This document shows positions 1 to 48,729 of a stretch of DNA of 48,729 nt, piece by piece (the first letter of the stretch is position 1; each line of letters starts with the position of its first letter). Both the position numbers and the translations under genes were made by a program. The notes beneath the pieces were generated by a model. That model was given only the letters and a program-made list of their open reading frames with translations. It did no database searches and was not told where the DNA came from. Source of the DNA: Gonapodya sp. JEL0774. Its lineage: Eukaryota. The DNA lies in the NCBI GenBank assembly GCA_027604505.1, contig JADIIX010000072.1, positions 62,001 to 110,729 of the forward strand, given 5' to 3'.

Positions 1-3000
1 CTCTAAGTTGCTCACCTGTGCGAGTTGTACGGGAACTCCCATTCTCCTCAGATTCAACTCCAGTCGCGTGCACGAACGGTGATGTCCTCTCACTGCCGTT
101 AGAATGGGCCTCAAATTCACCCACTGCACCCTCCACTGTTGTTCCGGTGCGAATCGAGCGGCGTATCACACGGCGAACAACCGTTGTCGTGATGACCTCT
201 GGCTCTTCCTCCTCAACGATCTCTTCCTCTGTTGCAGCGGGTTCTCCCTCTTCGGTCACCTCCTCCTCAGCGAATAGTTCTGTGCGACCTACTTGATCGA
301 GTTCAAACTTCCGCGCTGTCCATGCTGTCGCTTCCTCATAATTGCGTGCAGCGGCTTCCATCTCTCCCGTTTGGGGTGTATTTTGTGATGCAGGGGAGAA
401 ATAGGCCTCCCGAGACCTTAATATCGGGTCATCGATCGATTTGGGTAATTCAGAAGCCAGTTCCGTGAGGGACAGTACAGATGCGGAAGGACGAATTGTT
501 CTCCCTCGCTCCACACTCTCGGCTGGTAGGGCATATGCAACTTGTTCTCCCAGCTTGGCTTCGAAGTTCGAATGGTCTTGCTCACTTTGGACCTCAGAGT
601 TACCAGAGAGAACGATCCACTGCACAGCAGACCCTGACACAAGTTCTGTCGTGGTCCTCTGGACTTGATCTTGAACCAATTCATCTTTCAACACTTGCCC
701 TGCTGCCCGTTCCGAAACTCGAAGCACTCTCACTGTTACCGTTGTTGCATCCTCCAGCTCGTCTTCTTCCACCAGCTCTTCTTCAGTTGGCGATTCCGCC
801 TTCATGATACGGTGGACCACCCTGCTCACTTCCGTTTTTGTCTGACTTCCCAACGAAGGCTCTTCCAGTGATCTCTCTGAGACTTCTTCGATCTCCTCCG
901 CTTCTTCTTCCGTAACTTCGAGTTCGCGCACCTCCTCCACCACCTCAAATTCAACTTCATTTATTTCCTGAATTTCAAGTGAGCGTTCCTCTTCATCCAC
1001 AATTTCCTGGACTTCGATCTCCTCCATCGCCTCCACTTTGACCTCCCGAGTTACTTGTACATTAATCTCCTTCGTCTCCGTTTCAATAACTTCAAGCTCC
1101 TCAACTTCGATCTCATCCATTTCCTCAACCTCGAGTTCCTCAATAGCTTCCTCTTCAAGCTCCTGCACTTCGACCTCTTCCACGTCGTAGGAAAATTCCT
1201 CTTCTTCATCGAACTCCAATTCCTCTTCGACCTCGAATTCCTCCAATTCAAGAAGTTCCGGTTCAATAGCTCTTGCAACCGCCGGAGGTTCGGCTTTTAC
1301 GATCTCGATAACAGGTTGAGCAGGAGTGACAGATCTCGGAATCTGAGGTGTTTCTATCGGAATGTCGGGCATCATAACCGGTAGCTCCTCTTCTGGTTCC
1401 AAAACTTCCTCGACAGGTGGAGGAGCAGGCTCCACAGGGGGGGTGACTGGTCGTTCAGGTGTAATCGCTCGAGGAACTTGCGGAACTTCTTCGGGCAAGT
1501 CCGGCATCTCCACTGGCGCTTCTTCTTTCTGTTCCGGAACTTCCTCAATAGGTGGAGGAGCGGGGTCCACAGGGGGGGTGACTGGTCGATCGGGTGTGAT
1601 TGCCCTCGGAATCTGAGGGACTTCCTCCGGTACGTCCGGCATCTCCACCGGCACCTCTTCTTCCGGTTCCGGAACTTCCTCAATAGGTGGAGGAGCGGGC
1701 TCCACAGGGGGGGTTACTGGTCGTTCGGGTGTAATCGCCCTAGGAATTTGCGGAACTTCCTCAGGAATGTCGGGCATCTCCACCGGGACTTCTTCTTCCG
1801 GTTCCGGAACTTCCTCAATAGGTGGAGGAGCGGGCTCCACAGGGGGGGTTACCGGTCGTTCGGGTGTAATCGCCCTAGGAATTTGCGGAACTTCCTCAGG
1901 AATGTCGGGCATCTCCACCGGNNNNNNNNNNNNNNNNNNNNNNNNNNNNNNNNNNNNNNNNNNNNNNNNNNNNNNNNNNNNNNNNNNNNNNNNNNNNNNN
2001 NNNNNNNNNNNNNNNNNNNNNNNNNNNNNNNNNNNNNNNNNNNNNNNNNNNNNNNNNNNNNNNNNNNNNNNNNNNNNNNNNNNNNNNNNNNNNNNNNNNN
2101 NNNNNNNNNNNNNNNNNNNNNNNNNNNNNNNNNNNNNNNNNNNNNNNNNNNNNNNNNNNNNNNNNNNNNNNNNNNNNNNNNNNNNNGACAGGTGGAGGAG
2201 CGGGCTCCACAGGGGGGGTGACCGGTCGTTCAGGTGTAATCGCACGAGGAACCTGCGGAACTTCCTCGGGCAAATCCGGCATCTCCACCGGCATCTCATC
2301 TTCTGGTTCCGGGACTTCCTCGACAGGTGGAGGAGCGGGCTCCACAGGGGGGGTGGCCGGTCGTTCAGGTGTAGTCGCCCGAGGAACCTGCGGAACTTCC
2401 TCGGGCAAATCCGGCATCTCCACCGGCATCTCGTCTTCCGGTTCCGGGACTTCCTCGACAGGTGGAGGAGCGGGCTCCACAGGCGAGATGACCGGTGTAT
2501 CCGGTGTAATAGCTCGAGGTATCTGTGGCACTTCGTCTGGCACATCAGGCAGGTCGACGGGCGTTTCCGCTTTCGGTTCTGGATCTACTTCAATCACGGG
2601 TGGAGGTCCTGACACTTCAAACGGTGGTTCCCATGGACGTTTTTTAGCTGCGCGCATTGGAGGGAGGGTCAGCCTCGGTTGGGATACGGGTGGTTGGATG
2701 GGAGGTTTCTTTTCGATTCGAGGATCACGACAGTCACCCACTGCCATCCACGGTTCAGCGGGTTGAAAAAGTTTCCGTGGAATAGCAGCACCAGGGGTAT
2801 TTTTCGGGAAATTCGGGGGTGGAGAACGGGCGAGCATGGGTTTCTCAGGGGGAGGCAAGTTCAGCATGGGTTCAGATGGTGGCTGAACGTCCACTGGCGC
2901 GTAATAGGGAGGCGGAATATCTGTTCGACTGAGCGGTTCGGGCGGATTCTCACAAGGACCAGAAGGTTGGGCGACTCTCGACACCTGTAAGTACCGATGA

Positions 3001-4203
3001 AATGGGTCAGGTTGAAAATTTTTCACATTTCACACCCTATCCAACAACCAATAAACCGTACCTCCGCAGTCTCCCATCGGTTCCAATCCACAGAGTCATA
3101 CGCTGACCACCACCGCTGCTGAATATCCCGGAAAGTTTCGTAGGATACATTAGACCTTGTTCGTGGTGATGTTACGGTGAGTTTTAATTATGAATTGCTT
3201 ACAAACGTCCCAAATAGTCGGTCGAGCTGTAATCAACTGTGCCGGACTCACATTTGACCCTTGTCGATTTGCACATCTCCTGCAGCTGAGCGCTTTAGAT
3301 TCCAAGGCTTGGATTCTCCGGCATAATGAAGGATCCGGATGTCATTTTTGAATTTGCTACAAAATCCGCAGGTTGATATGTGTTCTGCAAAATCAGGTTC
3401 CCCGTCGGTGCCACTCACTTGAAAGCAGGGGCATAGGTGTAAGTGGCAGAAGGGGTGACATTGTACACAAATGGCAACCGCACGGATCTCATTGCATCAG
3501 AGCCGAACGAGGCTCCCGACGCGGCCCACGAAGAGAAAAACGAGTTGAGAACACCCTGATCGGCACCTAAGAAAGTTTTTTTTTTTTTTGGAAAGATTAG
3601 ACGACCAGGATAATCTTCTTGTCGTGCGGCTATTCCCGTACCATCAAAACTTCCTTCCCGTGCAGCGGTTTCCACAATCCCGTTGAAAACGGTTCTCTCA
3701 GGCCGCGTGACAAACACTCCCGAATTGAAAATATCAGGCCATCCCGTGTCTGCAACTGCTGCAAAGACTGCCCGATCAGGGCAGCCAGGTACCCCCAGCA
3801 CGTCGAACAGGTCGATAACGCTCCTCTGCGGTATTACGTCGGCATCAAGGTAAACAATAGTATCCCATCGCCCTGTTACCTCCGGATCGAACACGTGAAG
3901 CTTCGTCAGAGCTTCCCGGAGGTCTGGTCTTTCCAGGAGTCCTTCAAGTCGCCACAAGTCCGAGCTCCTTGTGAGGATGGGGTCGACATGGATAATGCGA
4001 TCGAAAAACCGTGCGATCACGGAAAGCGACACGGGTTGGAGGGATCCCGCTGAGACGAGGATTGCGATATCAGGAGCAGGAGAAGTGGGGGTCGCAGGGT
4101 GTAATCGTCTCAAGGCATCCGCGAGAACGCAAGCCGGCGTGACATAGGAATCGGAGGTGATGAGCGTGACAAACGCTCTTTGGTTTTGGGAAGGGGTGCG
4201 CAT
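1..4203 (-). CDS. Glycogenin-like glycosyltransferase family 8 protein with a very long Pro/Glu-rich repeat C-terminal extension (3'-partial, spans an N-gap)
   Basis: Exons 4203-3642, 3566-3419, 3356-3252, 3155-3062, then 2984 onward through the gap. Spliced motifs: AFVTLITSDSY, LTKLHVF, YLDAD (DxD), GWPDIFNSGVFV, SFDGADQGVLN, LPFVYNVTPSATYTYAPAF (autoglucosylation Tyr region), LHYAGESKPW, QRWWSAYD. Left of the gap the repeat-encoding frame has no stop from 1921 to position 1. Confidence 0.88.
1330..2560 (-). repeat. 135-bp (45-aa) coding tandem repeat, unit ~PVEMPDIPEEVPQIPRAITPERPVTPPVEPAPPPIEEVPEPEEEV
   Basis: The same anchor recurs at 1366, 1501, 1636, 1771 and 1906, then at 2276, 2411 and 2546, with exact 135-nt spacing on each side of the gap. 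The terminal copies are degenerate. Confidence 0.95.
1922..2186. other. Assembly gap (265 N) inside the tandem repeat
   Basis: Run of N in the sequence. Confidence 1.
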
Positions 4204-4799
4204 TCAACGAAATGTCGAAACATATAAATGGGTGGGAGAACGGGACAAGGAAAGATCAGACACATTTGAGTGTTCCAGCGCCACTTCGCAAAGTTTAGCC
4301 CCGCTCACTCCTGCTCCCTTCTACATTCAATCCTTTCACGCCTGCAACAAATTAGGTAGTAGCTGCAATGGAAAATTAACCGTCGGCTGACACGCTTCCC
4401 GCCACTAGTTGTCCCCCCCGTCGTCCGTCCCTCTGTGTATCTGTGCACTTTCCTGGCGTTCCTCAGGTGTGGGCATAACTATTTACAAAAGATTGCGAGG
4501 TTCTCCTCAAACCTTAAGGCCACATATGCGATACTCCAACCCACCCTAACAGTGAATACCAGTAGGAGTCTGAATTTTATTGCGCTATTCCTCTTTTTGG
4601 CTAGATGCATAGAGGCGACAGCGTGTTTGTCCATTGAATCCTCGCGAACACAAACGAAGTCGTGTTAGGTGGGTGGAGTCGACCTGGGTGTGGCCACAAG
4701 ATACACGTCACGAAGTCGCCGAGACTCTCCCACCAGTGTCAAAACTGCTCTTTTGTCGCTTCCTCTCAACAACCGATGCCTGAAAAGGCACTAAAGCAG

Positions 4800-7700
4800 A
4801 TGGGATTGCTTGGTCGCGTCTTTGGAAAGAGACCCCCGTCACCTGCTCCTTCTATCAGTTCACCAGAGTTCCCATCAGCGGGCAAACTCAACGACCTTGA
4901 GATTATCAAGCTGCTTGGTTGGTCTTGGTGGTTTTGAATCTCTCTTATCTACGTTTCCCACCCCATTTTGTCTCCTCCGTCATCATCTGTGCTTATTTTA
5001 CAACAAAAGGCAAGGGCAAAGAAGGCCGTGTTTTCGAGGCCACACACCGACCAACAGGAATTCATGTCGCTGTTAAGGAAATCTCAAAGCCCAGAACGTT
5101 GTTTGGAAGGCCGGGTGATCCACTCAAGGAGGCAGAGATGAGGAAGAGCATTCAGAATGAAATCGATATCATGAAGTGAGTTTCTTTGAATGATTACCAA
5201 GGTATGGAGGTATCAGTGAGTGACAATGTGTGCAGTTGTGGGGATGTGAGGACATGTCCCATTGTGCACATACCAACAGTTCGGGAACTCAGTATCTGGG
5301 CGGTCCTGCGGCACGACTGTAATAAGTTGTGCGTGATAATGGGGTGTTTGAGCACCTTAAAAGTGGCTTTTCTGGCAACAACGCTTTTTATGTCACGAGG
5401 TCTCATCATCCCACATTGGGGCCTCTTTACTGTCTCGTTCGTTGGATCCCAAATCTCGCGGCGTAAACACACGTAATCGAAGACGAATTCACCATCCAGC
5501 AATCATCCGCATGTACGATCATTTTGAGACCAAGGACAAACACTACTTGGTTTTTGAAATGGCTACGGGGGGTGAATTGCACGACCGGATTGCAGAGAGA
5601 GGCCATTTCACGGAGAGGTGTGTGTTCTCATCGTTCATACTAATCACATAGAGATTCACTGATGAGGGATCTCGACCTGGTTCCCCAGGGACGCGGCTAT
5701 CACCATGGCCACCTTAATCAATGCAATCGGGTTCCTCCACAAGCATGGTGTCGTACACCGGGTAAGACTGCGTAAAGCCTCTCCATTTATGCACCTTCTC
5801 AGTAAGTCTGATTTCCGCTCACCATAGGACATCAAGTCTGCCAATGTTCTCTTTCGCACCCCTTCACACACTTCGGATATTTGTCTCGTCGATTTTGGTA
5901 TCTCTCGTGTGGTCGAGCCTGGACAGAGACTAACCGAAATGACTGGGACACTGGCGTATATTGCACCCGAGATCCTGTTGCAGAGAGGTTACGGCGCTGG
6001 GGTGGATATGTGGGCTGCTGGAGTAATGAGTGAGTTGGGCTCGGTGAGGTGGGGGATGGGGGGATGGGATGTAACGGTGGACGAGAACCCAATGAAAGAA
6101 AGTTCACGTACTCTTGGTCTCGCTTTGCATTCTCGTTCTGTCCTCTCACCTCCTATATTATCCTCCGTTTGACTCAAAGCATATGAGCTTGTCTCCGGAT
6201 ACCAGCCCTTCCACAGCATCGAATCCCAAGAAGACCTTTTTGACCGCATTCTGCGAGCTGACTTTGATTTCCCGACGGAATGGTTTGGAAACGTACGTGT
6301 CATCCATTCACGCGGTACATATTGGCGATGGAGATAATTGATTCTAGAATACTACTTTCAACAGGTTTCGGAAGAGTGCAAGAATTTCATCAAATGTCTG
6401 ATACATGTAAGGCACACACGGTATGCGTTGTTTGCTAATCTCAAGCATTCACATTTTTTTCTTGTTGTCCTGTTCCATGTCTCTTTTCTCCACTGCTCGA
6501 ATAACCAGACCAACCCCAAAACCCGATATACGGCCGCACAGTGTCTAACCCATCCATGGTTTCTGAAATTTGTTCCTACCGACTACCTTGCTATTCTCTC
6601 TGAAATCAACGACGCTGCTGAGCAAATCAAAGAAGGATTAGAGTCACCTCATCGGATTGAGTATGGCCGCTCTGGACCAGACGCTCAGGGACAGTCGGCG
6701 CAAGCCGTTAGCGAAGGCGAGGGGCGGGTTTTGGATTTAATGGCAGAGCTCCTGGACGAAGAGGACGGGAAGGGAACGTATAGAAGATTAAGAAGCGCTG
6801 CCGTCTCTGCTGGAGACACGGCGATCGCCAAAGCCAAGTTTGGAGGGAAAATGCCGGGCGTTTTGGAAGTGGGAGATTTACTTGGAGGATTGGATGGCAA
6901 AAATCTGCCGAATCTGCACCTGAAGTTGACCAGGACCGGAGGGAGACGAAGACACAGTGGTGGGTCCCTGTTGTTCAGCTGATGCGGCGAGGTCCTTGTG
7001 ATAACTCTCTATTGACGACGTTTAGTCTCCATTGCCGATGTTTCTCGCAGACTACATGTCGAGCACGAACAGAGTCCCCTTGATCTCGCTGCTGCAATTC
7101 CTGTTGCATACTTTGATATTGCCCCCGCGCGTTCTCCTGATGTCCACGGCCGTAGCACCAGTCCACCCTCAGCCGTGACAACGTTCGTTGCCGCAAGTGA
7201 GCCGCGAGTGGCTTCCTCGGGCTCTGTGACTGTTGAAGAGAGCCTAACGTTACCAGCGCAAGAGCCGAAGCCAGAGCCAGAGACGCCGTTTAGACGAGAT
7301 CTTGATCATCATGTGGATATTCCTGCGAATCACCAAAGTGGTCAGAATGAGTCATCATCAGAGCACTTCTCACATGTAGCTTCTGTCCAAACTCCACGCC
7401 CCAGGCGCCTCTCGTTTGACGTGGCGTTGTATGAACATCGAAAAGAGATCACAGCGGACCCACTTTTTTTCGAGGATGGCAAGCAAGAGACGAAAGACGA
7501 TGTGACCGAAGAACTTGTTGAGCACTTGGCAGATTTTGCGAGACCTCAGTCACGTGGTGGGTCACCGGCCATCAGCTCCACAGGTGCAGCACCACTGGTG
7601 GGCCTAACGTGGATGGCCCCTGAGACTTTTGTTGCTCGAACGAGTACACCACCAGGGCGGACCGTGAGCCCTCGAGTGGCCACTCCAGGTCACTCGAAGT

Positions 7701-7975
7701 TATTCCTCCAAAGGCGAGCCACCCCGCCAAATGGCGCAGCGGAACATGCGGGATCCCCTTCCCCTGGCGCTCACCGTGGATCTCCAGTACCGAGCCCCTC
7801 ATGGGCCTACGTTGGCGACGGAACTGAAACTGCCAAACTTATGATGGCAGATCTTGTTGCGAGAGAAAAGTCAGGCGAACTTCTAGGAACGGAAGAAGAG
7901 TTCGAAGCGAGGGTGGCGAGGGTGAAGGAGAGAGTCATGCACATGGTGCAGAATGCGACATTGGAAAAGTCGTGA
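4800..7975 (+). CDS. Ser/Thr protein kinase, CAMK group (CaMKI/Cmk-like), with disordered C-terminal tail
   Basis: Spliced model (alternative ATG at 4776). Introns include 4918-5009, 5176-5482, 5618-5688, 5762-5827 and 6960-7025. Motifs: LGKGKEGRV, VAVKEI, NEIDIMK, LVFEMATGGEL, HRDIKSAN, DFG, GTLAYIAPE, VDMWAAGV, GYQPF, RYTAAQCLTHPW. Last exon 7026-7975. Confidence 0.92.
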
Positions 7976-8271
7976 TCGGTGTCTTCCCTTTCTTTTGTGA
8001 GTTGATTTAGTGGACACGATGACTCACAGAGTTGGAGGATTATGCTCGTCCTTCAAACTATTTTGTGAGACTTGATACGATTTATTATTCAGAAAATCTT
8101 AGACTCACCTTCCATTATAGACATAACCTATTTTCACGGATAGAAAGGGTGAGAACAGAAAAACAACTGACCCTTTGATTATATGCGCAAAAGCTTTGAC
8201 ACCATCAGAACAATTGGCGCAGAGAGTCCGTCGAAGCAAAATCAGCAGAGATGTCAATGAGAACTGTTTTC

Positions 8272-8377
8272 TTTCTCTGATGATGATGTACTCACATGAG
8301 AATGATGGATGCGAGGATCGAGTTTGCGGTGAAGCAACAGTTCTTTGAGAGCACAGAGAAAGCCCTGATCAGAGAAA
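8272..8377 (+). ncRNA. Candidate box C/D snoRNA
   Basis: C box ATGATGA (8280-8286) and D box CTGA (8365-8368), closed by a 9-bp terminal stem TTTCTCTGA (8272-8280) / TCAGAGAAA (8369-8377). Possible D' ATGA (8296) and C' ATGATGG (8302). It is 106 nt long and lies outside any CDS. I recognised no target. Confidence 0.4.
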
Positions 8378-8792
8378 AGTCTCCATGGATTGTCGACGAA
8401 TTTTTTATATGTTTATACCGCTTTTGGCGCCTCTTAGATTGTAAAAGAGCATGAGAAAGTGAGCATATAATGACATATGTAGTATCCAGTTTGACGTCAT
8501 GTGCTCCTCTGTTTGCGCACGACAAACTTTCGCCTCCCGCGCACTTGCGGAAAATCTTGGAGAGAATCGGTAATAGTTAGATGGCACTCCAGCTTTGTGA
8601 AAGAGACTAAAATATTGACTGGGCACCCATCTCGGGATAAGTTCTCCACTCGACCTGGTCCCTCTGTTTATACTGGCAGCAGGGTGGGTGGGGCCTTGCT
8701 CCCAGGCAAGGGTCACAAAGCCTCCGGTGTGAGGATGCAAGCGCCCCCCCAATCTATGAAATGGCTTCATTCCTTCCAAACTTACGCTAATT

Positions 8793-11501
8793 ATGTCAAC
8801 TCCACAAGATTTCGAATGGGTCGGACCACAGGAGCTGGATACAAAAATCTCCACGGGCAGGAAGGCGTCCCGTTCCAGATCACGTTCCAAGAAGACACAT
8901 CTCAGTGACTCGGACGCCGTCAACCAAGAGGAATACGGGTTAGGACACTCAAACGATTTCTACGAAGAGAAACGATCCAGGAGGAGGCGATCTCGGTCTC
9001 GTAGGGAAGCTGACGATATGGTGGAATCTGCTATGGGTGATGAGAAATTCGATGCGGTGGAAGAGTCTCAGCCTTCAAGTGGGAAGAAGAGGAGTTCTTC
9101 CAAGAAACACCGCCGAAAGCGTTCAACAAGAAGCTCAAAGGCTGCTTTTGACGTGCCACAATACGAGGAGGAAGTTGTTCCCCAATCCCCGATATATGGA
9201 TACGTGTCGCACGATTTGCCTCAATCACCTCAATGGGACGAACCAGTCCAAGATTCTCAGGAGCCGGGTATATTCAGTCCAGATGATACGAAGATTTTGG
9301 AACATGATTTTGAGCAGTATGAAGCCCCGGTCAAACCACGAAGGCGAGGACGACTGCTACTTGGTGTGTGCAAGCCAAAACTTCGCTCGTGTTAAAATCC
9401 TCTCATCATCCTTCCACTACTCTGGATGCTCTTTAATGAAGTGTTTGTAACCCTCTTTTTCCTGCTGGCGGGTGGGGGAGGGTTCGCACTCTACTTTTTC
9501 GTGTTTCGCAAAGGGTCTCAGACATCGTCAGCTGCTGGTAAGTTCGTGCCGTCTCTGCTTTGCACCCTTAAAGTTCATCTAAATGTACTCGGGATTATAG
9601 TGCTTCCACAGAATGGAACTGTGGACGTGGGGGGTACGCCAACCGCAACAACAGCGGGTAGGTTGCATTGGTGCTGGGTCGCGGCTTTCGAGGTTTCAAC
9701 TTGGGTACCTTCTTTCAGCAGGTACTCCAACAGCTTCGCCCATTGCATATGTTAATTCTTCCTCCATGCATCCGGCACCAGGAAAATTGTGGTTTGGTGT
9801 TGCTATCGACGAAGACTTTCGTGATGTTGCGAAGACTTGGAATCTCAGCGGTAAAGGCGTCATGCCAAAGCTGGTCAATATCTTTTGGACCATGACAAAT
9901 GATATCAAAGACCCGCGTTACCTTGGTTAGTTGCTCGCTTGTTGAAAATGTACTGGTTTGCACTCAGATCAGTTTCCGTTTTTCATCGCCTTTCTCAAGC
10001 GGGGAACATGACACATTATGCCACAAATAGTAGCACACTACCCCCAGGAAGTGTGATTGAAATCACTCTAATGCCAATGGCTGGCCTCGAGGTTGCTACA
10101 GATGAGCTGATGCTGCTCTTTGCGAATGCATTCAAAGTAGTGAACGAGAAATATGCTGTCATTCTCCGCTTTGGGCACGAGTGAGTTCATTCGCGCTTTC
10201 AACCGATTTTTTTATGGACGGTGTCTTTCACTCATGTTTCTCCCTTCACCCTCAAAGAATGAATGGAAATTGGTATCCATGGTGCCGACAACCAACCCTG
10301 TACAAGTCTACATTCCGCCGCTTTGCTGCAACAATCCGTTCAGTCACCCCTTACACAGCCATGTTCTGGGCGCCGACTATCTCCGACACGTATCCTTTCT
10401 CTGCTTACTCGATTCCAGCTCCAAACACAACCGATTTTGCAGCGTTGGACACAAACAACGTGAGGATACTCTCTGCGTGCACAAGTCTCTCAACCTCTGA
10501 TAGTCGGTTTTTGATTAGAACTCAATCATCGATCATGGAGATGACCCTTGTGCGTTTTTGATGTTTGAGACGAGATTTCTCAATAAGGATGTGAATTGAC
10601 CTTGCTTGATACATGCAGACGCTCCTTACTATCCGGGAGACGATGTTGTTGGTGAGACGGAAATATGATACTCAGAAGACCACTTTGGATAACTTACCCA
10701 ATTATTGCCGGCTCATCTCTAGACTGGGTCGGTGGAACTGTTTACTACTACGGACCCCTATGGCCGTGTATGTTTCTTCGCATGCAGGATTCGGTGCATT
10801 CTCACTTATCAACCCCCTTTTCGATTATCTGTGGCTTCCATAGATGTCAACAACTACTTACCCAATCGCACTTACCTCGAATGGACAATAACCGGAAAGA
10901 GTGTTGTCGATGGGTCCACCGTCAGCCCGTCTTTCTACGACGTCTATGCTGCTGGAAAGAACAAATCCATGATGTACGCCGAGATTGGGTTGTATCACTG
11001 GCCGAACGGGACAGGTGAGGGATCGGTGATTTCGTATGCGGCCTGGGGGGAGACGACATTTGATGCAAAATGATCCCAACAGGCGTGGATGCAATGACGC
11101 AAAAGCAAGCTTGGTGGCGACAATTAGCTGACCGTACCACAAGAGCCAAGTTCCCGCTCATCAGAGCGTTTGCATGGTTTGAAGTTGCTGTGAGTGTTCT
11201 TGTCGTACATCCCCTCCTATTTCGAGCTCCAGCGCTTCTTCGATCGTCTCAAACTCATCACTCATGCCTCCCTCTCTCTGCGTAGAAAATTGAGCCAGGA
11301 TGGGACAACCAGGTGAGATAACGACTCGCGATCTGCTCACTTCTCATTCTTACATTGGTGTCTTCCGTGCAGTTCATCGATTTCAAAATCGGCTCCAACT
11401 CTTCAACCATGCAAGCGTTCTTGAACGATATCTCGCCTTCTGGAAGCGCGCAGTCAAACATTGATCCCGACTCACTGGAATGGGCCATTGATTACCGTTG
11501 A
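8793..11501 (+). CDS. Glycoside hydrolase family 26 (beta-mannanase-like), type II membrane-anchored
   Basis: Many short exons. A disordered N-terminus is followed by a TM segment (RRRGRLLLVFVTLFFLLAGGGGFALYFFVFRK after splicing). GH26 motifs: LRFGHE|MNGNWYPW (acid/base Glu), AMFWAP, PYYPGDDVV|DWVG, MMYAEIG (nucleophile Glu), KQAWWRQL, FPLIRAFAWFE. Stop TGA at 11499-11501. Confidence 0.85.
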
Positions 11502-11998
11502 TACCAACCACTAAACAAAGTACACACACCAATCATCGCTGGACGATGCAAATCTCGTACATGTAGTATTGTCATGTTGTTCATGTATCCTCATTGTCTT
11601 GCACTATGCTTCGCATTTAGATACATATTGTACAGTTAGCTGCTCCGCTTGACGCGGCGTCAATCACAATGAATTGGTTCCTGAAATGCATCCCCAGTAC
11701 CGCGGTCTTTCTGGTTCAATTTTTGTGAACAATATCTCGCCTTCTTGAAACACACCGTCGAAATTGATCCCGATCCAAGAGTACATACAACAACCACCGC
11801 TGGACAGTGCAATGCAATATCTGTCACATTGTTCATGTATCCTCATTGGCTGGCACTATGCTTTGCATTTAGATACATACTGTACAAGTAGGCGGCATCG
11901 CTTACTTGGTGGCGGTTAGGTGAAAAAGGAATGCCTCTTAACTACAGCCCGTCTTCGAAGCGTCATCACTCGTTTGCATCTCCAGTGCCGCGGTCCCT
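11421..11998 (+). repeat. Degenerate direct tandem duplication (~290-bp unit) of the GH26 last exon end and 3' flank
   Basis: Copy 1 (~11421-11710) and copy 2 (~11724-11998) share blocks in the same order: TGAAC-ATATCTCGCCTTCT, ATTGATCCCGA, CGCTGGAC, TTGTTCATGTATCCTCATTG, GCACTATGCTT-GCATTTAGATACATA-TGTACA, TGCATC-CCAGT-CCGCGGTC. Confidence 0.85.
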
Positions 11999-12233
11999 CC
12001 TTAAATACTTGTTGTGCTTGAAAATTTAAATCACAACAGGATCAAAAATGCTCAGTCCTCATTCAAAAACCAATGCTTGGATGCAAATACAGAGTTCGAA
12101 GCAAATGAAATCGAGATTGCCACCGCCGATTCCCAGGACCGGTATAGACTTCCGATTACAGCGAATCGAATGGAAGGCAAAAGCTTTCTGCAAATCCGTG
12201 CTGCCGCTCCAGCTTCTGCAGGTGCTGACACTA

Positions 12234-13887
12234 TCACGAGATCAGTCCCAGGTTCGCATTGCGCCCTAACGGTCCGAGTTCCACAGCAGCAACGCAGCCT
12301 CTGCCCGCGCTCAGGTGATCAGCTGCTTCCGCGCATGCGCCAACCACATATACTGAGCTTCCATCCAGTGATGTAGAAAAAGAGTTGGCGTAGGCCATGT
12401 GATTTGGGGATAGCCGAAGGAGGGCAATGAGGGTGAGAGAGGAAGTGAGGTGAGTGGAGACTGCGGAAGTGGAGGAAGTAACGGGGGTAGAGACCGAGGA
12501 AGTGGAGGAAGTGAGGGAGGTTAAGTCCGAAGAATTGAACCGTTTAGAGGCAGAGGAAATGACGGCTGAAGATGTGGTGCGAGTTGGGGTAGGGGAGGAG
12601 GATTGTAGCGATGATGTGGACAGGGTTGAAGTGTTCGGTGCAAAAGAGACAATTCGGGTGGTGTTTCCAGGGTGAAACACCAGAACGTTTTCGTTGTTGA
12701 CAAGTGAGACAAGAATGTGGTCGGTCACTCGATTTGTGCGAAGGCTGGTGGAACGAGACATGGTGAGCCAACCCCCGAGAGTTCAACGACGAAAGACTGC
12801 CAACTTCACTCCAGGTGCAGTGCACCTGCGGTGTACCTCGTGCAACTACTCACGCGGCGAAATCAAAAGGGGAAGAAAGGAACGAGCCATAGAAGTCACT
12901 TCGTAGATCCGCGACAAGAGTTTTAGCACCAAGGATGCCCTGTCCAAGAATCGGAAATCTCCAAATGTATTTTGCAGTGTTGGTAGATTCAGCGATGTAG
13001 AGGATTGTACCGTCCGAGTTGAGGGAGAGGCCCGATACACGACCCAACGACATGAGTAGAGTAGCGTTAGGCACGGACGTGACGTTGATGACATCCTGAG
13101 GCATCAGCGAAAGCGAGAATGGGGAAATATAGAAAATACTGCTTGAAATTTCGAGACCGGTGCCTGTGGACGGAGCACCAGCACCCCCTGACGCAAAGAA
13201 ACCACCGTATCGGTCCAGCGATGTAAGCTCGTCAGGTGTGTTGGTTTTGTTCGTGGGAAGAGTCACACTGAACAGACGCACGAAATTTTGCGTACTGTTG
13301 GCTGCGTTTGCGCCGTACGGATCCAACAGATCGATCCGGGCGTTGTTGAAATCTGCCAAAGCCAGAAGCGGTCGCTGCTGCGGTTGTTTTGTAAAATCAG
13401 CATAAAGAGGAGCTGACAGCCAGCGAGATGCAATATATTGCGCGGTGTCTGGACCTCTGAACGCAACGTATTGCCGGAAAGATGAGGAATTGCTGAAAGT
13501 GAGTGGTCCAGTTGGTGTTATCGCAACCACGGTGTTGTCAGAAACACAGGCCTTAGTTACATCGGTAAGCGGTATATCGATGAAGATTGAGTGAGAATAT
13601 TGTGCGAAAAGGTCATTCGGGATGGTTGGGGTTCGTTAGATGCCTTCTAATCGACAAAGCCACATACAACTCACAAAAGCGGTGTTATCAGGGCCGACAG
13701 AAACACCATCAAGAAAAACGTCTAGCTGAGATTGATTCCAGCTTACGATTGGACGAGTACGCAGTGTTGAGAGACGGGCGAGATCAGGTGCTGCGAGCAA
13801 AGACTGGGACACTTGTGCATCACTCGGAAGCACTAGCGCAACCAAGCATAGTCCGCAAAATAGTACGAGAGTTATCGAGCCAGTCAT
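12234..13887 (-). CDS. Secreted protein, probable beta-propeller (SMP-30/gluconolactonase-like), with a Ser/Thr-rich insert
   Basis: Signal-peptide-like start MTGSITLVLFCGLCLVALVLPSDAQ. Three exons joined by GTGAGT...AG introns keep the frame. Blade-like motifs: LDGVSVGPDNTAF, LALADFNNARIDLLD, PDELTSLD, SGLSLNSDGTILYIAES, IWRFPI, STSLDGSSVYVVG. Many N-x-S/T sequons. Confidence 0.65.
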
Positions 13888-14473
13888 ACAGAAGTGTGCG
13901 GGTTGTGTGTGGTCAGTCGAACTCATTCCCCACAAAATGGGTTGAAGTGAACTGCTCACAACCTGTCCAGTCCGGCCCCGCGGGAAACTGGACCAACTGA
14001 AACTTTATAGAATTAATAAATTAATTAACTTAATAAAATTAGATGCTCAGCATTATTGGTGATGTCTGAATTACAAAATCTCAAAATCCAATGCCACAAT
14101 ATCTTTCCCGTCTTTCCAATCAATCTCGACGGGTTCCATCCTTTTCCGACCATTTTCACATTCTCTGTTTCATCCACTCACTTCCACTACCCGTACTCCC
14201 GCTCCCTTAGTTGTTCATTGTGTTGATTTGTGATGAACATTGGGCCTTCACCAACCCACCGCAAATATATGCGGCACGCCCGCAATTGATTCTCAAGGAG
14301 CACACGTCAAGATCGACCAGCTGGGACAGGAGAACAATAACGTCGAACTTGCTGCTACAATCCCCTGGTTTTGGACTTCCTGGCGCGCGTTGAACAGCGT
14401 TTGCAAAAGGGATCTTGAGTATTGCAAGGACTTGTTAAATCACCGTGGTGGATCAGCAAGTCTGAGCGCGTCA

Positions 14474-17400
14474 ATGCCATCCATGTTGGATTTGGGGTCA
14501 TTCAACTCAGAAATGGGGGGAGATGTAGGAGTTTCAAAGTTGGAACCAGGACAAAGGCCGGATGCTCGCCAAATGGAAAAAGGTCGTGCAGCTGAGGCAC
14601 TCGCTCTTGTGAAAGCTGTACGTGCTGGCAGGACTAGAAACATGGATGGACTCAGTACGCTAGCGGAAGGAGGAGAACACGGCCAACAGCTGAGGCAAAC
14701 CATACAGCCTGCTCAAGTTCTGCAAAGTACAAACGGCCTGCGCGAATCGCACCATTCGCCACAAAGCCACTCTCCTTTCGGAAAGCAGGATGGTCTGGGT
14801 GCGGGAGACGCGAACTCTCACCCTTCGGCGGTTGGTCTCGGTGGGTTTTCTTCGGGAGATCGCAGGCAGCACCTCATCTCGCTGGACTCTGCTCGCCAGC
14901 ACAGTCGCAATTCCTCCCAAAATTCATATATGTCTTCTCGCAACAAGCCTCGACCCTCCGCCGACTTCTCGCCATTCCCACCTCCCACGCTATCACCCGC
15001 AAACTTGTCAGTAGACCTCTCCTTCTTCATGAACTCCACATCTTCCTTGCCTCACAACATCACGATCTCCCCCATATCTCCTGTTGCACCGTCTCCTTTT
15101 GATCTGTCTCAGTGGGGGGAATTGGTTGATCTCGCGTCATCAGCTTCCTCCCTGCCCGCCCATCTGCCGCTTGAATTTGGCGGGTTCGATGGGAATAGGT
15201 CACACTCAAGGTCACCGTCCGCCTCTTCGTTTAGAAATCACAACACACATTCGGCTACCACCCACATCCACGTCACTACTCACACACCGCTATCAACTCG
15301 GTCGACCACGGCCACTAAACCCTCAGTTGAGGGGAATTTCGCTGACGAGACGAACGATTGGTACACTATTGCCCACCAGCAAGGAAAACAGCAGCACAAG
15401 AACAATGAAAAGAACGAGGAGGAGGATGAGGATCCGACGGACCGATTGCTCAACGATCTGGACTCGCATATTCGACGAGAAAGTGGAATCGACTTCGGGG
15501 GGCGATGTGACCCGCGAGAGGGTTAGTGCATCACACATCTCCTAAGTTGCAAGCCCCAGTAACGATTGTGATCCTCTCGAACCGTTTAGACTGCGGGTCC
15601 CCGGATCACCATCTTCAAGACGTTCGAAAAGGAAACATCGAAGACGAAGATGAAGAACGAGTGCGAATGGAGGTGAGGAGGCGAATCAATGTTCGGAAGA
15701 GTCCGGCGTTCGGGAGAGTTGGGCTCAGGTGCACAGAAGGAAGCAGTGGTGTTTGGGCCACTTTCGTGTTTCTGCCTTGTATGGCTAGCAATGGTGATTC
15801 GTGAACCGTCAAACGATTCAAAATTCCTTACGTTTTGAAATTTCTCGCCCTGTTCTGCCTGAATGCTCCTCACGTTCCTCCCACCCACCCAAATCCGTGA
15901 GAAAGCTCGATCGCGAACTCGCCTCCCTCTCTCATCCGTTTACTTCCTCTGCACCTCATGAAAACGACAACGCCAATGGACGATCTTGCTCTCGGTCCTC
16001 CCGTTTCAGATCTCGATCTCAGTCTGCAGAGGGTTCAGCGTCCGGATCGTCCACAAATCCTCCAAGACAGTCAGATGCTCATCGGGCCACTCCCGCCTCC
16101 ACTACCTTTTCCCAGACCCATCATACTCGCGTCGCGTCTCACCCTACTACCCTTTCGTCTGCACCGCTAGAGCCGCCTGCAACCGGGGAACAGCTTCAAG
16201 CATCACAACGTTCCAGCTCGGCAGACAATCTTGCACAAGAACCAGAAAAGGTTTTCTCATCGCCCCCGTCTCAAACGTCCAGTACATCTCATCGGCCCCC
16301 TTTTGTACAGCTCCCTGTTCCTGCTTCCACAACCTCTGCACTGTTCCGGTCCCCATCGCACCACATGTCTTCCACTGCGTCCTCGCCAGTCATAATCAAT
16401 TCTGCAAACAACTCAATTACTCGCTCTGCTCTATCCAACTCTCTTAGCTCGGCGTCTGTGGGAGTTGCGCCGTCCGTTGGTAATTTGCCCGCTCGGGTAC
16501 TGGATAGAGACTCCAGACAAAAGAATACTGGCTCATCAAGCTCTTTAGAGAGGATTGAAGATCCGGACCCGAGAACTTTGAAACCGCCGTTAGATGCGGC
16601 GAAGCGGCAGATATCTGGACGAAAAGTTGGCGAGTCGTCGGGGGGAAGAACGATTGCAATTGCACACGCGAGACCGCCAACAAAGGATACTAGAGATGAT
16701 TCAGCGGTGTGGTTGTCGCAAAAGAGCGTTGAGTTTTCCCCCCAGGCACAACTCGCGTGGAATCATGTTGAACCGAATGCCGCTGAAGGCTCGTGGCCGA
16801 TTCAACGACAACCCTCTACATTATCCGACGCCGCGTACCACATCTCACGCCTGACAGCGCCGTCTTCCAGTCCCCCCCTCGCGCCTGCGGTTGTTCCCGT
16901 CTTAAATCTGAGGTCCGCCCCAGGTCCGTTCAGCCCATCGGCATCTGAACTCAGTCTTATGTCTATTGCCAGCTCTCTTTTGCCTCCCAAACGGCCGTCC
17001 ATCATAAATGTCATAGGCGAAAGTGACACCGCGCATAGACAAGTGGTGCCCGACACTCCAACGCTGACAAAGTTGCTAACCGAAGGAGACTACGCTGGTG
17101 TGGAAGCTGTGCTGGGAAGGGACAAGGGATCGAAAGGTCGAGGTGAAAGAAGAGAATGGGAGAAAGAGGAAAGGGGAAGGGAGTCTAGAGGGAGATTCAG
17201 GGAGTTGCCCGAAGATGGGGAGGGCAAAGGTGAAAACGGCCACGCAAATTTTCTCAACCTTCCCCGCTTCCAAACCGTAATCTAATTACATTGTTTCACA
17301 CTGCACAGCAATTCTAGCGCATCTCCGTCTCCTCCGACGCCGTCTTCGATCACTGAGCCAACACAGCCAGCAGCTCTCCACCTCACTCCTCGCATCGCAG

Positions 17401-19809
17401 CACTCGTTGGCGACCGAACGCGCCCGTGCCGATGCGCTGGCAAGAGACTTGGCGGATGCGAGAGCAGAGGTGGGAAGAGAAAGGGTGAGGAGAGGTGAGG
17501 AGAAGGGAGAATCGGAGAGGGTGATTGGAGAGAAGGAGGTGGAGGTGAGAAGGTTGAGAAAGGAAGCGGAGGAAGCTAGAAATCTGGTGAAGGAGGAAAG
17601 AGAGACTAAAAGGAGGAGACGGGATGAGTTGGTAGAGAAGGGCGTTCAGGTTGGAGGACGGAGTGGCGGTGTTGAAGTAAGGGAGCAGTGGGTAAAAGAA
17701 CGGCAAGGTGTGTGAACGTGTTCCCTTTGGAAACAAGAGAGCCAGAACTCTGCATTTTGTGTTCCTGACCTAATCCTATTCGTGGCTCCGTTAACTCATT
17801 ACAAACATTGCAGCACTAACTCACCGTATCAGGGTGCTGGAATCGGAACTCTCCCTCGCGCATGAAGCGGCTCGAGGTGCCCGCCTCCACCGCAGCGCCA
17901 CTCCTGAATCGGAGCGACCCAGACGCTCACGTGATCATGGTCCTCTGTCGTCGCCCACGCGAGACAGGAACTTCGGTCGCGATACACCGGACGGACGTGA
18001 CGCACAGATAGGGAAATCTGGTATGGAAGATCTTGAAGCAGTTAGGATCTTCAACAGCAAGCAGCTGCATCAGACCAGAAATGATAGGCCCCACAGGAGG
18101 TCGGCCTATCAATCTGAGGATACCGAATGGGCACACGAGGACAGCGATACCGAAGATGGAACAGGAGCAGATAGTGATATTGAACGTGGTAGAGAGGTTC
18201 GACGGAGAGTGAGGAACGCCGTAAGTTTAAAATGATCACGGCGAATCAATGATTTCAGGTGTTGCACTTTTCCTGACATTAGTTGCTCCAGATCGAAAAC
18301 AATCCACGACTGCAGGCAATACTCTTTCGAAGAAGGTCTCCTAAGCAAGAAAAGAAGCGGGCAGCTATGTCTGACACGGTGAGCGAAGTTTACCACATGC
18401 CCGGACGTGTTCTGCTTTTGAGAATGGTTCAATGTATTCGTCTTGGTTTCGTCTTGGTTGTAATCATCAGTCGGCAGCACCAGAATCCACACGATCCGAA
18501 CCATCTTGGGTTCGAATTGATCCCTCAAGTCCTCGAAAAAGACCTGGTTCTGTTACTACGAGAGACCGGAGTGCCAGTAGGCTCCGGAGGGCAGTTTCAG
18601 GGGTTGTCGGAATAGGCGATTTAGAATCCTCTGTGGCGAGGAAGCTACCTTTCATTATGGGGACGGTGAGTGAGGAGGAGTTGTGAATGGGGTTTTGTTT
18701 AACCTGATGAGCTAGAGCTTGGACATTCTTTTGTGGATTCAAAAGAACACAGGGCGTTCCCACTCCGTAACTGCGAATCTACAGCAGATCTTTGGTGAGT
18801 CTTCGCGAGTCGAATATAGTTATAAGCCTTCTCTGAAACAATTCTGGCCCGGATACGTACAGCAATGCTGAAGTCCCACAATCCGGTGCTTTGTACTATC
18901 TGTTCATCCCGCCCTCGTCCCACCACGCGACGTCGAGAGGAGGCAACATCGCCGATGGAGTTAGGACATGACGTAAAGATGCCAGTTGATCCAAGGCTAA
19001 CCGATATCCGGGTGGCGGATGTCGGAAGGCACTGGCCTGAGTTGAAAAATGCGGCTACGTCTCTTGAAGGTGAAGTAGAGGGCTTGAGAAGGTGAGGTGG
19101 GGAGTTCCCGAAATATTGGATTCTCGGAAGCCAGAGAACACAGTGTTTCTTGTCTGTGTAGGCAATACTTGGACATTACAGCCCAACATGCTCAGTTGGC
19201 ATCTGTGAGAAATCTGAACGGAAATAAAAGCACTCAGGTTCAGAGGGCAATTGCAAGGCTGGAGCGGGAGTTGAAGGATATTGCTGACGGCATTGAGATC
19301 AAGGTTCGTGTAATTGCACTCTTTCAATCACCTCTCACCGACCGTGAAGCTGATTCGAGCCGTTCTTGCACCCTCGATTTGCTCAGAAAGAGCAAATATC
19401 GCTCATTTATGAAATTCTTGAACAGTCTGTGGATCACGAACGATCTTCTCGCCGGATCCCCACTGATAGGAACACCAATTCTGTTGTTGGTTCCAGCCAA
19501 GGCCATCCAACATCGTCAGCACGCCTTCGCGAGCCTCCCCATCCACGATATGCTCCGTCAGTCAGATCGACGGTTTCAGCTCCGGCTTCTCTCAGATCTC
19601 GATCACAACCTGCGTCCAGTTCTCGCCCTTCCGCATCCAACAAAGCGAAACGAATGGGCAAAAGTGAACTTGGTGTTGTTGGTGGCATGGTCGGAAGAAA
19701 GAGAGTCCTTCCGACTACCAAAGTTGTCAACGCGTCTCCTTTATCGCTCTTAAGAGGTGCGAAGGCTGTTCAGGAAGGGCTGAGGGCGGACTCTTTCCTT
19801 GAAAGCTAA
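14474..19809 (+). CDS. CEP57: CEP57/translokin-like centrosomal protein with a long disordered N-terminus (start uncertain; frame open from 14240)
   Basis: Three spliced segments match the human CEP57 sequence as I recall it. AILAHLRLLRRRLRSL opens a coiled coil (cf. AIFSALKNLQDKIRRL). LPFIMGT|NTGRSHSVTANLQQIF|AMLKSHNPVLC matches MPFVAGKSTSPSHAVVANVQLVLHLMKQHSKALC. A microtubule-binding-type helix ELKNAATSLEGEVEGLRR|QYLDI...LERELKDIADGIEIK|KEQI and the C-terminal LSLLRGAKAVQEGL follow. Confidence 0.75.
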
Positions 19810-20025
19810 CAAAAGGAATTTTTTGGGGTTGATTCCGTATAATTTCTCTGTAGTGTTCAAGTGTCTTCTTTCACACTGGCTTATTAATTATATTTAATAA
19901 TGTGTTCAATTAAGGAATCACCACAACTGCCCCAACAAAGGGAACTCTTGGTCATAAATCTTCGAGTGGAAAATTGTTCTGCAAGACGGGTATGATCTTC
20001 TTGTGTTGGAGCTCTTCTGCTATGC

Positions 20026-23000
20026 CTAACGGCCCCGCCCGCGCCCACGACCTCGGCCTTTCGACTTTTTCCGACTTCTCGCCATTTGAATCGGCGGAAC
20101 CACACCATCTTCCCGATCCGCACTTATGTCGGATTGAGAGTCCATCTCTAACTTTGAAGAACCCCTTTTTCGTTTCATTTCACGTTCAATGTGGAATAGG
20201 GACTCCTCTTTCCTGGATGGTCGGTCGCTGTCATTTCCTCTATCCACCTCCCCCTGACTGTCCAGATGATCTCCAACTAGCACAGGCCCTCGCTTCCTTT
20301 TGGACCTCATCATCACACTCGAGCGCCCAATGCCACTAGGGCTGCTCGCTGTCACGGCTTGATCGGCAACTTTGCGGCCACTCACGGTCCGCCGGGGTAA
20401 GAAGCCCATACGCTCATCCTGGACAGTATCTAACCCTTCTGGTCGCTCATCGTGCTCGTCCGACTTCATCACCGCGGCATTTCGAGAATGTCCGGAAACG
20501 CGAGAACTGTTGTCTTCCCGGGCAGAGCTTTTGGAGGGGAGTTTGCTGGGCGAGGCATTCCTATTGATGGAATGCTTGAAGGTGCTCGTGTGGTATGTGA
20601 TTATGGCCCGCATCTGGAAGGGCACGATGCGGACATCGTACTCAATGCCTGGGAGAATCAGTTTCAAATTACTTCTGTCAAACGTTTTCCAATATCGGAG
20701 AGAAAATGGACACACTCACCACTTCTCTGGGCTTGTCCCCTCGTTAACCTACCATTTGCTGTTGGGGCGGTCCGGCTGCTTGATGCTTTCTCATCTTCCA
20801 TTTCAGTCGCATACCGTTGTTGGCGTGACCCCAACCCCTTCTTTAGAACTCTCCCTCTTCGAAGATTGGTTGAGCCGTCTGTTAATTCGCTGTCAGCTCT
20901 CCCACTGGACTCATACACTACACGCGTGCGGCGACTTCGCGGTAAAGTACTTCGCTGCACCACTGTTGAGCGCCTCTGTTCCTCGCTATCTAGCTCCTCC
21001 GTTGTATCTTCGGTGTCAGTGCTCTTCTTGCTGTCATCGCTATCACCGCTGTCATCCTCCTCATCATCACCACCATCCTCGTCGTCGTCATCAGAATGGG
21101 ACGTCCATCGAATCTTACTTTCAACATCTTTGTTAGGCCTGTATTCTTTTTCCTCGTCCGTTTCTTCGACACTCTTCCCCTTTCCCTTCCCTCTTGTGTT
21201 TCTCTGTACCGCTGCCCTCCTTTCCGCCATGAGTGCTCTTCTTTCAGCCCTCACTTTCTCCTTTTGCTCTTCCTCCTCGATCCGCAGTCGCTCAATTTCT
21301 CGCAACGCGTCTCTCTCGGCGAGTCGGCGTAAGGTAGATGATGGAGGCGGTCGAGTGCGCGCGGCGTCGGCTTCGGAATCAATGACTTCAAATTTCTCGG
21401 CAGAAACTCGAGCAGTGTCCTTGGCGGGGTTCATATGCGCGTCTTCCTCAATAGCCGCAGAGGCCTTTACATCAGCGCTCAGCTGGGGTAATTCAATTCC
21501 CGTCGTCGGCCTCGTGGGCTTTGGTAAAACTGGAGATTCTGCAATCTCCATTGCCTCGCTGGCAGCCACAGCTCGGTCATTACCCAGAACACGTCCAGGT
21601 ACCTTGCCACGAATGTGCCCCCTCTTTTCACCCCCAAATGTACCATACAACAGCGAAAATTCTGCTGGAGATTCGGGCGAACGCTTGGAAGCAGCGCCTG
21701 CCGCATCAATCTCTGGTTCTGATGACGACACTCTGTGCTCATCGAATCCATCACTGTTTTCCGCTACATCATTTGTGCTTGTTTCCGCATCACTCTCCTT
21801 TCTGGGCGTCGTGCCAACACTTCTTGCCTGACCCCTTCCACGTCCCCGTCCTCTCCCACGAGGAGTTAATTTCACGAGATTGGAAGGTAAGGTCGATGCT
21901 TCATACTGAGGAGGGGCAGATGGGAATACGACAGAGACAGGCTGAGATGGTGACAATGGTGGAGACGGGGGCCCGATAATGGGGCTTGAAGACCGGCCAG
22001 AATTAGAATTAGCGGATAGAGTTTCGTCCGCGTCGCCATATGCGGAACTCCATCGAGTCGCAGCGACTTCATCTTGTCCACTATCTGCATCTCGTCCTCC
22101 GCGGCCTCGTCCCCGTCCCCGGCCTCGTGAGCGTCCACGAGAGGTACTATCAAGGAGTTTACCTTGTTCACTTGCCACTCGGCCAGCTCCTGCACGTGAC
22201 TGGCTCTTCTCTGCATTGACGCTCTGATCGCTGCGTTGCATGCTTTCAGTTTCAACACCGTCGCCTTCATTGACATTTTCTCTATCGTCCAATTCGTGAT
22301 CATCAATCCGGTCTCGGCGCGAGGTGGACAGCGGAGGTAGTTCAGTGTTCCCACCACCTCGACTTGTCCCTCTACCTCTTCCCCTACCTCGCCCTCTCCC
22401 CCTTCCTCTCCCTCGGCGACTGCTACCATTCACAATGTCACGGGCCACGGCGGGCGGACTATCCTTGTAAGCTACTTTGAGTTCAAGACCCATCGGTGAG
22501 CGCGAAGCTGATGTCTTTCTGCCGTAAACCCGTGGGGACTTAGGTAATTTTTCAGGTCCGAGTCGTAAAAAGTCCGGCGAAGGCTCACGAGAGCTCCCCA
22601 GCTGGATAGACGCAGTAGATGAAGCGAATCCGAGATTCGAAGCTATCCCGTTTTGATCCGCCTCCCTTCGTGTAGAATGCGAAGCAGTCGCCAATTGTTC
22701 TCCATCGTTATATTCATCATGTGTGCGAGCGTCCGTAAGGTGATTCACGTCTTCGAGCACTTTATCGAATTCCTCGTCCTCGTGTGATCTCAGTAACGGT
22801 CCAGGAGCCCCAGAGGAAGAAAGGAAGGCAGAAGTGGGGTTCGACTCGGAAGGTACGGGAGCTGGTAGCGGAGGCGAAGTGGAGCGTGCGAGCGCGAATG
22901 GAGATGATGATTTAGATGAAGGGGGCGGAGACACCGAGTGGGGTGGGTGACTTGATTGCCGCTCTTGCGCAGACGTAACGTCGCGAAAACTTTCATCACT

Positions 23001-24142
23001 GGTATCACCGTCGTCCGTGACATCTTTTAAAACATCACTCGAGGATTCTCCTATATCGTCCGAGCTCCGTGTGTGGACCTGTGCATCGTCCGGGAGCGAA
23101 GGTCTGGAATCTCCCAGCTGCTTGCCTCCGTTCTTTTGAACAGATTGTGAGGGGTCCCATTTAATCCCATCATCTCGGTCCATTTGAGTCACAGCGGCCG
23201 GTGCTTCGAGGTTATCAAAATGTTCACCGAGCCTATAGTCGCCTCCAGATTCCGTTCCGACGGCAGCGAATGATGCAGAATGTGCATCTGAGTCCTTTTC
23301 TGGGGCAACTTCATGAATCTCGGCGAAAAACACACCAGCTGATCCATGAGTCCCACGAGGGACTGCTGCTGTGGAGTTCGGCTCCAGGCCACTGGTCGAG
23401 TGCGTGCTGTCGGGGGACCACACCTCGCTTGGCTGAGAATCCACAACTGGGGGAGAAGATTCGTTAGTTGGCGGTACTTTACCCCTGGGAGGAGTTTGGG
23501 AAATGTCAGCGACCGAGTGCAAGGCGGACGTGGGAGGTGATCCAGGTGGTGGGATCAAAGATTCGGCGAGAGCGACGTCTGGTGAGAGAACCGCTGACTC
23601 CGTAGAGGGATCCATATCTTGGTCCTCTGTTAGCGGCTTCGGCATGCGTGCCAACACTTCCGGCGGGAGTGTTATCTTAAATTTGTGGTTCGCAACTGTG
23701 TGCCTTTGTGCGCATGGGTCGATTCGAACACAATTAGAGGGGAAATGTTAGCAGCGAGTAAAAAAGGATAGGAAGCACTTTCACGCGATTGGGGAAATAT
23801 CGCCTGAGTTTCCGTTGCGCATTCCTTTCGACTTCACTTGTGCAAATGGAACACCAGTCCACGACAACCTTTGCATTCTTACCGCCGAGCTCCCCTGTCG
23901 GTGTAAAAGTAAAGAACTCACCCATAACCGCGTTTTCGCGCCAGTGCCCGTTCCTGGTACTTGTCCGGGACTCCTGGTAATCGACTGCCACCGTCCTCGA
24001 CCTCGCTATTTGATGCTCCATTCGAAGAATCCTCCCTCGGTTTTCTTGTCTCATGTATCGGCGCATCCGAATCGGCTTCGAAAACTATCGAGCCACTCCC
24101 GTTGCTGTCGCAGGGGCCTTCCTCCTTGTCAGCTTTGAGCAT
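20026..24142 (-). CDS. Hypothetical large intrinsically disordered protein with several GRGRGR tracts, an acidic stretch and a short coiled coil
   Basis: A 997-aa open exon (20664-23657) is flanked by shorter ORFs with GTGAGT donors. No folded domain recognised. Terminal exon boundaries are uncertain. Confidence 0.65.
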
Positions 24143-24356
24143 ATCTTGGGAGCGCTCTTTGCCAGCTGATTACTCGTTTCCCGAGAGCTCCACATGCATG
24201 TACTCAAATCAGTGTGATCCGCCCCCCCACAACTCTGGGATCGGGGAGTTGTAGTGTGATTTTCACTGGATAGTTGTGACTTGATCTTGTCTCAAACATT
24301 TATGCACCACATTTTTGACGCACAGCATTATCATTGCTCAGTTTTCCCTTAGACAA

Positions 24357-25463
24357 CTATTTGAGTAGCTCCTTCTTGTAAGCTATTTCTGCGTTCATCA
24401 AACTGCTACCCGCTGCTCCAAGAATGGTGTTGTGCGACAGCAAGCTAAACCGGATGTCCAAAATATTGTCCTTCCTTATTCTCCCCACCGTCACTGTGTT
24501 CCCCTTGCCCCTCTCCCTGTCGAGTCTGGGCTGAGGTCTGTCCTCCTCGAAGGTAACTTCAATTGGTTGCGCAGGGGCTGATGGCACGCCAAGCTCTGTT
24601 GCTTCACATTTGAACTCCGAAAGAACACGGGCAACCTCCTCGATTGAAGGTGCCGGCCGCTTCACAAACGACAATGATACATTTTCTAGATGACCGTCGA
24701 CGACGTTGACACGATTGCACGACGCCGAAATTTTGGTGCTCGTAAAAACATGAGCCGACTTGTCTGACGAAAGCGAACCGAGTATTTTGCATGGCTCTAT
24801 CTCAAGTTTTTCCTCTTCGCCGGAGATGTAGGGAACAACGTTGTCGCAAATATCGAGGGATGCGATACCAGGGTACCCAGCGCCCGAAATGGCTTGGAGA
24901 GTGTGGACAAACATCTTGTCGATTGGGCCAAAAGCATCTTGGAGAGCTTTGAGGGGGACAACTAGACCAGTGGTAGAGCAGTTGGCGTTTGTCACGATGA
25001 AACCACTGCCGAGATTGCGTGTGGCCCTTTGGTGGGCGATGATGTCAAAGTGGTCGGGGTTGACGGTGGGCACGATGAGAGGGACATCGGGCTCCATCCG
25101 GTAGTTTCTGGCGTTGGAGAAGACGCAGAAACCGGCTGTGAAGAACGCCTTTTCGATTTCACCCGCAACGCCAGAGTCGAGGCCAGAGAAGATGACTCGA
25201 CATCCAGCGAAGTGCTTGGGGTCACACGGAGTGACGTGCATGGCAGCAACGTCAGCGGGGATGTGGGTGGTCATCTTCCATCGGCGGCGAACGGCATCCT
25301 TGTAAGATTTTCCTGCCGAGCTCTCCGACGCACCGAGGCCGCCAACTGTGAAGTAGGGGTGACCTTCGAGGAGCTGGATGAAACGCTGACCGACCGTGCC
25401 TGTAGCACCCAAAATGCCGACGCGAAGTTTCTCTGCCTGATGGTTGTTTCCGATGGCTGCCAT
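24357..25463 (-). CDS. HOM2: Aspartate-semialdehyde dehydrogenase, fungal/archaeal type, intronless
   Basis: Single 368-aa ORF. Motifs: GILGATGTVGQRF, FSGLD, SNARNYRMEPDVPLIVPTVN, NANCSTTG (catalytic Cys), LQAISGAG, DNVVPYISGEEEKLE, CNRV..VDGH, DRPQPRLDR, HNTILGAAG. Confidence 0.97.
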   Translation of the reverse strand: MAAIGNNHQAEKLRVGILGATGTVGQRFIQLLEGHPYFTVGGLGASESSAGKSYKDAVRRRWKMTTHIPADVAAMHVTPCDPKHFAGCRVIFSGLDSGVAGEIEKAFFTAGFCVFSNARNYRMEPDVPLIVPTVNPDHFDIIAHQRATRNLGSGFIVTNANCSTTGLVVPLKALQDAFGPIDKMFVHTLQAISGAGYPGIASLDICDNVVPYISGEEEKLEIEPCKILGSLSSDKSAHVFTSTKISASCNRVNVVDGHLENVSLSFVKRPAPSIEEVARVLSEFKCEATELGVPSAPAQPIEVTFEEDRPQPRLDRERGKGNTVTVGRIRKDNILDIRFSLLSHNTILGAAGSSLMNAEIAYKKELLK

Positions 25464-25701
25464 AGCTCGGAAAATTGGGATGTAAAGGATGGTGTATTTT
25501 TATTTCCCATTCCATGCTGATTCACTGTGCCTCTTACCGTGATCCCTTTGGTCAAAGTCACCACCACAAACCCTTGACCTGCACCAACTACTCGAATAAT
25601 ATCCACGAACACACACCGATCCTTCGACAGGAAGGTCATAGCTCGTAGCTGGTAATCTTGATTGCTCGTAATCTTTGCAGTTCTGCCCACATCGGTGCAG
25701 A

Positions 25702-27979
25702 ATGACCACCGCCCTCTTCGCAACTCCATCCAAACCGGGAGAGGTACGATTCCATATCTATCATCCTAGGACGGTCGATCAATCTTCTGAAACATTCCAC
25801 ACCTGCCCTTTTGGCCTTGGCATGTGTCCAGGTGATACGGGTCATCACCCGTGACAATATACGTAGTCTGCGACCTCACACCGACACCAACAACCGACCT
25901 TCGCCGTACTCGGTAGCCCGCAAACAAGGACCTGTGGTAATGGAAAGAGATGAAGTGCTTCGGATAAAGGTGACGTTGTCGCAACGGATTTTGTGTTTCT
26001 GACCCTGCTGAACGCTGTCCACGTTCTTTTGAATTGAACCCGTGCGGTAATCCCTTGAACCCTCGAATCTGCTGCTACCAAACGTACTCGTACTTCCTTG
26101 GGGTCGTGAATCTTCCTGTGTCTGATCTTCGTGTGTCTGTTGTCCATGTGCAGACGGACTCTATCTTCCTTACACCTACGGAGCAATCAAAAAGGGCTGC
26201 CGAATCACGGGAACACCAGTTTGCTCTTCTTCAAGCCGCGGCGGACCGCAAGGCTCGTATGGAGGAATCCGAGCGGCAGCGAACCACTAACAAAGAGCTG
26301 TCGGACTTGGAGCGGGAGACCCGCGAAAAGAACAATTACCTTCTCGCAAAAGCCCAGATGCAGCTGGACGAGCAGGAAGACGAAATCAAACACATGAATG
26401 AACTGATGCTGTATGCTAAGTGTGTTGCTATCAGAGATGCCCAAGTTGAGGAGAAGGTGAGTCATGCACCCACAATATGCAGGTCCATCGACTGTAGGTT
26501 CCAAACGGGAAGTAGGTGGTAGGACAAATAGAAGCACACTAAGAAAACTACTTAGCTGCTTTCACCACTGAGATCAGTTGCGGAGGGCATTCCTCTCAAA
26601 CTCTATACAATCTCTGTTTAACCACATGTTTTCTGAATTCCACCACCCGTTCCCACGACACCCCAGAAAACTATACATCAAAAACAAAAGGAGGAGCAAG
26701 CAAGGCTAGATTCTGTCATGGAAGCTGAGAGAGTGTCTGACCTCAAGCGTATCGCCGACAATGAGCAAAAACGACAGCAGGGTGAGCCCACCTCACCTCG
26801 TCGCGAACCCAAGATCGATGAACATCATTTCTCTCTTTCATAACATCTTTAATACTTACCGCGGTACATATATATAGTCCTCAAGGAGGGTGCGGACGTC
26901 ATTCGTCGCCAGATTGAAGAACGCCGCGAGTTCGCATTACTCGAGCAGGAACGCAAAGACCAGGAAACGAAGGCTACTTTGCGAGCGATCGCGGAGCGGC
27001 TTGATGACGAAAAAAGACAAAAAGTTGAACGGGCCAAAAAGCAAAAGGAACTGCACAGGGTTGTGGGTGTTGACTCCATTCAAGCTAAACAAAATGAAAC
27101 AGCGTAAGATCTCTGAATCTTGTAACGACACTCCACTATTTTAGATCGCTCGTGCGAATTCGGAGTCTATCGCTCGGAAGAAAGCAGTGAAAGAATCGGC
27201 TCTTGCGGAGGACCGTCGAGTGATGGAGTACCTCCTGGAGAAAGAAAAGAAGGACGCTGAGGCCGAGAAGCTCAAGCAAGAACAAGTGCAGGCAAGGGAG
27301 AAAGACCTTGCGCGGTTGAGAGCCATGCAGCAAAAGGTGAAGCTCCGTTCTCCTTCCTGTGCGCCAAAATCTCACACGCGGCCACTCCGTATTTCCTGGA
27401 GCAGAATGTCGACAAGCAAGCCCAGTCCGATGCCATCCGCGCACAGCGAGCTGACGAAGCGTACGAACGGGACTGGAGGCGGAAACAAAAGGAATCTGCG
27501 GAGAAGGCCGCCAAGATGGAGAAAGAGCTGCGAGAAGAGCGGCTCAAACAGCAAAAGGCAAGAGAGCATGCTATTGCGGTGGAGGTGAGAAATTGAATAT
27601 GTTTTAGACCATGTGAGGGCCAAAGTGTGATAAATGCGCTATTCACTTCGTTTGCCAGGCCTACAAACTGAAAGAAGAGTTTTACGAAAATCTTAAGCGT
27701 CAGAAGGAGGACGAAGAAAAATCCCAAGCCGAACTACAGCGCAAGCAAGCCGCGAATCGTCAATACTCAGTCGAAGTGCAGGCTCAGATTAGTCAGCGGG
27801 AGCACCTCAAGAAAAAGGCTCGGGAAGACTTCTTTAAGGAGGGGGAGAGATTAGCTCGCGAGAGGGAAGAGAAGAGGAAGAAGCTTGAGGCAATCAAAGA
27901 GAGGAAACTGAGCGAGCTCAAGGGTTTGGGCGTGCCTATGAAGTACTACAAGGAGGTAGAAAGAAAGGTAGTTTTTTGA
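25702..27979 (+). CDS. CFAP45: Cilia- and flagella-associated protein 45 (CCDC19), axonemal coiled-coil protein
   Basis: Spliced model: MTTALFATPSKPGE|VIRVITRDNIR, LSDLERETREKNNYLL, EQEDEIKHMNELMLYAKCVAIRDAQVEEK, RLDSVMEAER, EKDLARLRAMQQK, DAIRAQRADEAYERDWRRKQKE, IKERKLSELKGLGVPMKYYKEVERK. These are colinear with the human CFAP45 motifs I recall. Confidence 0.92.
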
Positions 27980-28375
27980 TGGAGCGTTTGAAAGCCCAGG
28001 TTATGGTAAAGCGGGTTGGTGTCTGCTTAATGCTTAATGCGTGGGATGAGAGAGAGTTCGTAGGTGCGACGGTTGAGTAACATTCATGAGTATTGGATGC
28101 GTAATGAACCTTAATGAAGCTTCGGAGAGGACAGCGACAATGTTACAACCATGTCTGAAGAGCGTTCAAATGGTGCAGCGTTCTCGCGCAATAATATATA
28201 CAAAGATATCTCAGACTCTGCGTCTGTAGCGAATCAAGTGTTGCTAAATACCGTCAAGCCAAAAATAATGCAGAGGGGATTGCGGTAGTGGCATCGTGTC
28301 GTTCACCTTTGCAACCCATATTATCTCATATGTTGAGTGCTCACAGTGCTCCCAGGCCATCTCCAACTCCGATTA

Positions 28376-31300
28376 CTAGGAAATGTATCCCTTGTGCTTC
28401 AGCCATCCATGCACGAACCCACTGACACCAAAATACTCTTCTGCAGCATACTTCGTGAACACAGATTGAAACCGCTCGGGCTTACAGAGATGATATAAAA
28501 GGGGTTCGGCGACGGGGAGGATGTCTGCTTCGGAGTAACCGGAGAGGCGGACGTGTTTCGGGGTCTTAACAATGCAATTCCGAAGGATCGATCAATCTAA
28601 CGCACAACATAAGAAGCCAGTGTCTCACTGTCAGTGTACTCACCCAGTCTCCCATCAAGCTCGCCTCCCCCATTATCTTTTTACCCAACCACACCCCTGC
28701 GGCTGCTACCAAACTCGGCCTCCAGCTCAAGAACGCCTCACCCGCCAATGCCGCTTCGGAGAAGTACTTGCCCAGTGTTCTCGTTCGCACATCGTAATCG
28801 TCGGCGCGGTTGATCCGCCTCAAGAATTGTAGAGGTCCTGGAGCGCCCACATTAAATCCGAGCATCGACAGCAAGTATCGTTCAGCCCGAAGGATCTCCT
28901 CTCTGTCGTAGCCATTTTCCACAATGTACACCAAATCATTCACGCTCGGAACCACCACTTCCTCATATTTTGCTGCCACCAATAGTGCCGCCACGCCAAC
29001 AAGCTGAAACTTGGTCTGGCTCACGGCTTTGCACGAGCAGAACCGATCGGCGAGGTTCACCGTCAGATACAAGGTTTCCGGGTGCAGGTGAAATTTTGCA
29101 TGGACTTGTACAAGCCAATCGATAAGAATGGTGCGCATGGACCAGGTCAGTTCAGGTTGAATAGTCATATAATTTGCGTCAGGCATTGTTTGGAGCTGTT
29201 TTTTTTTCAATGAAGTGGTAAAAAATCAGTTTCCCTCCCAGAAGATTTTGCTCTGAGCCTGCCCAGATCGCCACCCACTCACCTCTACATCTCTCAAATA
29301 GGTATCAATTACCTCCGCGTATTCGCTCACCATGCACGGATCCGCATCATACTCGTCCACCTCCAGCACAAGCCCGCTCAACCTCTTCCCCTGCTCCTTC
29401 TCTCGAACTTTGACTCCTCTTCGTGCCCCCCTCTCCATGGCCAGCCCATCGCCATCATAGTCAACCTCCATTCCCGAACGATCCCCTGGCGACGCTACCA
29501 GTGTCGTGCCCGCAACTGTGCATTGACTCGCGTCCGGCGTGCGAGGGATTGTGGGCACTGGGGCAGCCTGTCGGTACGGTACAAAAGAACCACTCGCAGC
29601 TCGAGGAGTCGGAGCGCCGGGACGGGGTGGGGCGGAACGGTGTGGAGAGGCGGAGATTCTTGGTGTGGGATCGTTGGTGGACGTGATCCGAGGACGTGCG
29701 TCCGCTCGCCGTTTCTCGACCGAAGCAGGAGGCACCGGAGCGTGTGGGCGCGCTGGTGGTGGTGACGGGTGCACAGATAATTGCGCCGGCCGTGCCCGAG
29801 TCTTCAACGCCAGCGTGGTCGAAGTGGAGGGTTGTGTCTTCATGTCTCCCACAATCCTCTCAGATCGCCCTGCCAGCGTACTAGAGCTCGCAGTCGTATA
29901 CGAAGATGCGGAAGACGGGGGGCGGTTCTCCTTGTTTGACCTGGTAGCTGCAGACACGAACGTGGATGTGGTGGAAGCGGAAGATGCTGTTCGTGAGGGG
30001 ACTACGTAGGGAGCTGAGGAAGTTAAGGGCGGGCGGGAGATATGAGTGTGTGTGCGAGAGAGCAATGAAGATGCTGTGGAATCTGCGGAAGAGGAGGAGA
30101 GGCGAGATGCGGTGTTGCGGGAGGCGATCGTCGCTTGCGGTCCCATGGCCGTGGTGCGATGAGCTGTTGGACGTGTGGGAGCAGCAGATGATGACGAAAC
30201 TATTGATTTGGGTCGAGATACGGCAGACGTGGCGTTGGACGCCGGATGTCGCCTCGACGTGGTTGATGGAGCAATAGGGGGGCGCGACGTTACCGAGAGT
30301 GATTTAGAGACTGACGTGTGGACAGATGCTGATGATTTTGACTGTGATTTTACAGTCACTACTGTGTCCCCACTTGTCCCCATGCCCGTGCTCGATAAGT
30401 ACACCTGATACTGATACTGGTAGGATCCAGTGGATGTCGCAACAGTGCTCGTGGTTGGAGCAGCTACCCGTGAACCGGCAGACGTTGGAGCAGCGATTGT
30501 CACAGAAGATCGGTAGTGCTGTGGCTCGTAAGTGTTCGCATTGTTTATGGTCGAGGAAGATGATAGGGCCGGCCGGGTTGCTGCAAAATGAGCGGAGGAG
30601 GATACTGCGCGCGTTCCAGCAAAGGTCGTGGATTTAGAGCTCAGCCCAGGGGCGCCAGAGATGGAATAGGACCCGTAGGTACTAGGCGCGTACGTCGTGA
30701 TTCTAGGTGCAGGTACGGGTGGTTGTGCGGGAGGAGGGGAGGCGGATTCCATCTCAACGTCTTCGTCGTGTTGAGATGGGTGGTTGCGGTTGCTGTGGTT
30801 GTTGTCGGTGTGGTGAATGTGGTGAGAGTGGAGATCGTGCGAACGAGGTCGGAGGTCGGGGGCGAAATGTTGGGACGAGGGGACAGACGTGTATTCCTTA
30901 TGGGGAGGGATCGCCTGAGGGTGTTTCGAAGCCGCTGTTGCCGCCGCTGCAGCGAGCGTCGCACGAGTTCCACCGTATTGATAAGCAAATCGAGCAATGT
31001 ACGAAGAGGTGGGGGGCGCCGCAGAGGATGTGGAGGAAGGGTTGGGCCGGGCTGTGAGGGGGACCCGGGGTCTCGTTGCGGCTTGCTGCGCTCTCAACGT
31101 GGATTTGAGAGTAGGTCGAGATGTGGGCTGTTTCGTGAAGGACGGGGTTCAAGGTGAGCGGTGTGGTGTTTCAAATGAGAGTCGGTGGAGCCGGATAGAA
31201 CGGCCATCACACACCCAAACAGCGCCATCATCCTCCCTCGATTCCGAACAAGACAGATGTACACTTAGCTCATGCACGTACTCACCTGTTTCGGCAGCTC

Positions 31301-31582
31301 ATTTCTCGTTGTCTTCTCGCCCAGTTTGGTAGCGGCGTGTCGTTTTTTTGGAGGGCAATTTTCGTCTCCCGCGCCGCCAACATCCGGTCGCTTCAGCGCC
31401 TGGCGAAGTGGCTGCGAGGACGTATAGTGGACTGGGACGGAAGAGAGCGCATTTTGCGTTGCGATATGCTGCGATCCCCCCTGTGTGGTGGGAATTGACA
31501 GGAGGAATGGTCGGTGGACCACAGCAGCACCGCAAGACGACCATCCGCTACTCACCCGCTCTCCAAATGTCCGGCCATACAT
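28376..31582 (-). CDS. B-type (G2/M) cyclin with long disordered N-terminus
   Basis: Exons 31582-31556, 31480-31286, 31127-29283, 29195-28644 and ~28564-28376. Motifs: DPCMVSEYAEVIDTYL, MRTILIDWLVQVHAKFHLHPETLYLTVNLADRF, QLVGVAALLVAAKYEE, AERYLLSMLGF, PLQFLRR, RTLGKYF. D-box RVPLTARPN and a KEN motif. Confidence 0.95.
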
Positions 31583-32135
31583 AATTTCTTCTTCTGTTCT
31601 ATGTGACTTTTGTCGCTGCGTTCCGAGAACCGGCTGCCCAATCGTTCTGCCGGTGCCGAGTGGCCACCGGTTCCGGTGGCCTTGGTGAACAGCTGTAGGG
31701 CGGGCACGCTCGATGGCTGATGGCACCTGCAGATTCGCTAGATGCGAGTACGAATATGGCTGTCCGCGTTTCTGCGGGGGTGCTAGTGGGGGGTTGGTGG
31801 TAATGATGTGGGTGAAACTGGGCCGGCGGAACCCGTTGTTGTGCAGGGGCCGGCAACTGAGCCCGCTGCGTGGAATCATTCACAACCAAAGATCCACTGC
31901 AACAACACTCAGAATCCCAGGCAGCTAGATTGACTATCTAGCTGGAAGCTCGCACATCGGCAATTAACGTCAGGGATACGCCATCACGGTAGATAATCTG
32001 TCTGACTGAATGTATTCCGACGAACCCATAAAACTGTAAAATGCAGCCACCGGACTACGCTGGGTTGCCACAGCCTCTCTTGAGAATTGTCTTTGATTTG
32101 GACGGGTTACCAGTTTGGGGACCAACAGATATACC

Positions 32136-33171
32136 ATGACTGCGAAGACCACAGCGAGAGTGAGTCACGCCAGTCCCAACCAGGCGTAAACGAATTCCTT
32201 CTCACGAACTTTTGGCATAACACTCGAATCTGCTTCAAACCACCACTGATCATGTCCCTCTGCATCCCCACACTTCCATTCCCCGTATCCCGACTCCTTT
32301 TACCACCAGTTTTGGTGAATGTCGCTTTCAGGAAAGTCGTCACTCACGCGAAGCCTTGGCACGATATCATGGGTATTTTCGTACGTGAGTAGGCGTGTGA
32401 CTATTGGTGTGAGGACTGGAAGAGGAGGGAAGGACGGGGAAAAGGAATGATATCTTGGTGGGGTTCACTGGAAGTGCCTGTTTTTTCACATCTCTCCAAC
32501 TTGCCGCGTGGCAACCATGCCGACGTCACAACTCATGACAATATTGTGCAACACCAGATGACCGCACCGAAGAAGCGAAAAGGGTCAGTCTCTTGGCCCT
32601 TCGCATTTCTCGTCGCCACTTTGCACCTTACATGATTCAAAATAATGCCAACGAACCCCCTTTAGGTTCAGTCCCTTCTTACAGCTCACGGTGACAACAT
32701 CAAGACCCGCATAGGGCTGAAATGCCGAGAGTGCGTACCTCATGTTATCTCCTGCTTCAATCGTTCACATACCAAACCAGTTGCCCTGACTGTGGTTTCA
32801 CAGCGGCCATAAATGTGGTCTCATTCTTCTTGAACTCGAAGGTGACAGCGCGGTGAGTACCACGATTCCAGCTACCTCGCCGTGTTCTCAACCGCCAGCC
32901 ATGCTTTCCGATGTTATCCATGACTTTTGGGGTCCGCAAATGCAAAATTGAAACTAGGGTCGGCATAAACTGCAACAGGAGCTGGAACAGCTGTCGGGTG
33001 TGGAGATCAAAAAGGTAAGTGTTGTCTGACTCTTATGATTCGATCATACGGCCCCTCCCATTCTGAACCCCAACCGCCAATTGCGCTTCCGCGATGCTGC
33101 GCCATGCCGTCGTCCCAATCTTCCCACCGTAATAAAACAAGATGGAATTCTTCACTGAACCAAAGTTCTGA
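32136..33171 (+). CDS. Small (~93 aa) ACT/NikR-C-fold protein resembling bacterial TM1266-like (putative [FeFe]-hydrogenase system regulator) proteins; seven micro-exons
   Basis: Exons 32136-32159, 32354-32384, 32558-32583, 32666-32730, 32804-32852, 32958-33014 and 33142-33171, all with GT-AG introns and compatible phases. Product: MTAKTTAR|PWHDIMGIFV|HDRTEEAKR|VQSLLTAHGDNIKTRIGLKCR|DGHKCGLILLELEGDSA|GRHKLQQELEQLSGVEIKK|MEFFTEPKF*. Exon 1 and the first acceptor are the least certain parts. Confidence 0.8.
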
Positions 33172-33795
33172 TCGGGGGTGAACGAGATTGTTTGGTAGGA
33201 ATGAGCTTGCACTGAAACACCTGTTGATCCACGCAGCATTAATAGCATACGATTGTTCTTTCAACCGGCTCACAAGAGCCAAGATGTGACTGAAGAGAAC
33301 TCCGTATTATAAACATACAGTCCGAGTGGGAGATCTTCCTGATACGTCTGAGACCCCGAAATGTTGTCATGACATTTGGCATTGTCCAATTCATTACAAC
33401 GTTGACGAGGTTCCGAGCAGCACGAAAAGTTTATTGAAAGGCTTTTAGCGTACCTTGCCGGGGTTATATCCAGTTGGTTTGTCCCTGGCGCCTGGTGGCA
33501 GAGAAACACGTGAGAGCGACTGTCAAACTCAGACAGTGTCATCATTATTGTATAATTCAGCTGTTTCGGAATCCACCTATATCATCTCCCTCGGGCAAGG
33601 CAAACATCTGTTGCGACACCAGGTTCATGTTTTCCAGCCATTCCATTCATCCACGAACAATAATCACCGAATAGCCATTGTACATTTTGAAGCTGAAGAT
33701 CACTTACCGCGAAGTGGAGTGTGGTATTGCATTGACGGAGGCCAGTGCACAGCTGTCACTCTGTTTTTAACCTCCCTTCAAGATTCAAACATCAC

Positions 33796-36700
33796 ATGAC
33801 CTCCCGCATCAAATCACGCCGCCGACTGCCCATACGAGAAGATGAAGGAGAAGATTTTGGGGAGGTGGTAGTTGCGGGAACTACAACGCAATCGGACGCC
33901 GAGGAGGAGGACGAGGATATTGCGGATGAGTTTTTGAGCGAGGAGGAGGAAGAAGGTGGGGAGGAAGGTGAGTTGTTTCTGAGAGAAGTCATGTCGTGAG
34001 GGTAGGAGTGGTGTTAGGAATGTGAATCAGTTGGGAATGCTGCGGAGCTTGGGAGTTGGTTTGGAGTGGCGATTGTGGTATTCAGGTTGTTCCATCATGC
34101 TAATGAGTATTTTGATTTTCTTAACGAACTAACTTTGACAATCATTTCCTCTGCAGATGCCGATGCTCTCGGCAGACGGGGTCAGCCGAACACCGATGCG
34201 ACAGCCTCTGAGACAGCAGAGACGCAGCCGACCACAACATCAGGCGATGGGGCACAGGTCCCCGACCTAAAAGTGGCCGTAGCAACCCAACAACGTGACG
34301 AAAATGTCACGCCTAACGTAGATGCTGTGTCGACTCCTCCACCAACAACCTCGGATATAGACCATCAAGTCCCGGACGAGACTGTAGAGGACAGAGCCGC
34401 TGCGGGAGAAGAGAATAAAGCAGGAGAAGAGAACACGGCACCTATATCTTCTGTGGTGGAGTCCTTTGACGTTGGGGCTTTGGACCAGAACGATGATGAT
34501 GTGCCCACACGACGGAAATCTACTGCGGCGGAGAGGAAAGAGCGCAAAAGACAAACTCAGGCGACATGGGGAGAGAACGGGAGGAGGAGACGGGAGGGGG
34601 TTACGTCGACACTTGGGGGAGCAGAAGAATCCAAGGCGTGGGGCGATAGTGCGGCCACGGAATCTGTCACGGACGGGCAGATTGGAGACGAAGCCTCGTC
34701 GAAGCTCACACAATCTGTAGATCCGGGTCCTGATTTCGCACGCCGTGCTCCAGTGGTTAAACCGCGGTGGGGATTCCATGACGACCGAGGTTACGAGCCA
34801 CCCCGCCGTTGGCGTGGCCGTGGAACGAGAGGCCCTGCAGCGTTCTCGGATCGCGGTGATAATGCAGTGGAGGAGGAGGATGAGGCAGCTAGGTCGGAAG
34901 CACCGCCCGACCGGTTCACGTCTCGCGTTGGCAGTGCGGGTATCTTCCAGCGGGATGATGAGGCGCTCCGGGAGCCGGCGGGGACTGGAGTGAGAGGTGG
35001 ACAGACTGATGGAGCCGGTCAGATGAGGGGCGGTAGAGGTAGTCGGGGCTTTGCCCCTTGGGACCGATCTGGCGGTGATAGGGGCAGGGGTCGGGGGGCT
35101 GGTAGCTTTGGCGGGGACCGCTGGGCCAGTGGCAACGGTGGAGCGTTCGATCCATTCCGGTGAGTACACCTGTTTCGTTTGGTAATGCGGAGGACTTGGG
35201 CATCACTTTGAATCTCGTGGGTACTCTTTTCTCACTCTCACGGCCAACCATTGGATATGCGGCCCTCTAAATAATTCAGGCCCAAACGTTACGACCTATG
35301 GGAGTCCCCCGTTGGACCCGATGGCGGTCCGGATGGCGGAGGCCGCAATCGTTGGGGCCACGACAAGTTTGAAGAACTACAAGATGAGCCTGAAGATTCG
35401 CGATTCACACCGGATGGGGACAGATTCCAGTGGGGTAGAGGCCGGGGTCGGGGTAGGGGCCGGGGAGGTTTCAGGGGCGGAGGATTCCACGAGAGCGGGA
35501 GGGGAGCTTCGAGCACTGGGAATGGAGCAAGGTCGCATCGGCCTCCTTCCAGCTTGTCGGGAGCAAAGGATGGAGGAGGAAGTGTCACGGACAATGGAGG
35601 ACCAGTTTCCAGTCAATCTTACGCAAGGACAGTCACGGGTGGACGGAAGGAAAGGTCAAGGGGTCAGGCATCCACTCCTCCGTCCGCTACCTTCGTGCCG
35701 CCACCGGAGCCGATGCCAGGGGTGCCGCCTGGTGATTCTAACACCACGTATGATGTAATTGTAACCGGCTTGGGGCAGGACTTGACGAATGAGAGCGGAG
35801 CGGCCGTTACTGTTGATGCCGATGCTGCTTCATCGACAGGTTGGAATCGTCTCCCGGAAGCCGATGAAGCGTCTGGTGCGAACGGTTTGCCTGGTCAGTT
35901 GGAAGGACCTGGGACAGCTCCAGCAGACAGCAAACCTGGCAAGACAGACGTACAAATGGATTCTTCAACTAACATAGATCTGTCTTCGGCTGAAGGACCT
36001 CATGAAAGGGCTCGTAGCAGGGGACGAGGTCGAGGCTTTGTTGAAGGTTGGCGTGGTACATTCAGGGGAGGAAGGGGAGCATTCGAGGGAGTGCGTGGTG
36101 GTTACGAAAGAGGACGCGGAAGCTACGAGAGGGGTACGTATGATAGCAGCTACAGAGGCGGTCGTGCTAGATATGAAGGAGGACGGGGGGGGTTCGAAAG
36201 CGGACGTGGGCGTTTCGAGGGAGATCGTGGGGGACGAGGCGGCCACGACAGAGGTCGTGGAGGTTTTCGTGGAGGTTTTGATAGTGGTGGCAGAGGATTC
36301 AGAAGTGCTGCACGAGGTGGTTCAAGTCGGGAGGGGAATACCAACCCTTACCAACAGACCAATGGCCACGGCGCTCAGGACTGGACGCAGTTTAAACCAA
36401 CAAAGGAAGCAGCATCGGGAAATAATTCGGAAATGGATGCGACCGCGACGCCATCTGAACGCAAGGATCCAAAGTCAGGATCTGCGGTAATTGTGCAGTC
36501 TGATCTCAATTCGTCTGCAATTGGCAGCAAGGAAGAGGAGCCTGTTGTGGAGTTCAGTGACTTTGTACGTGGGGAAATGACGCCTAAAGTACCTCAACAG
36601 GATGAGACATCGAGCAAATCAGGCTGGGGAGATTTCTCCACCGCGCACGTGGATGATGGTCCGAAATGGGACGTGAGTACAGATACGGAACCTGCAGTCC

Positions 36701-37548
36701 CGTTGGAAGAACCACAGCGGAGTGTCGAGAAGAAGCGATACAGCAACAAAGCAGGTGCGGAGTGGCAAAGCTACGGGCAAGGATATGGGCAGGCGCAAAG
36801 AATTATGCCGACACTACCTACGCTTGGTGTGACGCGGGGATCTCCAGCGTTGAGGAATGGTGTGTGATTGTTAAAGTTTCTTTTGAAAGGTCAAGGCAAC
36901 AGAGTTCTGATGTCAGCCAAATCTGCAGTTGATGCCCCCGAGTTCACGCCGACAAGTTCTCCCGACAATGTCTTTCCGTTTGAACCTGTGGTAGCTTCTG
37001 AGGGCAACTGGTCCGGTTCTATTTCCAACTCGTCAACTCGTCGCCGGGATCAATCGTGGGCAAATCCGGCTGCTTATGTTCCACCAATTGCGTCCTCAGA
37101 GATCTCCCCTGCGTTTCCCCTTGGAGGTCAGATGGTCGTCCAACCAATGATGACCGCAACAGGTCAAATGGTGCTGATGACAGAAAATGGACTGATGATT
37201 CCAGCAGCCATGCCGATTGGGGCCACCGCCGGGGCCGCACAAGTACCCGGCATGTATGGGATGCAAGGAATGGGACAAATGCAGAATCTTCCGGGATTGC
37301 AGGATTCCCAATCTCAGCAATTCTACCAAACAACATATTACTCTACCCCGAACCCCTGGGGAGCCAACCAATATTTTGATCCCGGTTCTTCAAATGGGAC
37401 CACATATTACCCCCCAACTGCATCCACAGGGTTTTTCCTGACACCACAAAACTCAACACCAAATCCTAGCGAGGTCGTTGCTCTTCCTAAACCGAATCCA
37501 GTCAAACTTTCTGCGCCGGTGAAAGCAGATGCAGATGCTCCACAGTGA
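33796..37548 (+). CDS. CASC3: CASC3/Barentsz (Btz, exon-junction-complex) domain protein with RGG repeats and a PAM2-like motif
   Basis: Basic then acidic N-terminus. The two Btz/SELOR half-motifs are PVVKPRWGFHDDRG (~34750-34791) and NRWGHDKFEE (~35347-35376). Extensive RGG/RG tracts, SAVDAPEFTP (36922-36951) and a Q/M/Y-rich C-terminus. Confidence 0.7.
36010..36320 (+). repeat. Degenerate ~21-nt (7-aa) coding repeat GRGx(F/Y)E within the RGG box
   Basis: Translation GGRGAFEGVRGGYERGRGSYERG...GGRARYEGGRGGFESGRGRFEGDRGG. Confidence 0.7.
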
Positions 37549-37709
37549 TGACACCAGTGTTCGGACTGGGAGTTTAGATAAGGTGTAGGCTTTAAGAGCA
37601 ATCAAAACCAATTAACTTGAATGCTACTCGGTCCATACAAGAAATGACGTGCACTTAACTTGATTCTGAACTCAGCCTCTCGTTCCTCGATTCGCAAGCT
37701 CTTTGCTTA

Positions 37710-40700
37710 ATGAGCTCAGATGTTTCCCTCCGACAGTTTGGGAATGGCAGGACGATTTCAGGAGACGCGCTTTCAGAGGCGGATGATCTCTCTGCAGCAA
37801 GCTCCCCTAGCGTCGGATCGCTGCAACCGATATCCCTCCGACCTGCCATACGGGCAAGAAGGGATGGATCATCATTGTCCATCTCATTGAGCTCTCTTAC
37901 AAATGAGAGAAATCGACCGTCGACATCGTCGACATTGGGCCATTGTTCAGTGAAGACACGAAATGAAGGGAACTTCAGGACCCTTAATGCGGACTCAGAA
38001 CACTCTTCAATGAATTTTCACTCCACGCGTGGGCAAATGCCTCCTTTGGTGTTGCATAAGTACTTGTTAGTGGATGAAGTGCCTGGGAAACTGCTCGACG
38101 AGAATCGTCAAGAGTTCCAGCCCCTTCGCCGCTCACAGTCATGTAAAGAGCGACCAGCTGTAAGATGGACTCCGAGTAAAGTCCACGGCTTCAAGAATGA
38201 CACTTCCTCGAATTGTTTGGTTCATTCCGGAGTGCTTACTACAACAGATAACTTTGCCGCTAGTCTCTCTCCGGGGATAAGAGCAAGTCATTGCCCACAC
38301 GAGTCGCATATAAACAGTGATGTATCGTCGCTTGCGTCGTCATTTCGACATTCGCCAGATCGTGCCTCCGTTTCCGGCCCGCCATTAGACATACCAACCC
38401 CAGGCAGCGTGTCGTCTACACTATCCAAACTCCTTCAATCTAGTCCACTGAGCTGGCCTCGTCGCAGCAGTGGCAGCATTGTCGATTCCTCCGGAGATTC
38501 AGTTGACTCGGCGACCGGTCGATTTGCATTTGCACCCCCCAATTCAAACCGTGATCTGGCAAAGCCCGTGGCCCCTGTACGAAGCTCGAGTCTTCCTGTC
38601 TCTGTCTCTTCTGGGGCATCACCGAACTCGCCTGCTGCCAGCAGTGTGCGAAGATTTTACGAAATGGTGACTAAGGCAGGCATTGTAGACGATGCCGACA
38701 ACGAAGGTGAAGATAGAGTTCCGCCGTTAGTGCAGGGACTGGAGTCATCAGTCTTGGAAGTCCAGCCGATGAAATCAGAATCACGAACATCGCAGAAGGA
38801 GCTTTCAGCGACGCAAGACCCGCGGCCACCACAGCGTAGACATTCAGCTATCTCCACCTATTCTGCGTTTGATATGGGCGCCTCTAGTGTCGCAATATTG
38901 GATGAGCGCACAGTTGGAATTGATCGCACGGAACACGTTCTGGAGGAAGAGCTACTGCTGGCGAAGAATTTCGCGAATGCTGAAGTGGCCTTAATTCTTG
39001 ATAGTATGGTTCAAGATACAATTTTGTGGTCGGCCATCGCTGGGTTCAAGGAGAGACGTGGGGACTTGTCCGATGAGAGCAACAACCTGCCTGGTGGTTT
39101 CATGCGCTCCCAGAGCTGGCCTATGACGCATTTGTGTGAGAGAACTGACTTCAATTGCTTGAATTAACTCAGCAGCTGAAATCATTTCTTACTTTTCTTT
39201 ATTCAGCTTTGTCTAGGCTCTCATTTCTGACGAGATTGGCGCAACTCGCCCGAAAAATATTGGCGGTCTCTCCAGAACAAATCTCGGACATAGTAGTTTC
39301 CCAAGGTATATCTGATGCCTTAAAGTTACTTATGGAGGAGCAAGAACACCTGCTCATGGCGGCTACCGAGACCTCGGAGCTTTTGATGCGATTGATGTAC
39401 GCATTCGCTCCAGTTGCTCGAACGGTGGACTCACTGGTGAGTCACAGTCACGAGGAAAAAGTTAGCGGCAGGATTTACCTAGGCATGCTAATTATCGCCT
39501 TTAGAACCGTTATCGGAAGTTGCACGAAATTCCAGACGATGAATCCATTCTTGACGAATCATCCACATCAAAGGGGATCACTGCTGAGCCCTTGAGATCC
39601 AAAACCTCCTTGCCTTCGTCATCGCGCTCTCTCTATAGTTCCGGAGACGATTTGGAGCACTCGGGACTTTGGGACCGCCGATCATCTCCGAGAAGGTCAC
39701 ACGACCCAAGACTTCGAACGTCAACAACCACATCGCTAGCTAGCTCTTTCGGATCGTTAGTATCGAAATCGGACATGAAGACACCAAATTTGCTCGGTGA
39801 TAGTCAGAAAGCGATTGCGTTGAGAACTGGTGTACGGGAAGTCCGGCGTCATCGTCCATCGTATACTGACAAATCGAGCGACACTGCACTGCAAACTGCC
39901 GATGACATAGATTCCTGCACCAGTCAAGTTCAGAGTGTTGTCGGAATACGGTCACCAAATGTTGTCTCAAAAAATTTCACTGCAGATCCGACAGTTCCGC
40001 TTCAGACAGAGCAGTGCCCAGACAGCAAGGACCCGAACGAGACCAAATCAACAGCGCAGAGTGCACAGACGGCGAACATTTCCGGACCTAAAAATAGTCC
40101 AGACGGTTCTTATCATGACCAAACAGAACCGTCTTCGAACGAGCATAAAGCAGATACGAAGTCAAAACAGAATTCTACTCCTTCTGCTTCATCGAGAATC
40201 ATCTGGTGGAAAAAAGCACCCACAAGGTTTGTATTGCGGCACCCGCCTACCTCTTCGGAAGCACAGCTGATCATTCTACTAGGGCCGAAGAACTTCGTCG
40301 ACCAAATGCGTTGTACCAAAAGGTGGTTCTGGCGTTTCGGTGGATTTTGCGGTGTTCCCAATTATCCACGCATCTACTATTTATGTTGACAGAGTCCGTC
40401 AATTTGGAAGAGCATCCGGTCTGCAATTTCTCAGCTCCCGTCCACACCAGCAGGTTACTCTCACGCAAGCAGCAGTCCGGCTTTGCCTACGAGTGTCAAT
40501 TTCCATGAGACCAGCGCCAGTATGAGTGTTAACAATGCAGGTGACACTGCGTCGCAACACGGCTCATCTTCTGAGAGCACGGCCCCCTCACCTACTATCC
40601 CACTCACTGTGAGTTGATTTGATTTGTCTCCACAATTTTGGAGGTTGGGCACCTCCGACAAATAATGTACTCTTCAGCAACCACGCGCCAGCATACCCCC

Positions 40701-43700
40701 ACCTTCTGCAAGCGTTATTCTTTGTCGCATTTGTGAAGAGTACGTTACTGTGTCTGATCTCGAAGATCATACGAAGCTGTGCGTGTTGCTCCGCGAACGA
40801 GATCTTGCTACGGAGGGCTTCAACCTCAAATTACTTCGGATGAGCGGACAGTTTCAGGTTCATGCACAGCGTTTGGTAAGTTTACTTGGAGCTCTATATA
40901 TGTGGGTGAATCTAGCAACCCAAGTTTGCAACGGGCCGAAGGAAAAATATGCGGAGGACACCAAACTTCGCAGCGCGAGGATTGCTCGCAATATGAGCTC
41001 TTATGCATCGAGGCGAGTATGGTGCATAATATCTATAGTTCTTCATCAAACTGATGAGATGAGAACAGATCAGCTAGAGTGGACGAATCTCACTCCAAGG
41101 ACGCAGTTGCCAAGTGCACCAGGTACCGACTAAAAATAGGCAAATACCTCGATTGTGAGCCCAACAAGCTTCTCGCTTTGGACAATGAAGTTCTCACGTT
41201 ATCCATGGAGCTCGCATCTGTGGTATGTGGCACTGTGCTTTGGGTGAGGTGGAAGTAGGAGATAAACAATCCCTTTAGGTGGAGGCGAAGCGAGAATCAT
41301 TCATAGCGTATCGCATTCAGTATTCGGGATTACGCTATGCAGAGCGTCAGTCTGTGGATCTGCGAAACAATTCTACGTGTACCGCGATGCCGAGTGTGGT
41401 CTCACCTCGCAGGAATCGGCCGAATCTTTCAATTGACCCCAACACTCGCGCAGGCTCGAGTCTGCTCACTCCCACATCTGTAACTGACTCTAACTCTGCC
41501 ATCACCTCGGAAGTCTCGACAACCAGCATTCGAAAGGCTGGAAGCACATCTTCGGTCGCCTCACCCACAGACCAAGACGGGGGAACTGGAATATCAAGGT
41601 ACCAAAAGCCAAAAAAAATTTCAATATTTGCTGCGATGCTTCGAGGTGGATTGCAGACACGCAACAATAGTGCTCAAAGTGATACAGTGCGTGTGTTGCT
41701 TTTATGTACTGTTTCACCATTCAACTGAAACCAGGTCCAATCGAAACGACAAGCTTATCTCACAAAAGCGCCGCTCTCGGACCGCTCCGAGCATTAAGGA
41801 GTTTGAGATAATCAAACCCATCAGTCGAGGTGCCTTTGGGTGAGGTTTCGCCGTTGAAAATCATGTACTTACATGCATGTCCCTAAATTGGATCTTTTGG
41901 TTGCAGGAAAGTGTACCTTGCTCGGAAAACAACGACGCAGGATCTGTATGCGATTAAGATAATGAAGAAGGACAACTTATCGAGAAAGAACATGACCTCT
42001 CACGTTCTTGCCGAGAGGAAGGTCCTCGCTCTTGCTAGAAACCCATTTGTTGTTCGGCTTTTCTACGCTTTCCAGAGCAAGGAGTATTTGTACCTCGTCA
42101 TGGAGTACCTGATTGGTGGTCAGAGTCCACTCCCACAGGTCAAAACATATAAATTCTGAGCATCCGTTTTTCACTCTGCCCCGATAGGTGATCTCAGTTC
42201 GCTGATTCGTGCATTTGAATCTTTTCCGGAAGAAATGGCCAGAGTTTATATTGCAGAGGTCATTCTCGCCTTGGAGTATTTGCACGCCAACGGCATCACA
42301 CACAGAGATCTGAAACCTGATAGTGAGTCAGATTGACATATGAATCTTTAATGCATCTCACCTTTTCACGCTTCAAATGCGTGTAAAGATATGCTCATAA
42401 ATGGCGAAGGGCATATAAAACTGACAGATTTTGGGTTGTCACGCATTGCACCCATCGAAGGTAAATTTGAAAGTGTCGTATGGTAGCCTTGGGTTGCGCG
42501 TTCTCATTTTATTCCCGCAACAAACCACCTGATGCTGGTATTTTCCGCAACGTCGTAATGTTGTTGGCACTTTCCTGGAAGGTGAGATGAGCAAGGAAGC
42601 ACGCATGCCGAACTCGATTCCATCAGCAATTCGGAATGACGAGAAGCCAGAGGATGGAAAATCAGGAGCTGCTGTAATGACGACCTTAGTGAGATCAATA
42701 TCCCGTCCGAAGAGAAGTGGCGCGAAAGGAGCTATAGGGACTCCTGACTATTTGGCCCCGGAGCTTCTACTGGGATTGGGACACGGTAAGTCCCATTCAT
42801 CGATGGCCAAAAGAGTGTTTTTCCTCTACATCATGCCTATGCAAAGATGCTGCCGTTGACTACTGGTCGCTGGGATGCTGCCTGTATGAGTTCCTGGTGG
42901 GAGTACCACCTTTCTCTGACGAAACACCAGAGCTCATATTCCGCAATATCTTGGAATGTTGTGAGAACCCTCCACGTGATTGTGAAACGAATGCTGCACA
43001 ACTAATTTCGCATTGTTCATCAGCAATCACGTTCCCTGATGGTATGTCGCACGCAGCACGAGATTTGATCTCAAAACTCCTGGAGCCGGACCCGAAGCTC
43101 CGATTGACACTTTCAGGTTAGATCTGACGGATTTTCTTTTTGTCCAAAAGCAATATCTTCGCTGACAAATCCCGGCGCTAGGTGCGAGGTCTCATATTTT
43201 CTTTCGTGATGTCAACTGGGATGAACTTAGGAACCAAGATGCTCCTTTCGTTCCAAATCCGTCCGATCAGCTGGATACGAGCTATTTTGATCGTACGTCT
43301 TTGCTCCGTTATGTGCGGCCCAATCCAATATCGATGACGCCATCACGGAACTTCACAGCACGAAATGAAAGCCCTGATCCCATGGCACAGCCAATTTCCC
43401 AACAAAATCTCGAAAAGAAAGTTGAGAGGTCGGCAGTACTTGAAACCACTGGCAATATTGAATCGCCACGAAGTGAAAGAACAGCTACGAGCATACTACC
43501 CGCACTGACTCGTCGCGATTCGACGGCACGATACTATGAAGACTCGGAGGTGGTGCAGTCATTGCACTCCCCAAAAAGACAACGTCGGTGGGGCTTTCAA
43601 AAGGGGAAGAGCAGGAGTGTTCCCGAATCACCCATCGATAAATCTATGAAATCTGTTTCCGATGAATTCGAGCAATTTCATTTTGTGAACGTGAGCTGGC

Positions 43701-43759
43701 TCGAGCAACAGAATCGAGAAGCTGTTAAGGGGGAGGCAGGAGATTCTGTCTGTACGTAA
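37710..43759 (+). CDS. RIM15: AGC kinase of the Rim15/Cek1/Greatwall(MASTL)/IRE family
   Basis: Spliced motifs: C2HC finger [20 protein letters not shown] (40723-40782), [67 protein letters not shown], insert, [35 protein letters not shown] tail [17 protein letters not shown], and [16 protein letters not shown]. Confidence 0.88.
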
Positions 43760-43919
43760 TGAATGTTCATTCCGGTGATGTCCGACACCAACTGATGCAG
43801 AGCTATCATCGCATGCGATCCTCCCAACCCCGAGTGTAGTCATACGAGCCGCTCGAAATGTCGAGTGAGAGGCAGGTAGATCTTTCTTTTGAGTTCATAT
43901 TTATATACATATGTAGTGG

Positions 43920-46900
43920 TCACTTCGTATTGTCCCGCAAAACTTCATCAATTTCCTGAAAGGAGAGCTCCAAAACATTCAATTTTTGTTTGAGCGAGTC
44001 TGACAGCCATCGGCGCTCTCCAACTGAACTCGAATTTCGATGAGACGAGTGCTGCGTTTTCTTTCGTGGGCTCGCGGCCGCCATACCATCAAGGACCCGT
44101 TTGCGATTTCCATCCGAGTGTGGAGACTTACGCCCGTTTATCGATGCTTTGCTGACAACCGCCCATGTGGATACAGACCAGTCCCGGAGTCTCTGAGGGA
44201 GATGCTCCGAGTACTGGGATCGCAGAAGATCCCAATCCCGGCGTAAGAAAAATCCGTCGAGAGGATGTAACTCCTCAAATTTGTCAGACAGGCAACGGAA
44301 TGACCAATCACGCAACGCAATTCCCACTAAATGAAAAGGGAAGGGCGAGCTCCAACTTCTCATCCACGCCTGGTGAATCCTTTCCATCGATGCTGCAAGG
44401 TCTTCTGAATGGATATCAATCGATCGAGAAACCTCCGAAGCGAAACCCAGATACAGTTTTGATAAAAACCTATCAGAGACGATAAACGTAAAATTAGAAA
44501 GAGGCGAGACATGACCCGAACAAACAATGCAGCAGAGAGCGCAAATTCTCACATGCCAGGGTCCACTTCAGACAGCTCATAGTCCCCCGTCAGGACAGGA
44601 GGGGCAGCCATAGAGGGTAGAACATTGTCCTCGAAGAATCGACGCACTGCGTCTAAATTTGATGTCGAGTTCCAATCGAAACGAGGCATCTCGGAACCGG
44701 GCGCTGTTTCACCAGCTTCGGAAAATTCTTTTGCAGGATAGCAAACCATTTGCAGACTGGGGTCCGCAAGCAGAGCAGCAACTCCTCGGATCTGTTCGTT
44801 GATGATATCGATCAGGAAGTTGGTTACCAACACGTGTTGAGCCGAGAGTGATTCTGACCATAAGCAAACGTACTTCGACATCAAGTCACGCAAAGGGAAA
44901 AAGATGTTGATCTTTGACATACCAGTACTAGGTGCTCTCGTGATTAAATCCATCAACCTTTCACACACAAGCTCAAACGTACTGACGAATGCGTACTGCG
45001 CAATATCTACATGACATTATAACGTCCGGGTGAGGGAAAGCTGAAGCACCAGCGTGCCAAAAAATTCTTTGCGCAAATCTACTCACCGAAAAGTGTCCTC
45101 CTGACAAGACTCGGAGTTGCGGGAATATATTGCATCGCGGCGGACAAATCATCCTCAAGTTCCGCTAGAGCATTCACAGCTAGGCTGACATCGTTTACCT
45201 CTCCCACCTAGATGATGAGGCGATTTTCAATACTCCAAGTGAATGGTACAGAGACAGCAGTGATACTTCACCTGCAGTTCAAACCCAAGTACCGCTCCAA
45301 TAGTTCCCGTTTTCTGAAACGACTGGAGTTCGGCGTGCGCTCGTGGGACCAGATCTGTGGCAAAAGCTGACGGGGAAGTCGCCGAATCCCCGCTACTCTG
45401 ATCCGCACAGTGCAGCACGAGCACGGGGACGCCCCCAGATTTTGGTAAAGCTTTCAATGCCGAACGAAGACGCGTTCTTTCTCTGTTCCAGAAAGTGTTG
45501 AAATCCATGAGTCGATCCTTGCAATATGTTGAAAAGAGGAACACGAGAAGGGATGCCCCTGAGGCCAGCGACTCAGGATTTTCCTTTGAGTGAAGCAAAG
45601 CGTCAACATCGGAAAGAAACCAATATACGTCGCTCAATCCCACGAAAGCCTTTCCGGGGAATAGTAAAGTACATACTTTTGGGGTGTTGGCTGCGAGTTT
45701 CTGGATGGTCATCTCGTCAATTACCAGGGACAAACTGAGCTCAGAATATTCCGAGGGAGCCCAGTTGTGTGTCCGAAAAAGCGTCCGAACAGCGGCCTTG
45801 CCCGCAGGAGTTTCCAAAACTTCGAGCCGAGGCAGGTCATCCTCGGCGAGAAATTTGTGGCGGAACCATTCAACCCGTCTCCGATCCTGGGAAGTCATCC
45901 CGGCTGGATCCGGTAAAGATATGACAATCTTAACGGAATGATTTGTGCTGCCTTCATCTTGACTCGAAGCGCGGGCAGTCAAGGAAGAGTAGACAAGTGA
46001 AAGAATATCAATTTTCTGCCAGTAGACATTTGAGGTCACATCATTGAGCTATGAGGGCGAAGGAGCGGCCATTTGAGAAAGTCCTTGCTTGCGCGCCGAG
46101 GGGGATTCCGTGACTCTCACTTTTCTGGACGCATCTCCGTTCGAGTTACTTGCCACGGCGATCGGTGTGATAAACCCATCGGATCCTGCAGACTCTTCCC
46201 CTCTCATTTCCGCAGGCTCGACCAAACCCAAACCGAACCCGCTCATTCCCGAGCGATAATCATCCTCCAACATCTGCAAGTCCCTCCGCTCGGCGAGTCT
46301 TCTCTTCCACAATCGAAAAGGAGTCCGCATATCCATCACGTCGCGAAAAACCTCGACGCATGCCTCTAGAGATATGTCAGCCAGTTCAGTCCGTGCCAGA
46401 GGCGTAATCACCTCGGAATCGACCACATCTCGAACACTGTTCATGAACATTCGACTGTACTGGGCCAGTTCGCCGTCCTCCCGCTCCGTCTGACGTAGCG
46501 ACTCGACCAAAGCATCGCTGGCGGCAAATGAGACTTCCAGGTGAACTTGCTCCGAGACTATGGTGTCCGCAATCCGGCGAGCCTCCGCGACAAGTTCGTT
46601 CACAGAGAGACGCTTGAGTGGCGGAGATTTAGAAACCCCAGTGGCGCTCGTGATCCCATTAGAGAGACTGTGTACAGGCGTTGAAGTCGAGGGAACCGAC
46701 GGTTGAAATGATTTTGGCGACGCAGATGTGGCAGGGAAGTCAAGCAAAGAAGGTGCATGGCTCTTCTGCTCCGCTTTCCCGTTCACCGCGTGCCGCATGG
46801 GCGAGTCCCCACTCTGCGACCGCTTCGTTCCAGTTGCAGGCGACGTTACAGTACCAGCACCCGACACGGCCTGTCGAAAGAGCCCCACGGGAACAAAAGT

Positions 46901-48729
46901 TCCCGATCCTGATCCTGAAACAGCGGCGGGCTCACCAGCAGGTTTGGGATTCATCCCCACCCCTCCGAACGGTCTCGCATCCGGTTGCATTTGAAACGAT
47001 GGTGCGAGAGGGTTCAGCCCATTCCTCTGTGCTGCGATACCTGGGACCGATACGGATCCCGCTGCGGCTCGAAAAAGATCCAACGGCACGGCAGGGAGTG
47101 CGGGAGCCATCAAAGGTCGTGAGGTTGTCGTGGCGGACGGTTGTAAGGGCCCGGTCGTCGTCGTTGTCGGGGACCTGGCAACACCAAGACTCGGTACCGG
47201 GAGCTTCACCGGTGGGCGAGCAGGAGCCACCGCAACATCATCGCCTTCGACGACACCCCCTGTCGTTAAATCGATCGGATGCCGAGTGAACTTGCGCTCG
47301 AAGTCGGGCACCATGAGCGGTGCGGGGGAACCCCCTGGTCGGGTGACGCCGAGAATGAGCTGGAAGTCGCTGATACCTCGCCGCTTGGACTCGACGATGG
47401 AGTAGTTGCGGTGCCGGAGGAAATCTGTGGGGTTGTTGTGGTGGTTTTGGCACCACGGAGAACAAAAATACATGTGAGCACACGACACGAACGACGCAGA
47501 CAATTTGGAGGGGGGGATAAAGCCGTGGCTTCCCTCCCCCCACGCCCACCTCCATCGCAAAAACAACAAAAAAAAACTTACTTCCCCTTGCCCCTACACC
47601 AAACCTCACCACCTTCCTCCCCTCCTTCTCTGCCACCTCCACCCCCTCCACGCTCCCCCTTTCCACATTCTCCTCCAACTCCCCCGGGTCCATCCCCCAC
47701 ATATCCTCCACCTCGTCCACCCCCCACTCGTCCATCCTCTGCGTCCCGTCCGCCGCCGTCTTGTACCTCGCCGTTGACCGGGCCACGGTGAGCAGATTCG
47801 CGGCCCTCACCGCGTCGAACTGCATCTCGGCCAAACACGCCACCAAGACGTCCGTCTCCTCGTCCTTCACAATCTCGAAAAACCTCGCGGCGTTCCCTTG
47901 CTGCCCCTGCGCAATGTACCGCTTGGGGTCGTGAACGCGTGTCGTCGACGCGGCGGGCGCGGGCGGCGGGACCCGAAACTGGGCCAGCTGGGTCAACTCG
48001 ACTGCGCGTTGGACGCACGGGGAAAAGAATACCTCGGGACGCCACCGGCGTTCCCCGTGGGTGGTCAGGTTGGTTTCGTTGGGGAACAGGAGGAGATGGT
48101 ACGCGCGGAACTCGGCCTCGTTGGGGGAGGGGGGACCGAGGTTGTCGTCGTAGATTTCCATGAGAGATTTGAGGACTGGAATAGGAGATGGGGGTTGTGC
48201 GGGAATGGCCGTCGGAGGAAATGAAAATGAGTGGTGTCAAATACAACGGCCCCTTCCCCACAAAACCTCGCTGGGCAAGAACGCCCCGCACCCAAGTCCC
48301 ACACATCCCTTTCGCCCCGCACCTCCGAAATAAGGACCATCATCACCAACCAAAATAAGGCGACAAACTCTCTTCAAAAATGAGCCATCCCAACCCGTGC
48401 CCGCCTCCTCGCGCATCCCCTTTCCCCACAGTCACTTCCTCCACCCCCTACTCACACCTCTGCAACCTCTCCAAATTCTGCTTCGGCGAATTCTCCCCGT
48501 CCTCCCTCTCCTCCCTACACACGTGCGCGGCCCACAAGACGTACCTGACCATGAGCTCGTAGAGCTGCATGGCGAGGGGTCCCGTGGCGGATTGCACCGA
48601 CAGGTCGTGGGAGATGGCGCGCAGGCGGTTGTCCAGGAACTTGTGCACGGTGAGAAGAGGGAGGCGTTTGGCGACCAGGATGTCGCAGAGGAGGTGGTCG
48701 AGTGTTTGCTGGAGGAGGTGGCGGGGGGG
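43920..48729 (-). CDS. SAC3: SAC3/GANP family TREX-2 mRNA-export scaffold (5'-partial)
   Basis: Motifs: LQQTLDHLL, HKFLDNRLRAISHDLSVQ, LYELMVRY, KQNLERLQ, LMEIYDD, PNEAEFRAYHLLL, NAARFFEIV, LVACLAEMQF, YSIVESKR. A Pro-rich linker, a helical CID-like segment and a GANP-like C-terminal region follow. The gene continues beyond the right edge. Confidence 0.85.

What the first reader, a model, noticed from the sequence alone, without database searches (positions are those of the whole stretch)
32136..33171. Hidden seven-micro-exon gene encoding a bacterial-type TM1266-like (hydrogenase-maturation-associated) ACT-fold protein in a fungus
Seen: an apparently empty 2.2-kb spacer holds exons of 24, 31, 26, 65, 49, 57 and 30 nt with GT-AG introns whose phases all match. 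They give a stop-free 93-aa protein, which is unlikely by chance. Recognised from memory, not from a search: the pattern IMGIxVxDRxxxAxxVQxLLTxxGxxIKTRxGL...GLILLELxGD...LxxELxxLxGVExKKMxF matches small stand-alone ACT/NikR-C-like proteins of anaerobic bacteria. These are related to the TM1266 'iron-only hydrogenase system regulator' family found beside hydE/F/G genes. Inference: an old bacterial acquisition, fully intronised, that may mark an unrecognised anaerobic H2/Fe-S or metal-sensing module in a free-living zoosporic fungus. I know of no described eukaryotic member, but I cannot verify that here.
Basis: partly seen in the sequence, partly recalled or inferred. Interest (0 to 1): 0.9.

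Follow-up and report, generated by a model that had tools for sequence, protein, structure and literature searches.

The report
Hydrogenase-linked bacterial protein in aquatic fungi
A seven-exon fungal gene, with a 79%-identical counterpart in Gonapodya prolifera, encodes a small protein of a family found mainly in anaerobic, hydrogenase-carrying bacteria; it likely works as a ligand-binding helper of low-oxygen hydrogen metabolism, but whether this fungus has a hydrogenase is untested.

Summary
The gene is real. The seven exons join through GT-AG introns into a stop-free 93-aa protein. A blind spliced alignment recovers introns 2-5 (66 bits; background maximum 20). Gonapodya prolifera KXS18861.1 is 59/75 identical, gap-free across four junctions. 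Exon 1 rests on splice signals alone.

The closer family is CPF_0552 (NF052672), a sister of TM1266: own profiles give 83 versus 28 bits. The ortholog passes neither curated cut-off. Its predicted fold matches TM1266 (Z 12.1), then NikR's metal domain and ACT domains. There is no DNA-binding domain.

In bacteria the family tracks [FeFe]-hydrogenase: 21 of 80 loci lie beside hydE/F/G, and 16 of 16 carriers in a Bacteroidota sample have the enzyme versus 13 of 284 non-carriers. Most hydG genomes lack it, so it is accessory. The fungal pair lost a conserved Cys and His and gained a Cys-x3-(His/Tyr)-x-Cys loop.

Best reading: an old bacterial acquisition acting as a ligand-binding accessory of hypoxic H2 metabolism (about 45%). 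Hydrogenase genes, expression and partners in the fungus could not be tested.

The parts
32136..32159 (+). Exon 1 (start codon, 8 codons; short basic N-terminus, no homology support)
   Evidence: A at -3, GTGAGT donor, phase 0 fits the acceptor at 32353
32354..32384 (+). Exon 2 (strand beta-1)
   Evidence: (11.6 bits)
32558..32583 (+). Exon 3 (Asp-Arg loop, start of helix 1)
   Evidence: 10.1 bits; 8/9 identical in Gonapodya
32666..32730 (+). Exon 4 (helix 1, strand beta-2 with the invariant Arg-x-Gly; family Cys replaced by Asp, family His by Lys; new Cys47)
   Evidence: (NF052672 E 7.4e-5 on this exon alone)
32804..32852 (+). Exon 5 (short loop with His51 and the conserved Cys53, strand beta-3)
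   Evidence: (23.0 bits)
32958..33014 (+). Exon 6 (helix 2, start of beta-4)
   Evidence: (18.9 bits)
33142..33171 (+). Exon 7 (end of beta-4, short tail, stop); modest support
   Evidence: 7.2 versus 1.4 bits; GTAAGT donor at 33015
32252..32353 (+). Possible alternative start inside intron 1: in-frame ATG adding 34 residues with no Asp or Glu; could be a targeting peptide or a by-product of a pyrimidine-rich intron
   Evidence: first 37 residues: 4 basic, 0 acidic, 6 Pro; 64% pyrimidine DNA
32041..32139 (+). 32-codon upstream ORF whose stop overlaps the start codon; significance unknown

Best explanation
This is a real seven-exon gene of bacterial ancestry, shared with Gonapodya prolifera, whose product is predicted to fold like TM1266, the NikR metal-binding domain and ACT domains, and it likely works as a small oligomeric ligand-binding accessory of low-oxygen [FeFe]-hydrogenase metabolism rather than as a DNA-binding regulator. 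Shown: exon chain, ortholog, closest family, bacterial co-occurrence with hydrogenase. Predicted: fold. Inferred: it would pair through its beta-sheet (ACT and NikR-C domains do; bacteria carry tandem and fused copies); the conserved Asp-Arg loop and Arg-x-Gly strand would hold a small anionic ligand such as an amino acid at the subunit interface; the new Cys-x3-(His/Tyr)-x-Cys loop would add iron, sulfur or redox sensitivity in place of the lost His and Cys; ligand state would tune or supply H-cluster assembly under hypoxia. The exon-1 form has no clear targeting peptide and would be cytosolic; the ATG-32252 form could be organellar.
For: Gene. Family. Fold: models at pLDDT 92.8 (bacterial member) and 89.4 (Gonapodya); best matches TM1266 2nzc Z 13.0 and 12.1, NikR Z 10.7 and 9.8, then ACT domains. 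Hydrogenase link: 21 of 80 loci have hydE/F/G within 5 kb; 39 of 50 genomes whose gene stands apart have hydG elsewhere; Bacteroidota sample 16 of 16 carriers versus 13 of 284 others with an [FeFe] large subunit; Bacillota 14 of 15 versus 46 of 105 with hydG; Planctomycetota 2 of 2 versus 17 of 118. Oligomer: 10 of 80 loci carry a second copy, 11 of 150 representatives have two domains. The Thermotoga neapolitana TM1266 ortholog rises with hydE and hydG under CO2 (PMC7039931, table passage). Chytrid fungi appear in eukaryotic HydE/F/G/PFO clades (PMC7449678, passage).
Against: No hydrogenase or maturase gene has been shown in this fungus or in Gonapodya; none appeared among the 40 window ORFs scanned with Pfam. 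59 of 80 bacterial loci have no maturase nearby. 8 of 16 Bacteroidota carriers had no hydG match. Most hydG genomes lack the family (17 of 19 and 46 of 60 in two samples), so it is not required. Co-occurrence may reflect shared anaerobic lifestyle and kinship; I ran no control with another anaerobe marker. The fungal pair lost the family Cys (90-99% conserved) and His (98-100%), which allows a changed function. The ligand site is inferred from fold alone.
Confidence: 0.45

Rival explanations
1. The gene came from an anaerobic bacterium but was repurposed as a general ACT-type ligand or metal/redox sensor acting on a fungal enzyme unrelated to hydrogenase.
For: Long branch to the fungal pair (1.22 changes per site); loss of the family His and first Cys; ACT regulatory subunits score close behind TM1266 (Z 9.4-9.8); three quarters of bacterial loci show no maturase nearby.
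Against: The surface residues Arg21, Gln29, Lys40, Thr41, Arg42, Gly44 and Glu59 of the family are kept; about 15 of 150 other representatives also lack the His, so its loss need not mean a new role.
Confidence: 0.33
2. It serves a different anaerobic process that merely co-occurs with hydrogenase, such as Fe-S supply or oxygen defence for radical-SAM and flavodiiron enzymes.
For: 8 of 16 Bacteroidota carriers lacked a hydG match; flavodiiron and peroxiredoxin genes each recur beside the gene in 4 of 80 loci.
Against: HydG is by far the commonest neighbour (18 of 80); all 8 hydG-negative carriers have an [FeFe] large subunit.
Confidence: 0.13
3. It is a transcriptional regulator, as the TM1266 family name suggests.
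For: Fold shared with NikR's C-terminal domain; the curated name.
Against: The protein is one domain of about 85 residues that matches only NikR residues 52-132, not its DNA-binding N-terminus; no recurrent DNA-binding neighbour among 690 ORFs from 80 loci beyond a sigma-factor-like ORF in 6 (label from my reading of the sequence); a bacterial operator system would be unlikely to survive transfer to a nucleus (inference).
Confidence: 0.06
4. It is a contaminant, pseudogene or chance exon chain.
For: No RNA evidence was available; the product is not among the 120 hits listed, where it would have ranked about 12th.
Against: Six spliceosomal introns, fungal flanking genes, host-like GC3 0.54 versus 0.58-0.61, and a 79% identical ortholog in a second genome.
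Confidence: 0.03

Closest known systems
CPF_0552 family (NCBIfam NF052672)
   Same: Best family for exon 4 alone, for the spliced product (82.7 bits on my profile; members 84.7-128.8) and for the Gonapodya ortholog (57.9 bits); up to 52% identity over about 80 residues; same length and single domain.
   Different: Eukaryotic, six introns; first Cys and His replaced; beta-2/beta-3 loop three residues shorter with a new Cys; ortholog below the 85-bit cut-off. No paper names the family.
[quoted passage not shown]
   Same: Best structural match (Z 12.1, rmsd 2.0, 74 aligned, 30% identity); shares the invariant Arg-x-Gly; short loop and no His or Cys at those places.
   Different: 27.8 bits on my profile against 94.6-128.6 for members; ortholog 30.5 against cut-off 60.8; lacks the family's Pro and the Gly pair of helix 2. 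25 of 50 genomes carry both families.
NikR C-terminal metal-binding domain; ACT domains (IlvN, RelA, AHAS small subunit)
   Same: Same predicted beta-alpha-beta-beta-alpha-beta fold (Z 9.4-9.8).
   Different: No DNA-binding or catalytic domain attached; 11-21% identity; metal ligands not shown.
Gonapodya prolifera KXS18861.1 (UniRef100_A0A139AQ22), hypothetical protein
   Same: Ortholog, 59/75 identical, same altered loop.
   Different: Its model starts at our Met14 and diverges at the exon 6 donor, likely an annotation that missed the terminal exons (inferred).
Eukaryotic HydE, HydF, HydG, PFO acquired from bacteria (PMC7449678, passages read)
   Same: Bacterial anaerobic-metabolism genes fixed in eukaryotes, chytrid fungi included.
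   Different: The passages I saw mention no small accessory protein; whether this gene travelled with them is untested.

Membership tests
CPF_0552 (NF052672) | Score over the curated 85-bit cut-off | tested here: not met
   Tested on the Gonapodya ortholog: 57.9 bits on a model that lacks both ends. The spliced product was not scored on the curated model; on my profile it gives 82.7, just under the lowest member, 84.7.
CPF_0552 (NF052672) | Closer to this family than to any other | tested here: met
CPF_0552 (NF052672) | Conserved Arg21, Gln29, Lys-Thr-Arg-x-Gly, Gly54, Glu59, Leu74 | tested here: met
   (Gln29 to Leu45 were fixed by the fetching pattern, not in the 242 proteins)
CPF_0552 (NF052672) | Conserved Cys, His, Cys triad | tested here: not met
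   Only the last Cys is kept; first Cys is Asp, His is Lys
CPF_0552 (NF052672) | Nests inside the family in a tree | tested here: inconclusive
   Best trees place it inside, but grouping with TM1266 is not rejected (p-AU 0.35; 0.71 on a poorly searched tree)
TM1266 (TIGR03959) | Score over the curated 60.8-bit cut-off | tested here: not met
   Ortholog 30.5; spliced product 27.8 on my profile, members 94.6 or more
TM1266 (TIGR03959) | TM1266-like fold | tested here: met
   Predicted model of the ortholog: Z 12.1 to 2nzc
TM1266 (TIGR03959) | Genome encodes [FeFe]-hydrogenase and HydE/F/G | not testable with these tools
   No genome held
NikR | N-terminal DNA-binding domain | tested here: not met
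   93 residues, one domain; match covers only NikR 58-129
NikR | His/His/Cys/His nickel site | not tested
   No residue-level alignment to NikR was obtained (one search returned none)
ACT domain regulators | Binds an amino acid at a dimer interface | not testable with these tools
   Fold fits; binding needs an assay

The most novel reading that the evidence does not exclude
Free-living Monoblepharidomycetes kept a bacterial [FeFe]-hydrogenase accessory protein as part of an unrecognised hypoxic H2 pathway, and at least one other anaerobic eukaryote (unnamed protein P0278, with a presequence-like N-terminus) imports a member into its hydrogenosome-type organelle. The TM1266/CPF_0552 proteins would then be a fourth, protein-level component of H-cluster maturation, mislabelled as transcription regulators.
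Probability: 0.25. Interest if true: 0.8.

Novelty: new variant of a known kind. Interest (0 to 1): 0.52.

Why it matters
TM1266-like proteins sit beside hydrogenase maturases in many bacteria and carry a 'regulator' label with no test that I could find. A copy kept in eukaryotes, with six introns and 79% identity between two fungi, argues for a protein-level role and offers a simple system to test it. It also flags Monoblepharidomycetes as candidates for hydrogen-producing fermentation, which bears on how gut-fungal anaerobic metabolism arose. It shows too that micro-exon genes of this size are missed or cut short by annotation.

Tried and rejected
No genome was held. No sequencing run was listed; that is no evidence on expression. 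Exon-level searches of plasmids, PDB sequences and viral contigs, and the first protein search, found nothing. Two profile searches of the 90% collection listed only the top 120 hits, none above 53% identity to the product; the product would have fallen below the listing cut. A metagenome pattern for members with Lys in place of His gave one match, a chance hit in non-coding DNA. The HydG-plus-family-protein complex gave no verdict: it was not folded. The protein atlas did not complete. No earlier finding of the scan matched. Donor lineage: a quick tree put the product with Planctomycetota-like proteins, a careful tree near Bacillota and Hydrogenedentota; no donor can be named. Shewanella HydX was considered as a known member and dropped because it is 23.9 kDa (PMC4694547, passage); its sequence was not compared. 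Literature: 'CPF_0552' 0 papers, 'TIGR03959' 0, 'Gonapodya' with 'hydrogenase' 0, 'Monoblepharid' with 'hydrogenase' 4 surveys seen as listing only, 'TM1266' 15 papers, 13 listed, mostly other uses of the string by title, 'iron-only hydrogenase system regulator' 5 papers, 4 listed. A search on Gonapodya ecology gave nothing relevant. Supplements of PMC7449678 could not be read and may list Gonapodya maturases.

Full report
OBSERVATION. The exon chain is as described. Exons 32136-32159, 32354-32384, 32558-32583, 32666-32730, 32804-32852, 32958-33014 and 33142-33171 on the + strand join through six GT-AG introns (73-194 nt) into 282 nt, 93 residues and a stop. A splice-aware alignment to a profile built from 115 prokaryotic proteins, told nothing of the model, recovers introns 2-5 to the base. 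It scores 66.4 bits against a maximum of 20.1 in 40 other stretches of the window, and 33.9 with the 17 motif columns masked. Exons 2-7 contribute 11.6, 10.1, 37.5, 23.0, 18.9 and 7.2 bits; exon 1 contributes none. The blind alignment read through donor 6 instead of using exon 7, so exon 7 has modest support and exon 1 rests on signals alone. An in-frame ATG at 32252 would give a 34-residue acid-free extension, but the stretch is pyrimidine-rich intron with six prolines.

HOST. Flanking genes are eukaryotic: cyclin, SAC3/GANP, kinases, a glycosyltransferase 8 and a trichohyalin-plectin-homology protein (its identity as the flagellar protein CFAP45 is recalled). The five best PDB matches of the aspartate-semialdehyde dehydrogenase score 386-406 bits, ahead of the next at 332 (I recall these five entries as fungal). 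The nearest protein found to the product is Gonapodya prolifera KXS18861.1, 59/75 identical without gaps across four junctions. The host is therefore likely a relative of Gonapodya (Monoblepharidomycetes; class recalled). The ortholog rules out contamination and shows long retention. The window's dehydrogenase is in NCBI, yet the 93-residue product was not among the 120 hits listed where it would have ranked about 12th; the annotation probably missed it, with the caveat that the search uses at most 100 words.

FAMILY. Exon 4 alone hits NF052672 CPF_0552 at E 7.4e-5. 9 of 12 such proteins tested pass the NF052672 cut-off and none passes TIGR03959. The product is up to 52% identical to family members over about 80 residues. 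It scores 82.7 bits on my CPF profile (115 members, 84.7-128.8) and 27.8 on my TM1266 profile (26 members, 94.6-128.6). The truncated Gonapodya model scores 57.9 and 30.5 on the curated models, under both cut-offs. Best trees put the fungal sequences inside the CPF radiation on a long branch, with no stable donor; grouping with TM1266 is not rejected (p-AU 0.35). So the product is a divergent CPF_0552-like protein, and TM1266 is its sister family.

ANATOMY. Models of a bacterial member (pLDDT 92.8) and of the Gonapodya protein (89.4) give a beta-alpha-beta-beta-alpha-beta domain. Best matches are TM1266 (Z 13.0 and 12.1), NikR's C-terminal domain (10.7 and 9.8) and ACT domains. The window's own product was not folded. 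It keeps Arg21, Gln29, Lys40, Thr41, Arg42, Gly44, Cys53, Gly54, Glu59 and Leu74. It replaces the first family Cys (90% of 115; 99% of 242) by Asp and the His (98%; 100%) by Lys, and has a loop three residues shorter with Cys47 and His51. Gonapodya shares all of this but has Tyr at 51. About 15 of 150 other representatives also lack the His, as does the second half of most two-domain fusions; TM1266 has neither residue.

BACTERIAL CONTEXT. Of 80 loci of 2 kb or more (58 of 9 kb or more), 21 have hydE, hydF or hydG within 5 kb, in layouts such as hydG-gene-hydF-hydE and hydG-gene-aspA-hydF. Of the other 59 I tested 50 genomes: 39 have hydG elsewhere and 25 also have true TM1266, which lay within 3 kb of hydG in 15 of those 25 (read from the two tables). 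In even samples, centre genome excluded: Bacteroidota, 16 of 16 carriers and 13 of 284 others have an [FeFe] large subunit, while 8 of 16 and 5 of 284 have hydG; Bacillota, 14 of 15 and 46 of 105 have hydG (counted by eye); Planctomycetota, 2 of 2 and 17 of 118. Fisher tests are small but ignore kinship, and the genomes are mostly incomplete assemblies. The family is thus nearly confined to hydrogenase genomes but missing from most of them: an accessory, not a core maturase. This fits heterologous maturation in E. coli with Shewanella hydGX-hydEF alone (PMC2991362, PMC13556243; passages).

MECHANISM. From established knowledge, ACT and NikR-C domains oligomerise through their sheets and bind amino acids or metals at subunit interfaces. 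Tandem genes (10 of 80 loci) and fused pairs (11 of 150 representatives) fit that. With no DNA-binding domain and survival in a eukaryote, a protein-level role is more likely than transcriptional control. I commit to a ligand-binding accessory that tunes or supplies H-cluster assembly under low oxygen (0.45). The ligand, the partner and the compartment are inferred. Rivals: repurposed general sensor (0.33), another anaerobic process (0.13), transcription factor (0.06), artefact (0.03). The weakest step is that no hydrogenase has been shown in this fungus: no genome or RNA was available, and 40 window ORFs scanned held none.

LITERATURE. I read find-passages only, no whole papers: PMC7039931 (TM1266 ortholog listed at 5.98 beside hydE 7.52 and hydG 6.39 under CO2), PMC7325909 (a figure legend naming hyd_TM1266), PMC7449678 (eukaryotic HydE/F/G sister to Anoxychlamydiales, chytrid fungi in those clades; supplements unavailable), PMC4694547, PMC2991362 and bioRxiv 10.64898/2026.10.15.759383 (HydX), PMC13556243, PMC13632651 and PMC4989108 (no mention of the family in the terms searched or passages shown). 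Searches for CPF_0552, TIGR03959, and Gonapodya with hydrogenase gave no paper. The library lacks most subscription journals.

VERDICT. A real, conserved, heavily intronised gene of bacterial origin; a divergent eukaryotic variant of an uncharacterised hydrogenase-associated family. An ortholog is already deposited as a hypothetical protein, and transfers of anaerobic genes into eukaryotes are known, which limits surprise. Its value is that it makes the role of TM1266-like proteins and hydrogen metabolism in free-living early fungi directly testable. Interest 0.52.

Noticed in passing
protein P0278: Unnamed 100-residue family member (87.5 bits, over the cut-off) with about 19 extra N-terminal residues that resemble hydrogenosomal or mitochondrial presequences (pattern recalled). 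Possibly a second, organelle-targeted eukaryotic member; keeps the Cys, His, Cys triad; grouping with the fungal pair neither shown nor rejected (p-AU 0.50).
   Followed up: partly
proteins P0244, P0245, P0246, P0251, P0254, P0263, P0265, P0276, P0279, P0311, P0370: Two-domain fusions of the family; the first half keeps the His, the second mostly has Asn or Ser. They mirror the tandem gene pairs after hydG in Bacteroidales (L014, L016, L057, L067, L069, L071).
   Followed up: partly
G173, G210, G290, G310, G318, G382, G446, G470: Eight Bacteroidota genomes with one to eight [FeFe] large-subunit matches and a family gene but no hydG match at E 1e-80: missed, divergent or truly absent HydG.
   Followed up: partly
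L045:3468-7575: A hydG, family gene, hydF, hydE run on a contig labelled Bathyarchaeia; [FeFe] maturases in an archaeal bin may be real or mis-binned.
   Followed up: no
window 32041-32139 (+): 32-codon upstream ORF whose stop overlaps the gene's start codon.
   Followed up: no
KXS18861.1 (P0250): The Gonapodya model seems to lack the first exon and to read through the last intron.
   Followed up: partly
window 28566-31330 (-) and 33830-37550 (+): Flanks: a divergent cyclin gene with a long low-complexity N-terminus, and a downstream gene rich in Arg-Gly-Gly repeats with no Pfam match.
   Followed up: no
window about 1400-2600: Repeats of about 22 codons, Pro/Glu-rich on the minus strand, broken by a run of N near 1900-2180.
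   Followed up: no
window 8760-11100 (+) and 12234-14004 (-): Two multi-exon genes with no Pfam match in the pieces scanned; by eye a membrane-anchored glycoside hydrolase-like and a beta-propeller-like protein (recalled, untested).
   Followed up: no
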